In this document: one piece after another, positions 1 through 64,000 of the stretch
Numbering within the stretch: the stretch's first letter is position 1
Layout: every line of letters starts with the position of its first letter
The notes under the pieces: generated by a model
The model's input: the letters and a program-made list of their open reading frames with translations, nothing else
What the model was told of the DNA's origin: nothing
The model's database searches: none
Program-made: the position numbers and the translations under genes
Source: Treponema sp.
GTDB lineage: Bacteria > Spirochaetota > Spirochaetia > Treponematales > Treponemataceae
NCBI RefSeq assembly: GCF_052169735.1
Contig: NZ_JBQNBW010000004.1
Span: 548-64,547 of the forward strand
Direction: 5' to 3'
DNA: 64,000 nucleotides

Positions 1-1506
1 GTGCATATCAACTATAATACGCTCTACACCGCGACGTTCAAAGAATGTAAAGAACTGCGTGTGAATATTGCAGACCGGCTCAAGGCGCTGCCGCTTGCGT
101 ATTTTTCCAAACACGATGTTTCCGACTTATCGCAAACGGTGATGACCGATGTCGCTACAATCGAGCATGCGCTCAGCCACGCAATTCCGCAAACAATCGG
201 TCTTGTGTTCTATTTAATTATAATCGGCGCAATGATGATTACTGCGCATCCGGGATTAGGCTTATGCGTATTTGTTCCGATTATTATCAGCTTTATTCTA
301 TTGATCCTGTCGAAAAAAATTCAGATACGGGAGACAACGCGCGACTTTCATAAACAACGTGAGCGAACGGAATTTTTTCAAGAAGCGATAGAACTGCAAC
401 AGGAAATTAAAAGCTATGGTCTGACGGAAGACACGGCGGGAAAACTGAACCGCAATGTCGATGAAGCGGAAAAATTGCACTTAACTGTGGAAGCACATCA
501 AGCGATCCCGCTTAACATCGCACTGCTGTTTTTAAAGTTTTCTATCGGCATTACCGTATTTTTCGGACTAAAAATGTATCTGGCTGGCACGGCGCCGCTT
601 TTGTATCTTATCGGCTATATTATTGCGGCTTCCCGTGTTGTGGATGCGGTTGCAGGTGTTGAAGCAAACCTTGCAGAGATGATGTATATTGACGCACGGG
701 TCAAGCGCATAAACGAGCTGCGCGAAACAAAAACGCAGGAAGGAGAACCTGCTTCTTTGCAGCATTACGGTATTCAATTTAAAGATGTTGAGTTTTCGTA
801 TAACGATGGACAAAAGATTATCGACGGTATTTCGTTTACGGCGGAACAAAATAAAGTTACCGCACTTGTCGGTCCGTCAGGCTGCGGAAAAACAACCGTA
901 CTCCGGCTTGCGTCCCGTCTCTATGATTACGGCAAGGGACAAATCCTCATCGACGGCAAAGACATTGCAACGATTGATACCGATAGCCTTTTCAATAAAA
1001 TTTCGATTGTCTTTCAGGATGTCGGGCTTTTTAATACCTCGATTATGGAAAATATCCGCGTCGGAAATAAAAATGCCAGCGATGATGAGGTAAAAGAAGC
1101 TGCCCGTCTTGCCAACTGCGCCGAGTTTATCGAAGCGCTGCCGGACGGCTACAATACGGTCATCGGCGAAAACGGCAGCAGGCTTTCCGGCGGAGAGCGT
1201 CAGCGTCTTTCCATTGCGCGCGCTCTTTTGAAAAACGCACCGATTATCATCCTTGACGAAATCAGCGCCTCGCTCGATGTGGAAAACGAAATGAAAATAC
1301 AGGAGAGTCTTAACACCCTCATCAAAGGTAAAACGGTGATTATCATTTCGCACAGATTAAAGTCAATCGAGAACGCCGATAAAATCATCGTAATGAATCA
1401 GGGCAAAGTTGATGCGGAAGGTACGCACGCAGAGCTGTTGCAAAAATCAGCGCTGTATCGGAGTATGATTGAGAAGTCGGGGTTGACTGAAAGTTATACC
1501 TATTAA
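1..1506 (+). CDS. ABC exporter with fused transmembrane and ATP-binding domains; 5' end cut by the window edge
   Basis: Walker A GPSGCGKTT, ABC signature LSGGERQRLSIARA and Walker B IIILDE in the C-terminal half. The N-terminal half is hydrophobic. The ORF is open to position 1. Confidence 0.9.
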   Translation: MHINYNTLYTATFKECKELRVNIADRLKALPLAYFSKHDVSDLSQTVMTDVATIEHALSHAIPQTIGLVFYLIIIGAMMITAHPGLGLCVFVPIIISFILLILSKKIQIRETTRDFHKQRERTEFFQEAIELQQEIKSYGLTEDTAGKLNRNVDEAEKLHLTVEAHQAIPLNIALLFLKFSIGITVFFGLKMYLAGTAPLLYLIGYIIAASRVVDAVAGVEANLAEMMYIDARVKRINELRETKTQEGEPASLQHYGIQFKDVEFSYNDGQKIIDGISFTAEQNKVTALVGPSGCGKTTVLRLASRLYDYGKGQILIDGKDIATIDTDSLFNKISIVFQDVGLFNTSIMENIRVGNKNASDDEVKEAARLANCAEFIEALPDGYNTVIGENGSRLSGGERQRLSIARALLKNAPIIILDEISASLDVENEMKIQESLNTLIKGKTVIIISHRLKSIENADKIIVMNQGKVDAEGTHAELLQKSALYRSMIEKSGLTESYTY

Positions 1507-1632
1507 AAAGTGCAGGTAAAAGGAGCAGGAGATCATATATATAAAAAAATAACCAACCCTGACGTAGGGCGTTGCCGATAAACGGCGGGTATCAGGGTAT
1601 TAAATCCACCGCTCGAATAAACGATAGCTAAA

Positions 1633-1674
1633 ATCAACAACCCCGACGCTCGCACTCGCGTCGGGGTTGTTGAT
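1633..1674. terminator. Perfect hairpin between convergent genes; candidate bidirectional terminator
   Basis: ATCAACAACCCCGACGC / GCGTCGGGGTTGTTGAT forms a 17-bp stem with an 8-nt loop. It lies between the stop of the ABC gene and the stop of the minus-strand lipoprotein gene. Confidence 0.55.
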
Positions 1675-2363
1675 TAGTTTTCAGCGACCGAGGTTGCACG
1701 TAAGGCAGATATTTTCACTAATTCGTTAATACGGGAAAGAGCTTCTTTTTCCTGTTCATTTTTGGCGGAAATCTTGCCTAATGCTGTATCAATTTGCTCT
1801 TGGAAATTGTCTTTATCGATTGTGTACAAAACCACGTATTCAAATTCGGTTTTACCGGAAGACTGCTGCATTTTAACCCAAAATTCACGGCTTTTTTCAA
1901 ATCCGCTAATTTTATTTGAAGAGAAAATACCGATTGCCTGCTCCGCTATTTTGACGGTTGCTGCATCATCTTTGTTTCCCTTGATTGCTGTTCCCAATTC
2001 GCTTGTTACATTCTGTGTAATACTGCGCGAAAGAGTATCTGCTGCATCAGCAGCTGCCCACGATTTGAGTAAATCAACGTCTTGTCCGCGAGCTGACGCA
2101 AACTTGATGTATTTTGAGCTGAACTCGCTCATCTTTTGGATTTTATCAACCGCATCACCCTGCAAAATAATCCGCGCCCATTCGGGAATTTCTGTTCCAT
2201 ATGCCGCACCTTGCCAGTCAACGACCTGAGGACGCGGTGCCATGGGCGCTGCCTGAGCACCGGATGTTGTAGTGCAGCTCGAAACTAAAAGCGCACTTCC
2301 TGCCAAAACCATAAAAACCGCACATATAAGTGCATTCATTGTCTTTTTCATTGTTTCCTCCAT
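1674..2363 (-). CDS. Putative lipoprotein of unknown function
   Basis: N-terminal signal peptide with lipobox LLVSSC. No catalytic motifs recognised. Weak LPP20-like pattern. The real start is possibly the MKKTMNAL methionine. Confidence 0.7.
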   Translation of the reverse strand: MEETMKKTMNALICAVFMVLAGSALLVSSCTTTSGAQAAPMAPRPQVVDWQGAAYGTEIPEWARIILQGDAVDKIQKMSEFSSKYIKFASARGQDVDLLKSWAAADAADTLSRSITQNVTSELGTAIKGNKDDAATVKIAEQAIGIFSSNKISGFEKSREFWVKMQQSSGKTEFEYVVLYTIDKDNFQEQIDTALGKISAKNEQEKEALSRINELVKISALRATSVAEN

Positions 2364-2501
2364 ATAAAAAGAGTATTTTGATAGTATTTAGCACCCTAAA
2401 ACCGATTCGCAGTTTACTAAGCGGACAAGGCAATGACTTTCGTGCCAGAACAAGCCGCTTAGCTTACACTGTTTAGGTGTTTCCTTTAGAGTTAATGTAC
2501 G

Positions 2502-3413
2502 TTAATCTAATGACAAGGAATATCCAAGAGAGACTGCAGTCTTACCGTTTTCAAGTGGTGCAACTGCAAAATTCAACCCGTTGAGAATATCTGCAGCCCC
2601 CATCGATTGGTTTTTATTCCGCTTTACATAATATTTAGGACGTACAAACCCGTAAATAATTCTTGCTGCACCTGAAATACATCCGAGACTCAGAAAAGCA
2701 AGTCCTGCATCACTACCACCGCTAGACAGATCAGCTATACCGCCAATAAACATACCAAGGTTTGCCGCATGCCATGCGGTAAGAATAGCACCATCTACAT
2801 AATTCCCTGCAATATACGCACCCGTTCCAAAGAGCAGATTGCCGAATCCTAATCCCGCAAGCTGCCCGCCGTGATAGCGATCCGCCCGCAGTACTTTTTT
2901 GCTGCCCTTCTTGGCTCCTGCCGATAAGAGCAAAACAACCGTCTCACTGGCATCAACTTTTGCACGATAAATGTCTTCTACTGCTGCCGTGGTAACGTTC
3001 AGTGCATGAATAACGAGCAAATAGGACTCTCCGAATGGTTTTAAGTTCCCGCGGATAACCGTCTGAGCCCCCGCCATTGCACCGATCTGCTGAATGGACT
3101 CATCGCCGACTTCACCCGAAAGCTGGAAATTCATTTCCTTTTTAATTGCAGCAAGGTTAGCACGGTCTGCAACCTTGAGCTTTCTCAATCGTACAAAGTT
3201 GACTGTCAGTTCATCCAGCATAAAGTCGCTCATATCTTCCGTGTCGGAAGAAATACCGATAATCGCTATCGTGCTGCCGGTCTTGATTGTTTTTGAAAAC
3301 TGCTCCGCCGTTTCTGCCAAAGCAGCCTCAATTTCAATGGCAAAAGCCGCTGCATGAACCGTTAGCACCGCTACCATAATGCCAAGGATTTTTTTCATTC
3401 CTCTCCTCCTCAT
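2502..3413 (-). CDS. Exported or membrane protein with a CsgG/LpoB/FlgO-like N-terminal domain and a glycine-rich hydrophobic C-terminus
   Basis: Signal peptide. The segment TIAIIGISS...VADRANLAAIKKEMNFQLSGEV...IGAMAGAQTVIRGNL...YLLVIHALNVTTAAV matches the pattern I recall for CsgG/LpoB-type domains. The C-terminus contains Gly-rich TM-like segments. Confidence 0.55.
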   Translation of the reverse strand: MRRRGMKKILGIMVAVLTVHAAAFAIEIEAALAETAEQFSKTIKTGSTIAIIGISSDTEDMSDFMLDELTVNFVRLRKLKVADRANLAAIKKEMNFQLSGEVGDESIQQIGAMAGAQTVIRGNLKPFGESYLLVIHALNVTTAAVEDIYRAKVDASETVVLLLSAGAKKGSKKVLRADRYHGGQLAGLGFGNLLFGTGAYIAGNYVDGAILTAWHAANLGMFIGGIADLSSGGSDAGLAFLSLGCISGAARIIYGFVRPKYYVKRNKNQSMGAADILNGLNFAVAPLENGKTAVSLGYSLSLD

Positions 3414-3459
3414 ATTTTAGTATTTTCCGGCTGCAAAACATTTCCACAGCCGTATTACA

Positions 3460-4432
3460 CTATTTAAAGACATCCATAAAGTTGGCGCGCAAATCTTTAC
3501 CGATTTCGGTGTATGCCTTTCTGACCGCACTATCAAAATCGCGGTGTCCCCATTTCTTATAGCGGCGGGAATAAGAATACAGAGAATCACCGTGCCGATT
3601 GAGGATTTTCAGCACCAGATTCGGCTGGACAAACACGCCCGCATCATTTTCCGATCGCTCCAGCGTAATCTTGCCGGAGATGAGCAGCCCTGTGTTGCCT
3701 CCATAAATAAAGCCTTCATTTTCGAGAATTTCTTGTAAGACTGCAGCAATGGCGCCGTTCTCATCGTTTTCAATCCTTATTCCAAAAGATAAGCGCGGTT
3801 TAATTGTACGCATTCCCGTAATGCATTCATTTTCGATTGCGTTAATTTCTGCCTGATAGATTTTACTTTTTTCTGCGTTAAGAACGGTGAGTGTGTCTCG
3901 TGTTTTTTGTAATTGTCCTAGGTATTCTTTGAGGTGGGAAAAACCGGTAAAAGCGGAAATAGAAATACCTGCATTCTTACAGTCTCTCAATGTGTTTTTT
4001 GCTTTTTGAATACCACTATCCAGCTCTACCGTGCAGCGTTTTGCAGCATCAGCTTTATTGATGTAGGCGCAAACATGCCATTCCCCCGCGCGGTCGCAAA
4101 AAGCTTCGGAAAAACTGAGAAGAGGTAAGTCTGTCTCGGATTCGATTATGAGAGAGCTTGAAGCGGAACGGGATTTTTCGATCGAAGCAGATTCGGTAAT
4201 AGTGCTTGAAACTTCACGGTTGATGGTTATGGTAGAATTAAAGTAGAGTGCGAGCTGCGTAACGGCATCTTCTTTTGCCTGTGTCTCGGATGCACCTGAA
4301 CCGAGCGCACTTATGAATAGCGTATCAGGATATTTTACACTTCTATGAGAGAGCCACAGAGGAGCTTCTTGGGCATACGCAGAAGCAGTAAAGTAAAGTA
4401 AAGTAAAGTAAAGTAAAGTTGCGGTGTTTCAT
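3460..4432 (-). pseudogene. Exported protein gene (possibly LPP20-like), out of frame within a pentanucleotide repeat as assembled
   Basis: ATG at 4432 gives MKHRNFTLLYFTLLY, then a stop at 4345-4343. A second frame is open from 4428 to 3460 with no start codon before 3990. A change of +1 or -2 repeat units fuses the two frames into a protein with a good signal peptide. Confidence 0.6.
4387..4419 (-). repeat. Pentanucleotide microsatellite: (AGTAA)6+AGT on plus, (TTACT)n on the coding strand
   Basis: Counted directly: six full AGTAA units followed by AGT. Confidence 0.95.
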
Positions 4433-4524
4433 AGCTATAACATATAAAGATTGTAAGATTGTCTAGAAACCAATCCTATCTACTGTTTAGTATCTCAAAT
4501 CAAAACAGTTTTGTCAAGTATCGT

Positions 4525-4623
4525 CCTTAGAATACAACAGTTGTATAAAGTATGAACTTTGGAGACTGTTGCATTGGTGTGCGATAGCGCACATACAATA
4601 AATGAGGTTTGCGGTACGCAAAC
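4525..4623 (-). promoter_or_regulatory. Leader-like structured element, copy C, upstream of the repeat-containing gene
   Basis: Minus-strand sense: hairpin GTTTGCG-TAC-CGCAAAC, hairpin TGTGCG-CTAT-CGCACA, stem CAACAG...CTGTTG, then TTCTAAGGA. Homologous to the copies at 22007-22254 and 36345-36440. Confidence 0.5.
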
Positions 4624-4723
4624 TTGCCGTTCAGGAATATATAGGATGGATATTCGTGGGCGCGGATGTCCATGGTATTAATCAGAAGTACGTTTGAACA
4701 ACAAACGTACCACCCGATAAGCA

Positions 4724-6280
4724 CTACGCCTGCGCAGTGCTCCCAAATACTAACACCCCAAGCCAGCAAATCAATCCGGCGAGCAGTGCATACAGAATGA
4801 AATACTTAAATACCGACGCTAAAATCTTACTTTCCGATCCGGTTAAATTGGTTGCGCCTGCTCCGATGGCGATATTCTGCGGACATACCATCTTACCGAT
4901 CCCTGCTCCCATCACATTCGCTGCAGTAATCCAATACGGATTGAGCTGCAAAGCCGTTGCTGTTTCCAATTGCAAATTACCGAATAGCACACAGGTTGAC
5001 GTGCCTGAACCGGTTATAAAAGCTCCTAACACCCCGATCAGCGGAGCGACAAAAGGATAAACCGGACCGGCTCCGGCAACCGCTGCAATAGCAATATCGG
5101 AAATCATACCGCTATAGATCATAATCTTTGCAGTTGCTATAACAGCGCATATCGTAAAAACTGCTGTCCAGTATTTTTTAAGTGTTGCTATAAAAACACG
5201 CATCGTATCACTCAACCGTGCCTTTTGAATCAAACTGCCGCAGACTGCTGCAATAAAGATCATAATCCCCGGCGTATTTATCCAACTAAATGTAAGCGGT
5301 TTGCCGCCCGTGCCTGTGTACACCATAACGGAAGTTTTTATGTCTTTGATTGCATTATACAGCGGAGGGAAAAGCGGAGAGGTAGACAGCAGCAGTATAA
5401 AAATCAATATGAACGGAGCCCATGCCTGCAGCCCTTCTGCAAAGCCGATGTGAGCTGTTTCCGTCTCTGTCTGCACCGGCTGCGCTGCCGACTTAGTGAA
5501 AAAAGCATTGCGTATTTTGACAGCGATAATAATACAAAGCATTGCACACATCGAGCCGACAATATTCGGCAATTCAGGTCCCAAAAATCGTGCAAATAAA
5601 AGACTCGGTATGATAAAGGACAAAGACGCAATCAATGTAGTCCCCAGCACCCCTTTCAGCGCTTTTATCCCGCCGCCGCAGATCATTACTGCAAGGAATG
5701 GAGAAATAAAGGTATGAAGCACTTGTATGAAAGCAGCGGTCGAGGCAAGCGGTAAAAGCTCCAACCCGGTAATAGATGCCAATGTAGCAGTAGGTACCCC
5801 CACGGAACCGAATGCAGTCGGTGTTGTATTCATTACCAGACAGGCAAGTACTGCGGACACAGGATCAAGACCAATACCGGCAAGCATAGATGCAGGAATT
5901 GCAACAGCAGTTCCGAACCCAGCCATTCCTTCCATAAAATTGCCGAATCCCCACCCGATAATCAGCAGCAATATTCTTTGATCATTGGAAATAGTACCGA
6001 GCATTGTCTTAATGCGCTCCATAGCCCCGGTTGCTACACTCAGATTGTAGGTAAACAATGCGGCAATAATGACCAAGCAAATCGGCCATAGCGCATTCAG
6101 TATGCCTTCCAGCGCAGCTGATGCAACATGGAGTACCGGCAGCTTCCAATACAATCCTGCTAAAGCAGCAGTCAGGAGCAAGGCAATGCCGCATGCCGTA
6201 TAACTCGGCATTTTAAGTTTACCTAAGGCAAGAATAAGCCACAAAATAGGCAGCAGTGCAAGTATAAAGTGTACCAACAT
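4724..6280 (-). CDS. lctP: L-lactate/glycolate permease (LctP family)
   Basis: 518-aa polytopic membrane protein. The N-terminus (LPILWLILALGKLKMP) and overall pattern resemble the LctP family. AAGGAG lies upstream of the ATG. Confidence 0.8.
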   Translation of the reverse strand: MLVHFILALLPILWLILALGKLKMPSYTACGIALLLTAALAGLYWKLPVLHVASAALEGILNALWPICLVIIAALFTYNLSVATGAMERIKTMLGTISNDQRILLLIIGWGFGNFMEGMAGFGTAVAIPASMLAGIGLDPVSAVLACLVMNTTPTAFGSVGVPTATLASITGLELLPLASTAAFIQVLHTFISPFLAVMICGGGIKALKGVLGTTLIASLSFIIPSLLFARFLGPELPNIVGSMCAMLCIIIAVKIRNAFFTKSAAQPVQTETETAHIGFAEGLQAWAPFILIFILLLSTSPLFPPLYNAIKDIKTSVMVYTGTGGKPLTFSWINTPGIMIFIAAVCGSLIQKARLSDTMRVFIATLKKYWTAVFTICAVIATAKIMIYSGMISDIAIAAVAGAGPVYPFVAPLIGVLGAFITGSGTSTCVLFGNLQLETATALQLNPYWITAANVMGAGIGKMVCPQNIAIGAGATNLTGSESKILASVFKYFILYALLAGLICWLGVLVFGSTAQA

Positions 6281-6294
6281 CGGTTTTCTTCTCC

Positions 6295-7170
6295 TTATTC
6301 TTTTAATGCACCTTCGCCGAATCCCTTGATAAGCTGTGCATGGAAGATAATATAGAACACAATCATCGGAAGTACTCCGATGACAAGCGAGGCATATTGT
6401 AAACCGTAATCGATATTAAGCCGTCCTGCAAATTGGGTGATAGCAACCGGTAAACTCTTCAGAGCCGCCTTCGTAGTAAAAACAAAGACAAATAAAAATT
6501 CATTCCAATGATGTAGGAAAGACAGGATCACCATCGTTGCAATCACGGGAACCGATAAGGGCATAATCATCATCCAGAATATATAGCGGTATTTTGCACC
6601 GTCTATTTCAGCAGACTCGATCAACGCATTGGGAATGCCCCGGACGTATGAAATCGCAATCATAATGGAAAGAGGCAGATCGAATGCAATGTACGGAATA
6701 ATAACACCGAGGCGGGTATTGATCATTCCTAATTTTGATTCCAATTGAAATAGCGGAATAATAACAGCATGAACACTAATCATTAAACCAAAAGCAAAAA
6801 TCGAGGTAAATACTTTTGCTGATTTAAAAGGAAATTTAGTAAGCCCGAATGCAGCAGCCATTGCGAACAGCATGGTAGACACTGTTGCTGTAATGGTATA
6901 GATAAAACTATTGAGCAGTGCAATACCGAGACCGCCCTTAGCCCATGATTCGGTGTAGTTAAACAAGGTAGGCTCTTTTGGTAATCCTAACGGATAAATC
7001 ATAATTTCAGCATTCAATTTAAAAGAGGAATAAAAAAGCCAAATCAGCGGGAACAGGGTGAGTACCGCAAAGCTCAGCATTAAAATATAAGCGCTCACTC
7101 GCCAGCTTTGAGAGGCTTCTTTCAGTATATTCCGTTTTGGGATCATCATATTGAGCCTCCTAATAATCAA
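6295..7170 (-). CDS. Carbohydrate ABC transporter permease (MalG-like)
   Basis: Six TM segments and an EAA-loop-like ESAEIDGAKYRYIFWMMIMP. Confidence 0.9.
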   Translation of the reverse strand: MIIRRLNMMIPKRNILKEASQSWRVSAYILMLSFAVLTLFPLIWLFYSSFKLNAEIMIYPLGLPKEPTLFNYTESWAKGGLGIALLNSFIYTITATVSTMLFAMAAAFGLTKFPFKSAKVFTSIFAFGLMISVHAVIIPLFQLESKLGMINTRLGVIIPYIAFDLPLSIMIAISYVRGIPNALIESAEIDGAKYRYIFWMMIMPLSVPVIATMVILSFLHHWNEFLFVFVFTTKAALKSLPVAITQFAGRLNIDYGLQYASLVIGVLPMIVFYIIFHAQLIKGFGEGALKE

Positions 7171-8038
7171 AGCGTTTTGTTACGGCACGGCTTACCAGCA
7201 AGGCAATAACAGTAAAGATGATAATGATAACAGCAAGCGCGCTACCGTAACCATAGTTTTGAAACACAAAGGTTGTATTGTACATATACACAGCGATAAC
7301 CTCTGTAAAATGCGCAGGACCGCCGCCGGTCATTGAATACACAAGATCAAAACTCTTAAAACTGCCGGAAACTGCAAGAATGGTATTGATAAAAATCACG
7401 TTTGCAAGCATCGGCGCAATAAGGCGGATAAAAATTGTTCCCTCCCGCGCTCCTTCCAGTTGAGCAGCCTCTATTACACTGTAGGGTATCCGCTGTAAAT
7501 TTGCTAAAAAGATGACCATATAAAGACTGGTATGCTGCCACAACAGCACAAAAAGGATAGGCGCAATCGCAAAATACTTATCCTCAAATATTGTCATAAT
7601 ATAATCAGGATTATCGGTTAACTCACGTACAATAGTAGGAACTACACCGACAGGAGAAAAAATCCGGTTCCATAGCTGCGCTACAATAACGGAAGAAATC
7701 GTAATGGGAAGGAAAATCAGTACTTCAAAAAAATTAGCATGTTTGACCATTTTGCGGTACAGCATATAAGCAAGAAGAAGTCCGAGCGGAATTTGTCCCA
7801 ATACCGAAATCAATACAATGAGGATATTATTCCGTAAGCCGATATAGAATACCGGATCGGTGAACATTCTGATATAGTTTCCCAGTCCGATAAATTCCAT
7901 CTTTCCATATCCTTTCCATTTCGTCAGGCTTAAATAAAAGCTGAACAGCACGGGAAAAACAATGATTCCAATGTAAATGAAAAAAGCAGGCAAGATAAAA
8001 GAAAGATAGCTCATCCGTTTTTGCCGTAAATAAGTCAT
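7160..8038 (-). CDS. Carbohydrate ABC transporter permease (MalF-like)
   Basis: EAA loop EAAQLEGAREGTIFIRLIAPML. Overlaps the downstream permease gene by 11 nt. Confidence 0.9.
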   Translation of the reverse strand: MTYLRQKRMSYLSFILPAFFIYIGIIVFPVLFSFYLSLTKWKGYGKMEFIGLGNYIRMFTDPVFYIGLRNNILIVLISVLGQIPLGLLLAYMLYRKMVKHANFFEVLIFLPITISSVIVAQLWNRIFSPVGVVPTIVRELTDNPDYIMTIFEDKYFAIAPILFVLLWQHTSLYMVIFLANLQRIPYSVIEAAQLEGAREGTIFIRLIAPMLANVIFINTILAVSGSFKSFDLVYSMTGGGPAHFTEVIAVYMYNTTFVFQNYGYGSALAVIIIIFTVIALLVSRAVTKRFDY

Positions 8039-8052
8039 AGAACGTGAACCGC

Positions 8053-8133
8053 CTTTTAGAGATATCCTCTATACCAAAATTTTAAAAGTAGAGCAAAACT
8101 CCAAAAATTTATGCCTAAGTTTTTAGAGATGCC
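8053..8133. repeat. REP-like element, degenerate; two TTTTAGAGAT arms
   Basis: Contains CTTTTAGAGATATCC and AGTTTTTAGAGATGCC. Same family as 25136-25176. Confidence 0.5.
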
Positions 8134-8248
8134 CTGTATGCACTAACCGGAATTGAACACAGCGGTATTAGCTTATCATAACAACTTATCCCTAAACAAG
8201 CCCCCATGACATTTCGGTGGAGCATACCGTTCCTCATACATCGCATTG

Positions 8249-9436
8249 CTATGAGCCGCTTAACATCTCTTCGATAAACTCTGCCGGTTCCCATTCCTTA
8301 TTCAATATCTTATAGAGCCCTGCACACAAGGGCAGGCGCAGATCATATTGAGCGGCGAGTTTTTTCAGATAAGAGCACGCTACAATGCCTTCCGGTAAAT
8401 ATCCGAGGTTTCCGATATGGGCGATAAGATCATCAATCCCAGTAAAGGACTCCAAAAGCCGCTTGGTGATAATCTCCCTACCGAATTTACGATTCCGCCC
8501 GTACTTACTGCGGCAGGTAACATCCAAATCTCCAATCCCGGAAATAGAGGTAAAGGTTTCAGGATGGGTTGCGCCCATTGCCCGTCCAATAATCTGAATT
8601 TCGTTTAAGCCTGCCGCTAACAGAAGCGATTCCGTATTATCACCGAAAAAGTCAGACGATTCGATTAAAGCATCCAGTAAACCGAAGGCAATCGCAATCA
8701 CGTTTTTTGCAGCGGCACAAACTTGTACACCGATAATATCAAGACTCGAATACACCAATAAACTGCGGGATTTCAGCATTTCGCGGCAGCGGATCGAATT
8801 GAGAGGATTCTTTGAAGCAGCAATTAAGCCGGTAAGCTTTCCGGCAGCAACTTCTTCCCCATGACTCGGTCCGGCAACATATACAACATGATCCCGATAC
8901 ACATCCGGTAATTTTTTTTCTAAAGCATCGAGAATAAGCTGCGGTTCACCCTTCGCATCGGGAAGAAATCCCTTGGTCAGTACCGCAATAAGCGGATATG
9001 TGTCATGGGTATCGGAAGAAACTCCAATACCGGGAAAAGATATTCCGGTGCCGGAAGATGCAGCGCCGGCTACAGTATCTGCACTCTCTGCAGAATCCGC
9101 GCTATCTATAGAGGATGCACCGCCTACAGGCTCTGCAGTTGCAAAAGGAGTACACGTAAGTAAGCGCTCAACCGTATCCATTAAATAGAGTGAAGGGCTT
9201 GCCAAAAAAAGAACATCTGCAAATCTGCATACCTCCTGCATATCAGAAGAAGCAGTAACAGAAGGCGGCAGTTCATAACCCGGTAAGTATTTTGTATTGA
9301 CATGTTCAGTATTGATTGCGGAACACAGCTCAGGGCTGCGGCTCCACAGCATAACCCGGTTCCCGCTCCGGGCAAGCGCAGAGGCGGCAGCAGTTCCCCA
9401 TGAACCTGCACCAAGCACCCCAACATTTTCACGCAT
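8249..9436 (-). CDS. gpsA: NAD(P)H-dependent glycerol-3-phosphate dehydrogenase with a low-complexity insertion
   Basis: N-terminal GAGSWGTA Rossmann motif. Remaining GpsA-like pattern (KGF...GPSHGEEV...AAKNVIAIA). 395 aa. Confidence 0.9.
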   Translation of the reverse strand: MRENVGVLGAGSWGTAAASALARSGNRVMLWSRSPELCSAINTEHVNTKYLPGYELPPSVTASSDMQEVCRFADVLFLASPSLYLMDTVERLLTCTPFATAEPVGGASSIDSADSAESADTVAGAASSGTGISFPGIGVSSDTHDTYPLIAVLTKGFLPDAKGEPQLILDALEKKLPDVYRDHVVYVAGPSHGEEVAAGKLTGLIAASKNPLNSIRCREMLKSRSLLVYSSLDIIGVQVCAAAKNVIAIAFGLLDALIESSDFFGDNTESLLLAAGLNEIQIIGRAMGATHPETFTSISGIGDLDVTCRSKYGRNRKFGREIITKRLLESFTGIDDLIAHIGNLGYLPEGIVACSYLKKLAAQYDLRLPLCAGLYKILNKEWEPAEFIEEMLSGS

Positions 9437-9459
9437 AATAAAGCTCCTTTACCATAGAC

Positions 9460-10323
9460 CTATTCGGTATACACAATACCGAGGTTACTTGCAACAGGGA
9501 TATGAATATTCCATCCGCGGCTTGGAGAAATAAGCCTTTGTTCAGCACCTTCTTTGAGTACCAGCGAACTTGAACTGCCGCCGTCGAATTGCAGAGCATC
9601 GGAGGCTCCTAAACCCCGCAATAGTACTGCCGATTCCGTATACGAAAGTCCTTGGCTGTAGCCTTTCCATTCACCTTCCACTGCAAGCATAAACAACGTA
9701 GCACCATCGGCGGTAAGCCCTACAGCTGTCCGGGAATCGCGGCGTTCCAGCTTTTGAGGCAACACACGTCCATCCTTTAAAATCATCCAAAATCCGCCAA
9801 GAGCTGAGCGCACTTCCTCCGAGAAGGCAGCTTCCGTCTGCGTTTCAATAATCCGTGCAGTCTTATCGGCAGAAAAAAGCAGCGCCCCGTAGCGCGGATT
9901 CGGTGTACTCATACAGCTATACTCCGTTATATGAACCCCAATTACCCTGCGGTATCTACTAAATAAAAGCGATTCAGCATGGAACGGAGCCGCATTACAG
10001 GCAGCAACCGTATGCAGCCGTTCTGCAAACTCCTGTGTCGTCTCTCCAATAACACATCCTTGTGTATCGTAAAACCGGGCAGCCTCTGTGGTAACAATGC
10101 GGATAGAAGGATGATGTAAATCGATTTTAACGGCATGAGCAATAAGCGGCAGCCGGCTGTCATAGATATCCGCAGCTTCAACCCCCGGACAAAGCATTCG
10201 CCATACTATAGAATGTGTATCAGGCTCAAAAGACTGCTCCTGCTGAGAAGGAGGAAGCCCGGCACATCCTGCACACACAACAATGAGTACTGCAAGTACT
10301 AGATACCAAAAGCCCTTGTGCAT
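9460..10323 (-). CDS. Phosphodiester glycosidase family (DUF2233-like) lipoprotein
   Basis: C-terminal RTAVGLTADGATLFMLAVEG...QFDGGSSSSLV pattern. I chose the start at MHKGFWYLVLAVLIVVCAGC (lipobox) rather than the ORF-track start at 10461. Confidence 0.65.
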   Translation of the reverse strand: MHKGFWYLVLAVLIVVCAGCAGLPPSQQEQSFEPDTHSIVWRMLCPGVEAADIYDSRLPLIAHAVKIDLHHPSIRIVTTEAARFYDTQGCVIGETTQEFAERLHTVAACNAAPFHAESLLFSRYRRVIGVHITEYSCMSTPNPRYGALLFSADKTARIIETQTEAAFSEEVRSALGGFWMILKDGRVLPQKLERRDSRTAVGLTADGATLFMLAVEGEWKGYSQGLSYTESAVLLRGLGASDALQFDGGSSSSLVLKEGAEQRLISPSRGWNIHIPVASNLGIVYTE

Positions 10324-10611
10324 GGATAGCCGCCCTGAGCGAGTCTGTCGTGAATACTTCTTATGTACCGGTATACTGCCGAAGCGCATACCTATATTAG
10401 GGAAGAATATATCAACATATTTCATTTTGTATAGCCTAACGGATTTACTATCCCTTTGCAAGAGAAAAGTGCAACCGTCTCAGACCTTGGAGCGAAGGTT
10501 CACCACCGCTAAAGCCGCCCAATCAAGAAGTCCTATCCGATAAACCGGTACTTTTCCTCAACGTATTGTGACTGAATTCAAGACAGGACGGTAAGGCTGA
10601 TATGCGCGTAT

Positions 10612-10641
10612 TTGCCAAAGGTATGTTATGTATGGTATACT
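10612..10641 (+). promoter_or_regulatory. Candidate sigma70 promoter with an extended -10
   Basis: TTGCCA, 18-nt spacer, TGgTATACT. The -10 ends 9 nt before the ATG at 10651. Confidence 0.4.
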
Positions 10642-10650
10642 ATGCCTACC

Positions 10651-12123
10651 ATGCCTCCTAAAATATGCCTTGTACTAACAGAAAATACAATAGGAAAAGA
10701 TTTGCAGCTCATTGAGCACTATCGGCAGTGGATTGATGCTGTTGAACTACGGGCTGACTTTCTTGATCCGCAGGAATTACTGCACATTCGGAAGTTTCCG
10801 GAGCTTGCCGGTCTGCCTGTCATCTTGACTATCCGCAGGCTGCTTGACGGCGGACAGTTTAAAGGGGGCGAAGGCTCGCGTATTACCCTGTTTGCCCGCG
10901 GACTGGCATTTGCCGACTCTGATCCGGTTAAAAACTTTGCGTATCTCGACCTTGAATCAGATATGCAAGTTCCCAGTTTGGAAGAAGCAGCCCAAGCCTT
11001 TGATATAGGTATTATCCGCAGTCTTCATAGCACAGAGCCTATCCGGGATTTAGTCAGTACAGTGCGGGAGATACGGCGGACTGATGATGAAATTGTGAAA
11101 ATCGCCTATAAGGCTCACTGCCTTGCTGATGTAACACGGTTATTTCAGCAGGCGGGTACTATAAAAGGACCGAATACCCTTATTGCAATGAGTAAGTACG
11201 GTATTCCCTCCCGTATTTTGGCTCCGCGGCTGCATTCAGCCTTTGTCTATACCCTACCGCAGGATTATATGACAAAAGCAAATCTCGCACAGGAATTTAT
11301 TGATCCTATTACCTTACAAACGGTATACCGATTCCGTAGCATAACCGAATCAACCAAAATATATGGTGTCGCCGGAGCCGATACCTCAAAAAGCCTGAGT
11401 CCTGCCATTCACAACGGCGGTTTTGTACGCAAAGGAAAAGATTCTGTTTATATTCCTATTTCGGCGGTAACTGTTGAAGAGGTTCTTGACTTTGCGCAAT
11501 GTGCGGGTATTTCAGGATTATCTGTTACTCATCCATTCAAATTTGATATTATTCCCTTCTTAGATTCAATCGGTCCTGCATCAAAAGCAAGCGGTGCCGT
11601 CAACACGGTGCTTTGCAATGAGGGCTGCCGGCAAGGTTTTAACACCGATATTGACGGGTTTACACGGGCGTTGCAGGAGTTCTTACATATAAAAACATTG
11701 CGGTTTCGGCATGTTGCAATTATCGGTACCGGCGGCGCCGCTCACGCAATCGCAAATGCTGTGTACCAGCTGCACGGGAATGCTTGCGTATTCGGACGCA
11801 CTGCGGAAAAGGCACAGAATTTAGCGGAACGGTATGGTTTTCGCTGGGCTGTGCTGGACTTAGCATCTGTACCTCTATTAAAAAAATATTCGGCTGTTAT
11901 AATACAAGCAACGTGTAGCGGTATGCAGGAAGGTGAAGATCCTTTAAGTTTTTATAGCTTTTCCGGGTATGAAAAAGTATTTGATGTTATCTATACCCCT
12001 GAAAAAACGGCGCTTCTCAAACGTGCCGAACATGCAGGCTGTGCAGTTACAAACGGATATGATATGCTCCGGTATCAAGCATATAAACAATTCGAACTTT
12101 TTACGGGAGGCTCTTATGAGTAA
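10651..12123 (+). CDS. aroDE: Bifunctional 3-dehydroquinate dehydratase (type I) and shikimate dehydrogenase
   Basis: The N-terminal half is type I DHQase-like (ICLVL...VELRADFL). The C-terminal half carries the shikimate DH motif [20 protein letters not shown] and a GTGGAA Rossmann motif. The start is uncertain (10612, 10642 or 10651). Confidence 0.85.
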
Positions 12124-12847
12124 TACAATAAGTAGTGAAGATCAAAAGATATTGGTTGCGCATACAGCGATTGATAAGCTGATCGCAGAAGGTCTTATTC
12201 ATTCGGGAATGAAAATCGGTCTTGGAACAGGCTCCACAGCCATGCCTGCGGTTAAACGGCTGGCTGAGTATATTGCAAAAGGAACGCTCAAAGATATTGC
12301 AGCAGTTCCCACCAGTTTTCAAACATCAATAGCGTGTGAGGAATTTAATATTCCGATTTTTTCACTCAGCTCAGGACGCATTAACGGTTCCTTAGACCTC
12401 ACCATTGATGGAGCGGATGAAATTGACACCAAGAAAAACTTGATTAAAGGCGGCGGGGCAGCCCTGCTCCGCGAAAAAATTATTGCGTACAATAGCGCGG
12501 TCTTTGTTGTTATTGCAGATGAGTCAAAAAGCGTTAAAACGCTTGGGGTGAATTTTCCGCTCCCGATTGAAATTGTACCGGAAGCGCGTCTCAGTATTAT
12601 GAAAAAACTAGAAGCCTACGGTGTTTCTATGATTATCCGTGACGGTGTACGCAAGAAGGGACCGGTTATTACCGACAACGGAAATTTTATTATGGATATA
12701 AAGTGGTCAGCTCATGAAAAAATCAATCCGGTAAAACTAGAAAGCGAGCTGAATGCTATTCCCGGTATTATCGAAAACGGATTTTTTACGCAAAAAACGC
12801 CCCGTGTGTTTTTAAGCAGAGCGAGCGGTATTGTCGAAGAATTTTAG
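12116..12847 (+). CDS. rpiA: Ribose-5-phosphate isomerase A
   Basis: GLGTGST motif, DGADE and [11 protein letters not shown]. The ATG at 12116 follows GGGAGG and overlaps the aroDE stop. The ORF-track start at 11969 is an upstream in-frame extension. Confidence 0.9.
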
Positions 12848-12850
12848 TGC

Positions 12851-12935
12851 GATGTCTTCTAAAAATTATGGGGCATCTTTAGAAGCTCTATACCTGATTT
12901 TTTAGAGATGCCATATAGTGCTGTTTTAGAAGATG
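12851..12935. repeat. REP-like element cluster
   Basis: GATGTCTTCTAAAAATT, GGCATCTTTAGAAGCTCTATACCTGATTTTTTAGAGATGCC and GTTTTAGAAGATG. Confidence 0.55.
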
Positions 12936-12977
12936 TTTAAAGGGGATGTTTCAAGGGGTATTTAAGAGGAATATGGT

Positions 12978-13694
12978 ATGAGGATAGGTGTTTTTGCCGC
13001 CGAGCAGCAAGAAATTGAGAATATTCAGCAGCGTTTGCAGGGGAAGAAAACTGAAAAAGCCGGTTTGATTTTTTATACTGCTGAATATGGCGTACATACT
13101 GTCATCAGTGTATGCGGCGGAATCGGGAAAGTGAATGCGGCAGTCTGCACTCAACTGCTCATTTCAGACTTTGGTGCAGAGGTTATTATCAATACGGGAA
13201 CAGCCGGCGGCTTGAATGAAACGCTGCGGGTATTTGATCTTGTTGTTTCTGTCGATGCGGTGCAGTATGATGTTGATGTTTGCCCCTTTGGGTATGCACG
13301 AGGACAAGTTCCCGGTACACCCTCCCCTTTTTGGCAAGCCGATGATAATCTACGCTCTTGTGTGATGAATACGTTTGCCAAGCTGAAAACCGAGTGTGCT
13401 GACGATTTTCGCAATACCAACACTATGATTGCAGGGAGAATTGCATCAGGGGATCGGTTTATCGTAGATACTGCAATAAAAAAAGACATAATTGATGTCT
13501 TTCATGCTGACTGTGTGGAAATGGAAGGCGCGGCTGTTGCACAAACCTGTGTAATGAATGCGGTTCCCTTTGTTATCCTGCGGTGCATCTCGGATAACGC
13601 CGGAGAGCCTGCCGCTCTATCATACCAGCAGTTTTCCAAAGAGGCATCCCGTATTTCTGCCATGCTGGTATTGCATACGATTACGCAGCTGTAG
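12978..13694 (+). CDS. mtnN: 5'-methylthioadenosine/S-adenosylhomocysteine nucleosidase
   Basis: GIGKVNAA, GTAGGL and VEMEGAAVAQ motifs. 238 aa. Confidence 0.9.
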   Translation: MRIGVFAAEQQEIENIQQRLQGKKTEKAGLIFYTAEYGVHTVISVCGGIGKVNAAVCTQLLISDFGAEVIINTGTAGGLNETLRVFDLVVSVDAVQYDVDVCPFGYARGQVPGTPSPFWQADDNLRSCVMNTFAKLKTECADDFRNTNTMIAGRIASGDRFIVDTAIKKDIIDVFHADCVEMEGAAVAQTCVMNAVPFVILRCISDNAGEPAALSYQQFSKEASRISAMLVLHTITQL

Positions 13695-13708
13695 GGCTTT
13701 GCTATAAT
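13681..13708 (+). promoter_or_regulatory. Candidate sigma70 promoter with an extended -10
   Basis: TTACGC, 16-nt spacer, TGcTATAAT. About 90 nt upstream of the AEC transporter ATG. Confidence 0.4.
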
Positions 13709-13798
13709 GCCGGGATTTTTTAAGATATTCGGCGGCGGAGTGACATTTGGGGGAGTTTTGAGACACCGCCCACCCCTAACACCCGGAAAGGAATAACG

Positions 13799-14737
13799 AT
13801 GGGAAGTTTTTATGTAGCCTTTAACGCAGTTATGCCGGCAGTTCTGCTGGTATCGTTTGGGTATTTTCTTAAAACAAAGCATTATTTGAATGAAAAGACA
13901 ATTTCTCAGTTAAATAAGCTGTGTTTTGATCTCTTGTTGCCGATTGTAACGTTCAATAATATCAGAAAAACAAATCTGAATGCAGTGTTCGATCTATCTT
14001 TTGTGCTGTATGCTGCCGGGAGCATTATTGCAGCAATCTTTTTGTTAGTTGCCATTGTTCCCTTTTTTGAGAAAGACCGAAAAAAACAAGGCGTTATGAT
14101 TCAAGGTATTTTTAGAAGCAACTTTGTTATGCTCGGTATTCCTATTTCTACCTATATTGCAGGTGAACAAAGCGCCGTGCTGGCATCAATGCTGATTATG
14201 GTAATTATCCCTATCTTCAATGGTTCTGCGGTTATTTTGCTTTCAATCTATGGCGGATATGCGGTTGATAAAAAGAAGCTCATTCTCGATGTCTTAAAAA
14301 ATCACATGATTATTGCTTCGGTATTGGGGATTATTATGTCACTGGTGCATCCGCCGATCCCGACATTTTTAGATAAATCACTGTTGGATGTCGGTAAAGT
14401 CGGGGCTGTGTTTCCTATTATTGTGCTGGGCGCAATGCTCGATTTTTCAAAGATTTCTGCAAATTTCCGCAATTTGAGTATTACCCTTGCCGGAAAACTG
14501 ATTGTCATGCCGCTCATTTTCCTCACCATTGCGATACGGCTCGGCTTTAGTTCCCAAGAAGTTGTTGCACTGATAGCGTTATACGGTTCACCCACAGCGG
14601 TTATTTCGGCAGTTATGGCAGAGCAGCTCGGATGCGATGGAGAGCTTGCTGCGCAAGTTGTTATCTTTTCTACGGTTATGTCGTGTATTACGATATTCGG
14701 AATTGTATTTGTGCTCAGTTTTCTAAAAGTGATATAG
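13799..14737 (+). CDS. AEC (auxin efflux carrier) family permease
   Basis: 312 aa with about 10 TM segments in a two-half arrangement typical of the AEC family. Confidence 0.8.
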   Translation: MGSFYVAFNAVMPAVLLVSFGYFLKTKHYLNEKTISQLNKLCFDLLLPIVTFNNIRKTNLNAVFDLSFVLYAAGSIIAAIFLLVAIVPFFEKDRKKQGVMIQGIFRSNFVMLGIPISTYIAGEQSAVLASMLIMVIIPIFNGSAVILLSIYGGYAVDKKKLILDVLKNHMIIASVLGIIMSLVHPPIPTFLDKSLLDVGKVGAVFPIIVLGAMLDFSKISANFRNLSITLAGKLIVMPLIFLTIAIRLGFSSQEVVALIALYGSPTAVISAVMAEQLGCDGELAAQVVIFSTVMSCITIFGIVFVLSFLKVI

Positions 14738-14771
14738 GGGATGCTCTACAAATTGAGGGCAGCTCACTATC

Positions 14772-14829
14772 ATTTCGATAACGAAAACACTCGGTCTGTT
14801 CGACAACTTCCGTTTCCGAACAGGTTTAC
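14772..14829. repeat. Partial copy of the three-hairpin element (terminal hairpin module)
   Basis: CTGTTCGACAACTTCCGTTTCCGAACAG hairpin plus flanking similarity to 49527-49560. Confidence 0.5.
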
Positions 14830-14926
14830 TTTAGAGCATCTTGAATCCTCCCTCGTGTTTCAGGATTGCGCATTCAATAGGCAAACGGGAAGCGCTCACT
14901 GCGAGCTGTCCGTTGAAGGAGATTAT

Positions 14927-16684
14927 ATGATAATTGTTGACCGTATCAACGTATTACGGAAAAAAATGGCAGAATGCGGATTGGATGCATATTATATTCC
15001 AACCTCTGATCCGCACCAATGTGAATATCTTGCTGAGCACGATAAAACCCGGGTTTTTATTTCAGGTTTTACCGGATCAGCCGGTTCGGTATTAGTTACC
15101 AAAACGCAAGCCTTTTTGTGGACTGACGGCAGGTACTTTTTACAGGCAGAGAAAGAATTACAAGGCAGCGGCATTATATTACAAAAAAGCGGAGAGCCGG
15201 GTGTTCCAACCGTATTTGAATATCTTGCAGAAAACCTACCGGCCGGAAGCACAATCGGTATGGACGGAAAGGTAATTGCAGCGGATTTGTTTACTCAATT
15301 TACCAATGCCTTACCGGAAATGAAGTTTATTATCGATCAAGATTTGATTGGACAAATGTGGGAGAACCGCCCTGCCCCCGTGCTGAGTACTGCATTCTTA
15401 CTGGATATACAGTATACCGGAAAGTCAGTCAAAGATAAAATCTCCACAGTCCGTGAAATACTCAAAGAAAAACATACTGATGCAACTGTTATCGGTGCAT
15501 TGGAAGATGTATGCTACCTCTTTAATATCCGCGGTAACGATATTGCCTGTACGCCGGTTGTTACTGCATATACAATTGTTGATATGCAGTCAGCGCGGCT
15601 CTATATCGATGCGCGGCAGATGACGGATGCAGTTCAGACAGCCTTGGAACAAGAAGGCGTTTCGGTACTGCCTTATGAAGCAGTCTTTGACGATGCTGCA
15701 AAACTCACCGGTACGGTATATATCGATCTTGCACGTACCAATATCTTTTTGCGTAATAAGATCAGTGCATCCATCCATACCGGGTTGAATATTACCGCAG
15801 CGATGAAGGCGATTAAAAACGAAATAGAAGTGAAAAATTACCGAAATGCCTTCTTCAAAGACGGAATCGCGATGGTTAAAATCTTGAAATGGGTAGAAGA
15901 TCATGCAGCGGCAGGTGTAACTGAATGGGATGTTTCCGAACAACTGTTAAAATTCCGCGCCGAGCAGCCGGACTTTTTAGAAGCGAGCTTTACTACCATT
16001 GCCGGATATGGATCCAATGCGGCAATTATCCACTATGGGCCGCATAAAGAAACCGCTGCAACCTTACAGCCTAAAGGGTTCCTACTGCTGGATTCAGGCG
16101 GACAATACCGGGATGGAACTACGGATATTACCCGCACTATTCCGCTGGGACCGCTGACTGCAGCTGAAAAAGAAGACTATACGCTGGTACTCAAAGGACA
16201 TATCCAGCTTGCATTGGCAAAATTTCCTGAAGGCACAACCGGTTATAAACTTGACATTCTCGCCCGCAATCCGCTGCGGCAGTACGGCAAGGACTACAAA
16301 CACGGTACGGGACATGGTGTCGGTTACGTGCTTTCAGTCCATGAAGGCCCGCAGAATATCGGTTTGAAATATGTGAATACTCCAATAAAAGCGGGTATGA
16401 TTACTTCAAATGAGCCGGGATTTTACTGTGCAGGAAGCCACGGTATCAGAATTGAAAACCTCACCCTCGCAAAAGAATGGAAAACCACAGAATACGGCAC
16501 CTTCTTGGAGTTTGAAACACTGACCTTGTGTCCGATTGATACACGCCCAGTACTGAAAGAACTGCTGCTGCCTGAAGAGATTGCGTGGCTGAATGACTAT
16601 AACCGGACTGTCTGCACTACATTAGAAGCCCATTTGGATGATGTACACCGTACCTTCTTAAAAGAACGGACACAGGCGTTATAA
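14927..16684 (+). CDS. pepP: Xaa-Pro aminopeptidase (M24B, creatinase-like N-domains)
   Basis: C-terminal M24 metal-ligand pattern (DSGGQY...DITRT...HGTGHGVG...SNEPG...IRIEN). I chose the ATG at 14927 after GAAGGAG. The ORF-track extension back to 14741 runs through a repeat element. Confidence 0.9.
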   Translation: MIIVDRINVLRKKMAECGLDAYYIPTSDPHQCEYLAEHDKTRVFISGFTGSAGSVLVTKTQAFLWTDGRYFLQAEKELQGSGIILQKSGEPGVPTVFEYLAENLPAGSTIGMDGKVIAADLFTQFTNALPEMKFIIDQDLIGQMWENRPAPVLSTAFLLDIQYTGKSVKDKISTVREILKEKHTDATVIGALEDVCYLFNIRGNDIACTPVVTAYTIVDMQSARLYIDARQMTDAVQTALEQEGVSVLPYEAVFDDAAKLTGTVYIDLARTNIFLRNKISASIHTGLNITAAMKAIKNEIEVKNYRNAFFKDGIAMVKILKWVEDHAAAGVTEWDVSEQLLKFRAEQPDFLEASFTTIAGYGSNAAIIHYGPHKETAATLQPKGFLLLDSGGQYRDGTTDITRTIPLGPLTAAEKEDYTLVLKGHIQLALAKFPEGTTGYKLDILARNPLRQYGKDYKHGTGHGVGYVLSVHEGPQNIGLKYVNTPIKAGMITSNEPGFYCAGSHGIRIENLTLAKEWKTTEYGTFLEFETLTLCPIDTRPVLKELLLPEEIAWLNDYNRTVCTTLEAHLDDVHRTFLKERTQAL

Positions 16685-16702
16685 GACAGCCCATTATCAA
16701 TC

Positions 16703-16735
16703 AACCTGTTCTGAAACCTCCGTTTTGGAACAGGT
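16703..16735. repeat. Solo hairpin module related to the three-hairpin element
   Basis: AACCTGTTCTGAAACCTCCGTTTTGGAACAGGT, between pepP and ruvC. Confidence 0.5.
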
Positions 16736-16762
16736 CTCACTACTGACGGAGATTATAGAGGA

Positions 16763-17278
16763 ATGATGACGCAAGGGGCTATTTCTGGAAAAATTATTAT
16801 GGGGATAGACCCCGGGCTTGCCTCTACCGGCTATGGGCTTATTATGGTAAGCGGCAGCAGAATACGCTGTATCGACTACGGAGTGATACACACTGAATCG
16901 GCACAGGTTCAAGGGAACCGGCTGCTTATCATTTTTGACCGGCTGACGGAACTTATCCGCACCTATACTCCGGCAGCCGCAGGTATTGAAACCCTCTACT
17001 TTGCTAAAAATGTAACAAGCGCATTGAGTGTTTCCGAAGCCCGCGGAGTTACCTTGCTCGCTTTGGCTCAAGCCGGTATTCCAGTGTTTCAGTATGCGCC
17101 GAACGCGATCAAAAAAGCTGTTACCGGTATCGCGCAGGCGGAAAAAGCTCAAGTCCAGCTGACTGTTCAGCTTTTACTCGGGCTGAAAACAGTCCCAAAA
17201 CCGGATCACGCTGCAGACGCACTTGCTGCTGCCATTACCTACGTTAATACCGGTACAGCCGATATTTTTTCGAGCTAA
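16763..17278 (+). CDS. ruvC: Crossover junction endodeoxyribonuclease RuvC
   Basis: The IMGIDPGLASTGYG catalytic Asp motif lies near the N-terminus. The real start is possibly the Met at 16799. Confidence 0.9.
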   Translation: MMTQGAISGKIIMGIDPGLASTGYGLIMVSGSRIRCIDYGVIHTESAQVQGNRLLIIFDRLTELIRTYTPAAAGIETLYFAKNVTSALSVSEARGVTLLALAQAGIPVFQYAPNAIKKAVTGIAQAEKAQVQLTVQLLLGLKTVPKPDHAADALAAAITYVNTGTADIFSS

Positions 17279-17357
17279 AGGTAAGAATCAACAATCCCGA
17301 CGCGGTTTGTGTGAGAATCCATTCCAAAACGTAAATATAGCTTTTTTTTTCTCTTTG

Positions 17358-17366
17358 TGATAGAAT
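17358..17366 (+). promoter_or_regulatory. Extended -10 element (TGaTAGAAT) immediately upstream of the ATG
   Basis: The -10 ends 6 nt before the ATG at 17373. A T9 tract at 17342-17350 lies in the spacer region. No Shine-Dalgarno sequence is present. Confidence 0.35.
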
Positions 17367-17372
17367 CGCACT

Positions 17373-18158
17373 ATGATTGGTTTCTTTCTAAAAAAGAATT
17401 TTTTTGACGGCTGGGATCATTTTCTGCCGCTTGCCGGTTTTAATATTGTTCTGATAGTAGTCATTTTTTTGTTTTTTACCCTTGTATATGCTCTTTCATC
17501 CATTCCGCTCCTTGCTTTCTGCGCAATAGGAGCCGGTTGTCTGGTGCTTGGCGTGCTTTTGCTTACTATTTCTAACATGACGGCACAGATTGCAGATTAC
17601 AAATCTTTCTCGATCAAAGATATTATGGAAGAAATGCGTCAAGTGTGGCTGCATGGCTCTCTTTTTGCCGGTTTAGAACTGTTGAGTTTTGCTTTAATCA
17701 GTATCACAATCCCTTATTATTTTGCATTGAAAAATTTTTTAGGCTTCTTTCTGGGTGTATCTGTTATATGGATATTTATTATCATCCAACTGTCATTACT
17801 GTGGTTTTTCCCGATACGGAGCAGACTTGAGTCGAATTTCCGCAAATGTCTTAAAAAGTGCTTTATTATTTTCTTTGATAACACCGGTTTTACGTTGTTT
17901 ATGGTGATCTACAGTGTCATCCTGATAGTATTAACGCCGTTTTTAGCCTTCTTAATGCCGGGATTTTCAGGATTGCTTCTGGCATGGAATAACGCATTTA
18001 AGTTGAGGATGTATAAATATGATTGGTTGGAGCAGCATCCTGAAATACCGTTAAAAATTGCCCGTAAGCAAATTCCATGGGATGAGCTGCTTGCAGAAGA
18101 CCGCGAAACAGTTGGAACACGCAGTATTAAAAACCTCATTTTTCCATGGAAGGATTAG
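17373..18158 (+). CDS. Integral membrane protein of unknown function (possibly DUF624/YesL-like)
   Basis: 261 aa with 5-6 hydrophobic segments. Confidence 0.6.
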   Translation: MIGFFLKKNFFDGWDHFLPLAGFNIVLIVVIFLFFTLVYALSSIPLLAFCAIGAGCLVLGVLLLTISNMTAQIADYKSFSIKDIMEEMRQVWLHGSLFAGLELLSFALISITIPYYFALKNFLGFFLGVSVIWIFIIIQLSLLWFFPIRSRLESNFRKCLKKCFIIFFDNTGFTLFMVIYSVILIVLTPFLAFLMPGFSGLLLAWNNAFKLRMYKYDWLEQHPEIPLKIARKQIPWDELLAEDRETVGTRSIKNLIFPWKD

Positions 18159-18348
18159 CGTAATCACCACTCCTCACACGGTATATGAGGATTAATCCTC
18201 TGCACAAATCAACAACCCCGATGCGGCTTGTGAGCATTAACTCTCCGCACGAATCAAAAGGATATAAGCCGTTTCGTGTAAGCGAGCGAGATGAATTTAA
18301 TTCCCGGTTCTCTGTGCCGGAGGTGTATATATTTTAAGGGAGGATACT

Positions 18349-19053
18349 ATGAGTACCCATATTGGAGCAAAACAAGGCGAAATTGCTGAACGCATTTTGT
18401 TGCCGGGCGATCCGCTGCGGGCTAAATTTGTAGCGGAACATTTTTTGGAGAATGCACATTGCTATAATGAAGTGCGCGGGATGTTCGGTTTTACCGGCAC
18501 CTATAAAGGTGTACCTGTTTCCGTACAGGGTACCGGAATGGGGCAACCGTCGTTATCGATCTATGTAAATGAACTTTTCCGTGAGTATAATGTACAAAAA
18601 GCAATCAGAATCGGAACGGCAGGTGCTTTGCAAAAAGATATTCCCCTACGGGCACTGGTTATTGCCATGAGTGCATCTACTAATTCCGGTTCCAATACAT
18701 TGCGGTTCCGCGGAACTCAGTTTGCCCCGACTGCTGACTGGAAACTTTTAAAACACGCATACGATGCAGCTGTCCGACTGGGCTACAACCCCTTGGTCGG
18801 CAGTATCGCTTCCTCAGACGTGTTCTATGATGAGTTGGAGACATGGAAACTCTGGGCTGAGTACGGTCTTTTAGCAATAGAGATGGAAGCTGCTGAACTG
18901 TACACACTTGCCGCAAAATATAAACGTCAGGCACTCACACTGCTGACAATCTCCGATAATATGGTTACTCATGAAGAAACCACAGCTGAAGAGCGGCAGC
19001 TGTCTTTCACTGCTATGATGCAAACTGCATTGGAAGCTATTATCGCAGAATAA
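18349..19053 (+). CDS. deoD: Purine nucleoside phosphorylase, DeoD type
   Basis: [24 protein letters not shown]...[14 protein letters not shown]...IEMEAAELY. Confidence 0.9.
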
Positions 19054-19080
19054 CCCATTTCCGTTGCATATAAACGGCAT

Positions 19081-19113
19081 ACACTGTCAGCTATAGTCTA
19101 CTGTTGACAGTGT
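19081..19113 (+). terminator. Hairpin downstream of deoD
   Basis: ACACTGTCA / TGACAGTGT forms a 9-bp stem with a 15-nt loop, followed by a T-rich stretch. Confidence 0.4.
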
Positions 19114-19157
19114 TATGATGCTATTTTTAGAACCCGTTCACATTTGAGACCTTTCCT

Positions 19158-20519
19158 ATGTACAAACCGCTTCCTTTTTTTCTCACTATATTCTGCCTCT
19201 GTTTTTTATGCTGTACCGTAACTGGTACGGAACTGTCTGTTTTACAGCAGACGACAGCAGCATCCCCAGCGCAAGATGAAACTGCCCCCCATTCTCATGC
19301 AGATAGCATACAAGCGAAAACTATTTCAGACTCCGCACTTCTGCTTACCTTTGCAGGGGATTTGATGGCTCATACCGTAAACTTTAATATGAAGAACTAT
19401 GATTTAATATATAAAGATATAGAAAAAATATTACATGATGATGATTTGAGTTTTATAAATGTTGAAACTCCTGTATGCGATACCCTGCCTCTTTCTTCCT
19501 ACCCTAGCTTTAATGTACACACCGATTATTTGCGGGCAGCGGTAACAGCCGGTTTTGATGTGCTCAGCTTTGCAAATAACCATACTAATGACCACAGAAC
19601 AGTAGGCATTGACGGTACACTTGCTGCAGCTCAGATAGTACAAAGAGAACGGAATGCAGCTGGAACCGTACCGGCATTGCTTGCCTATTCAGGATTGAAA
19701 GAACAGGTCGGCGAACCGTTTAAGATGACTCAACTCTACTACAAAGGTTGGAACATCCTTTTTTGTGCAGTAACTGAAATTTTAAATTCGTATGATTCAT
19801 CGAAGGAGCGACTTTACTATAGCCCTCCAACCGAAAAAGGACGAGCCGCCCTGCTGACAGCCATTCAAAAAGCCCGCGAGCAGTATCCGTGTGATCTTTT
19901 TGTCCTTAGTTTACACTTGAATGAACCTGAGTATATCCGCACTGTTTCAAAAAAGAAGAAAGCGTGGTTCCGGGATCTTGGAGAATCCGGAGTTGATATT
20001 GTTTGGGCTCATCATCCCCATGTTATGCAGCCATGGGAAACAATCACTGTGAAAAGACCCTTGTCCGCCGTATCTAGCGGTCAAAATCACACGGTGCAAT
20101 CCGATACCATATTGCAAAATCTAAATGGCATACTCACCGCGGCGGTTACCGGAGAGAGGATTCCGTGTGAAAATAATCCTACAAAGCCGCCTTTGAAGCC
20201 GATGGAAGAGCATCCTGTTTTTTGTATGTACTCAATGGGGAATTTTATTTCGGGGCAGCGCTGGCATGTCAATTATGAAGACCCGTCCTATTATCGTGAA
20301 TACACCGGCGATGCAGTAATGCTGCAAGTACAGAGCACCCGCAAGAACTCCGGAGGAATTGCCTTTACCGTGTCGCCTATCATGATTACACAGTACAACG
20401 AACCAAGCTATCCGGTGGTAAAGCAGTTTACTCCTACCTGGATTCAAACACTGAATGAGAAAGAACAGCGATATTTTAACCGCCGTTTTACCCTTATGAA
20501 AGACTATCTGCCGTTGTAA
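19158..20519 (+). CDS. CapA/PGA_cap family metallophosphatase-like protein, exported
   Basis: LTFAGDLMAH, SFINVETPV and SFANNHTNDH motifs. N-terminal signal peptide or lipoprotein-like segment. Confidence 0.8.
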   Translation: MYKPLPFFLTIFCLCFLCCTVTGTELSVLQQTTAASPAQDETAPHSHADSIQAKTISDSALLLTFAGDLMAHTVNFNMKNYDLIYKDIEKILHDDDLSFINVETPVCDTLPLSSYPSFNVHTDYLRAAVTAGFDVLSFANNHTNDHRTVGIDGTLAAAQIVQRERNAAGTVPALLAYSGLKEQVGEPFKMTQLYYKGWNILFCAVTEILNSYDSSKERLYYSPPTEKGRAALLTAIQKAREQYPCDLFVLSLHLNEPEYIRTVSKKKKAWFRDLGESGVDIVWAHHPHVMQPWETITVKRPLSAVSSGQNHTVQSDTILQNLNGILTAAVTGERIPCENNPTKPPLKPMEEHPVFCMYSMGNFISGQRWHVNYEDPSYYREYTGDAVMLQVQSTRKNSGGIAFTVSPIMITQYNEPSYPVVKQFTPTWIQTLNEKEQRYFNRRFTLMKDYLPL

Positions 20520-20652
20520 GGGATGTTCTCTTTTAAAGAAACTGCTCTATCGTAGAAAACGAAATTAATCAATAGCTCCAATGCTGATTGTGATCCTTAC
20601 TGAAAATCTCTTAAAAAAACGATTCGCAATCCGCTTTAGCGCATGGAGAAAA

Positions 20653-21212
20653 TCAATTAATGTACGAGTTCGGGGCTACTGTAATTTGGTCATCCCGTAT
20701 TGTGGCGTTCTTTTTCAGCATTGCTTTTACTGCATCGGTTTTTACAGTAAAATGTATATCGGCATGTACGTTTTCAAATGCTGTTTCGTCAATATCTTTT
20801 ATAACAGTAGACTCTATAATTACTGTTTTAAGATTCCTACAGGTGAAAATGCAAACGGACCAATTTCGATGACACTATCGGGGATAACAATAGCGGGTAA
20901 ATCGAAACAACAGGTAAATGCAGCGCTGCCAATCACCGTAACAGTGCGGGGTATCGTAACGCTTGTTAAAGAAGTGCAGGCAGAAAATGCCTCCCTATCA
21001 ATCAGCGTAACACCGGCAGGTATTGTAACACGTGTTAAACCGCTGCAGAAGGAAAAAGCAAATTTACCAATCTCTGTAGTACCGTTGGGTACTGCAAGGC
21101 TCCCTATGAGTCTCCTGGGATTGGTTGCTCCCATTACCATATCGCCCTCTATTTCTAAAAACTGCATATTTGCTTGTTCTTCGTCTGTAAGCGGTATTTT
21201 TGTTTGTTGCAT
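20653..21212 (-). pseudogene. BspA-type leucine-rich-repeat protein, frameshifted near 20845-20850
   Basis: LRR units run VTIPAGVTLIDREAFSACTSLTSVTIPRTVTVIGSAAFTCC...IPDSVIEIGPFAFS. The repeat then continues in another frame as CRNLKTVIIESTVIKDIDETAFENV... to a stop at 20653. Confidence 0.6.
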
Positions 21213-21232
21213 AGTATTCTCCTTTTACCATT

Positions 21233-22003
21233 TTAGACAGTTTTTCTATTCGGTGCAGCTGCCTTGAATATCGTTTTCTTTTGCATTAAAAAAAGTTCTG
21301 CATCCGTGTATTGCAAAACGATTTCGCCGCGTTCTACTAACTGACGGAGCTGCTCGATAATCTTCTGCCGGGATGCCCGTACTTCCTGTATGGGTACCGG
21401 TCCCATATAATCCAGCTCTTCTTTCACTGCTGCCGCGGTCTCTTTGGACATATTGCGTTCCATTTTTTCTTGTACGGCGGGACACGGTACACTGAACGCC
21501 CGCAAGAAGTCTTCTTTATCAATTTTACGCAGCAGTTTGATGATAGAATGATTATGCAGTAGAGCAATATCTTTAAAAAGGAAGATGCGCTTCCGTAATG
21601 CTGTGTATGCTTCATAGTTGGTTTTCTCTAAAAAGGATAGTACATTTTCCGTAAACCGACTGTCCGTAAGCCCGATCATCTTTTCTAAAAAATCTACACC
21701 GCCGAGTTCGCTGCTATACGGCGCTATCATATACAGTTCTATTTTATTCCGTATATCCGCTGCAATGTGTTCCGCCTCATCTTCAGATTCCTTGTTTCCC
21801 TGTACAAGGTTTTCGATAACCTGAAACCGTATACGATCGGGAAGCATCTGCAAAAGTTCAGCCGCTTTCGGCAAAGGCACATTCCTAAGCAGCGGCGGTA
21901 TAATCAGCAGATCTTCTTGCTGTAAAACTGCACACAGCGTTTTTGTATCACACTGCTCTATAAAGTCAAACGGTGTTTCTTGTTCATTTTTAGGTTTATT
22001 CAT
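21233..22003 (-). CDS. FliG paralog, middle plus C-terminal domains only
   Basis: Aligns by eye with the window's FliG (43854-44915) from FDFI onward, including RIFLFKDI / RMFVFEDI and NMSKETAAAVKEELDYMGP / NMSKRAASMLKEEMEFMGP. 256 aa against 353 aa. Confidence 0.8.
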   Translation of the reverse strand: MNKPKNEQETPFDFIEQCDTKTLCAVLQQEDLLIIPPLLRNVPLPKAAELLQMLPDRIRFQVIENLVQGNKESEDEAEHIAADIRNKIELYMIAPYSSELGGVDFLEKMIGLTDSRFTENVLSFLEKTNYEAYTALRKRIFLFKDIALLHNHSIIKLLRKIDKEDFLRAFSVPCPAVQEKMERNMSKETAAAVKEELDYMGPVPIQEVRASRQKIIEQLRQLVERGEIVLQYTDAELFLMQKKTIFKAAAPNRKTV

Positions 22004-22006
22004 CTG

Positions 22007-22254
22007 TTCCTTAAAATTCAGCAGGCGAACAAAATATCAATTTTGGAGGATGCTGAATTGGTACGCGATAGCGTACATATAATCTGTGATGTTTGCGTTA
22101 AGCAAACTCATCGGTTAACGAGGCACCCCTATTTGGTTGCCGAAGTTATACCTTCCTTAAAATTCAGCAGGCGAACAAAATATCAATTTTGGAGGATGCT
22201 GAATTGGTACGCGATAGCGTACATACAATCTGTGATGTTTGCCACAAGGCAAAC
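22007..22254 (-). repeat. Tandem duplication (146-bp period) of the leader-like element, copies A1 and A2
   Basis: 22007-22107 and 22153-22254 are near identical, with one mismatch seen over about 90 nt. A1 ends in AAGGA, 4 nt before the FliG-paralog ATG. Confidence 0.9.
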
Positions 22255-22352
22255 TCGCCGTGTTTTTCAGCTGCGCCATTTTAGCGGCTGAAAATAAACC
22301 TTCCATATTTATCATAACTCCTTCTTGTCAATTAAACATGAATTATTCTATA

Positions 22353-22388
22353 GGGTATCTCTAAAAAATGAGGTTTTTAAAGGTTCTC
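22353..22388. repeat. REP-like palindrome
   Basis: GGGTATCTCTAAAAAATGAGGTTTTTAAAGGTTCTC, downstream of the AAA+ gene. Confidence 0.5.
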
Positions 22389-22518
22389 TATACATTCTAT
22401 ACACTATTTTAGGTAAGTCTACTATTAGCCCGCAAACTTACCGGATCGATAGAGGAAATAGCCAAAAAAGCAAAAAAAGAATAAACTTTTGAGCTATTCC
22501 CTATCCGCACAAATTGCC

Positions 22519-24207
22519 TCAGCAAGAAAAGCCGATCCTTTGTTCATAATCATGGCCGATTTTTTCATGCTTGCAAAGCTCGTGCAGTGTTTCAATATTT
22601 GGGTGCATACCGGTTAATACTTCGTCCATCATTGCTTTGCGGACAATGTTGTCAATCTGTCCGCCGCTCAAATTGTAATTTTCCGCAAAAGCCGTCAATT
22701 CGTTTTCGCCGAGAAACTTCAGTTTTGATTTCCAGATTTTCCGTTTTGCCTCGACGGATGGATTTTCAAACTTGATCTTAAATAGAAACCGCCGTTCAAA
22801 TGCCGTATCTAAATTGTCAGCAAGGTTTGTCGTTGCAATCAAGATACCCTCAAGTTTTTCCATCTCTTCCAGAATAATATTCTGCATACTGTTTTCTGTC
22901 TGTGCCACATTGCTGGAATTGGTATCTTTCCGCTTGGAAAAAATTGCGTCCGCTTCATTGAAAAGCAGTATCGGCATCTTTCCATCTTGCTCCTTTTTAC
23001 ATGCACGGCAGAGTTGATGATAATCGGTAAAAATCTTTTTAATTTTCTTTTCGCTTTCGCCGAACCAGCATGATTTTACTTGGCTGATATCAACATGCAA
23101 AATCATCCGCCCCGTTGCTTTTGCCAGCTGATACACTGTTTCTGTTTTTCCGGTACCCGGCGCTCCGTACAGCAATACGGCAACCCCTTTAGGCAAACCT
23201 TTTTCCGAAAGCCGATTTTGTATTTCACAAAAATGTTCTTCCTGCAAAGAAGAGGTAAGACGGGCTATTTCCGCTTCATTTTTTTGCTCATAAAACAGGT
23301 CTTTTGCCGTAATTGCGTCCGGTTGAATAATACCGGTTCCCTGTGCCGGTTTTGTAAAAAGATCGATGTTTTCTCCTAACAACAGTTCTTTTGCTTTTTG
23401 GGTAATCTCAATCGTTGCATCGGTAAGCGTGCCTTTTTGATCGAAAGCGACTAAGTCCTCTTTAAATAAAATGAAACGTTCATCCATACACTCCCGTGCA
23501 AGAGCAAACTTTGTACTCGCCGGATACACGGTAGCGTCGAGTAATTCTGCAAGTCCTACTTCATCTCCGGTAATATAATGAGAACAGCAAGTGTAAAACA
23601 TCATCCGTGCCTGAAGATTTTTTTCACCGGGCAGTAATTGCTTTGTTTCAATAACAAAGGGGTCGTCTGCATATCTTTTTTCTTCTGCATTCATTATCCG
23701 CACCTTTATCCCCAAAGAGTGCCGACGGCATACTTCATGTCTGATTTTATTTACCATATCGAGTACATCCGTTTCAGCCGGTGCGGGGGCAGTGATAACC
23801 GGCTTTTCATTCTGCAAAAGACACTGCAAAAATTCTTCCGAAAACTGAAACGAACTGTCTAAACCTATTTTATCATCATGCAGTGCATTTACGGTATACA
23901 TATAATGTTTTACAATAATCGATTCGATATCTCCTCTACACGCCAACATCGTAAGCATTGAGCAGTCGAAAAAATCTGCGATTGTATTTAACCGGCAGGG
24001 TTTTCTCCTATTTTCAAAATGCAGGGCAAGCATAGCACAAAGAAGCCATGTCTGACGCTCATCCGTTCCAAAATAGTCATTCAAATGTGCAACAGCATGA
24101 GAAAATTCCTTTGAAGTCTTAATCTTTAACTTTGACCCGGCAAGTTTTTCCGCTACAGCGGCAACAGCTTCAATGACATTCATCGTCAATCCAACATTTT
24201 TCGGCAT
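22519..24207 (-). CDS. AAA+ ATPase (classical AAA clade) with a roughly 330-aa N-terminal region of unknown function
   Basis: Walker A GAPGTGKTE, Walker B ILLFNEADA, sensor or second region of homology TTNLADNLDTAFERRF. Confidence 0.85.
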   Translation of the reverse strand: MPKNVGLTMNVIEAVAAVAEKLAGSKLKIKTSKEFSHAVAHLNDYFGTDERQTWLLCAMLALHFENRRKPCRLNTIADFFDCSMLTMLACRGDIESIIVKHYMYTVNALHDDKIGLDSSFQFSEEFLQCLLQNEKPVITAPAPAETDVLDMVNKIRHEVCRRHSLGIKVRIMNAEEKRYADDPFVIETKQLLPGEKNLQARMMFYTCCSHYITGDEVGLAELLDATVYPASTKFALARECMDERFILFKEDLVAFDQKGTLTDATIEITQKAKELLLGENIDLFTKPAQGTGIIQPDAITAKDLFYEQKNEAEIARLTSSLQEEHFCEIQNRLSEKGLPKGVAVLLYGAPGTGKTETVYQLAKATGRMILHVDISQVKSCWFGESEKKIKKIFTDYHQLCRACKKEQDGKMPILLFNEADAIFSKRKDTNSSNVAQTENSMQNIILEEMEKLEGILIATTNLADNLDTAFERRFLFKIKFENPSVEAKRKIWKSKLKFLGENELTAFAENYNLSGGQIDNIVRKAMMDEVLTGMHPNIETLHELCKHEKIGHDYEQRIGFSC

Positions 24208-25135
24208 GTAATGCTCCTTCGTTTAAGCTAGGGATTAAACCGCCCAAAATAGTATGAGGTTTTTGGATGGTTATTTTGAATAGTATGTATTGAGATAATA
24301 TAGGAGGATAAGGGTGTATATTTTATGAAAAAAGTGTAAAGGTACGATAAATTTAAATGGATTTTCCATTATTCGTGCGTACATTTAATTTAGAAATAAC
24401 ATGCTATGAAAACAGTTAATCGATTACCCATCCTGCATCAATCATTTCTGTAACAGAACTAAAAGCGGCAATAATTTTATCATTCGGCTTAGATATAAAT
24501 CCTCCTTTCATAATCATATTCGGCGAGTAGCAATGTTTATTCGTGCGGAGGTTTTAATACCCCGCCGCTTGCGTCGTAACGAAAGGTATTAAAGCCGACT
24601 GCAACCACCTTATGGAACACACTGCGTCGTACGGCAAAAAAGTGTCCTCAACGTATCATAGATACGCCTCCGGTTAGAATTTACTAAGCGCCTTGTATCT
24701 GCTCCGCCTGTTTGCAAAAATCGGTTCGGAAGCGGCACGGATACCATATCTCTTCATATTCCAGCAATCGGGTTTTAACAGGATGACTATTCATTAATGC
24801 TCATAAGCTGCATCGCGTGTATGCACAGGGACACTACTGAACAAGCGCCGCGCTATCGTACAATAGAGTTTGCGGTAGCAAAGATTACAGTTGGGAATTG
24901 CTAAAAACTGTAAGCTCATCAGCTTTACTGATAGCGCTTCTTCTAAAAATCTATATCTTCGTTCTTTTGCAGATACCAGGGGAGAAATGATCAAAGCTTC
25001 ACGTCCAGGTCAGCCGTTTCGGATGTTTTGCGTGAGGTATCGGTATGGATGACGCACTGAAAGTCTAAATACGCGCTGCTCCCTTCCTGTCATTGTGTGT
25101 AGAGGAGGGGCGGGCAACAGCGTTTTGCGAGTATT

Positions 25136-25176
25136 GGCATCCTCTAAAAACTATACCTGAGTTTTTAGAAGATGCC
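25136..25176. repeat. REP-like palindrome, best-preserved copy
   Basis: GGCATCCTCTAAAAACT-ATACCTG-AGTTTTTAGAAGATGCC, about 60 nt downstream of the ackA stop. Confidence 0.7.
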
Positions 25177-25234
25177 CTATTGCATCAACCGGTGCAGTGG
25201 TATGTACATCGATTGATGCAGGTGAGGAGGTGTT

Positions 25235-26584
25235 TTAGTGAGCGCCGGGAATCTTTACAACGATGCTTGCAAGTTCCGGTTTCTTTTCCAAGTCTTTCTT
25301 TAAGCCTTCAGCCCGTGCCTTGTTGACATAATCGGGTGACTGGAATGAATATGTGAACTTGGTATGTACATCGTATGTCCCTTTCATCAGCGCATAAGCG
25401 TCCTCTGTCATAACCAGTTCTTCATCAGTCGGGATAACGAATATCTTTACCGGGGAATCGTCAGCGCTGATACAGGTTTCTGCATTGCGGGTACGGGCAA
25501 GCGCGTTCTTTTTAGGATCGATCTTGATGCCGAGGTGGGTTAAACCTTCGCAGACTGCGAGCCGTACATCGAATCCGAATTCGCCGACACCGGCGGTAAA
25601 GACGATTGCATCAGGTTTTTGACCGAGAGCTGCAATATAGGAACCGAAATATTTCTGTAAGCGGTATACTTCCATGTTAAACGCAAGCCGTGCCCGGTTA
25701 TCGCCTTCTTCCATTGCCTTAGAAACATCACGGCGGTCAACATACTGCCCGGTAACGCCGAGTAGACCTGATTTTTTGTTCAAAGCAGTATCCATTTCTG
25801 CCGGTGTCATTCCGGTTTTCCGCATAATATAGAAGGGAAGTGCCGGGTCGCAGTCGCCGGAGCGGGTACCCATCACCAAGCCTTCCAAGGGGGTCAGCCC
25901 CATCGACGTATCAAAGCACTTGCCCTGCTTGACGCAGCACATCGAAGCACCGTTTCCGATATGGGCAATAACGATATTGGTATCTTCCGGTTTTTTACCG
26001 AGGATGACCGCAGCGCGTTTTGCTGTGTATAAAAAGCTCGTTCCATGGAATCCGTAGCGGCGTGCAGAGTATTTTTCGTACCATTCGTGGGGAATTGCAT
26101 ACATAAAGCTCGTTTCCGGCATTGTCTGGTGCCATGCTGTGTCGATAATTGCGCAATGCGGAACATTGGGCAGTACCTTCTGAGCAGCTTCAATACCCAT
26201 GATGTTTGCAGGGTTGTGCAGCGGACCTAGATCCTGTACTTCGCGGAATGTATTGATGATTTCGGGAGTTACGACAACCGATTTGATAAACTTGTCGCCG
26301 CCATGGGTTACGCGGTGCCCGACAGCTTTGATAACGCTCATATCAGTGATAACACCGACGGAAGCGTCTGTGAGTGTTTTAATGATGAGTTCTACTGCAT
26401 CGGTATGAGTGGGGCAGGGATTTTCCAGTACATACTTGTCTTTTCCCTTTGCCTCATGTGTAATCACACTGCCGGGCTGTGTTACCCGCTCTACCACACC
26501 TGATGCGAGGACGCTTTTATTGTCCCAGTCATACACCTGATACTTTACTGAAGAACTGCCGCAATTCAATGTTAAAATAACCAT
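25235..26584 (-). CDS. ackA: Acetate kinase with a C-terminal extension
   Basis: [17 protein letters not shown]-terminus and FHGTSF, HIGNGAS, GTRSGD motifs. 449 aa. Confidence 0.95.
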
Positions 26585-26770
26585 GAAAAACTCCTACTTA
26601 CTTGATACTATGAATACCGCATATAATGCTTTTTGAGAGGTATTCTTTTTTTATGACTCTTTAGTATACCGCAGTCTATAAGCTGCTGTAAAGACTTAGG
26701 CAAAAATTAATCGGAAAGCGCTTTAGAGAAAGACACCTTCCTCAATCCGCCGGTGATGCAAAACAGCGGC

Positions 26771-26897
26771 ATTAGACCTATTCGATAACTGCGTTTTCGA
26801 ATAGGTCGACGAGTTCTAAATCGCGCAAATAGCACGATTTAAAACATCGCATTTCACGGTAACCTGTTCAGAAACGGAAGTTTCCGAACAGGTTTAT
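26771..26897 (+). repeat. 127-nt three-hairpin MITE-like element, copy 1
   Basis: Three stems: GACCTATTCGA/TCGAATAGGTC, GTTCTAAATCG/CGATTTAAAAC and AACCTGTTCAGAAAC/GTTTCCGAACAGGTT. The termini are imperfect inverted repeats. Mostly identical by eye, with scattered substitutions, to the reverse complement of 49527-49653. Confidence 0.85.
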
Positions 26898-27559
26898 TGT
26901 CTCTCACTGTGTTTTATGGTATGGTAGTCGTCATGGTTGTGTTATTGCTTTTGTGCTTACCGCTTGTATTTGCTTCTTATGCATTTCAGCTGGAAGATAA
27001 AAATAGGCATATTTTTTCATTTTTTTTAGGAATATTTACGGCAGGTTTGCTGATTCCTGTGGTTTCGATCGTATTTCCCCTCGCACTGCACAACATTGAT
27101 TCGATGAAAAGTTATGTGTATCATGCGTTTTTTACCCATACGATTGTGCCGCTATTGATCACAGCGCTTGCCGTATTTCTCTTATCGGGCTTTCAGCCCT
27201 TAGCAGTACCAAGCGGATTATTCGGTCTATTCACCGTAAAAATATATCAGCAGCTTTTTTTTACTAGTGCAGATCCTCGTGTGATGCCCGTTGTGTTCTA
27301 TATATTGCTGTATGCAAGTACGCTGTTTATTTTTGATGCGCTGCTGCATTTTTGTGCGGAGGTAACATTTTACTATTATACTCTATGCGGTCTATGTTTT
27401 TTGGGATTTCTTGGTCTTCTTTTCGGTGCTTATTTCGGATGGGGACTCTGGTATTTCGGAAATATAAGCTCTGTATCTGCTGTTGCTCTTTTTGCAGGAC
27501 TGACGGTATTGGCTCTGGCGCTGCATATTACGGTGTACCGGAGAGCCGGCTCGGTATAA
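26897..27559 (+). CDS. Polytopic membrane protein of unknown function
   Basis: Hydrophobic 220-aa ORF. The TTG start abuts the repeat, so the true start is uncertain. Confidence 0.5.
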   Translation: MSLTVFYGMVVVMVVLLLLCLPLVFASYAFQLEDKNRHIFSFFLGIFTAGLLIPVVSIVFPLALHNIDSMKSYVYHAFFTHTIVPLLITALAVFLLSGFQPLAVPSGLFGLFTVKIYQQLFFTSADPRVMPVVFYILLYASTLFIFDALLHFCAEVTFYYYTLCGLCFLGFLGLLFGAYFGWGLWYFGNISSVSAVALFAGLTVLALALHITVYRRAGSV

Positions 27560-27719
27560 AAATAGGATGTCAACCAAAGAAAAACTACTAAAAAGGTCTG
27601 TTTTTGAGGATTTACCCTCTTGTAAATTTTTCGGTCTTTGCCGATACTGCAAGTAGAGTTCTTTAGCCGCTGCAGAACAGACTGTTCCGTTATGAGTTGA
27701 TAGAAGGAGCTTGAGTTGT

Positions 27720-27748
27720 TTGACAAAGTTTCTTTTTCAGATTATAAT
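27720..27748 (+). promoter_or_regulatory. Consensus sigma70 promoter
   Basis: TTGACA, 17-nt spacer, TATAAT. The -10 ends 45 nt upstream of the FlaA-like ATG. Confidence 0.65.
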
Positions 27749-27793
27749 AAACAGGATTTCTTAGAATATCGGCGGAAATAAAAGGAGTTGTGA

Positions 27794-28537
27794 ATGAAAC
27801 AAGGCGTTGTTCTTACAGTCTTTGTTCTGATGTTTACAGTCGTTTGTATTCCATTGGCAGCACAGGATAGCGGTGTCAATTATCAAACGTACATGGTGGA
27901 GACTTTTGATTCTCCTGAATCATCAGAGATAACATGGAATGGTATTGGAAGTAAGTTTATTACTGAAGGTTATCCTATTTTAAAGTATTTTGACGGAATG
28001 CCGAATGCTTTACGGGTTATGCAATCCGATGCTGAACAAGAATACAAATTCTTAGGCGTACAATTCAAATTTAACCGCAAGGGTGATAACTGGGTTGATA
28101 TTTATCCTACAAAAGGATCGGGCGAGGGTGATAACGCAGCTCCTTACGAAATTCCCTTTAAGGGCATTGTCCAGAGATTAGATCTGTGGGTTTGGGGTGT
28201 AGGCTATGCTTATGATCTCGAAATTTTAGTGCGTGACTGCAATGGACGTATTCATACATTGCCGGTGGCTACACTGAATTATTACGGCTGGAGGAATCTT
28301 GCCGTTACTGTTCCGAGCAATATCCAGCAAAGATCCCGGTATCTTTCTCAGACTAAGAATATGAGCTTTGTTGCATTTAGAATTCGTACTCAGCCCACTG
28401 AAAATGTTGATGACTTCTATATTTTCTTTGATGAATTTAAAGCATTAACAAATACCCGCATGGCTTCTTACGACGGCTTCGAGTTGGAAAAAGCTCAGTT
28501 TGCTGATACCGATTCAAATAAGGAGGGCGGAAAATAA
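27794..28537 (+). CDS. FlaA-family flagellar filament outer-layer (sheath) protein homolog
   Basis: Signal peptide ending LAA/QD. LDLWVWGVGYAYDLEILVRDCNGRIHTLPVATLNYYGWRNLAVTVP matches the FlaA-family pattern as I recall it. Confidence 0.7.
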   Translation: MKQGVVLTVFVLMFTVVCIPLAAQDSGVNYQTYMVETFDSPESSEITWNGIGSKFITEGYPILKYFDGMPNALRVMQSDAEQEYKFLGVQFKFNRKGDNWVDIYPTKGSGEGDNAAPYEIPFKGIVQRLDLWVWGVGYAYDLEILVRDCNGRIHTLPVATLNYYGWRNLAVTVPSNIQQRSRYLSQTKNMSFVAFRIRTQPTENVDDFYIFFDEFKALTNTRMASYDGFELEKAQFADTDSNKEGGK

Positions 28538-29286
28538 TGACAAAAAGATATTTTACCGTATTAGTACTGTTATCGGCTCTGTCGCTGTGTGCATTTGCAC
28601 AAGACAATAGCGGTAATGCGCGAGATGCTTCATCTCTTGATCAAGCGGATCCTTCGCTCATCGGTATTGAATCTGCCGAACAGCGCTTAAAGGAAGTTTC
28701 GGTTGATAAGTTTGAAAATGAAGGTTCATGGGTTTGCTCTATGTCTTCTGATGAAGGTATTATCCAAGGGCGTTTGTTCGAGGGCGCTCCCAAGCAAAAG
28801 CAGCCGATTCCGGAAGAAGAAGGGCTTAATCTTCCTGATAATAAGGTGTACGGAGCAAAGATTTCGTACTATCGCCGCGGGTATAACAGTTTCGAGATAT
28901 ATGCCGTAAAGCCGATTCCGGTTGAAGGTATTACCAAGACGGTAAGTGTATGGGTTGTTGGAAGAAGCTATCCGCATGTTTTGAAGCTCATCCTTGAAGA
29001 CTACATGGGAAAGCGCTTCGAACTCTATGTTGGTAAACTTAACCATGCCGGCTGGAAGTTAATGACTGTTGCGGTTCCTCCGCAGAATGCAGCAGGTACA
29101 GGTATTGTTCAGAAAGATTACCACTATGGTACCAGCATGGGATTAAAAGTCGTTGGTTTCCGGATTGAGTGCAATCCGTGGGAAGCTTATGGCAACTACT
29201 ACATTTACTTCGATGACCTCCGCGCTGTTACAGACCTTTATGAAGTCGATCTGCGTGATGAAGATGATATGAAGGATACATGGTAG
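28537..29286 (+). CDS. FlaA-family flagellar filament outer-layer protein homolog (paralog)
   Basis: Signal peptide AFA/QD. VSVWVVGRSYPHVLKLILEDYMGKRFELYVGKLNHAGWKLMTVAVPP. Shares a TAATG stop/start overlap with the upstream paralog. Confidence 0.7.
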   Translation: MTKRYFTVLVLLSALSLCAFAQDNSGNARDASSLDQADPSLIGIESAEQRLKEVSVDKFENEGSWVCSMSSDEGIIQGRLFEGAPKQKQPIPEEEGLNLPDNKVYGAKISYYRRGYNSFEIYAVKPIPVEGITKTVSVWVVGRSYPHVLKLILEDYMGKRFELYVGKLNHAGWKLMTVAVPPQNAAGTGIVQKDYHYGTSMGLKVVGFRIECNPWEAYGNYYIYFDDLRAVTDLYEVDLRDEDDMKDTW

Positions 29287-29295
29287 GATTAGCAT

Positions 29296-29339
29296 ACCTC
29301 TAAGAGTGATAGACTCTTGGAGGTGATCCCTCGTTTTTT
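29296..29339 (+). terminator. Rho-independent-like terminator after the FlaA-like pair
   Basis: 12-bp stem ACCTCTAAGAGT/ACTCTTGGAGGT with loop GATAG, followed 9 nt later by a T6 run. Confidence 0.5.
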
Positions 29340-29432
29340 AATGCGTGATATTCTTTTCAGCAGCTTTCCTATAACTTTTTGCTCTGTGATGTGCTGCTGG
29401 GAAGGAGGGCGAAAACCGGTGCTTGGTATGTG

Positions 29433-30101
29433 CTAAGTACCGGTTTTTTTATATACATTGTACTGTCCTGCCTTCTTGCAAAACATAATTTTCCCGCTTT
29501 TTTTTAAAAATGATATAACGTATGAGGTATGTGCTCCGGCACCGAGTTTTTTTACATCGGTACTAACACAGAGTTCCGGTAATTTATTGAGTATGTCTTG
29601 TGTAAAACTGTTGACTCCATGCAGTATTTCTTCCCGGTTGATTTTCAACAGCTTTTTATCAATGATTCGTGCGTTTTTATATCTGCTTCGGCCCTGTTTA
29701 TCATCAATTTTAATAATATCGCAGTCCATGTATACAATCCGCACACGCAGGTGTGGATGATCGAGCAAGGGAAGAATTCCCGATAGCTCACGAAAAATTT
29801 GGTAAAACGAGCCGTGTTTGGGACTTTTGCGGTAGCTGCGCTGGGTGCCGTCGGCATTGAGCATAATGATAAAGGCGTTTTCGATGACCGGATATACTAC
29901 GGTGATGGGATAGAGCGGTAAAAGTGTTTCCAGCTTATGCTTGAGAGCGGTCAATTTGGAAGTTTGAATTTCTGTAATGCGCCCGTCTTCAAAAATATCG
30001 CAGATAAAGCCGTGTAGAGGTTTTTCTTGTTCTGCGCCTTCGTCGCTGTAAAGATTTTTTAATGTTCTATGCAGATGTGTTTCATTATAGGTGTTGATCA
30101 T
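29433..30101 (-). CDS. Hypothetical protein with a possible PD-(D/E)xK (CoiA-like) nuclease core and a C-terminal winged-helix-like region
   Basis: ETHLHRTLK...GFICDIFEDGRITEIQTSKL fits an E...D...EIQ.S nuclease-fold pattern. No other motif recognised. Confidence 0.45.
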   Translation of the reverse strand: MINTYNETHLHRTLKNLYSDEGAEQEKPLHGFICDIFEDGRITEIQTSKLTALKHKLETLLPLYPITVVYPVIENAFIIMLNADGTQRSYRKSPKHGSFYQIFRELSGILPLLDHPHLRVRIVYMDCDIIKIDDKQGRSRYKNARIIDKKLLKINREEILHGVNSFTQDILNKLPELCVSTDVKKLGAGAHTSYVISFLKKSGKIMFCKKAGQYNVYKKTGT

Positions 30102-30394
30102 GACAGATAGGCACGTAATTCATCTGCAGACAGCTGCTCCATGATATAGTAGGTTGTAACAATCCCTCTGTCTTCGCGGGTGCGTTTACCGCATACTTGA
30201 TAGACTATCATTTTGTTGGTTGGAAGCGGCGGATATAATGGCTGTCCATTAATGTCATACAGGGAACCGATAGGCATTGTGCCGGAAATTTCTTGTCTGT
30301 CTCCATCGGGAAAGATCATGTAATATTCATAGAGCGTCATAGTGTATCGAGTATAGTGATTTTTATTAAAACCGCAAGTGCTCGTGCTGCACAT
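30098..30394 (-). CDS. Small hypothetical protein, translationally coupled to the downstream gene
   Basis: ATGA stop/start overlap at 30098-30101. The start is uncertain (Met at 30394 or the internal MTLYEYY). No recognisable motif. Confidence 0.4.
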   Translation of the reverse strand: MCSTSTCGFNKNHYTRYTMTLYEYYMIFPDGDRQEISGTMPIGSLYDINGQPLYPPLPTNKMIVYQVCGKRTREDRGIVTTYYIMEQLSADELRAYLS

Positions 30395-30477
30395 GATTTT
30401 TACAACTTGTAAAAGGTACTGTTTTCAAAACGGTTTATGGCAATTTGCGAATTTATCCTGTAAAAAGTATTTTTTTC

Positions 30478-30506
30478 TTGCTTTTTCTGCTTAGCCGGTA
30501 TACAAT
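30478..30506 (+). promoter_or_regulatory. Candidate sigma70 promoter
   Basis: TTGCTT, 17-nt spacer, TACAAT. About 70 nt upstream of the solute-binding protein start. Confidence 0.5.
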
Positions 30507-30578
30507 TTAATGTTGTTAAATTACTATGGGTGTCTTTGAAAGCTGTACTGCTGAAAGATACCGTATGTTTTGGAGGTA

Positions 30579-31901
30579 ATGATGAAAAAGCTTACAGTAT
30601 TGTTGATGATGTGTGTCGTTGCCGGTTCTGCGCTGTTTGCAATGGGCGGTAAAGAAGATGATAACACACCAATCACCCTTGTTATGTGGACACATGAAGA
30701 TCCCAACCGGCAAAAGTTGGAAGAAGGCTATGCTGCCGAGTATATGGCACAGCATCCGAATGTTACGATTAAGTATTCCGTGTATCCTTCTACAAAGATA
30801 CAAGATTTGATACCGACTGCGTATGCAGCAAAGAATGCACCTTCAATCTGGAATATGGAACTACAGAAGGCATATCCGCTTTTGGCACAGGGCTTGGTTG
30901 CTCCCATTGATCCTGCAGCACTCGGTCTAAAAAGTGATGCTGATATCATTGCTCAGTATATGCCGCACATGCTTGATCCCGTTACAGACAAGGACGGCTC
31001 TCTCTTAGGCAAAAAAGGAAAGGTATACGGCTTACCCTTTGAGCTGCAGAACTGGTGTATTTATCTTAACAAAAAAATCTTCCGGGATGCCGGGCTTGAT
31101 CCTGAAAAAGATTACCCGAAAACATGGGAAGATATGATGGCGGTTTCAGAAAAGATCGTGAAGCGCAACGGTGATATTATTACACGCCGCGGTTTTGATT
31201 TCCGGTATGGCGACTATCTTATCTCGTGGGTTCCGATGGTAAGTCAGCTGGGCGGTGCTGTAGTTTCTGCAGACGGTAAAGAAGCAATCGTGAATACTGC
31301 GGCATGGGAAAAAGCTCTTGAATATATGCAGCAGTGGGGACCGAACGGCAAGAACCTCGGCGCTCCTACCTATACTGCAGCACGTAAGCAGTTTGATAAC
31401 GATAAAAACGAAATAGCCATGCACCTTTCCGGTCTCTATCAGGAAGCACGTATGCTCAAGGCTAATCCCGCTTTTTATAACAGCAATGAGTGGATGATTA
31501 TTCCGTATCCGGTATTCAAAGGCGGAAAAAACCTTTCAAACTGCTATTACTTCCAGTACTACATGGTCAATTCTCAGATACCTGAACGTGAACAGCGGGA
31601 AGCATGGCGCTTTGTTGCATTTATGCTGAGCCATCCTACTCAATATCTGGAAAAAATTGCCTTAATTGCTCCGAAAAAAGAATTGGTTGAAAGCGAACAG
31701 TTCAAAAAAATACCCTATAGCAATGTCTTTATCGAGGACTTAAAACGTGCTGAACCGGTATATTTTGGTGCTGCAAGCTGGCAGATCAATGAGTTAATTA
31801 AAGAAGCCATCGAAAATGTTATGATGAATAACGTTTCTCCCAAAGATGCTGTTGCAAAGCTCAAGAAAAGCGCACAATCACTCTTAGACGAGCAAATGTA
31901 A
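30579..31901 (+). CDS. ABC transporter extracellular solute-binding protein (family 1, sugar type)
   Basis: Signal peptide MMKKLTVLLMMCVVAGSALFA and family-1 SBP-like length and pattern. Followed by two permease genes. I chose the ATG after GGAGG. Confidence 0.85.
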   Translation: MMKKLTVLLMMCVVAGSALFAMGGKEDDNTPITLVMWTHEDPNRQKLEEGYAAEYMAQHPNVTIKYSVYPSTKIQDLIPTAYAAKNAPSIWNMELQKAYPLLAQGLVAPIDPAALGLKSDADIIAQYMPHMLDPVTDKDGSLLGKKGKVYGLPFELQNWCIYLNKKIFRDAGLDPEKDYPKTWEDMMAVSEKIVKRNGDIITRRGFDFRYGDYLISWVPMVSQLGGAVVSADGKEAIVNTAAWEKALEYMQQWGPNGKNLGAPTYTAARKQFDNDKNEIAMHLSGLYQEARMLKANPAFYNSNEWMIIPYPVFKGGKNLSNCYYFQYYMVNSQIPEREQREAWRFVAFMLSHPTQYLEKIALIAPKKELVESEQFKKIPYSNVFIEDLKRAEPVYFGAASWQINELIKEAIENVMMNNVSPKDAVAKLKKSAQSLLDEQM

Positions 31902-31913
31902 GAAGAAATTACA

Positions 31914-32011
31914 GGCAATCTCTAAAAACTGCCAGCCTATCGGTTTGTTCTGTAAAGAACTCGTGTATCATATCCTCTAAAGCGGATTGCACATCAGTTT
32001 TTAGAGATACC
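31914..32011. repeat. REP-like element between the SBP and permease genes
   Basis: GGCAATCTCTAAAAACT...ATCCTCTAAAGC...CAGTTTTTAGAGATACC. Confidence 0.55.
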
Positions 32012-32155
32012 TGACGGTATCTTGAAAGGGGGCGGTTTAATCATTTTTAGGCTTGATAGTTCTGAGAGATACCGAGTACGTGGCATGGATGGTGAAGGTT
32101 ATTCTATTTTTATCCGTGCCGGTGCTGCAAACACAGCTTATTTTGAGGAGATAGT

Positions 32156-33055
32156 ATGGCTCAAAGAAGTCTTGAAAAAAAAATCGTAGTATGGGCATGG
32201 CTGTTTGTAACACCGGCACTGCTGTTTTTTACGTTATTTTCGTTTTATCCTATTGTGAATGCTTTTTATTTAAGTTTTTGCAATAAAAATATGATATCGC
32301 TCAAACCTCCGGTATTCGTCGGTTTTGCCAATTATGTTAAAATCTTTGCATCTCCTGATTTTTGGAATTCAGTGCGGGCAACCATTGTGTTCACGCTTGG
32401 TACCTTTATTCCGCTTGTTATCGGCAGTTTAGTGCTTGCTGCATTCTTAACATTCCGCCCTGCCGGTTCACGGGTATTACAGCTCATCTATTATTCACCG
32501 GCTGTGTTATCATCAGTTGTTGCAGCCTTGATCTGGAAGCTGATATTTGAACCGCGCGGTATTGCAAATCAACTAGCCAATGTTATCATTATGAGTTCCG
32601 GTGTTGATTTTAAGTGGCTCAGTAATGGAGTGATGCTGCAAATTTCTACCATGATTGTCTATTTTTGGAAGTATATTGGCTATTTTACTGTTTTGTTTTT
32701 AACCGGCTTGGGGAAAATCCCGCGCGGTATCTATGAAGCAGCTTTAATTGACGGGGCAAGCCGCGGGCAAACTTTTTTCCGTATTACCGTACCGCTTTTA
32801 AAACCTACTACGGTGCTGGTATCTATTATGGCGATGCTGCAATGCCTCAAAACATTTTCAACGCAGTACTTATTTACGCAGGCAGGATCCCCCTTGGCGC
32901 CGATCAATGTCATCACGCTGAATATTTATAATACGGCAATGCGTAATTACAATGTCGGCAGGGCGAGTGTTATGAGTGTTCTGCTTTTCCTCTTTATGCT
33001 CATTCTGACGATTATCCAGCTGCGTTTTTCACGCTCCGAAGACGTTTCGTATTAG
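32156..33055 (+). CDS. Carbohydrate ABC transporter permease
   Basis: EAA loop EAALIDGASRGQTFFRITVPLL. GAGGAG RBS. Confidence 0.9.
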   Translation: MAQRSLEKKIVVWAWLFVTPALLFFTLFSFYPIVNAFYLSFCNKNMISLKPPVFVGFANYVKIFASPDFWNSVRATIVFTLGTFIPLVIGSLVLAAFLTFRPAGSRVLQLIYYSPAVLSSVVAALIWKLIFEPRGIANQLANVIIMSSGVDFKWLSNGVMLQISTMIVYFWKYIGYFTVLFLTGLGKIPRGIYEAALIDGASRGQTFFRITVPLLKPTTVLVSIMAMLQCLKTFSTQYLFTQAGSPLAPINVITLNIYNTAMRNYNVGRASVMSVLLFLFMLILTIIQLRFSRSEDVSY

Positions 33056-33071
33056 TGTTAGGGAGTATACT

Positions 33072-33968
33072 GTGCAATTCCTTGTTATTTTGAGTATTAT
33101 ATTTGTATTATATATTGTATTGATGATAGTCCTGCCCGAACGCGGAAAAAATATACTGATGACGCTTTTTTTAATTGTCAGTGCTGTTGTTGTTCTTACT
33201 CCGCTTTTATTTATGTTTACCGCAGCTTTTATGCCTGCTGCAGAGATAACCAGTATTCCGTATCGGTGGATACCGGAGAAAATACAGTGGTCTAACTTTT
33301 ACCGTGCCCTTGCCGGGAATGATGGAAATTTTGTTTTTCTCCGCAATACGCTCAATTCGCTCATTGTGTCTTCGATTATCACGGGTACAACGCTCATCCT
33401 CTCGTGTATTACCGGCTATGCCTTAGCGAAGTTCCATTTTAGAGGGCGGAATACCGTCTTTTTATTCATTATGATGACCATGATGATCCCTTTTGAGACT
33501 ATCATGGTGCCGCTCTATATGGTTGTTTTGAATCTCAATCTTCAGAATACATACGGCGGATTGATTATCCCTTTTATGATGAATGCATTCGGGGTTTTTA
33601 TGATGCGCCAGTATCTATTGACATTCCCCGACGATGTTATTGCTGCTGCCCGTATTGACGGCTGTAGCGAGCCGGGTATTTTTTCCCGCATTGTGTTCGT
33701 TAATTCCGGTCCTGCATTGGCAACGCTTGCTATTTTAACATTCCGGCAGCAGTGGGATAACCTCATGTGGCCCTTGATGGTAGCACAGGATCAGCGGCTT
33801 AAAACAATTCCGACCTATATTGTGAGCTTTGCCGAAGAAAAATTTGCGGATGAAGGCGCGATGATGGCAGTTGCCTTACTGGCAAGTTTACCGATGGTGA
33901 TTATGTTTTTAAGCTTATCTAAATACTTCCTCGGCGGTAGCGCTATGTATTCAGCGGGAAAGGAATAA
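33072..33968 (+). CDS. Carbohydrate ABC transporter permease
   Basis: EAA-like AAARIDGCSEPGIFSRIVF. The start codon is uncertain. Confidence 0.9.
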   Translation: MQFLVILSIIFVLYIVLMIVLPERGKNILMTLFLIVSAVVVLTPLLFMFTAAFMPAAEITSIPYRWIPEKIQWSNFYRALAGNDGNFVFLRNTLNSLIVSSIITGTTLILSCITGYALAKFHFRGRNTVFLFIMMTMMIPFETIMVPLYMVVLNLNLQNTYGGLIIPFMMNAFGVFMMRQYLLTFPDDVIAAARIDGCSEPGIFSRIVFVNSGPALATLAILTFRQQWDNLMWPLMVAQDQRLKTIPTYIVSFAEEKFADEGAMMAVALLASLPMVIMFLSLSKYFLGGSAMYSAGKE

Positions 33969-34013
33969 TGATTATACCCTTGACATAAACTGCAATATTT
34001 TAGATGATGCAAT

Positions 34014-34664
34014 ATGGGTGATGTGGTGAAATTTACAAAATCGTATTTACAAACACTATCAACTCAAGCGCTGTTTAGGCTTGCAGACCGGTATGGGCTG
34101 TTTTTATCTGATGATTTAGCCCGCCATCTGTTGATCGGAGAATTGCTTGAACTTGAAGATGAGATGAGTACCGATGAAGAGGTGTTGGAAGTGTCTGCTG
34201 CCGTACAGCAAAAGAATGCCGTATGCAGCTATAATATGACGGAGATACGGGCAGTATTAAAAGATCCTTTGTGGTTTTTTGTGTTTTGGGATTTTCATAA
34301 GCGCTTATTTACAGAATTAACAACCTCAAAGGGATTTGAATCTTTTGTATTGAGGGTGCATTCGCTTGATTCTGAGACATTAACATCAGTGGATTTTTTT
34401 GATGTGCAAGTTCCGCTTGCAGATAGGAGCCGGTATGTGCATGTTTCATTTGATGAATGTCTCCATCAAGTTGAACTTATTGCCCGATTCTCGGATGGAC
34501 ATGATCAGCATTTGGCTCAATCAAATACCGTTAAGATGCAGCGGAAGAATATCCTTCAGAAGCTTTGCGTCTCGCAAAATACGGTAAATAAAATAATCAG
34601 TTTGTCAGGCTTGCCGACTTTAAAAAAATCTCATTTTCAGCATTATCGGCAAGCCTTTCGATAA
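34014..34664 (+). CDS. DUF4912-like protein (Rho_N-like N-terminus)
   Basis: The LSTQALFRLADRYGL N-terminal motif and the position directly upstream of a GH57 gene are typical of DUF4912, from memory. Confidence 0.55.
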   Translation: MGDVVKFTKSYLQTLSTQALFRLADRYGLFLSDDLARHLLIGELLELEDEMSTDEEVLEVSAAVQQKNAVCSYNMTEIRAVLKDPLWFFVFWDFHKRLFTELTTSKGFESFVLRVHSLDSETLTSVDFFDVQVPLADRSRYVHVSFDECLHQVELIARFSDGHDQHLAQSNTVKMQRKNILQKLCVSQNTVNKIISLSGLPTLKKSHFQHYRQAFR

Positions 34665-34736
34665 ATAGATGCAGCCCTTGTTAAGTGATTGCATACGGTT
34701 TCTCTCACATTACATGTACTCTATTCGAGGTACCCG

Positions 34737-36302
34737 ATGATTAAAAAAAACATGCTTTTCGTTTTTTATGCCCATGTCCCCTATGTTCCTCATAGAGATA
34801 CTGTCAGCGATATTGCTGCCGCTCCGTTTTATGATTTGCTTTCTTATAGTTTATTGCCGTTTTTGCGGATGTGCGATCGGCTAGATACTGAATGTATTCC
34901 TTTTAAATGCGTACTTGTTATATCTCCGCTTGTATGTGAAATGTTGAAATCTTCTTTTTGCTGCGATCAATATGTAGCGTATATAGACCGTCATATTGCC
35001 TTTGCGCAAGAAAAGCTTACACAAGACCTCTCTCCCGCGCAAAAAGAACTGACAATATTACATCGTGATAGGTTGCTGCGTAACCGCGATGATTTTATCG
35101 GCTTATATCAAAAAGATATTTTAAAACAAATCAATAAGTTTGCGGCAAAACAGAAGTTTGAACTGATGGCAACATCAGCTACTCCCTGTTTTTTTCCTTT
35201 TTATCAGGATATGCCGGAGTCTCTAGCTGCTCAGATGGAGTTTGGTTTGAGCAGTTTTCGGGAGACTTTCGAAATGGTTCCGGCAGGTTTTTGGTTTCCG
35301 GCAATGGGCTACAGCGCTGGGTTGGATCGTCTTGTCAAATCTTATGGAATCGATTATACGATTCTTGAAAGTCAAAGTTTCTTATTTGCGGATCATCCTC
35401 CTGCGCGGGGAGTATTTTCTGCAGCGGTTACGGAAAGCGGTCTAAGTGTGTTGGGTAAGGATACCGGAGCCTGTGCTGATGTAGAACAAGCTGTAGGCGG
35501 CTTTTATACCAACCCTCATTATCTTGATACGGCAAGAGATATTGGTTTTGAGCTTGATGAACAGGGCTTATCAGCCTTATTTAATGTTGAGCAAGGCCGC
35601 CGTGCTACCGGTTTCTGTTATTGCAGCAGGAATGGCGAAAAATATGATGTCTCAGTAGGAAAAGCACAGGCAGAACGCGATGCAGAACGGTTTATTGCAA
35701 ATCGTTCTGCGGTGTTGGAAGAAGCTGCTTCTTTCCTGGACGGAGAATCTCTTTGCTCTGTATGTATTCTTCCACTTACTTTTTTTGGTAAGATATGGTT
35801 TGAAGGGATGTACTGGCTTGAATCGGTCTTGAGAAAGATTGCAGCTATGCAGGACATGGAGTGTACTTTACCGACGGAGTACCTAAAAAAGGTGCGGCGT
35901 ATACAGAGTATTGAACCGTTTTATGCTTCGCATTTACCGAGCGGCTATGCTGATGAGCTGCTCAATAGTGCTAATGACTGGATGTTTCCCTGTATACAAA
36001 AGGCGGTGGAGCGGATGATCGATCTTGCCGAACGTTTCCCGAATGATCAGGGGCTTAAAGAGCGGACTCTGAATATGGCTGCAAAAGAAGTGCTGCTTGC
36101 TCAGTCGATGGATTGGCCGCTTATGGTTGATGCGCAGATTTCACCGGAATATGCTGCAGAACAATACCGCGACCATATTGCTGCTTTCACCGCAGTATAT
36201 GAATCTTTGGGAGCCGGTTCGATCGGTACTGAACAGCTTATCAAACGTGAAAAAGAGTATCCGATATTTAAAGAAATGAATTATCGATTCTTTGCAAAAT
36301 AA
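34737..36302 (+). CDS. GH57-family 1,4-alpha-glucan branching enzyme (DUF1957-containing)
   Basis: FVFYAHVPYVPH N-terminal motif and length fit. ATG at 34737 after GAGG. Confidence 0.8.
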   Translation: MIKKNMLFVFYAHVPYVPHRDTVSDIAAAPFYDLLSYSLLPFLRMCDRLDTECIPFKCVLVISPLVCEMLKSSFCCDQYVAYIDRHIAFAQEKLTQDLSPAQKELTILHRDRLLRNRDDFIGLYQKDILKQINKFAAKQKFELMATSATPCFFPFYQDMPESLAAQMEFGLSSFRETFEMVPAGFWFPAMGYSAGLDRLVKSYGIDYTILESQSFLFADHPPARGVFSAAVTESGLSVLGKDTGACADVEQAVGGFYTNPHYLDTARDIGFELDEQGLSALFNVEQGRRATGFCYCSRNGEKYDVSVGKAQAERDAERFIANRSAVLEEAASFLDGESLCSVCILPLTFFGKIWFEGMYWLESVLRKIAAMQDMECTLPTEYLKKVRRIQSIEPFYASHLPSGYADELLNSANDWMFPCIQKAVERMIDLAERFPNDQGLKERTLNMAAKEVLLAQSMDWPLMVDAQISPEYAAEQYRDHIAAFTAVYESLGAGSIGTEQLIKREKEYPIFKEMNYRFFAK

Positions 36303-36344
36303 ATAGAAGCTGCAGAACCAAATGTCTGAACAGTTTCATAAAAA

Positions 36345-36440
36345 TGGCAACTTTTACAGATTGTATATACGCTATAGCGTACCAATACAACAGTTTCCAA
36401 AGTTGACACTTTGTTCTGTTGTTCAATTTTAAGGAAGGAG
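36345..36440 (+). promoter_or_regulatory. Leader-like structured element, copy B, directly upstream of gpmA
   Basis: ACAGATTGTATA, hairpin TACGC-TATA-GCGTA, stem ACAACAG...CTGTTGT, ending TTTTAAGGAAGGAG 7 nt before the gpmA ATG. Confidence 0.55.
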
Positions 36441-36446
36441 TAATAT

Positions 36447-37190
36447 ATGAAATTAGTGCTGATACGGCATGGAGAAAGTGAATGGAATAAATTGAATCTA
36501 TTCACAGGATGGACTGATGTAGAGCTGTCTGAGAAAGGCGTTGAGGAAGCAAAGGAAGGCGGAAAGGCACTTGCTGCTGCCGGTTTTGATTTTGATATTT
36601 GCTATACCTCTTATTTGAAGCGTGCTATTCATACACTGCAGTTTGTGTTGGATGAGCTTGACCGCAACTGGTTGCCGGTGGTAAAGACTTGGAAATTAAA
36701 TGAACGGCACTACGGTGATCTGCAGGGGTTGAATAAGGCTGAAACAGCTGAAAAATATGGTGAAGCTCAGGTAAAAATTTGGCGGCGTTCTTTTGATATT
36801 GCACCGCCGGTACTCGCCGAAAACGATACGCGCTGTCCGTATTTGCAGACACCGTACCGCGGAGTTGATAAGGCTGAACTTCCCCGTACCGAAAGCTTGA
36901 AAGATACTATTGCCCGGGCAATTCCGTATTTTGAAGGTGTTATTAAAAAAGATATGCTGGCTGGTAAACGGGTGTTAATCGCTGCACATGGTAATTCCCT
37001 TCGTGCATTGATAAAATATTTTGAACAGCTCAGCGATGAAGAAATTATTCAGGTTAATCTGCCGACCGGTGTACCGTTGGTGTATGAATTTGATGAAAAC
37101 TTTAAAGTATTGAGCAAAGCCTATTTAGGTGATCAAGAAAAGATCAATGCCAAAATCAATGCCGTTGCAAATCAAGGAAAAGCAAAATAA
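36447..37190 (+). CDS. gpmA: 2,3-bisphosphoglycerate-dependent phosphoglycerate mutase
   Basis: [10 protein letters not shown] catalytic His motif. AHGNSLRAL. Confidence 0.95.
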
Positions 37191-37205
37191 CAGATGCAGT
37201 GGTTG

Positions 37206-37232
37206 ATCCTCCGGTGCTTTGCGTCGGAGGAT
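37206..37232. terminator. Hairpin between convergent gpmA and the ZinT-like gene
   Basis: ATCCTCCG / CGGAGGAT forms an 8-bp stem with an 11-nt loop. No clear T tract. Confidence 0.35.
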
Positions 37233-37427
37233 AGTGCCTCCATGAGATGGTGGCAGTCAGCTTTTAATATTTACATAATTATGGCTTCAAAGTGCCGGAG
37301 TATGCAATTCTCCGCATGAATAAAAAAGACCGGTCCTTCAAGCAAAAATGGGTCGCGTACTTCGCATAAATTATTTTTAGGAGATATGCTATCGGACCGG
37401 TCAAAATTTCTTCACGAGTAGAGTATA

Positions 37428-38630
37428 CTACTTTTTCGTTGCTTGCTGCAAGAGCTTGCGACCGGTACTGAGTACACGGTGTGCAACAAGCTCTTCTGAG
37501 CTATCTGCCGGAATGCAAGTTGGTTTTGAACCATCGGTATTACCGATTTCACTTGGTTTCATGCCGTACCAAACATGCATGTGGGCTGGTGTGCCATGCG
37601 GTGTCGTCATTGCTAAGAATGCAAATTTCCCTGCTTGCTGCCGGTCGGTTGCCATAAAGGCATTGGCAGAGGCTCGGAGTTCGTTTGCGCCATCCTGCAT
37701 ATACGCACTGCGTGAAAGTTCCGTAGTGCCCTTCCATACTACTAACTCATTCTTATCCATCCCGGTGATAAATTCAAGGTGTGTAAAATCGGCGGCATTA
37801 CCGTAAGATTTTTTCGCCATTGCGATGATCTCTTCCTTGGTGAAGTCGTTACCATCTTTCTTTCCTGCAAATTCTTTAATGAGCTGTGTATATGCGTTTT
37901 GAACGGCAGGGCGCTGATCATCATAAATCAGTGCCGTGTTGATCCATTTTCCGGCATATGCTGCAAATGATGCTTGCGGAAGCATACCTGCCAGTTCCGG
38001 AACAATTGGAGTAAAGAGCTTTACCAAATCTTCATGCGAGTATGCTGCTTCAGTGTAGGTCGGCCACCACAGAGGATCAGCGTCAACTAAGGATTTTATA
38101 TCGGAGCTTCCAAACCGTATATGCCAGTGCAGCATGCTGTCGGGACTGTCGCGGTGTGGAGGTACTGCAATAAAATAGCGTGCGCTTGCAAGACCTTGTA
38201 CCGGCTTTACCGCTTCAAAAGTATACCATGATGCTTTTTCAAATCCTTTAATAGGACTTGTGCCGACAAAACGGTATTCGCATGCGATTTGCTGTTCTTT
38301 GCCGTCTTGATCTGTTACGGTAAATAAAACGGTATTGGAACCATCAAATTTTGCTTTTAATACCGGTGTTTTCAGCATGCCTGAAACTGCTGTTTTAAGC
38401 CCTTCAGCATTGTAAAACGGCATTTTTTCTGCCTGCGCAGTATAGGTGTCATTCAATTTGGACGCACCGGACACTGCGCTGAGAGATTGCCATTCTCCTT
38501 GCCAAGCAGCAAGCTCTTTTCCCTTTTCCAGCTGTGCTGTTGCGGGTGTTGATGAACAGCCTGTGATACATACACTGCAGAGCATCAATACTACTGCAAT
38601 GTATCCAAAATGTTTTTGATATATCATCAT
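37428..38630 (-). CDS. Lipoprotein with two ZinT/YodA-like metal-binding (lipocalin-like) domains
   Basis: MMIYQKHFGYIAVVLMLCSVCITGC lipobox after AGGAGG. First domain WQGEWQS...HWHIRFG...WWPTY. The second half repeats the pattern: YAGKWIN...HMHVWYG. Confidence 0.7.
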   Translation of the reverse strand: MMIYQKHFGYIAVVLMLCSVCITGCSSTPATAQLEKGKELAAWQGEWQSLSAVSGASKLNDTYTAQAEKMPFYNAEGLKTAVSGMLKTPVLKAKFDGSNTVLFTVTDQDGKEQQIACEYRFVGTSPIKGFEKASWYTFEAVKPVQGLASARYFIAVPPHRDSPDSMLHWHIRFGSSDIKSLVDADPLWWPTYTEAAYSHEDLVKLFTPIVPELAGMLPQASFAAYAGKWINTALIYDDQRPAVQNAYTQLIKEFAGKKDGNDFTKEEIIAMAKKSYGNAADFTHLEFITGMDKNELVVWKGTTELSRSAYMQDGANELRASANAFMATDRQQAGKFAFLAMTTPHGTPAHMHVWYGMKPSEIGNTDGSKPTCIPADSSEELVAHRVLSTGRKLLQQATKK

Positions 38631-38645
38631 AAAACCTCCTGATGA

Positions 38646-38770
38646 ATAGACCTGTTGGATAATTGCGTTGTCGAACAGACCGGCGAGTTCTAAATCGCAT
38701 AAATAAGTACGATTTAAAACATTGCATTTTAAGGTACCCTGTTCCGAAACGGAAATTTTCGAATAGGCTT
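38646..38770 (+). repeat. Three-hairpin MITE-like element, copy 3 (diverged)
   Basis: Same order of modules as 26771-26897. The first stem carries a compensatory change, CTGTTGGA/TCGAACAG against CTATTCGA/TCGAATAG. Confidence 0.75.
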
Positions 38771-38837
38771 TGACTACCATAATTACAAAACTTGCTTAAA
38801 ATGTCAACCATCTGTAACAATTTTTTTCCTATTTATA

Positions 38838-38876
38838 GGAACCTCTAAAAATCTAATCGAGTTTTTGCAGATATCC
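38838..38876. repeat. REP-like palindrome
   Basis: GGAACCTCTAAAAATCTAATCGAGTTTTTGCAGATATCC. Confidence 0.5.
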
Positions 38877-39001
38877 TGATGAATTGTTTTGATTATCTTT
38901 GCTCTCTGCGGTTTATATTATAGAAAAAACTGCATCTATCATCTTTGTTTTGCTTTTTCTCAGTTGTTGATTTTATTGTCTATGCGGTATATAATCCTCA
39001 A

Positions 39002-40060
39002 ATGCTTTTTTATATATCAGGGCTGTTGTCATCTGCTTTTGGACCTATGCGGCTTTTACAGTCCTATTTAGTGCTTATTGCTATTGCGTTTTATCTCGGT
39101 TTTTTTCTGACTGTGTTTGTATTGCCGCGTTTTTATGTTCGGTTGCCTAAGGATCGGGGTAGGGAGTTTACGGTTGCTCCTGAAGCGGCAAAGGGGAAAC
39201 CTACCGGCGGCGGTGTGGTATTTATTACCATATTTGTTGTGATGATTTTTTTGCTGATTATTCCTTCAGCGACGCAAATTGCAGTATTGATTTTAACCTG
39301 GCTGGTTATGTTGACTGGGTATTTGGATGACCGCTCTCTTACGCCGTGGGGAGAATACCGAAAGGGACTTTTGGACTTGGTACTGTCGCTGATAACGGCA
39401 ACGGTGCTTTTCCATTGTTATTTTAACGATAGTATTTCCTATTGGATCCCGTTTATGAGTCAAAGTATTGCGGTGCATCCCGTAGTATTTTTTACTGTTT
39501 CGGTTTTGATTTTGTGGTTTTCAATTAATACAACGAATTGTACCGATGGAGTGGATGGGCTTTCCGGGACGTTGATTTTAACCGCGCTCATTTCCCTCGG
39601 CGCTGTTTTCTATTTTATTATCGGGAATGTGAAAGTTTCAGCGTATTTGCTGATTCCGCATCGGATGGATGGTGCTCAGTGGGCTCTTATTTGTTTTAGC
39701 CTTTCCGGAGTGCTTATGGGGTATCTGTGGCATAATGCCTATCCGAGTAAAGTGATGATGGGGGATGCAGGCTCCCGTGCTCTTGGTTTTTTTATCGGAG
39801 TGCTGGTTATTATTTCCGGCAATCCGTTCTTACTGTTGATGACGAGCGGGATGATCCTTTTAAATGGCGGTACGGGGCTGGTAAAACTTGCTTTGCTGCG
39901 CTTTTTTCATATCCGCATTTTCAGGAATATCCGCTTTCCGCTGCATGATCACATGCGGAAGAATTTGCAATGGTCGTCTACACAAGTATTAATCAAGTTC
40001 CTTATTTTGCAGCTTTTGATTACGGTTGCTGTGTTCGCCGTTCTCTTTAAAATCCGGTAA
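39002..40060 (+). CDS. mraY: Phospho-N-acetylmuramoyl-pentapeptide transferase
   Basis: GT4 family membrane protein with KGKPTGGG, NCTDGVDGL and MGDAGSRALG motifs. I chose the start at MLFYISGLL. Confidence 0.9.
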   Translation: MLFYISGLLSSAFGPMRLLQSYLVLIAIAFYLGFFLTVFVLPRFYVRLPKDRGREFTVAPEAAKGKPTGGGVVFITIFVVMIFLLIIPSATQIAVLILTWLVMLTGYLDDRSLTPWGEYRKGLLDLVLSLITATVLFHCYFNDSISYWIPFMSQSIAVHPVVFFTVSVLILWFSINTTNCTDGVDGLSGTLILTALISLGAVFYFIIGNVKVSAYLLIPHRMDGAQWALICFSLSGVLMGYLWHNAYPSKVMMGDAGSRALGFFIGVLVIISGNPFLLLMTSGMILLNGGTGLVKLALLRFFHIRIFRNIRFPLHDHMRKNLQWSSTQVLIKFLILQLLITVAVFAVLFKIR

Positions 40061-40155
40061 TTTTGAACTGCTTAAAGCGAATGGGAATGGTGAAAAACTA
40101 CACGCTTTATCCGTTTTTTCATGCTGATCCGTATTTTTAGCGATGTCCGATAATC

Positions 40156-40908
40156 TTGAGTTACGGTATGAATGCTCATGAGAATATGCTGCTGACGGCA
40201 GACTCCGCTCTGTTTGTCCGGAGCGAAGCGCTTATAGGTGCAGAAGGGATTGAACGGTTCCGCAAACTGCGGGTTGCCGTGTTCGGAATCGGCGGGGTAG
40301 GGGGCTATACGGTTGAAGCGCTTGCCCGTGCAGGGGTTGGTACGCTCTATCTTATTGACGGCGATACGTTGAGCTATTCTAATCTGAACCGGCAACTCTT
40401 TGCGCTGCATTCTACCATCGGGCAGTATAAGACTGCCGCTGCTGCTGCACGTATTGCCGATATAAATCCTGCCTGTACGGTTTATCAAATAACCCGGCAC
40501 GTTTTACCTGCGGATGACGGTACGCTGCCGGATTTACCGTTTTTACCGGATATTGATTTTATTGTTGATGCTGTTGATACTATTGCACTGAAAGTTGCAC
40601 TTGCAGCAGCGGCGGAATCCTGCAGTATTCCGATGCTTGCGGCAATGGGCTGCGGGAATAAGCTCCGTGCTGATCTCTTTACGTTTACAGATATTTATAG
40701 TACCTCTGTATGTCCCTTGTGTAAAACAATGCGAGGTCTGTTAAAAAAACGGCAGGTTAAGCGTTTACGGGTCTTATATTCACGGGAAATACCGAATGTC
40801 AGGAGCCGTCCGCCCAGTTCTGTTTCTTGGGTACCTGCCGCTGCCGGTATTTTATTGGCTGGAGAGGTGCTTAATCAGGTATTGCTTGGTGGTGTATCTG
40901 AACGGTAA
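40156..40908 (+). CDS. tcdA: ThiF-family tRNA threonylcarbamoyladenosine dehydratase-like protein
   Basis: FGIGGVGGYTVEALARAGVGTLYLIDGDTLSYSNLNRQ. About 250 aa. The start is 40156 (TTG) or 40168 (ATG). Confidence 0.75.
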   Translation: MSYGMNAHENMLLTADSALFVRSEALIGAEGIERFRKLRVAVFGIGGVGGYTVEALARAGVGTLYLIDGDTLSYSNLNRQLFALHSTIGQYKTAAAAARIADINPACTVYQITRHVLPADDGTLPDLPFLPDIDFIVDAVDTIALKVALAAAAESCSIPMLAAMGCGNKLRADLFTFTDIYSTSVCPLCKTMRGLLKKRQVKRLRVLYSREIPNVRSRPPSSVSWVPAAAGILLAGEVLNQVLLGGVSER

Positions 40909-40922
40909 AATGCGGCGTTTTC

Positions 40923-41381
40923 CTAAAGCGCTTTTCTCCTTAGCTCTTCCATTTTCCGATGCTCTTGTGCATTGATCATATCATCCAGCATTACATCTTG
41001 CTGTTTCAGCCAATCTGTTCTCCATTCTACTTCTTTCCGTTCCCGTAGTTTTGTAACGATGAGCCGTTCTTGGTGTGCTTTTATATAGAGCGCCCGCATT
41101 TTTTCTATTACCAGCTCTGCCTCTGCCAGTGCCTTGAGCTGTTGTTCACGTTCTCCATGAAGACGTTCAAGGTAGTTGCCGTGTATGCTGAAGTCTTCAC
41201 TGGTTTTTGCACTGACTTTGAGTGATTGGCGCGTCCGTACTTCTGCCTTGCCTATTTCTGTAAGGCGTAATACGATCGATTCGCGGGCAGCAATAGCATG
41301 ACCGAGATTTGTTTCAGCTTCTTTTTCACGGAAGGTGCGGAGATCTAAGAGTTTTTGCAAGCGGAAGTGAAATCTTTGCAT
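40923..41381 (-). CDS. fliJ: Flagellar export chaperone FliJ
   Basis: 152-aa coiled-coil protein immediately after fliI. The N-terminus FRLQKLLDLR is typical. Confidence 0.75.
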   Translation of the reverse strand: MQRFHFRLQKLLDLRTFREKEAETNLGHAIAARESIVLRLTEIGKAEVRTRQSLKVSAKTSEDFSIHGNYLERLHGEREQQLKALAEAELVIEKMRALYIKAHQERLIVTKLRERKEVEWRTDWLKQQDVMLDDMINAQEHRKMEELRRKAL

Positions 41382-41395
41382 ATCTATCGGTCACT

Positions 41396-42832
41396 TTACT
41401 GGACTATACCCGATTCTGGCTGGTTAAGCTCTGTCTGATAGAGATCAGCTGCTTCTGACGGCATAAGATATTTCTTAGCAGCTCCTGTTCCTTCTTGAAA
41501 GCTTTCTTCTTGCGGTATATCAATATGCGTAATGCTGCTGAGCTGCTCAAGTGTTTTGTTGATAGGAGCTGGATCGTTGGTTTCTTGCTGCAAAAACGCT
41601 TCGATTTTTTCGTGGTGATCGATTGCTTCGTCGATGGCTGGATTGCTGCCTTTTTGATATGCTCCTACTTGGATCATATCCTCCGCCTCTGCATACACAG
41701 CCATGAGGCGGCGCATATATTGGGCTGCTTTTTTGCTGCATTCGCCGGAGACACGGTTTGCTAAACGGGAAATACTGCCAAGTATGTCGATAGCGGGGTA
41801 GTGTCCGCGCTGTGCAAGTTTTCTATTGAGTACAATGTGTCCGTCTAAGATACCGCGTACCGCATCTGAAATCGGTTCGTCCATATCATCACCGTCAACT
41901 AATACGGTATAAAAACCGGTAATTGAACCCTTTGCCGAGGTGCCGCTCCGTTCAAGTAATTTCGGCAATACCTCAAATACGCTTGGGGTGTAGCCGCGGG
42001 TTGCGGGCGCTTCTCCCATAGAAAGGCTGATTTCCCGCTGTGCTTTTGCAAACCGTGTTACCGAATCAAAAAGGAGCATCACATCCTTGCCTTGGTCGCG
42101 GAAATATTCTGCGATTGCAGTTGCCGTGTATGCTCCGCGGATACGGGCAAGCGGACTGGTATCTGAGGTAGCAGTTACTACTACGGAGTGCTTTAAGCCT
42201 TCCGGACCAAGATCATGCTCTAAAAAGTCGTTTACTTCGCGTCCCCGCTCTCCAATAAGAGCAATAACATTGACATCTGCGTTGGTATTCCGTGCAACCA
42301 TGCCCATCAAAGTCGATTTCCCGATACCGGAACCTGCAAAGATACCGACACGCTGTCCTTTTCCGACAGCAAGGAGGGCATCTATGGCACGGATTCCTGT
42401 TACAATGCGGTCTTTGATCGGGCGGCGTTCCATAGGATCAGGCGGCTGTGCAATAATAGGGTAGCGGAGGGCTGAGTAGGGTTCTTGTTTGCCGTCGGCA
42501 GACTTTCCAAGCGCATCAACCACCCTACCGAGCAGCACTGAACCTACGGGTACAGAGAGCATAGTGCCGCTTGCAATCACTTCACAGCCGATTTTTACAC
42601 CTTGTATATCGCTATAGCTCATAAGCTGCACGGTAGAGCCATTGAGACCGATGACTTCAGCAAGAATACTCTCCGAACGATTCTTTATATTAATTCGGCA
42701 TAATTCGCCGACACAGGCTTGCGGCCCTTGACTTTCGATAAGCAAGCCCTGTACGCGGGAAACAACACCGATGTGTTTGATCGGCTCCGTTTCGTCAACC
42801 GCTTCGAGATATTTATCAAAGAGTGTGCTCAT
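41396..42832 (-). CDS. fliI: Flagellum-specific ATPase FliI
   Basis: Walker A GSGIGKST and Walker B VMLLFDS. F1-beta-like. Confidence 0.95.
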   Translation of the reverse strand: MSTLFDKYLEAVDETEPIKHIGVVSRVQGLLIESQGPQACVGELCRINIKNRSESILAEVIGLNGSTVQLMSYSDIQGVKIGCEVIASGTMLSVPVGSVLLGRVVDALGKSADGKQEPYSALRYPIIAQPPDPMERRPIKDRIVTGIRAIDALLAVGKGQRVGIFAGSGIGKSTLMGMVARNTNADVNVIALIGERGREVNDFLEHDLGPEGLKHSVVVTATSDTSPLARIRGAYTATAIAEYFRDQGKDVMLLFDSVTRFAKAQREISLSMGEAPATRGYTPSVFEVLPKLLERSGTSAKGSITGFYTVLVDGDDMDEPISDAVRGILDGHIVLNRKLAQRGHYPAIDILGSISRLANRVSGECSKKAAQYMRRLMAVYAEAEDMIQVGAYQKGSNPAIDEAIDHHEKIEAFLQQETNDPAPINKTLEQLSSITHIDIPQEESFQEGTGAAKKYLMPSEAADLYQTELNQPESGIVQ

Positions 42833-42835
42833 AGA

Positions 42836-43801
42836 TTACTTACGGCTTGATGCTGCAGGAGCTGCTGCCGCTTGCGTGCGTATGGGGGAAATTTCAAGGA
42901 TACGCTGTTCAAGCTCATGGAGCTGCGAAGCTATTCGTGCATCTACCGAACCGAAATCAGTTTCGATAATACAGCCGCCTGCATCAACGGTATGATCTTC
43001 TACAACGGTTATATTCTTGATGTTTTCAGCAGCAGCTAAGAAGTCCTTGGTATGTTCCGTCGTTAATCCGACATCGGCAAGATTTACCCGCAATATGACA
43101 TCGGCTCTCCCTTTTACTTTACGCAGTGCATGAATAATATTTGAGCTTACCACATTCCGCTGGTTTTCGGAGATTACTTTTACAACCTTACGGGTCATCA
43201 GCAGTACTAAGTCTACAATCTGCTGTTCGGTCTCGGAGAGAATTTGCTGCCGTTTATCCATGGTACGTTCGATCATCGTATGCAGCCGTTCGATTAAACG
43301 GGTTACCTCCGCTTTTCCTTCTTTATATCCTGCTTCCCGTCCTGCTTCAAAGCCTTCAGTGAATGCCTTTTTTTGGGTTGCCGCTTCCGTTTGCTCTGCC
43401 TTGTCGATAATATCAGCTGCCTTCTTTTCTGCTTCACTGACTATTTCTTGCGATTGCGTCCGCATCTTTTGACTATCGACTTGCGCAGTATTCATTTGGC
43501 GCTTCACTTCATCAAAAGCGGTCTTTTTTGCGTTTTCGATAATTTGATCAGCTTCACGGTGCGCATCTTCGATGAGTTTCTCTTTCTCCTGCTCCCACTG
43601 GCGTTTAAACTCTTCCGCCTCCTGCTTCAGCTCTTCGAGTGTCGGTCCCTCAGGTACGGGAGCTGTTTCTACTTCTTCTTCAGACATCTCCGGCTCAAAT
43701 GTTTTTGCCAAACTCAGTACCATATCATCGCTGATCTTTTTTACTTCAAAATCACGGAAAATATTTTTAGCCACTTTCAGAATCTCCTTTTGCAGGCACA
43801 A
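42836..43801 (-). CDS. fliH: Flagellar assembly protein FliH
   Basis: Position between fliG and fliI. Glu/Lys-rich coiled-coil central region and a conserved C-terminal domain. Confidence 0.85.
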
Positions 43802-43853
43802 TTATTCCATTGACTGAGAGGAATACTCAAAAATTTTAGTTTTTGGAGTATCC

Positions 43854-44915
43854 TTATACAATCATTTCATCTTCATCCGAGCGGGCAATAACAATATCGC
43901 CGTTATCTTCCAAGTGCCGGATGATAGAAACAATCTTTTGCTGAGCTTCTTCGACATCCTTTAATCGGGTCGGCCCCATAAATTCCATCTCTTCCTTCAG
44001 CATGCTTGCAGCGCGTTTTGACATATTCTTGAATATTTTATCCTGTACTTCAGTATCGACAATTTTAAGCGCTTTTGCGAGTTCTTCGGTATTGACTTCG
44101 CGCAGTACCTTTTGAATTGAACGGTCGTCAAGCATAACGATATCTTCGAATACAAACATGCGCTTTTTAATTTCTTCTGCAAGGTCGGGATCTTGATCTT
44201 CAAGAGATTCGATAATCGACTTTTCGGAAGAGCGGTCAACAAGGTTGAGAATTTCAACGATATTTTCAACACCGCCTGCTGCCGTGTAGTCTTCACTGGA
44301 GAGGGTAGAAAGTTTCTTTTCAAGAACCCGTTCAACTTCGCGAAGAACATCGGGCGAGGTTCTATCCATGGTAGCAATACGGCGCGCAACATCACTCTGA
44401 ATGTCATCAGAAAGGTTTTGTAAAATAACCGATGCTTTCTGCGGTTCCAAGTATGCAAGAATGAGTGCAATAGTTTGCGGGTGTTCTTGCTGGATAAAGT
44501 TTAAAAGATGCGTAGGATCGGTACGCCGGATAAAGTCAAAGGGGCGTACCTGCAATGAGCTGGTAAGCCGGTTGATAACCTCAATGGCTTTTTGGCTGCC
44601 CAAAGACTTTTCCAATAAGCCGCGTGCATAGTCGATACCGCCGGTTGTAATGAATTTCTGAGCTTGCATTAAATCCTGAAATTCCTGTAAAACTGCATCT
44701 TTTAATTCGGATTCGATGGTCTCCGTACGGGCAATTTCAAAAACAAGCTTTTCAATTTCATCTTCACGGAGCTGCTCCATGATTTTTGCAGAAATTTCTT
44801 CCCCGACCGAAACTAAAAATATTGCTGCTTTCTGCCGTCCATTCAAGGATTTTATATCTTTTTGTTTTTTGCCGCCTGCTGCATTTGCTTTTTCTTTTGC
44901 TGGTGACACTGCCAT
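43854..44915 (-). CDS. fliG: Flagellar motor switch protein FliG (full length)
   Basis: EHPQT motif, GG linker and C-terminal MSKRAASMLKEEMEFMGPTRL charged ridge. Confidence 0.95.
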   Translation of the reverse strand: MAVSPAKEKANAAGGKKQKDIKSLNGRQKAAIFLVSVGEEISAKIMEQLREDEIEKLVFEIARTETIESELKDAVLQEFQDLMQAQKFITTGGIDYARGLLEKSLGSQKAIEVINRLTSSLQVRPFDFIRRTDPTHLLNFIQQEHPQTIALILAYLEPQKASVILQNLSDDIQSDVARRIATMDRTSPDVLREVERVLEKKLSTLSSEDYTAAGGVENIVEILNLVDRSSEKSIIESLEDQDPDLAEEIKKRMFVFEDIVMLDDRSIQKVLREVNTEELAKALKIVDTEVQDKIFKNMSKRAASMLKEEMEFMGPTRLKDVEEAQQKIVSIIRHLEDNGDIVIARSDEDEMIV

Positions 44916-44916
44916 A

Positions 44917-46620
44917 CTATTCCTCCATCAACCATGTGCGCAGCAGCAATGCAACATCTTCAGGATGCTCGCGCGCAAGATTTATAACATTTTCTGATAG
45001 TTCGCGCCGCTTCATCTCTTCTACGGACATCGAAACTTCCATACCTGCCTGTTCAGCCTCCCACAGAGCTTTTTCACGTTCAAGCTGATGCTGGCGTAAG
45101 AGTTCTTCTTCGCGGAGGCGTTTTCTCCGTTCAAGTTCTCTGCTTATCACGCGGTAGATAATAAAGATGAGCAGGAGAACAGCCAAACCTGACAAGCTGA
45201 TTAAGATAATCCGCTGCCGTTGGATAGCTTTAAAGTACGCCTCATCCTCTTTTTCAAAATCCGCCATACGGTCGAACTGGATATTAAGTACACTCACCGA
45301 GTCATTGCGCTTTATATTGTAGCCGATAGCGTCTTGCACTGCTTTTGTTGCCTTTTGCAGCTCTTCATCGGAAATAGGAATATACTCGCGTTCTATGTGT
45401 CCGTCTTTGACTACCACATTCCCGTTTGCATCTTTCTTTTTGCGCCATTGCCCGTCTATATTGACCGACACGGTACGGCGTCCCATTTCAGGGCTGACAA
45501 TCTCAGATGTTCTCCGGCTGCCGATTTCTTCGTTGGTTCTTACGATAGACTGCGTAGACAAACCGGTAAGGTTACTAGTGTCCCTGTATGAAGGCGGTGT
45601 TTGTCCTTCTACACCTGCCGGTCCTTCGGGATTATAACCGGTGCCTTGGTAGGTGGTGGTTGCTGTTTCCGAAGACCGTGTTACCGATGCGCGTATTTCG
45701 GAGTCATCATAGGGGGTATCCGGGTTATCCGCCTTGAGCTGGAACGGGAGATATTCAATTGTTTCCGCCGTTTTTTCCGACATATCCATATCGATTTTAA
45801 TACTGAGATCACGGACACGGTCGGTACCGTATGTTTTTTGCAAGATATTTAATATCTTTATTTCATACTGTGTTTCCAGCTTTGAGATAATCTTTTGCTG
45901 TTTTTCGATAAGGGATAGGCGGTCATAATCTTTCATACCGGCAAAATCATTCAGAATACTTCCATTGTTATCCGCGATGGTGATATTATCATCTGTGAGA
46001 CCTTCTACCGCGTACTTGAGGAGTTTTTGGATTCCTTCTATCTTTTTGCGGTTTGTGCTGATGTCGCTGCCGGGTTTGGGATAGAGAATAATGCTGGCTG
46101 TCACCGGATTTTGCTCTGCCTGAAAGAGTTTATCCTCCGGGATATTAACGACAACGCTTGCGTCATCCACATCATCCAGCGCTTTAATATGTTTCCTGAC
46201 CTCTTCGATAACGGCACGCCGCACATCAATGTTCCGCTCAAAATCCGTCCGCGTCCAGCGTTCTACATCAAAAATAGCCCATGGATCGGTGTTTTTGGGA
46301 ATAAGATCTTCCCGTAACAGGATAGTCCGCATTCTACGGGCTGTTTGTTCATCCTTTACGGAAATAAGTCCCGCCTCGGAAACGGACGTTTTTACATTTT
46401 CTTGATTGAGCCGCAAGACAATCCGTTCTCTGAGCGCTTCATCCGTTACCGGAGTATCAATAAGCAGCACAAGAGAGGGCTTTGCTGACCATGAGGTAAG
46501 CAAGACAATAACAACGATTGCCGCAATGACAACAGCTGCCAATATCCCCTTTTGGATAGGCGTCCACTTGCCCCACAGTGTTTTGATTTGTGCGAGCGTT
46601 TTTTTAAACCATTCGTTCAT
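44917..46620 (-). CDS. fliF: Flagellar MS-ring protein FliF
   Basis: 567 aa with N- and C-terminal TM segments. Lies between fliE and fliG. Confidence 0.95.
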   Translation of the reverse strand: MNEWFKKTLAQIKTLWGKWTPIQKGILAAVVIAAIVVIVLLTSWSAKPSLVLLIDTPVTDEALRERIVLRLNQENVKTSVSEAGLISVKDEQTARRMRTILLREDLIPKNTDPWAIFDVERWTRTDFERNIDVRRAVIEEVRKHIKALDDVDDASVVVNIPEDKLFQAEQNPVTASIILYPKPGSDISTNRKKIEGIQKLLKYAVEGLTDDNITIADNNGSILNDFAGMKDYDRLSLIEKQQKIISKLETQYEIKILNILQKTYGTDRVRDLSIKIDMDMSEKTAETIEYLPFQLKADNPDTPYDDSEIRASVTRSSETATTTYQGTGYNPEGPAGVEGQTPPSYRDTSNLTGLSTQSIVRTNEEIGSRRTSEIVSPEMGRRTVSVNIDGQWRKKKDANGNVVVKDGHIEREYIPISDEELQKATKAVQDAIGYNIKRNDSVSVLNIQFDRMADFEKEDEAYFKAIQRQRIILISLSGLAVLLLIFIIYRVISRELERRKRLREEELLRQHQLEREKALWEAEQAGMEVSMSVEEMKRRELSENVINLAREHPEDVALLLRTWLMEE

Positions 46621-46670
46621 GTGTCCTCCCCTTACAGAACGAACCTGCTACAATAAGTATAACAGCTCCA

Positions 46671-47033
46671 TTATCTGGTTATAGTAATATCATTCCAACT
46701 TTTTACAACGCGGTCAATCAGCGTTTGTGCAATTTTTAACGACATACTGGCTTCCGCCATTGCAATCGTTATGTCATGTACATCAACGGATTCCGGGTCA
46801 ACAATCATCTGCTGACCAAGTTCCGCAGTACGCTGCTGTTTTGTATTTACTTCATCAAAGGCTTTCAGCAAGGTTTGCTCAAAGCTCATTGCTTTTTTGT
46901 TTACTGCCGTATCAACTAAATCCGTATCGGAAACCATGCGGCTGCGGAAGTTGTCAACGGTAACCGGCGCTATTGCCGGATTTTTCATAACGGCAGGTAC
47001 CTTGTACAGGGTTGCCGTATTAGTAATAGTCAT
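46671..47033 (-). CDS. fliE: Flagellar hook-basal body protein FliE
   Basis: 120 aa with a C-terminal FliE-like helix (AMAEASMSLKIAQTLIDRVVKSWNDI). Gene order supports the call. Confidence 0.85.
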   Translation of the reverse strand: MTITNTATLYKVPAVMKNPAIAPVTVDNFRSRMVSDTDLVDTAVNKKAMSFEQTLLKAFDEVNTKQQRTAELGQQMIVDPESVDVHDITIAMAEASMSLKIAQTLIDRVVKSWNDITITR

Positions 47034-47073
47034 ACTGACTCCTTTTTAACCTTGGCTATGTACCGGTACCCTA

Positions 47074-47529
47074 TTAGCGTCCGATTTCAAGTGCCCGCTG
47101 GAACATTTCTTTTGATCCTTGGACAACGGCAGCATTTGCTTCATAAGAGCGGGAAGCGGAGATAAGGTCAACCATTTCCGTTACAATGTTTACATTCGGG
47201 TATTCCACATATCCTGCCTTAGGTCCTGAAAGAATGGCATGGGGATGATCGGGTTCATACGAAAGCCGCGGTTCGGAATTGTCTTTTTCTATGCCGGTTA
47301 CCCGCACTCCCGTACCGACTCCCCGATCCATATCCCCTGAAACGAAGGGAAGCCGCCAGTCAATCCCATCACTTTTTTGTGCAAGAATGACACGGCTGCG
47401 GCGGAAATAACCGCCTTCCTGTGAACTCGTAGTGGAAGCATTGGCAATGTTGTCGGAAATAACATCAGTCCGCAGCCGTTCGGCGCTCATGCCGGTTGCC
47501 GCTATATTGATACTGCTAAAGATACCCAT
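47074..47529 (-). CDS. flgC: Flagellar basal-body rod protein FlgC
   Basis: N-terminal rod motif SAERLRTDVISDNIANA. C-terminal YEANAAV. Confidence 0.95.
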   Translation of the reverse strand: MGIFSSINIAATGMSAERLRTDVISDNIANASTTSSQEGGYFRRSRVILAQKSDGIDWRLPFVSGDMDRGVGTGVRVTGIEKDNSEPRLSYEPDHPHAILSGPKAGYVEYPNVNIVTEMVDLISASRSYEANAAVVQGSKEMFQRALEIGR

Positions 47530-47554
47530 GTATTGCTCCTATAAACCTCAAACC

Positions 47555-47974
47555 TTATTTTAATACCGACTGTACTTGACTGTACTGAAAACCGGTCATT
47601 TGACTCAACAGCTGATACTGCATTTGGATCTTGAGGATGTTCATTGCTTCTTCCTCAGCATCGACATTGTTTCCGTTTGCTTTCACTGTAGTTGCATAAT
47701 CCAGTACACGCCGCGGAGACACTGACCGGTAATCGATAACTCCGTCTGATGCAATATGGCGGGGATCAGTTACTGCAAGCTGAAATTGCCCCGCACTCCG
47801 TTTTTCGGAATCGAGGGCACGCTTTAATTCCGTTTCAAAATTGACCGAAGTCCGCTTAAAATCCGGTATCTCCGAACTTGCAAGGTTATTTGCCGATACG
47901 GTATAGCGGAGAGCGTTTACATCAAGCGCCCGGTGTAAAAGATCAACCGTTTTTTGAAAACTGTTAATATGCAT
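47555..47974 (-). CDS. flgB: Flagellar basal-body rod protein FlgB
   Basis: Rod N-terminal motif RYTVSANNLAS. Gene order supports the call. Confidence 0.9.
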   Translation of the reverse strand: MHINSFQKTVDLLHRALDVNALRYTVSANNLASSEIPDFKRTSVNFETELKRALDSEKRSAGQFQLAVTDPRHIASDGVIDYRSVSPRRVLDYATTVKANGNNVDAEEEAMNILKIQMQYQLLSQMTGFQYSQVQSVLK

Positions 47975-48038
47975 CTCAACTCCTTTAAATTATTTGTATA
48001 CTCATATATCGGCAGTAAAATTTTTTGCTTGAGACAGC

Positions 48039-49499
48039 TTACAAGATATAGCGGGATAAATCCTGATTCTGTACTATATCTTTGAGGCGTTCGTCAACAT
48101 ACGAGCGGTCTATTTCGACTGTTTTTCCGCTCATTCCGCTGGCGTTAAACGAAATATCTTCCAGCAGCATTTCCATAATAGTATGAAGACGGCGTGCCCC
48201 GATATTTTCCATCCCCGCATTGACTTCTGCTGCGAGGTTACTCATACGGTCTATTGCATCATCGGTAAAGATGACGGTAACGCCTTCGGTCTCAAGCAGC
48301 GCCTTATATTGTTTTGTCAATGCGTTCTTGGGTTCAAGCAAAATCCGTTTAAAGTCCTCAGCATGGAGCGATTCCAATTCAACTCGAAGCGGAAAGCGTC
48401 CCTGAAATTCAGGGATCAGATCGCTCGGTTTTGAGATGCTGAATGCACCTGCTGCGATAAAGAGGATATGACGGGTATCGACAACGCCGAATTTCGTGTT
48501 GACTTTTGAACCTTCTACAATAGGAAGAATATCACGCTGTACGCCTTCGCGGGATACATCGACACCGCTGCTGCGCTCGTTTTTTGAAGCAACCTTATCA
48601 ATTTCGTCGATAAAGATAATGCCCATCTGTTCAACCCGTTCTTTGGCTTCTGTCGAGATTTTATCATGATCAACGAGCCGGTCAAGCTGATCATCCATAA
48701 TGACTTCGCGCGCTTCTTTTACGCTTGTTGTTTTCCGTTTATGCTTACCGGCGCCCATCAGCATACTGCTGATGTTTGACATAGCATTTTCGAGGTCTTC
48801 CATGCTGGAACCGCCGGCGAATATTTCAAATGAGGGCATGCCGGACTGCTGGATGGATACTTCTACCATTTTATCTTCAAATTTCCCGTCCCGCAGCATT
48901 TGACGGAATTTTTCCCGGGTTTCGTGCATATCGCCTTCGTTCTCAGAGCTGTTTTCCTCAGCTGTTTCCTGTGTATTATCGGCTTGTGCAGGTTCTTCTT
49001 CTTCGGCTTCTGTCTTGTTTGCGATCAGAAGTTGCCTGACTGTCTTTTTATGCTTGCCCTTTTTTTTATTTGATCCGGGCAGCAAGAGGTCGAGGAGAAT
49101 TTCTTCTGTGTTTTTTTCCGCTTGAGCTCTGAGCGTGTCCTGCATTTCGCTTTTTACCATAGAATAGCCGACAGCCATGAGGTCGCGGATCATCGATTCA
49201 ACATCACGTCCGACATAGCCGACTTCCGTGTACTTGGTTGCTTCTACTTTGAGAAAGGGCGCTCCTGAAAGTTTTGCAAGGCGGCGTGCTATTTCTGTTT
49301 TGCCGACACCGGTTGGTCCTATCATCAGAATATTTTTTGGGGCTATCTCTTCACGGATATCCTCACTCAATTTGAGCCGGCGGGTTCTATTCCGCAGGGC
49401 AACGGCAACTGCTTTTTTTGCCTTTGCCTGCCCGATGATGTATTTGTCTAGTTCCGCAACAATATGCGGAGGGGTTAATTCATCTAAATTGATGGTCAT
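48039..49499 (-). CDS. hslU: ATP-dependent protease ATPase subunit HslU
   Basis: PKNILMIGPTGVGKTEIARRLA Walker A, IIFIDEIDK Walker B and an acidic I-domain insertion. Confidence 0.95.
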   Translation of the reverse strand: MTINLDELTPPHIVAELDKYIIGQAKAKKAVAVALRNRTRRLKLSEDIREEIAPKNILMIGPTGVGKTEIARRLAKLSGAPFLKVEATKYTEVGYVGRDVESMIRDLMAVGYSMVKSEMQDTLRAQAEKNTEEILLDLLLPGSNKKKGKHKKTVRQLLIANKTEAEEEEPAQADNTQETAEENSSENEGDMHETREKFRQMLRDGKFEDKMVEVSIQQSGMPSFEIFAGGSSMEDLENAMSNISSMLMGAGKHKRKTTSVKEAREVIMDDQLDRLVDHDKISTEAKERVEQMGIIFIDEIDKVASKNERSSGVDVSREGVQRDILPIVEGSKVNTKFGVVDTRHILFIAAGAFSISKPSDLIPEFQGRFPLRVELESLHAEDFKRILLEPKNALTKQYKALLETEGVTVIFTDDAIDRMSNLAAEVNAGMENIGARRLHTIMEMLLEDISFNASGMSGKTVEIDRSYVDERLKDIVQNQDLSRYIL

Positions 49500-49526
49500 A
49501 CTATCTCCTATAAAAACTTTTGCAGA

Positions 49527-49653
49527 ATAAACCTGTTCGGAAACTTCCGTTTCTGAACGGGTTACCTTAAAAAGCGATGTTCTAAATCGTACTATTTGTG
49601 CGATTTAGAACTCGTCGACCTATTCGAAAACGCAGTTATCGAATAGGTCTAAT
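49527..49653 (-). repeat. Three-hairpin MITE-like element, copy 2, inside the hslV-hslU spacer
   Basis: Reverse complement closely matches 26771-26897. All three stems are intact, and the middle stem is perfect (GTTCTAAATCG/CGATTTAGAAC). Confidence 0.85.
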
Positions 49654-49708
49654 GTGTGAGATAAAAAGCAGTAACGCAATTTCAGCCGTCCTTTTTATCA
49701 TAACGCTC

Positions 49709-50248
49709 TTACAGTTCTTCTATATGTATGTTCTCGTTGGTATATACGCAGATTTGACCCGCGATATTCAGGCTCTTTTCTGCAATCTCACGAGCAGTTA
49801 GGTCAGTATTGCGGAGTAGGGCAAGCGCTGCGGCATAAGCGTAGTTTCCGCCTGATCCGATCGCTAGTACCTCTTCCTGCGGTTCAATAACATCTCCATT
49901 CCCTGAAATGAGCAAAATAGTCTTTGCATCTGCGACTAAAAGCAGCGCTTCAAGGTTTTTCAGCATTTTATCGGTTCGCCAGTCCTTTGCCAGTTCTACC
50001 GCTGCTCTGGTAATGTCTCCGGCATATTCTTTTACTCTACCTTCAAATTTTTCAAGTAAGGTGAAAGCGTCGGCTGTTGCACCGGCAAAACCGGTCATTA
50101 TCTTTCCGTCATAGATTTTTCGTACCTTGCGGGCATTTCCTTTCATAACGGTTTGCCCCATCGTAACTTGTCCATCTCCTGCCATCGCAACTTTCCCGTT
50201 CCGTCTGACAGCAATAACTGTTGTACTTCGTACTTTTGTGTTTCCCAT
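49709..50248 (-). CDS. hslV: ATP-dependent protease subunit HslV
   Basis: [23 protein letters not shown]-terminal Thr region. I chose the start at MGNTKVRS; the ORF track extends to 50308. Confidence 0.95.
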
Positions 50249-50497
50249 GTATAACCTCATTCCATGTAATTTACAAATATAACATAAAACGCGGGGATTG
50301 TATATCATCCGAGCAGCAGCTTCAGGAAATATTTTAGAAGACCGCTATTCTTTTGCGCAAAATGCCGCCCTGTTTTTAAAAGACGTGCTACTGTTCTGCC
50401 ATAGTTGACAGAGAATTGAAAAATATACTAGGGTATCTTGTAAAACGTATGTTGTTTTGAGAAAATTTCTACTATAATATTTATTTGGAGACGAAAC

Positions 50498-51451
50498 ATG
50501 GCAATTATTATTCAGGGATTTGGTAAATCACTCCCTTTAAAAGAGATGAAAAATACGGATTTTCCTGCGGAACTCGGTACATCGGATGAATGGATACGGA
50601 GTCATACCGGTATTGGATCCCGCCGGATTGCCAGCGCGGAGGATACAAGCGCATCGCTAGCGTATCAGGCATGTATGGATGCGCTTAAAAACAGTAAAAC
50701 TTCCGAGCCTATAACGGCGGATAAAATAGATCTTATTATTTGCGGCACGGCAACCCCCGATTTTCCTGGCTCTCCATCAAACGCTTGCCTTATTCAAAAT
50801 AAGCTGCAAGCGGTGCAGGCAGTGTGTTTTGATCTGACGGCAGGGTGTTCCGGTTTTATCTATGCAATGGACACGGCGGCGGCTATGATGGAACGGCACC
50901 ATTGGCGTTTTGCACTTGTATGCGGAGCCGAAGTCTTAAGCCGTATTATGGACTGGACAGACCGTTCTACCTGCGTTTTATTCGGTGATGGAGCAGGGGC
51001 GGCGCTGCTTGAAAACACCTTTGAACCTTGCGGGCTTGGTATCGGCGCTACCGTACTCGGCACTGACGGCACCGGAGCGGACAAACTCTATATTGCGCCT
51101 GACCGCCGGGTACACATGAATGGAAGAGCTGTGTACGAGTTTGCAGTCAGCCATATTACTGCAACAGTCAAGACTCTCCTTGCAAAGGAACATTTACAGG
51201 CAGACGATCTCGATTTAATTGTCTGTCATCAGGCAAATGAACGGATACTGGAAGCAGCGGCGAAACGGCTTAAAATCAATTTCGATAAATTTGTCCGCAA
51301 TATTGAAAACTATGGAAATACTTCAGCTGCTTCCATCCCAATCACTCTTGCTGAACTGACAGAGCAAGGCAAGCTGCATGAGGGTATGACTATCCTCATT
51401 ACCGGATTTGGCGCGGGCTTAACGTGGGGCGGCGCTATTATCCGGTTCTAA
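50498..51451 (+). CDS. fabH: 3-oxoacyl-ACP synthase III
   Basis: Active-site Cys context LTAGCSGF, plus HQAN and GNTSAAS motifs. Confidence 0.95.
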   Translation: MAIIIQGFGKSLPLKEMKNTDFPAELGTSDEWIRSHTGIGSRRIASAEDTSASLAYQACMDALKNSKTSEPITADKIDLIICGTATPDFPGSPSNACLIQNKLQAVQAVCFDLTAGCSGFIYAMDTAAAMMERHHWRFALVCGAEVLSRIMDWTDRSTCVLFGDGAGAALLENTFEPCGLGIGATVLGTDGTGADKLYIAPDRRVHMNGRAVYEFAVSHITATVKTLLAKEHLQADDLDLIVCHQANERILEAAAKRLKINFDKFVRNIENYGNTSAASIPITLAELTEQGKLHEGMTILITGFGAGLTWGGAIIRF

Positions 51452-51511
51452 TCCTGAGGGGTATTCTTAAAACCCACGTTTTTTAATATCCCTGTTTTTT
51501 ATAGAAGGTAC

Positions 51512-52480
51512 ATGATGGAATACGTTTTTTTATTTTCGGGACAAGGCTCTCAATTCAAAGGTATGGCAGAAGATATTTGTAAAAAATATCCGGCTGCCCG
51601 TGCCGTTATTGATACGATGAGTGCCACCGCAGGAGAAGATATTGCCTCCTTCCTGTGGAATACGGAACCGGCTGAACTTGCACGGAGCGACAGGAGTCAG
51701 CTTGCGATTACGGCAATGCAGGCGGCGATTCTCGCGGTGTTGCAGGAGCATGGAATCACACCTTCCGCTGCTGCGGGCTTTAGTCTGGGGGAATTTTCTG
51801 CATTGTATGCGGCAAAGGTTTTAGACCTTACAACAATGACAAAGGTTGTCGCTTTGCGCGGAAAAATTATGCAGAAGGCGTGCGAAAAATTAGATGCACG
51901 GGGCAAAGCATCCGGAGGCGCATCAGGTATGGCGGCGGTTCTCAAACTTGCGCCTGAGCGGATTATCGAAGTACTAAAACCATATTCCGATCCTGAGGCA
52001 GGAACCGTCTTTGCAGCAAATTTGAACAGTCCGATGCAGACCGTTGTGTCGGGAACTGCGGCGGGGCTGGATATTGCAGAAAAGCTCTGTAAGGAAGCAG
52101 GTGCAAAACGGGTTGTCCGGCTTGCGGTAGCAGGTCCCTTCCATTCGCCGCTCATGCGGGAAGCTGCAGAGGAATTTTCAGCTGTGCTGCAGGATATTCC
52201 GTTCAATGATCCTGCCGTTCCGATTTTTTCAAATGTAACTGGAAAGCGGCTTTTAACTGGCGCAGAGGCAAAACAGAATGCTGTGCTGCACTTAACCCAT
52301 CCGGTACGCTGGCTGGAGGAAGAACAGGAAATTGCTGCGCTGACAAGCACGGCAGCCTTGCTGGAAGTAGGTCCGGGAATGACGCTGTGCAATCTGTGGC
52401 GGGACAGCGGCTGTGCAGGAAACTGCCGCCCTACCGGTACTGCGGAGCAGCTGGCTGATGTGATAGACGAATATCATTGA
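51512..52480 (+). CDS. fabD: Malonyl-CoA:ACP transacylase
   Basis: FSGQGSQ and [10 protein letters not shown] active-site Ser motif. Confidence 0.95.
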
Positions 52481-52505
52481 GGGAGTTTGCAACTTACATA
52501 CGAGT

Positions 52506-52964
52506 ATGTTTGAATTAAAACCGGTTGTCTGTAAAGAAGTGGATAAAAAACTCCACGCCTATTATACGCTGACATGGACTGCTCTAACCCGTGCCGATAA
52601 ATACAGGATCACCACAGCAGTTCCGGCTATTGCCGGTCTGTATGAACTGTATTATATGGATGCACATAAGCGGCTTAATCTGCTCGCGGTTACCCATGCA
52701 TGGTACGGAGGCTTACGCAGTAATTTGCGGCAAGCGGTTGATCCCTATCACACGCACGATCTTGCATTACGTGCACTTCTTGAAGAATCTCCACTGTACT
52801 ACCGCTATTCATGTTCGGATTCTTTTGGAGATCTTGTAGATGTTGTATGGTTTCTCCATACGGGGTACTTTCCTCATGATACACGGGTAGCTCACTCACA
52901 GCGCTATAAAAAAATCTTTTTAACAGAACAGGCTCCTGATAAAATATATTGGTTGGATGACTAA
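52506..52964 (+). CDS. Hypothetical protein
   Basis: 152-aa ORF, co-directional and close to fabD. No motif recognised. Confidence 0.5.
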
Positions 52965-52976
52965 GGTGGAATAGAT

Positions 52977-53912
52977 ATGAATAAGCTGAAGAAAAATGAA
53001 CTTACAGGACGTATTGCCCTTCTCGTTGCATCCTTATTCTGGGGAACGACATTTGTTGTTATTAGCAGTACCAATGATTTTTTCCCGCCTGCATTTTTGG
53101 TTTTTATGCGGTGTGCAATCGGTTCGGGGTCATTGCTGCTCTTTTTTATCCGGCGTTTAAAAAAACTATCACGCCAATATATTATGATCAGTGCCTTTCT
53201 CGGTTTTCTAATGACGATCGGCTATTTAATGCAGGGGTTTGCAATCACAAATGCAGGCTGCCCGCCGGGGCGGTGCGGCTTTCTTGTTGCGACCTATTGT
53301 GTCCTTATCCCTTTTATCTCGTGGGCGGTAGAAAAAAAGAAACCGAATATTTATCACATTATTGCAGCGGTTATCTGTTTGATAGGTATCTTGTTTATTT
53401 CGCTGCCTGATCTTATTAAAGATTCAGATGTAAGTGTTAATTGGGGCGACCTTATTGCTATGTTGGGCAGCGTTATTTTCGGCTGTTATCTTGTATTTCT
53501 GAGCCGGTATGTGAATAAACTCGATCCCATCCTGCTCACCATCGGTAATCTTTTTTTCGGTGCCGTATATGCGGGGCTGTATAGCTTCTTTTTTGAAAAT
53601 ACCGCTGTAATTGTGTGGAATACTCATTCCATCTTTGCTGCCGTATATCTCGGTTTTGTGTGTATGTCGGTTACCAATGTGCTGCAAGCGATCGGTCAGC
53701 AGTATACCCCTGCGTCTACCGCTGCCTTGATTTTTTCTTTGGAGTCGGTTTTCGGCATTATCATCGCGGTGTTGTTCTGGCATGAGCAGATAACCGTCTC
53801 GCTTATTATCGGGTGCTTTTTTATCTTCACGTCGATTGTCATTTCCGAAACAAAGCTGGGATTTTTAAAGAAAAAGCTGAGTAGTACTGTTTTTAGAAAG
53901 TTTTTGTCTTAA
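52977..53912 (+). CDS. DMT superfamily (EamA-like) transporter
   Basis: About 10 TM segments in two EamA-like halves. The last codons run into REP-like sequence. Confidence 0.8.
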   Translation: MNKLKKNELTGRIALLVASLFWGTTFVVISSTNDFFPPAFLVFMRCAIGSGSLLLFFIRRLKKLSRQYIMISAFLGFLMTIGYLMQGFAITNAGCPPGRCGFLVATYCVLIPFISWAVEKKKPNIYHIIAAVICLIGILFISLPDLIKDSDVSVNWGDLIAMLGSVIFGCYLVFLSRYVNKLDPILLTIGNLFFGAVYAGLYSFFFENTAVIVWNTHSIFAAVYLGFVCMSVTNVLQAIGQQYTPASTAALIFSLESVFGIIIAVLFWHEQITVSLIIGCFFIFTSIVISETKLGFLKKKLSSTVFRKFLS

Positions 53913-53928
53913 AAAGGAATCTAAGGAA

Positions 53929-53958
53929 AACCTCTAAAAACTCAAGTTTTTAGGGGTT
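53929..53958. repeat. REP-like palindrome
   Basis: AACCTCTAAAAACT-CA-AGTTTTTAGGGGTT. Confidence 0.6.
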
Positions 53959-54027
53959 CCCTATATACTGAAAAGTATCCTAAAATATTCCGTTTTGCTG
54001 CCTACTGAGACAGCACAGGAGGAAAAT

Positions 54028-55701
54028 ATGAGTAAATATGTTATTGTCGGCGGTGTTGCAGGCGGTGCAGGAGCAGCCGCCCGCTTGCGCCGATTAGATG
54101 AAAACGCTGAGATTACCGTTTTTGAACGGGGAAGCCATATCAGCTTTGCAAACTGCGGTCTGCCGTATTATGCAGGCGATGTCATTCAAAATAGGGATGC
54201 ACTTTTTGTAATGACACCGGAACGGTTTAAAGAGATACTCAATGTTACTGCGTTGGTAAAGCATGAAGTTACGGCAATCAATCCGGCAGCAAAAACAGTA
54301 ACCGTTAAAAACCTCGATACCGGTGCCGAAACAACAGAGGCTTATGATGCGCTTGTTTTAAGCCCTGGCGCTTCCCCCATCCGCCCTCCTATTCCGGGAA
54401 TTGATGATGCAAGTATCTACACCCTTCGGTCTGTGAGCGACATCGATGCGATCAAATCAAAGATCGACAACCCTGAAACAAAGCGGGTTGCTATTATCGG
54501 CGGAGGGTTTATCGGCTTAGAAATGGCAGAAAATCTTCATCACCGCGGTATGCAGGTTTCTATTATAGAAGCAGTAGATCAAGTTATGAATGTCGTAGAC
54601 TATGATATGGCGGCGATGGTTCAAGCAGAAATACGGCGGAAAGGGGTTCGGCTCTACCTCAAGGACGGGGTAAAAGCATTTGAGCGCCGCGGTAAGGATT
54701 TGGCTGTTTGTCTACAGTCGGGAAAAGAGGTACTCTGCGATGCGGTGATACTTTCAATCGGTGTACGTCCCGACACAAAGCTGGCAAAGGACTGTAATCT
54801 TGAACTTGCCCCGAACGGTGCTATCAAGGTGAACGAATATCTTGAAACTTCGCACAAGGGTATCTATGCAATCGGTGATGCTATTTCCTTTAAGAGTCCG
54901 CTGTTGGGAATGGACGTAAGTATTCCGCTTGCAGGACCTGCAAATAAGCAAGCTCGTATCTGTGCTGACAATATCATCTACGGTAATAAAAAAGCATACT
55001 GCGGGGCAATCGGTACAAGTGTTGCAAAGATATTCGGTTATACCGCAGCCGCAACCGGTTTAGGAGAAAAAGCGCTGGATAGGGCTGGTGTGCCTTATAA
55101 GCAGGTTGTAACCCATGCAATGCACCATGCCGGCTATTATCCGGGAGCTTCTCTGCTTTCAATTAAAATTTTATACAATCCCGAAAGCGGTAAGCTGTGG
55201 GGAGCGCAAGCTGTCGGGGTTGAAGGCGTTGAGAAAAGAATAGATGTGATTGCAGCCTATATCAATAAGGAAGGTACTATTTCCGACTTGGCTGAATTTG
55301 AACAAGCGTATGCACCGCCCTTTAATTCTGCAAAAGATCCGGTTAATATGCTTGGGTTTGTTGCAGAAAACGACCGTGATGGATTATCAACAGTCATTTC
55401 ATGGCGGGATATTCCGCAGTATGCAGAAAAAGGAGCTTTTTTCCTTGATGCGCGTACCCCTGAAGAGTTCCAGCTGGGTTCATTGTCGGGTGCTGTTAAT
55501 ATTTCGAATACCGCATTACGAAGCCGCTTAGCTGAGGTACCGAAAGACCGCACCATTGTGGTCAACTGCGGTATGGGCTTACGGGCTTACCTTGCGGTGC
55601 GTATTTTACGGCAGAACGGCTATACCGATGTTGTAAATCTTTCCGGCGGATACATGACGTATAAAGCGGTACAGGATGAGTTGGAGCTGTTAGCAAAATA
55701 A
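54028..55701 (+). CDS. CoA-disulfide reductase / NADH oxidase family flavoprotein with a C-terminal rhodanese domain
   Basis: VIVGGVAGGAGAA FAD motif, redox Cys in SFANCGLPYY and a C-terminal rhodanese-like VVNCGMGLRA. ATG after AGGAGG. Confidence 0.9.
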   Translation: MSKYVIVGGVAGGAGAAARLRRLDENAEITVFERGSHISFANCGLPYYAGDVIQNRDALFVMTPERFKEILNVTALVKHEVTAINPAAKTVTVKNLDTGAETTEAYDALVLSPGASPIRPPIPGIDDASIYTLRSVSDIDAIKSKIDNPETKRVAIIGGGFIGLEMAENLHHRGMQVSIIEAVDQVMNVVDYDMAAMVQAEIRRKGVRLYLKDGVKAFERRGKDLAVCLQSGKEVLCDAVILSIGVRPDTKLAKDCNLELAPNGAIKVNEYLETSHKGIYAIGDAISFKSPLLGMDVSIPLAGPANKQARICADNIIYGNKKAYCGAIGTSVAKIFGYTAAATGLGEKALDRAGVPYKQVVTHAMHHAGYYPGASLLSIKILYNPESGKLWGAQAVGVEGVEKRIDVIAAYINKEGTISDLAEFEQAYAPPFNSAKDPVNMLGFVAENDRDGLSTVISWRDIPQYAEKGAFFLDARTPEEFQLGSLSGAVNISNTALRSRLAEVPKDRTIVVNCGMGLRAYLAVRILRQNGYTDVVNLSGGYMTYKAVQDELELLAK

Positions 55702-55743
55702 GGCACTTGCATTAAAAATATTTTCAGCGGTTGACTTCTTTCT

Positions 55744-55771
55744 GTGCGAAATTTTGCTTAAAATTTCGCAC
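55744..55771 (+). terminator. Perfect 12-bp hairpin downstream of the reductase gene
   Basis: GTGCGAAATTTT-GCTT-AAAATTTCGCAC followed by ATTTTCCC. Confidence 0.5.
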
Positions 55772-55965
55772 ATTTTCCCAGTAAATGGGTAAATGTATCA
55801 CGTAGAGTAGATAAAAATCGCGGAAAAATTGAGACTGTGACACCATTTGAATCGCGAAGAGGTTCAACTCTGGTCGAATAGTATCAATTTTTCTGCGGAG
55901 TTGTTAAAAAACGGTCTGATCTGTTTATCCTGATATAGATAGGCAATGGCAACTAGCGTAGGAGC

Positions 55966-56520
55966 TTACCGTATATTTACCGAAATTGCGCCTTGACGGA
56001 GTATTTTCGGTACTGCGGAACAGACATCTATGATAGTAGAAGGTAAGCCTGCAAGTTCTCCGCCGTCCACCGCTAAGGCAACCGATGCTTCAAATTCCGC
56101 ACAAATAGTGTCGATATCCGTAAGAGGCGGCGTTCCGGAGCGGTTGACGCTGGTGGAATAAATCGCCTCTCCGGTTGCTGCAATAACATCTCGTAGCCAT
56201 GGATCGGCAGGACACCGGAATGCTTGGGTTTCAGAGCCTTTCAGCGGCACAATAAGAGTGAGCGGAGCAGGCCATAGCTGTAAAAGATAGTCCGGTACTG
56301 CTGCATCCGTGTACCGGTAGATATCGGACGGTTTTGCTATAAGGGCTATGAAAGGTTTATTTTCTTCCCGCCCCTTTATCTGTGCGATAGCATCAGCTGT
56401 TTTGCCGAATAGACCGGAAAAACCATAAATAGTGTCAGTGGGAATGATAACAATTTTGTTGTTACGCAGTGCCGAGGCAGCGGCAGCGGCTGAACTAGTA
56501 TCCTTCTTTTGAATGCGCAT
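55966..56520 (-). CDS. tsaC: L-threonylcarbamoyladenylate synthase (YrdC/TsaC type)
   Basis: IIPTDTIYGFSG and YSTSVNRSG motifs. 184 aa. Confidence 0.85.
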   Translation of the reverse strand: MRIQKKDTSSAAAAASALRNNKIVIIPTDTIYGFSGLFGKTADAIAQIKGREENKPFIALIAKPSDIYRYTDAAVPDYLLQLWPAPLTLIVPLKGSETQAFRCPADPWLRDVIAATGEAIYSTSVNRSGTPPLTDIDTICAEFEASVALAVDGGELAGLPSTIIDVCSAVPKILRQGAISVNIR

Positions 56521-56944
56521 GTTTTTTACTCACAATCATTTCACATAATATCACAATAATACCGACAGAAATAGCAATAGTTTTACAGATAGCATCCGGC
56601 AAAAAACGCGGCGGCTCAATTAAATAAAGGACTCCTGCATCATCGGTATATTCAGTTGTTCCTGAAAAATTCATGAGCTTGATCAGACCCTCTCCCTTGT
56701 GTACATAGCCGAGGTCATGTGCATAGACTGCGATGGTTTGAGGATCGGAAGACAAATTTGCAATACGTATATTCAGCTTTTCGCTCATATCGGAAAGCAG
56801 CTGCACATGTTGAATCAGCGAATCACGCTGCCGTTTTAACTGCTGTACCGCAAAAAAACCGCGCGGTCCGAAAAAAATTGCTAAAAAACTATAAACAAGT
56901 GCAAATATAAAAATCGGTGCGATGATTTTCAAATAGAGCTTCAT
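56495..56944 (-). CDS. Septum formation initiator (FtsB/DivIC-like) membrane protein
   Basis: Single N-terminal TM segment followed by a coiled coil (QQLKRQRDSLIQHVQLLSDMSEKLNIRIANL). Overlaps the tsaC start by 26 nt. Confidence 0.55.
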   Translation of the reverse strand: MKLYLKIIAPIFIFALVYSFLAIFFGPRGFFAVQQLKRQRDSLIQHVQLLSDMSEKLNIRIANLSSDPQTIAVYAHDLGYVHKGEGLIKLMNFSGTTEYTDDAGVLYLIEPPRFLPDAICKTIAISVGIIVILCEMIVSKKHAHSKEGY

Positions 56945-56978
56945 ATCTTACTCTAATAACGGCAAAAAAAATATTTTC

Positions 56979-57006
56979 TTGAACTTTTCTTAAAACTGAG
57001 TATAAT
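56979..57006 (+). promoter_or_regulatory. Candidate sigma70 promoter
   Basis: TTGAAC, 16-nt spacer, TATAAT. About 140 nt upstream of the acidic-protein ATG. Confidence 0.45.
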
Positions 57007-57145
57007 GAAGAAGAGGGGCTGCTTGGAGCAAAGATTGTTTTGGATATTTACAAGTATTTACAACCTTCAAGCTGCTTTCGCTCATGTTATATGCAGACAA
57101 TGCCGATATATGGTATAATACCACCGTCATTCGGGAGAAGATTTT

Positions 57146-59278
57146 ATGGATAATTTTAACAAAGGCGATGATGGATACGATCCTAATTTTTCTATTGATA
57201 ATAGTAATTCGGAAAAATTGGATATGTATGGCGTATGGCTTAAACAGCGGAAAGATATGGTAGAACCGGATAGCTCGGAAGATGTGGAATTATTCGGTGA
57301 AGACGATTCTGATGATGCTATGCATTTTGATGATGATTTTTCGTTTTCAGATTCTTTTTCCGATATAGATGATATGGACAATATAAATAGTGAGGTGCCG
57401 GAATTGGATGAGCTTAAGATGGACGATGATACAGAACCTGAGGTAATTCCATTGGAATCCACCTCTTCATATTCTTCGAACGATGATGCATCAGATATTG
57501 CGCTCGATGAAGACAGCTTCGAATCGCTTGATCTCGACGATTTCTTAAGCGATGACAGCCCCGCAGAATCAAATCATGAAGAAGGCGCTGATCCCGCAGA
57601 AGAAGAGCCGATTGATCTTGATTTTACAGATGATGCTGAGGAAGTTCCTGCTGCTGAAGAAGATGAAGAACCTCCGGCAGGATTGGAAAATTTTAGTGAA
57701 ATATCTCTGGAAGATTTTGAAGATGCGGATCATGGAGACGGCAGTCTTGAAGTGGTTGAGGATTTTGATGATATTCTTGCAGATGATGATGCGGGTAAAA
57801 GTTCAAATACTGAAAAACGCTCTGATTCTTCCACAATCGATCTGTCTGTAACAGTTGATGACGACGCGGATAAATTACAATCATTTACGGATGTTTCTTC
57901 CCAAGTGGTGGAGAATAACGCGGACATTCCGATTTTCGGAGGGGAAGAAAAGTCTGATACAGCCGCCGGTGATGCAGCCTTCTTTGACGATGTTGAGGCT
58001 GTGCAGAAGGATCTTCTTTCGCCGCAGCAGTCCGATGCGCATGCAGCACCCGCTGCTGAATCTGCAGCAGCGTCTGTTCCTGCCGATCCTGTGCATAGTG
58101 CAGTTGCGGATGATAAGGCTACTGCATTATTGATGAAAATTGCCGATGAAATCAGTGATTTGCGGGCGGAACTCAATAGCTTAAAGGCGGGGTTTGCTGC
58201 GCATACCAACGTTGGAGCGGCTGAAAACTCTCCTGTACAGGAAGAACCTGTTGCTGAGACCGAAAGCTCCGGTTTCTTTAGCGATGATGATACTGATGAA
58301 ACCATTTCATTGACCGGTGATGAATTGAACAATATTCTTATCACGGCTGATTTTACGGAAGAAAAGAACACCGAAGAAGACGAAGCTGTTGAACCTGTTT
58401 CGGAAGATTATGAAATTCCTCCCGTTTTGACCAAAGATATAGTGCCGGAAATTGATGAAACCGATGAAGCAAGCGTAACATCTGACGCTGAATTTGAAGC
58501 AAGCATTACCGAGCATTCCAAAGACAGTATTGCTGATGCGGCAGCGGTAGAGGGAGAGAAAGCGCTTGCTGCCGATCCCGTGTTCAATGTCGAAGCTGCC
58601 CCGATTACATCGCTGCCGGAAGATCTGAGCTATCTTGATGATGATCAATCTGCCGACAGTGCCGGCGCTGAAGTTACTGAAGGTGTTATAGCCCAAGGCG
58701 AGGCAGCCGATAGGAAAGAGGCTCTAAAAGCAGATGAGGATCAATTCTCACAGGAAGATACCGATATTGAGTCTTTCGATATTCCTTCCGAGCAAGAAAT
58801 CATCCTGCCGGAAGCAGAGAGTGCCTCAATAGATACGGAAGCTGCTCCGACTATTCACGAGCTGCAAGCGGATGAAGATTTTGCCAATCCTTTTGAGGAT
58901 CCTGCTAGTATCCCTGAGCTTGAAGATGAATTGATCGAAGAGCCGTTTGAAGCAGAGCCGATTGTGCCGTCAAAGGTATTTGAGGAAACAAAAGTTGAAG
59001 ATCAACCTGATGATATAGATGAATTGTCGGAGTTGGAGGAAGCTATTGAGGAGCCTGAACTTGAAGTTACAAAGCAGGACACTCTGTTGCAGGCTGCTAC
59101 TCGCAAGCGTGAACAAACTGTTTCAATGCCCTTGGAACTCAAGAATGAGATCAAATCCGTTCTTGCCTATATGGATCAGCTTTTAGAAGCCTTACCTGAA
59201 CAGAAAATAGAAGAGTTTGCAAAATCGGAGTATTTTGAAACATACAAACATCTGTTTGAAGAGTTAGGAATTTCCTGA
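57146..59278 (+). CDS. Very acidic, low-complexity protein with a conserved-looking C-terminal helical module
   Basis: 710-aa ORF dominated by D/E/S runs (for example EDDSDDAMHFDDDFSFSDSFSDIDDMD). The C-terminus LKNEIKSVLAYMDQLLEALPEQKIEEFAKSEYFETYKHLFEELGI is non-repetitive. Confidence 0.7.
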   Translation: MDNFNKGDDGYDPNFSIDNSNSEKLDMYGVWLKQRKDMVEPDSSEDVELFGEDDSDDAMHFDDDFSFSDSFSDIDDMDNINSEVPELDELKMDDDTEPEVIPLESTSSYSSNDDASDIALDEDSFESLDLDDFLSDDSPAESNHEEGADPAEEEPIDLDFTDDAEEVPAAEEDEEPPAGLENFSEISLEDFEDADHGDGSLEVVEDFDDILADDDAGKSSNTEKRSDSSTIDLSVTVDDDADKLQSFTDVSSQVVENNADIPIFGGEEKSDTAAGDAAFFDDVEAVQKDLLSPQQSDAHAAPAAESAAASVPADPVHSAVADDKATALLMKIADEISDLRAELNSLKAGFAAHTNVGAAENSPVQEEPVAETESSGFFSDDDTDETISLTGDELNNILITADFTEEKNTEEDEAVEPVSEDYEIPPVLTKDIVPEIDETDEASVTSDAEFEASITEHSKDSIADAAAVEGEKALAADPVFNVEAAPITSLPEDLSYLDDDQSADSAGAEVTEGVIAQGEAADRKEALKADEDQFSQEDTDIESFDIPSEQEIILPEAESASIDTEAAPTIHELQADEDFANPFEDPASIPELEDELIEEPFEAEPIVPSKVFEETKVEDQPDDIDELSELEEAIEEPELEVTKQDTLLQAATRKREQTVSMPLELKNEIKSVLAYMDQLLEALPEQKIEEFAKSEYFETYKHLFEELGIS

Positions 59279-59294
59279 TCCCTCTTTGTTTAAT

Positions 59295-59320
59295 ACCGCT
59301 ATGCGATGTTGCATAGCGGT
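59295..59320 (+). other. 10-bp hairpin between the acidic-protein gene and the first DUF115 gene
   Basis: ACCGCTATGC-GATGTT-GCATAGCGGT. No T tract. Ends 12 nt before the ATG at 59332. Confidence 0.5.
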
Positions 59321-59331
59321 TATATGTATCT

Positions 59332-60834
59332 ATGCCTTCCTTTCGCCTACATTCAAACTATAATCCCCATAAAGAAGCAGAACAATTTGTAAACACTATT
59401 GAGGGCAACCCTTCAATTATTGTGATAACAGAGCCGGGTGAGTCGTACCTTGCACCGGCATTGCGTTCTTCGTTTCCAGGGGCACGTCTGATTGCCATAC
59501 GGTATACCGACGATTTGTTTTCCGACTCCGATACGCTGTGGGATAGTGTTTGGCGCCCGTTACGGGGAAATTTACCGTTTTTTTTGCTTGCACATATACC
59601 GGATGAACTGCTCGGCGCTGTCCGCTTTTTAAGCTGGAAAGCTGCCGATAAAGCCTTTCCCAGTCAGGCTGATGCTGTATGGAAAGGTATCAGGTATACA
59701 ATTGATTTATTAACCAGTGTGATGCATACCCGCTCCTTTTTTGGGCGTACATGGCTCAAAAATATGATTGATAATGCAGTGAGGCTTGACCATCCGGCAG
59801 AAATACACTTTGGTTCGCAGGATTTTATACTTGCAGGAGCGGGACCGAGTTTACAGTATATGACAGCCGTACAAACGGAGCCCTATACCCTTGTTGCGGT
59901 TACCTCTGCATACGCAGCGCTTGCCGCACGTGCTATTCAGCCTCAGTTTTGTATCAGTACGGATGCAGGGTATTGGGCGCGCCGCTTATTCGACGGTATT
60001 CCGCATACGGTACCGCTTGCATTTCCGTTAGAAGCAGCCGTGCCGGCAGCGATGCTGCAGCATAATCCTTGTGCGCTGCTTTCTTACGGTTCTCCGCTTG
60101 AAACCATGCTCTGTACAGCGCTTGGCTTGTTTCCGCTTGCAGCCCGTGAAAACGGCACTGTAACGGGAACAGCCTGTGATCTTTTGCTGCGCCATACGAA
60201 GCAGCAGATTATACTTGCCGGAGTTGATTTAGCCGCAACACAAGGATTGAGCCATGTGCAGCCGCATCAAAGTACGGTGCGGCTGCTGTGTAGTGCAGAC
60301 CGGATTCACCCTTTTGCTGCATCGCTTGCAACACAGCAGTTTCAAACACAATCACTCGAGATCTACCGGCAGTGGTTTTTGCAGCTGGCGCCGGAACGAA
60401 CAAAACGGCTTTTCCGGGTGAGGGCAGGGGGAGCTGCTCTTCCGAATATTACTACACTCGATGCTATTCCCATACCGCAGCAAAAAACACTGGAGAATTC
60501 CGGGGCATTATGTTCTATTCCGGCAGTGAATAAGGAAAAAGCCCTTCAGCCGTTTTCTATCCGGTCATATACAATCGCTGCCTTTTCCGAGCGTATGCAG
60601 ACAGTGCATTCGCTGCTATCCGCATTGCATACTGAGATTTCCGCTATTATTACCGAAAATCCGCAGCAGTTAGCGGCTCAAACTGTATCAATAGAAAAAC
60701 AGGTGTGTGCACTCTGCGGGTATACCGCCTACTGCAATGTGTTAAAAGCCCCTGCTGATAGAGAATCGCAGCATCAGCTTGCTGAACAAGTAGACGGAGT
60801 GTTTGCACGGCTGCTGAAAAGGACGGCTGTATGA
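59332..60834 (+). CDS. DUF115 (MptE-like) / Maf-like protein, divergent paralog
   Basis: LAGAGPSL...YTLVAV...IQPQFCISTDAG aligns with the GAGPSL...IIPEFFIALDPQ core of the next gene. Confidence 0.65.
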   Translation: MPSFRLHSNYNPHKEAEQFVNTIEGNPSIIVITEPGESYLAPALRSSFPGARLIAIRYTDDLFSDSDTLWDSVWRPLRGNLPFFLLAHIPDELLGAVRFLSWKAADKAFPSQADAVWKGIRYTIDLLTSVMHTRSFFGRTWLKNMIDNAVRLDHPAEIHFGSQDFILAGAGPSLQYMTAVQTEPYTLVAVTSAYAALAARAIQPQFCISTDAGYWARRLFDGIPHTVPLAFPLEAAVPAAMLQHNPCALLSYGSPLETMLCTALGLFPLAARENGTVTGTACDLLLRHTKQQIILAGVDLAATQGLSHVQPHQSTVRLLCSADRIHPFAASLATQQFQTQSLEIYRQWFLQLAPERTKRLFRVRAGGAALPNITTLDAIPIPQQKTLENSGALCSIPAVNKEKALQPFSIRSYTIAAFSERMQTVHSLLSALHTEISAIITENPQQLAAQTVSIEKQVCALCGYTAYCNVLKAPADRESQHQLAEQVDGVFARLLKRTAV

Positions 60835-62333
60835 CCGTTTTTGAGCGTAATCTTGCCGTAATTACCGTGAAAGCGCCGCATATAGCGGAAATACTGCGAA
60901 AAACCTCCAGCGGTACCGCTTATAAAGATGTAGTTGTTGCAAAAACAGGTCTATCCGTACCGGTTTTTGCAACAGGGCAGGCTCTACACTCTCTTTATGA
61001 TCCTGCACGGGAATCCGAACGCGCCTTACCGGCTGAGTCCGGTTTTATGCTGTTTGGCGGACTCGGCAGCGGTATTCAGATATCTGCATTCTTGCAAAAA
61101 TATCCTCACAGTGTTTGCGCTGTTACGGAAGCCGACTATCCTTCATTAAAACAATTACTTAGTTTAATTGACTATACCGATATTTTGTCTGACAGCAGGG
61201 TTTTTCTCCTTCCTCCATGCACCGATTCTGCATTTATCGCGGCTTTGACGGAAACATATCTTCCTGCCCTGCATGGCACCTTCGGCTGTTATCTCTTACG
61301 GGCATGGAGCGGTTATTTTAAAGACGCAGCAGATCATCTCAGTACATGTATCGAAACAGGACTTGAAAAAATAAAAGCTGATTTTTCCGTGCAGGCTCAC
61401 TTCGGGAAAATATGGGTACGGAATATTTTTCTCAATTTGCAGCTGGCAAGCTGTATAACGCCCCAGTATCCCAATATTGATACAGCCCGTACTGCTTTTA
61501 TCGTGGGGGCGGGTCCCAGTTTGGACAGCTGTTTGGATAAGTTTGCGCAGCAGCGGCAGCGCTATACACTGTTCTGTACGGATACAGCGCTGCCTGTTCT
61601 ACTTGCACACGGGATTATACCGGAGTTTTTTATCGCGCTTGATCCTCAGTCCATATCGTATCTCCATACGTGCGGCACCATCCCGCGCAGTATTACCGGG
61701 ATTTTTGACCTCTCAGCGCAAAAAACGGTATCCCGCCGTTTTTATGAAAACGGAAACCCGCTGTTTTTCACTGCCGGTAATCATCCGCTGGTGCAAACAG
61801 CTGCTGCGTTTTCTCCATTTCCGCAGCTGAATACCGTATCCGGGACTGTCGCTGTTGCGGCGTATCATGCTGCGCAGTCGCTGGGATTCCGCCGGATTGA
61901 ATGCACCGGGATGGATTTTGCCTACACCGGCGGGCAGGCATACGCGCGGGGTACCTATCTCACAGCGCTTTATACCAACGCAGCAAGCCGGATTCTGCCG
62001 GAGGAAGATGCCTTTATCCGCCTTATGTTCCGGACACCGGTATACCATGAAGAGATAAACGGTAAATACACGTATAAAAGCAGTCTCTTAGATTCATACC
62101 GAACCGCCTTTGAAGCCGAAAAAAAGCTGTTTTCTCCGTGGAATCCTGCTGAATTCCGGCAATTTCCTTATAAACAGTTCATAAAAGCGCTGCAGCAGCG
62201 TATAGCAGCCTGCAATCGTGATGTACTGATGGGTTTCTTTCCCTTTCTTGCATGGTATACTGTGCATGGAAACGCAAATTTTGACGGTATGGAACTTGTA
62301 TCGGAAGTGATTTCTGGGTATACTAAGCCGTGA
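60831..62333 (+). CDS. DUF115 (MptE-like) motility-accessory-factor (Maf)-like protein
   Basis: FIVGAGPSLD...CTDTALPVLLAHGIIPEFFIALDPQ matches the DUF115 core as I recall it. ATGA overlap with the upstream gene. Confidence 0.75.
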   Translation: MTVFERNLAVITVKAPHIAEILRKTSSGTAYKDVVVAKTGLSVPVFATGQALHSLYDPARESERALPAESGFMLFGGLGSGIQISAFLQKYPHSVCAVTEADYPSLKQLLSLIDYTDILSDSRVFLLPPCTDSAFIAALTETYLPALHGTFGCYLLRAWSGYFKDAADHLSTCIETGLEKIKADFSVQAHFGKIWVRNIFLNLQLASCITPQYPNIDTARTAFIVGAGPSLDSCLDKFAQQRQRYTLFCTDTALPVLLAHGIIPEFFIALDPQSISYLHTCGTIPRSITGIFDLSAQKTVSRRFYENGNPLFFTAGNHPLVQTAAAFSPFPQLNTVSGTVAVAAYHAAQSLGFRRIECTGMDFAYTGGQAYARGTYLTALYTNAASRILPEEDAFIRLMFRTPVYHEEINGKYTYKSSLLDSYRTAFEAEKKLFSPWNPAEFRQFPYKQFIKALQQRIAACNRDVLMGFFPFLAWYTVHGNANFDGMELVSEVISGYTKP

Positions 62334-63958
62334 TGAAGAAGCTATTGATGTTGGTATATGCCGCTTGTGCTATGCTCGTGATTATTGGAAGTTTGTTATG
62401 GTTTGGTTTCACCCTTCGCAGCGATTCGTTATTGGGGAAGGCGGAGGCTTTGAAGCATTTTAAAGCATTCACACAGCGGACTGCCGATGTTTTTGCAGAC
62501 CAATCATCGGAAGATGATTCTATCTTGTTGCAAACAAAACTCGAGCAGCTTTGCCGCAACTATCAAAAATATATCCGTACCGTATTGATAAGAGATTCTG
62601 CCGGGATACTGTTTAGCTGGCCGCAGAATGCCGATATTTTTTCGTATACTGAACAGCGGGTGGTTACGGTTAAGAATTTGCCGCTCTTTTTTACTGCCGC
62701 TCAAATGCATATCCCCGTGCAGAATCTGAATACGGAGATTACTGTGCATGCTGCATTGCAGACGGTTCCCGTGGAAACTGTTTTTAATCGTGGGCGTGTT
62801 GTGTTTTTCCTCTTATTGCTTATCGTTCTATTGACGATAGCTGCATTGATTTTTTCATACATTGATTTTAAAGACAGCGGTGAGGGAAAACGGTCCGTTC
62901 CGGTACAGGATGATACACCGCTGAATGCTAAAACGGGGGCGGAAACATCACCGATGAAAGAAGACTCTGGAGAGGCCCCTACTCAAACACCCGATTCGTC
63001 CCCGGCTGATAAGACAACTGATGCAGCATCCGCTATGGGTACTAGCGCAGCTCCGGAAGAATCCTCAGATGTCTCGATTACCGAGGCTCCCATAGAAGTG
63101 GATGCTTCTTTACCGTTGAGCGCTCAGCTTGAATCACTTAACCGCCTGCATATCTATGAAGATAATCACACGGATGATGCCCGCACAGATACCGCTCAAA
63201 CTTCATCTGCCGCAGCATCTGGTGAGATGAAACCGGTAGGTACTATGGAAGAACCTGCTGAAATTGAACACCAGGCATCTTCAAATGATGTAGATACATC
63301 TGCATCAGCTGTTCAAGCTGTTAATGAGAAAAACTCTGCCGGTGCCATACCGCCTCGTGCTATGTATGCGGAAAACTACGGCTCTTTTGAAAACTATAAT
63401 CAGCCCCAAGCTCCTAAGGAAGCCTCGGAACAAGCCGCTTCTTCAGTGCCGTTTGAACCTGCTCCTGATCTATATCCGGACACTTCTGCAGCTCATTCTT
63501 TGGCACAGGCTACCATTATTGAAGAGCTTACAACCGCTATTACCGAAACATCTGTGGCGGAAGAGGATTTAACCTTATTGCTTGTTCATGCACGAGGTAT
63601 TGCACAAAACCAGCAGGTAACGCACTTGCTGCGGGGAACGCTTGACCGGATTCACAAAGTCTTTACATTTAATCAAGATACACTTGGGTTAATTGTTTTC
63701 TATGCACCTCTTGATCAAGGAATGCAGATAGCAAATCACCTTTACGATGAAGTTTATGCGATTTTAAAAGACCCTGCTGATAAAAAATCACTCCGTATAG
63801 GACTTACCACACGGGCAGGACGGTTAATCCCGGCAAACCGCATGATTGAGGAAGCAAGCGCTGCAATCGGCAAGGCGATTCAAGAAGATAATGATCCGAT
63901 CGTTGCTTTTAGGGTTAATCCGGAAAAGTATCGGCGGTGCCTTGCACGATTGAGTTAG
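62333..63958 (+). CDS. Two-TM membrane protein with a periplasmic loop, a low-complexity linker and a possible degenerate GGDEF-like C-terminal domain
   Basis: TM segments at about aa 5-25 and 165-190. The C-terminal 150 aa show a GGDEF-fold-like spacing (DTLGLIVFY in place of GGDEF; SLRIGLTTRAG). The start overlaps the upstream stop (GTGATG). Confidence 0.55.
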   Translation: MKKLLMLVYAACAMLVIIGSLLWFGFTLRSDSLLGKAEALKHFKAFTQRTADVFADQSSEDDSILLQTKLEQLCRNYQKYIRTVLIRDSAGILFSWPQNADIFSYTEQRVVTVKNLPLFFTAAQMHIPVQNLNTEITVHAALQTVPVETVFNRGRVVFFLLLLIVLLTIAALIFSYIDFKDSGEGKRSVPVQDDTPLNAKTGAETSPMKEDSGEAPTQTPDSSPADKTTDAASAMGTSAAPEESSDVSITEAPIEVDASLPLSAQLESLNRLHIYEDNHTDDARTDTAQTSSAAASGEMKPVGTMEEPAEIEHQASSNDVDTSASAVQAVNEKNSAGAIPPRAMYAENYGSFENYNQPQAPKEASEQAASSVPFEPAPDLYPDTSAAHSLAQATIIEELTTAITETSVAEEDLTLLLVHARGIAQNQQVTHLLRGTLDRIHKVFTFNQDTLGLIVFYAPLDQGMQIANHLYDEVYAILKDPADKKSLRIGLTTRAGRLIPANRMIEEASAAIGKAIQEDNDPIVAFRVNPEKYRRCLARLS

Positions 63959-64000
63959 CGGTTGCTGCGGGTGAGGTGGGGATTGTTTGGATAATACGAT

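Follow-up and report, generated by a model that had tools for sequence, protein, structure and literature searches.

The gene at 4432-3460 on the minus strand of the analysed stretch of Treponema DNA (64 kb; hereafter the window) raises a simple question: is a gene whose start codon lies out of frame with most of its coding sequence a decayed gene, or a switch caught in its OFF state? The preliminary description had proposed the latter, a slipped-strand contingency switch of the Neisseria opa type. Read along the minus strand, the order is ATG (4432), AAA CAC CGC AAC, (TTTAC)6, tgcttctgcgtatgcc and CAAGAAGCT. Directly after codon 5, in the 5' coding region, lies a perfect tandem repeat whose unit length is not divisible by 3; on the plus strand, Tandem Repeats Finder (TRF) lists 6.6 copies of AGTAA at 4387-4419, matching at 100 %. 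The parts of the reading frame are as follows.

4418..4432, minus strand: start codon ATG (4432-4430) and the basic n-region codons M-K-H-R-N, conserved in all TTTAC-type orthologs
4388..4417, minus strand: (TTTAC)6, a slippage-prone tract coding for the signal-peptide hydrophobic core FTLLYFTLLY..., its count polymorphic in the same species and in relatives
4372..4387, minus strand: the 16 nt after the repeat, tgcttctgcgtatgcc; read in the mature frame, they give (T)ASAYA, a c-region that contains the AxA site for signal peptidase I
4343..4345, minus strand: premature TAG of the ATG frame at n = 6 (n, number of units), giving an OFF product of 29 aa
3460..4371, minus strand: mature-protein frame of 303 codons (QEAPLWLSH...MDVFK) plus stop, a predicted HP1454-like three-domain envelope protein

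In the ATG frame, translation ends after 29 codons at the TAG at 4345-4343 (ORF 4343..4432). The second frame is closed on its 5' side by a TGA overlapping the ATG and is then uninterrupted from 4428 until its stop at 3460; its earliest ATG, GTG or TTG is the TTG at 3990 (ORF 3460..3990). TRF, the minus-strand reading and the ORF listing thereby upheld the preliminary account of the position and unit number of the tract, of the 29-codon frame and of a second frame with no initiation codon before 3990. When unit number was simulated, the ATG and the mature frame were joined at n = 1, 4, 7, 10 and so on, in agreement with the earlier statement that seven or four units would fuse them; at n = 6 the gene is out of frame and, as had been said, OFF as assembled. 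Elsewhere in the window, the only microsatellite of at least 3 units and at least 12 nt is one (TTC)4, and by a back-of-envelope estimate 28 consecutive period-5 matches have a chance of about 2e-17 per position. Across 215 kb of fetched Treponema loci together with the window, qualifying SSRs occur at the signal-peptide site only, bar one T11 run.

The reading we favour is that slipped-strand mispairing in the TTTAC tract alters the phasing of the ATG relative to the mature frame and so gives heritable, reversible ON/OFF expression. We regard this as very likely, and the opa-type switch originally proposed is supported by polymorphism in unit count, by ON alleles in sister lineages and by purifying selection. 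According to this model, the gene would encode an exported cell-envelope protein whose signal-peptide core is written in TTTAC units. Five is not a multiple of three, and gain or loss of a unit at replication would shift the ATG against the 303-codon mature frame: alleles with n = 4, 7 or 10 would be ON, and the window, at n = 6, would be OFF and yield the 29-aa peptide alone. A population would then be a heritable and reversible mix of producers and non-producers, and polarity may carry the effect to two co-transcribed downstream envelope genes. In this scheme, the slippage event, its reversal within one clone, the ability of the repeat-coded leader to direct export, the selective agent and polarity are our inferences. 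For switches of this kind, the usual selective agents are host antibody or phage.

Unit counts were compared within the species and among relatives. Two contigs that encode exactly the C-terminal 176 residues of the target protein were taken as further alleles of the window's species. One (L018) is 99.3 % identical to the window and has n = 6; the other (L019), from another sample, is 99.2 % identical over 3.2 kb and has n = 5, the missing unit being the sole gap in the alignment. Relatives with TTTAC tracts and identical flanks carry 2 to 11 units. Among genome representatives, taken one per species, n is 2 (L001), 6 (L002), 3 (L003), 8 (L004) and 2 (L015). A single lineage of at least 90 % identity, which includes a human oral metagenome contig, shows n = 9, 2, 10, 8, 8, 6, 8, 8, 3, 6 and 4; the L002-type lineage shows n = 2, 3, 5, 6 and 9, plus 11 by protein; and the P0012 lineage, with its clean TTGACA-17-TATAAT promoter and ribosome-binding site GGGAG, shows n = 5, 3, 4 and 3, to which protein sequence adds 2; these two lineages, too, are clusters of at least 90 % identity with identical flanks. 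L038 and L039, from a metagenome scan, have six and nine TTTAC units, and in a clade with an 8-mer repeat n = 4, 7 and 10 appear as products of 350, 358 and 366 aa. A search for two alleles of one lineage inside a single sample found none, every contig having come from a different sample; consensus sequences from metagenomes do not reveal switching within a clone. The comparison of unit counts among orthologous loci of related strains, which the preliminary description had suggested, thus shows variation both within the species (6, 6, 5) and in relatives (2 to 11). A six-unit tract fixed in all related genomes, part of the pattern that it had associated with a plain pseudogene, is not what these loci show.

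In a protein search, the fused product matched 19 clusters. Every cluster comes from Treponema genomes or host-associated metagenomes, and no Pfam domain is present in any of them. Their N-termini reflect the repeat in several ways: some read MKK(R/L)-(LYFT)n in frame, some are called from spurious upstream starts and read through the repeat in another frame, many are called solely from internal Met codons (176-224 aa), and one clade has an N-terminus with 8-aa periodicity. The repeats themselves differ. At this site we found TTACGCAC x 15 in T. vincentii OMZ 806 (L007), TTGCGTAC x 7 in L008 and GCTTT x 5 in L011, and the metagenome scan revealed poly-C, as C7 in L044 (an ON state would need C5 or C8) and C9 in L042. 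Five more distant orthologs (L012-L014, L016 and L017) are repeat-free and have ordinary signal peptides in frame. Cluster 9, which is repeat-free and served as the control, varies little from 327 aa, whereas the repeat-bearing clusters consist of truncated calls and stepped lengths. When the mature proteins were placed on a neighbour-joining tree, TTTAC tracts fell into three deep clades with the 8-mer, GCTTT and poly-C types scattered among them, and the repeat-free orthologs branched outside. From this topology, either TTTAC would be old and several times replaced, or the repeats would have arisen independently; either history implies that selection maintains a switch here. A practical consequence follows from the location of the tract in signal-peptide codons: gene callers give fragments of 176-222 aa or spuriously extended proteins, and assemblies break there.

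The leader encoded by the repeat was compared with those of the orthologs. The preliminary description had called it a textbook signal peptide, and that judgement holds in part: the basic n-region (MKHRN) and the AxA site (AYA/QE, the slash marking cleavage) are present in the window, but the repeat-coded core is only moderately hydrophobic. The best 8-residue Kyte-Doolittle mean of the core FTLLYFTLLYFT is 1.5-1.9, against 2.9-3.5 in the repeat-free orthologs. The cleavage position is homologous to that of the latter (...ALAA/EEPPLW, ...PAVA/QDAPLW). Across orthologs, the four codons after the ATG stay basic (KHRN, KKRN, QKRR, KKRR, QKRN), whereas the same stretch in the +1 frame gives ETPQ, EKAQ or AKTP, a contrast in favour of the conserved ATG as the real start. 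The hydrophobic core of the TTTAC clades is formed by the repeat; in the 8-mer clade it lies within an extended n-region that is followed by a normal hydrophobic core, ALLCLVLCAPLYA. Leaders of in-frame alleles measure 13, 17 and 18 aa, and 44, 52 and 60 aa in the 8-mer clade. The n = 1 form, with 12 aa, would be in frame and, judged by its length, is probably too short for export.

Alleles that are in frame from the conserved ATG include L030, P0051, L048, P0104, P0067, P0007, P0071 and others. Thus, in a sister lineage, L030 (n = 4) is ON and L020-L029 are OFF; L048 (n = 5) is ON in its own register and L050-L052 are OFF, with P0104 likewise ON in its own register. The 8-mer allele P0067, called from the conserved ATG, was found on 7 contigs, and about half of the alleles in the 8-mer cluster are ON. 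ON and OFF alleles therefore occur together inside clusters of at least 90 % identity, in sister lineages of the window's species. Within that species itself, all three alleles (n = 6, 6 and 5) are OFF. Clusters 1 and 2, which were fully listed, contain no ATG-frame allele, and the repeat-bearing genome representatives are all out of frame at the tract. Among loci collected blind to their state, 0 of 11 complete repeat-bearing loci are ON, for which a neutral expectation of one-third gives (2/3)^11, or about 0.012; the sample derived from P0039 (L020-L029) was biased to OFF and was left out of the ON:OFF ratio. ON alleles in the window's clade thus fall far short of the neutral one-third. Since OFF alleles occupy both OFF registers, this scarcity does not stem from a mis-assigned start codon. 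Taken together, the scarcity of ON alleles, a possible TTG register and the moderate core suggest either that ON is counter-selected in the sampled hosts or that the ON logic is more complicated.

The surroundings of the gene were analysed for signals of its expression and for conserved neighbours.

4489..4517, minus strand: promoter-like site by consensus match, TTGACA, 17-nt spacer, TG-GATACT (extended -10)
2502..3398, minus strand: downstream gene 2, for an exported protein of 298 aa that has a weak LpoB-like domain and, at its C-terminus, a glycine-rich membrane segment
1674..2363, minus strand: downstream gene 3, a 225-229-aa predicted lipoprotein with lipobox LVSSC and no Pfam family

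The promoter-like site has 10/12 consensus matches plus the TG, ranks as the top sigma-70-like site in 1500-4800 and would give a leader some 50 nt long; orthologs have equivalent TTGACA-17-(TATACT/CATACT/TATAAT) sites in their upstream regions. A terminator-like hairpin follows the upstream lactate-permease gene on its 3' side. With this hairpin behind it and the sigma-70-like site just upstream, the target gene has its own predicted promoter. No evident Shine-Dalgarno sequence precedes the ATG in the window. The upstream ATGs of P0001 and P0002 were considered as real starts and rejected, being sited at or before the predicted -35/-10 boxes. Across the whole window, no Rfam family reached the gathering score; a sub-threshold TD-1 match beside the promoter was rejected as a part of the switch, as it is a scattered intergenic element that occurs elsewhere in L003 and L004. 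Downstream, gene 2 has its own Shine-Dalgarno sequence, GGAGGAG, and its match to PF13036 (E 0.008) is below the cutoff. It follows the target gene in 17/17 related genome loci, duplicated in some, and gene 3 has a match in 15 of the 17 (no match in L005 and L011). The upstream neighbour is not conserved among related loci. Judged by this gene order, the target gene is the apparent head of a conserved three-gene envelope cluster, and the exported envelope protein that it is predicted to encode probably works with the two downstream partners.

Other readings of the tract were weighed. If the repeat were an assembly or sequencing artefact, the true sequence would be in frame and the count differences would be repeat-assembly errors. 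Repeats do break assemblies: the tract is where seven contigs stop (L005, L006, L009, L010, L040, L041 and L042, each ending inside it or at its edge). The long 8-mer arrays, of up to 121 nt, could moreover be miscounted from short reads. However, the 30-nt tract is far below read length and below the k of 119-141 of many contigs, n = 6 is reproduced in the independent assembly L018, the differences are exact 5-nt multiples between identical flanks in dozens of independent samples, and the same alleles recur across samples (n = 2 five times, n = 5 four times, 8-mer n = 4 seven times). We consider an artefact scarcely credible. As to switching within a clonal population, the contig breaks at the tract are at most suggestive. 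If the gene were a plain pseudogene, the repeat would be a mutational hot spot in a gene no longer needed and the counts neutral debris. That 11/11 state-blind loci and 3/3 alleles of the window's species are out of frame fits this reading, as does the repeat-free ortholog L017, which is truly broken within its ORF. Yet the mature ORF is uninterrupted, at 303-308 codons, in all repeat-bearing loci, with no stop at a dS of up to about 1 or more, and its pairwise dN/dS is 0.07-0.25 overall. OFF alleles with an intact mature ORF under such constraint do not behave as pseudogenes. The 126 codons 5' of the internal TTG have a dN/dS of 0.08-0.21, as low as the remainder; a gene start at the TTG at 3990, which gene callers imply, was rejected on this ground, and orthologs starting elsewhere, a case that the preliminary description had raised, are not supported. 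No overlapping plus-strand gene was found, the plus-strand ORFs at the locus being of at most 64 aa. Sister lineages moreover hold in-frame alleles, differing repeat types recur at one site and the basic n-region after the ATG is conserved. On these sequence comparisons, dN/dS and the ON alleles appear largely to refute the pseudogene reading, which we hold to be very improbable.

A further explanation accepts that the tract varies but has an ON/OFF logic other than the plain ATG-frame model: an alternative start would make a second register productive, or the main effect would be polarity on the downstream genes, or in-frame changes of length would tune signal-peptide efficiency and switch nothing. 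It draws on the L002-type lineage, in which n = 2 mod 3 alleles are common and, starting at a TTG that lies 31 nt upstream of the tract, give MVYYRYEKTQ-LYFT..., and in which ATG-frame alleles were not seen. The varied leader lengths of in-frame alleles and the tight linkage of the three genes point the same way. In the window's species, however, no canonical +1-frame start reaches the repeat, and the n = 0 mod 3 class, closed by the TGA over the ATG, is the commonest, so that true OFF alleles are frequent. The upstream ATGs from which clusters 1 and 2 were called lie no further downstream than the predicted -10 box, and the downstream genes carry their own ribosome-binding sites. We therefore judge such other logic unlikely and retain the slipped-strand switch acting on the ATG frame as the preferred explanation.

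A broader proposal is made tentatively: the locus may be an unrecognised phase-variable envelope operon of host-associated treponemes, in which second-order selection has repeatedly rebuilt the switch at one signal-peptide position with at least 4 unrelated repeats (TTTAC, GCTTT, TTACGCAC/TTGCGTAC and poly-C), despite a poorer signal peptide, and in which ON is strongly counter-selected in vivo, the product being a dominant antibody target or phage receptor. If true, this would be a clear natural case of convergent evolution of mutability itself, and it would open a new way to study how oral and digital-dermatitis-type treponemes evade immunity. The family, with repeat-free orthologs beside at least 4 repeat solutions, offers a natural experiment on the origin and cost of contingency loci, the cost here being a weaker hydrophobic core.

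The nature of the protein was addressed by family, profile and structure searches. Neither the fused protein nor its mature part belongs to a Pfam or NCBIfam family; a DUF6921 match (E 0.099) was disregarded. A PDB sequence-profile search gave nothing relevant, and its weak match over a coiled region to a chain-length determinant (E 0.007) was judged spurious. An AlphaFold (AF2) model built from an 18-sequence alignment has a pLDDT of 82 and consists of two alpha/beta domains with a three-helix bundle between them. With Foldseek, its best PDB match is 4KZS, H. pylori HP1454 (E 1.5e-6, probability 1.00, TM 0.42/0.50, 293 aligned columns), at about 10 % sequence identity and a global rmsd of 14.5 A; single domains also match LptE, PelC and CsgG-type lipoprotein folds. 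The modelled protein is thus best described as a putative structural analogue or remote relative of HP1454 rather than an established member of its family. HP1454 binds FlgP and FapH in two-hybrid and pull-down assays, with unclear significance (PMC11756786). Like the target, it is a three-domain secreted envelope protein encoded beside small lipoprotein genes, in its case the lpp20 (HP1456) operon. We know of no report of phase variation of HP1454.

Some genes encoding H. pylori outer-membrane proteins carry CT tracts at their 5' ends, and the closest parallel to the present locus is found in Neisseria. The opa genes carry a CTCTT pentamer in the leader-peptide coding region and switch by slipped-strand mispairing (PMC3960869; bioRxiv 10.1101/2020.09.16.300947). 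In both systems a coding pentamer stands right after a short basic n-region and encodes the core of the signal peptide, a predicted one in the target, and its count sets the mature frame. The unit is TTTAC in the target and CTCTT in opa; the target is an unrelated protein, modelled as alpha/beta domains and a helical bundle rather than an Opa-type outer-membrane protein; and it is single-copy and heads a three-gene cluster, whereas opa is a multigene family. The homolog search of the target returned Treponema-type proteins only, with no homology to Opa.

Within the genus, T. pallidum is listed among the SSR-phase-variable species (PMC11868660). SSR-based ON/OFF control of envelope proteins would be common to it and to the present locus. 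The poly-G tracts near tpr genes of T. pallidum are homopolymers that act mainly on transcription, in promoter regions, whereas the target carries a heteropolymeric coding repeat proposed to act on the reading frame. A search of literature from which many subscription journals are absent turned up no description of this locus, nor of phase variation by coding repeats in treponemes other than T. pallidum. The mechanism of a slipped-strand switch is itself textbook, and the several repeat solutions at one site are the added interest. The locus would extend phase variation to a coding heteropolymeric switch in oral and commensal treponemes. It also points to a conserved, uncharacterised three-gene envelope cluster under fluctuating selection, which usually means surface exposure and immune or phage pressure, and makes the target protein a candidate variable antigen or receptor.

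Gardnerella nanH3, with poly-C next to the signal peptide, resembles the target in that an SSR parts the leader from the mature protein, and nanH3-type tracts share with the target family both truncated calls lacking a signal peptide and assembly breaks. Most members of the target family use 5- or 8-nt units in place of homopolymeric or dinucleotide tracts; the L042/L044 lineage, with poly-C at the same site, resembles nanH3 in repeat type.

The 5' ends of contigs L005, L006, L009, L010, L040, L041 and L042 lie inside the repeat of the proposed switch or a few bases away from it, and the partial protein calls P0081-P0083 likewise begin in or near it; starts of this kind occur at a frequency far above chance. 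The tracts at these contig starts span 30-50 nt. Because the breaks occur at tracts shorter than the assembly k-mer length, they suggest, and do not prove, length heterogeneity within the sample.

The post-repeat junction of loci L020-L029 falls into two haplotype classes, …TTTAC-TTAC-CCTC vs …TTTAC-CCTC, which are one T apart in the last unit. With this single-T difference, the ON state falls at n = 0 mod 3 instead of n = 1 mod 3, which indicates that a point indel can reset the register of the putative switch. The repeat-free ortholog at L017 (Candidatus Gallitreponema excrementavium MAG) has a mature ORF interrupted after 152 codons and is annotated as two proteins, P0112 and P0113; the rest of its cluster, among the members listed, encodes intact proteins of 327 aa. 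The break has nothing to do with the switch and reflects either an ordinary frameshift or an error in assembly.

In the 8-mer clade (L007, T. vincentii OMZ 806, and L008), the repeat begins 65 nt 3' of the ATG, and the coding leader between the ATG and the array contains a promoter-like motif that touches the first repeat unit and is similar to the TTTAC-clade promoter.

Second promoter-like motifs of the 8-mer clade
L007, ~3815-3845: TTGACA-17-ATAATT, just upstream of the 8-mer array
L008, ~3878-3908: TTGACA-17-ATAATT, just upstream of the 8-mer array

This motif may be an ancestral promoter that is today read as codons (RVLDK...). The L008 repeat unit, TTGCGTAC, adds in-frame TTG codons.

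In the window, a perfect direct duplication of 8 nt (+ strand AAGATTGT x 2, 4447-4462) lies in the predicted 5' leader of the switch gene, 3' of the -10 box and 5' of the ATG. The leaders of L003, L004 and L015 contain a GC-rich hairpin and, after it, a T-run, ~40-70 nt 5' of the ATG (in L003, aaaactgccgaaagccgtcggcagtttt); this arrangement is terminator- or attenuator-like and lies between promoter and start codon. The hairpin and T-run of this sub-clade are absent from the window's leader.

Matches to the TD-1/TD-2 RNA motifs, which were described in Treponema denticola, were found at four positions, with TD-1 bit scores of 50.8-51.3, below the gathering score of 64.5 (E 6e-7 in a small Rfam search).

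Sub-threshold matches to the Rfam TD-1/TD-2 motifs
Window, 4526-4635, minus strand
L018 (near-identical to the window), 2356-2465
L003, 7354-7459, plus strand
L004, 5562-5654, minus strand

The element sits between the lactate-permease gene and the switch-gene promoter in the window, whereas in L003 and L004 it is placed 5' of the lipoprotein gene and not of the switch gene. This difference in position suggests an intergenic element of dispersed type and not a component of the switch.

The gene 5' of the three-gene cluster varies from lineage to lineage: at L053 (1-298), L019 (1-383), L058 (1-215), L048 (194-1042) and L031 (1-1354), the neighbours include a DDE transposase, a 1676-aa Flg_new-repeat protein beyond lctP, a formate-tetrahydrofolate ligase, a sigma-70 factor and an ABC-F ATPase. 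This variation indicates that the cluster moves as a unit. Gene arrangement 3' of the switch gene was noted for L003, L004, L005, L012, L014 and L016. Several lineages carry the LpoB-like second gene as two tandem copies, and the order of the LpoB-like and lipoprotein genes is reversed in the 8-mer clade and some repeat-free genomes.
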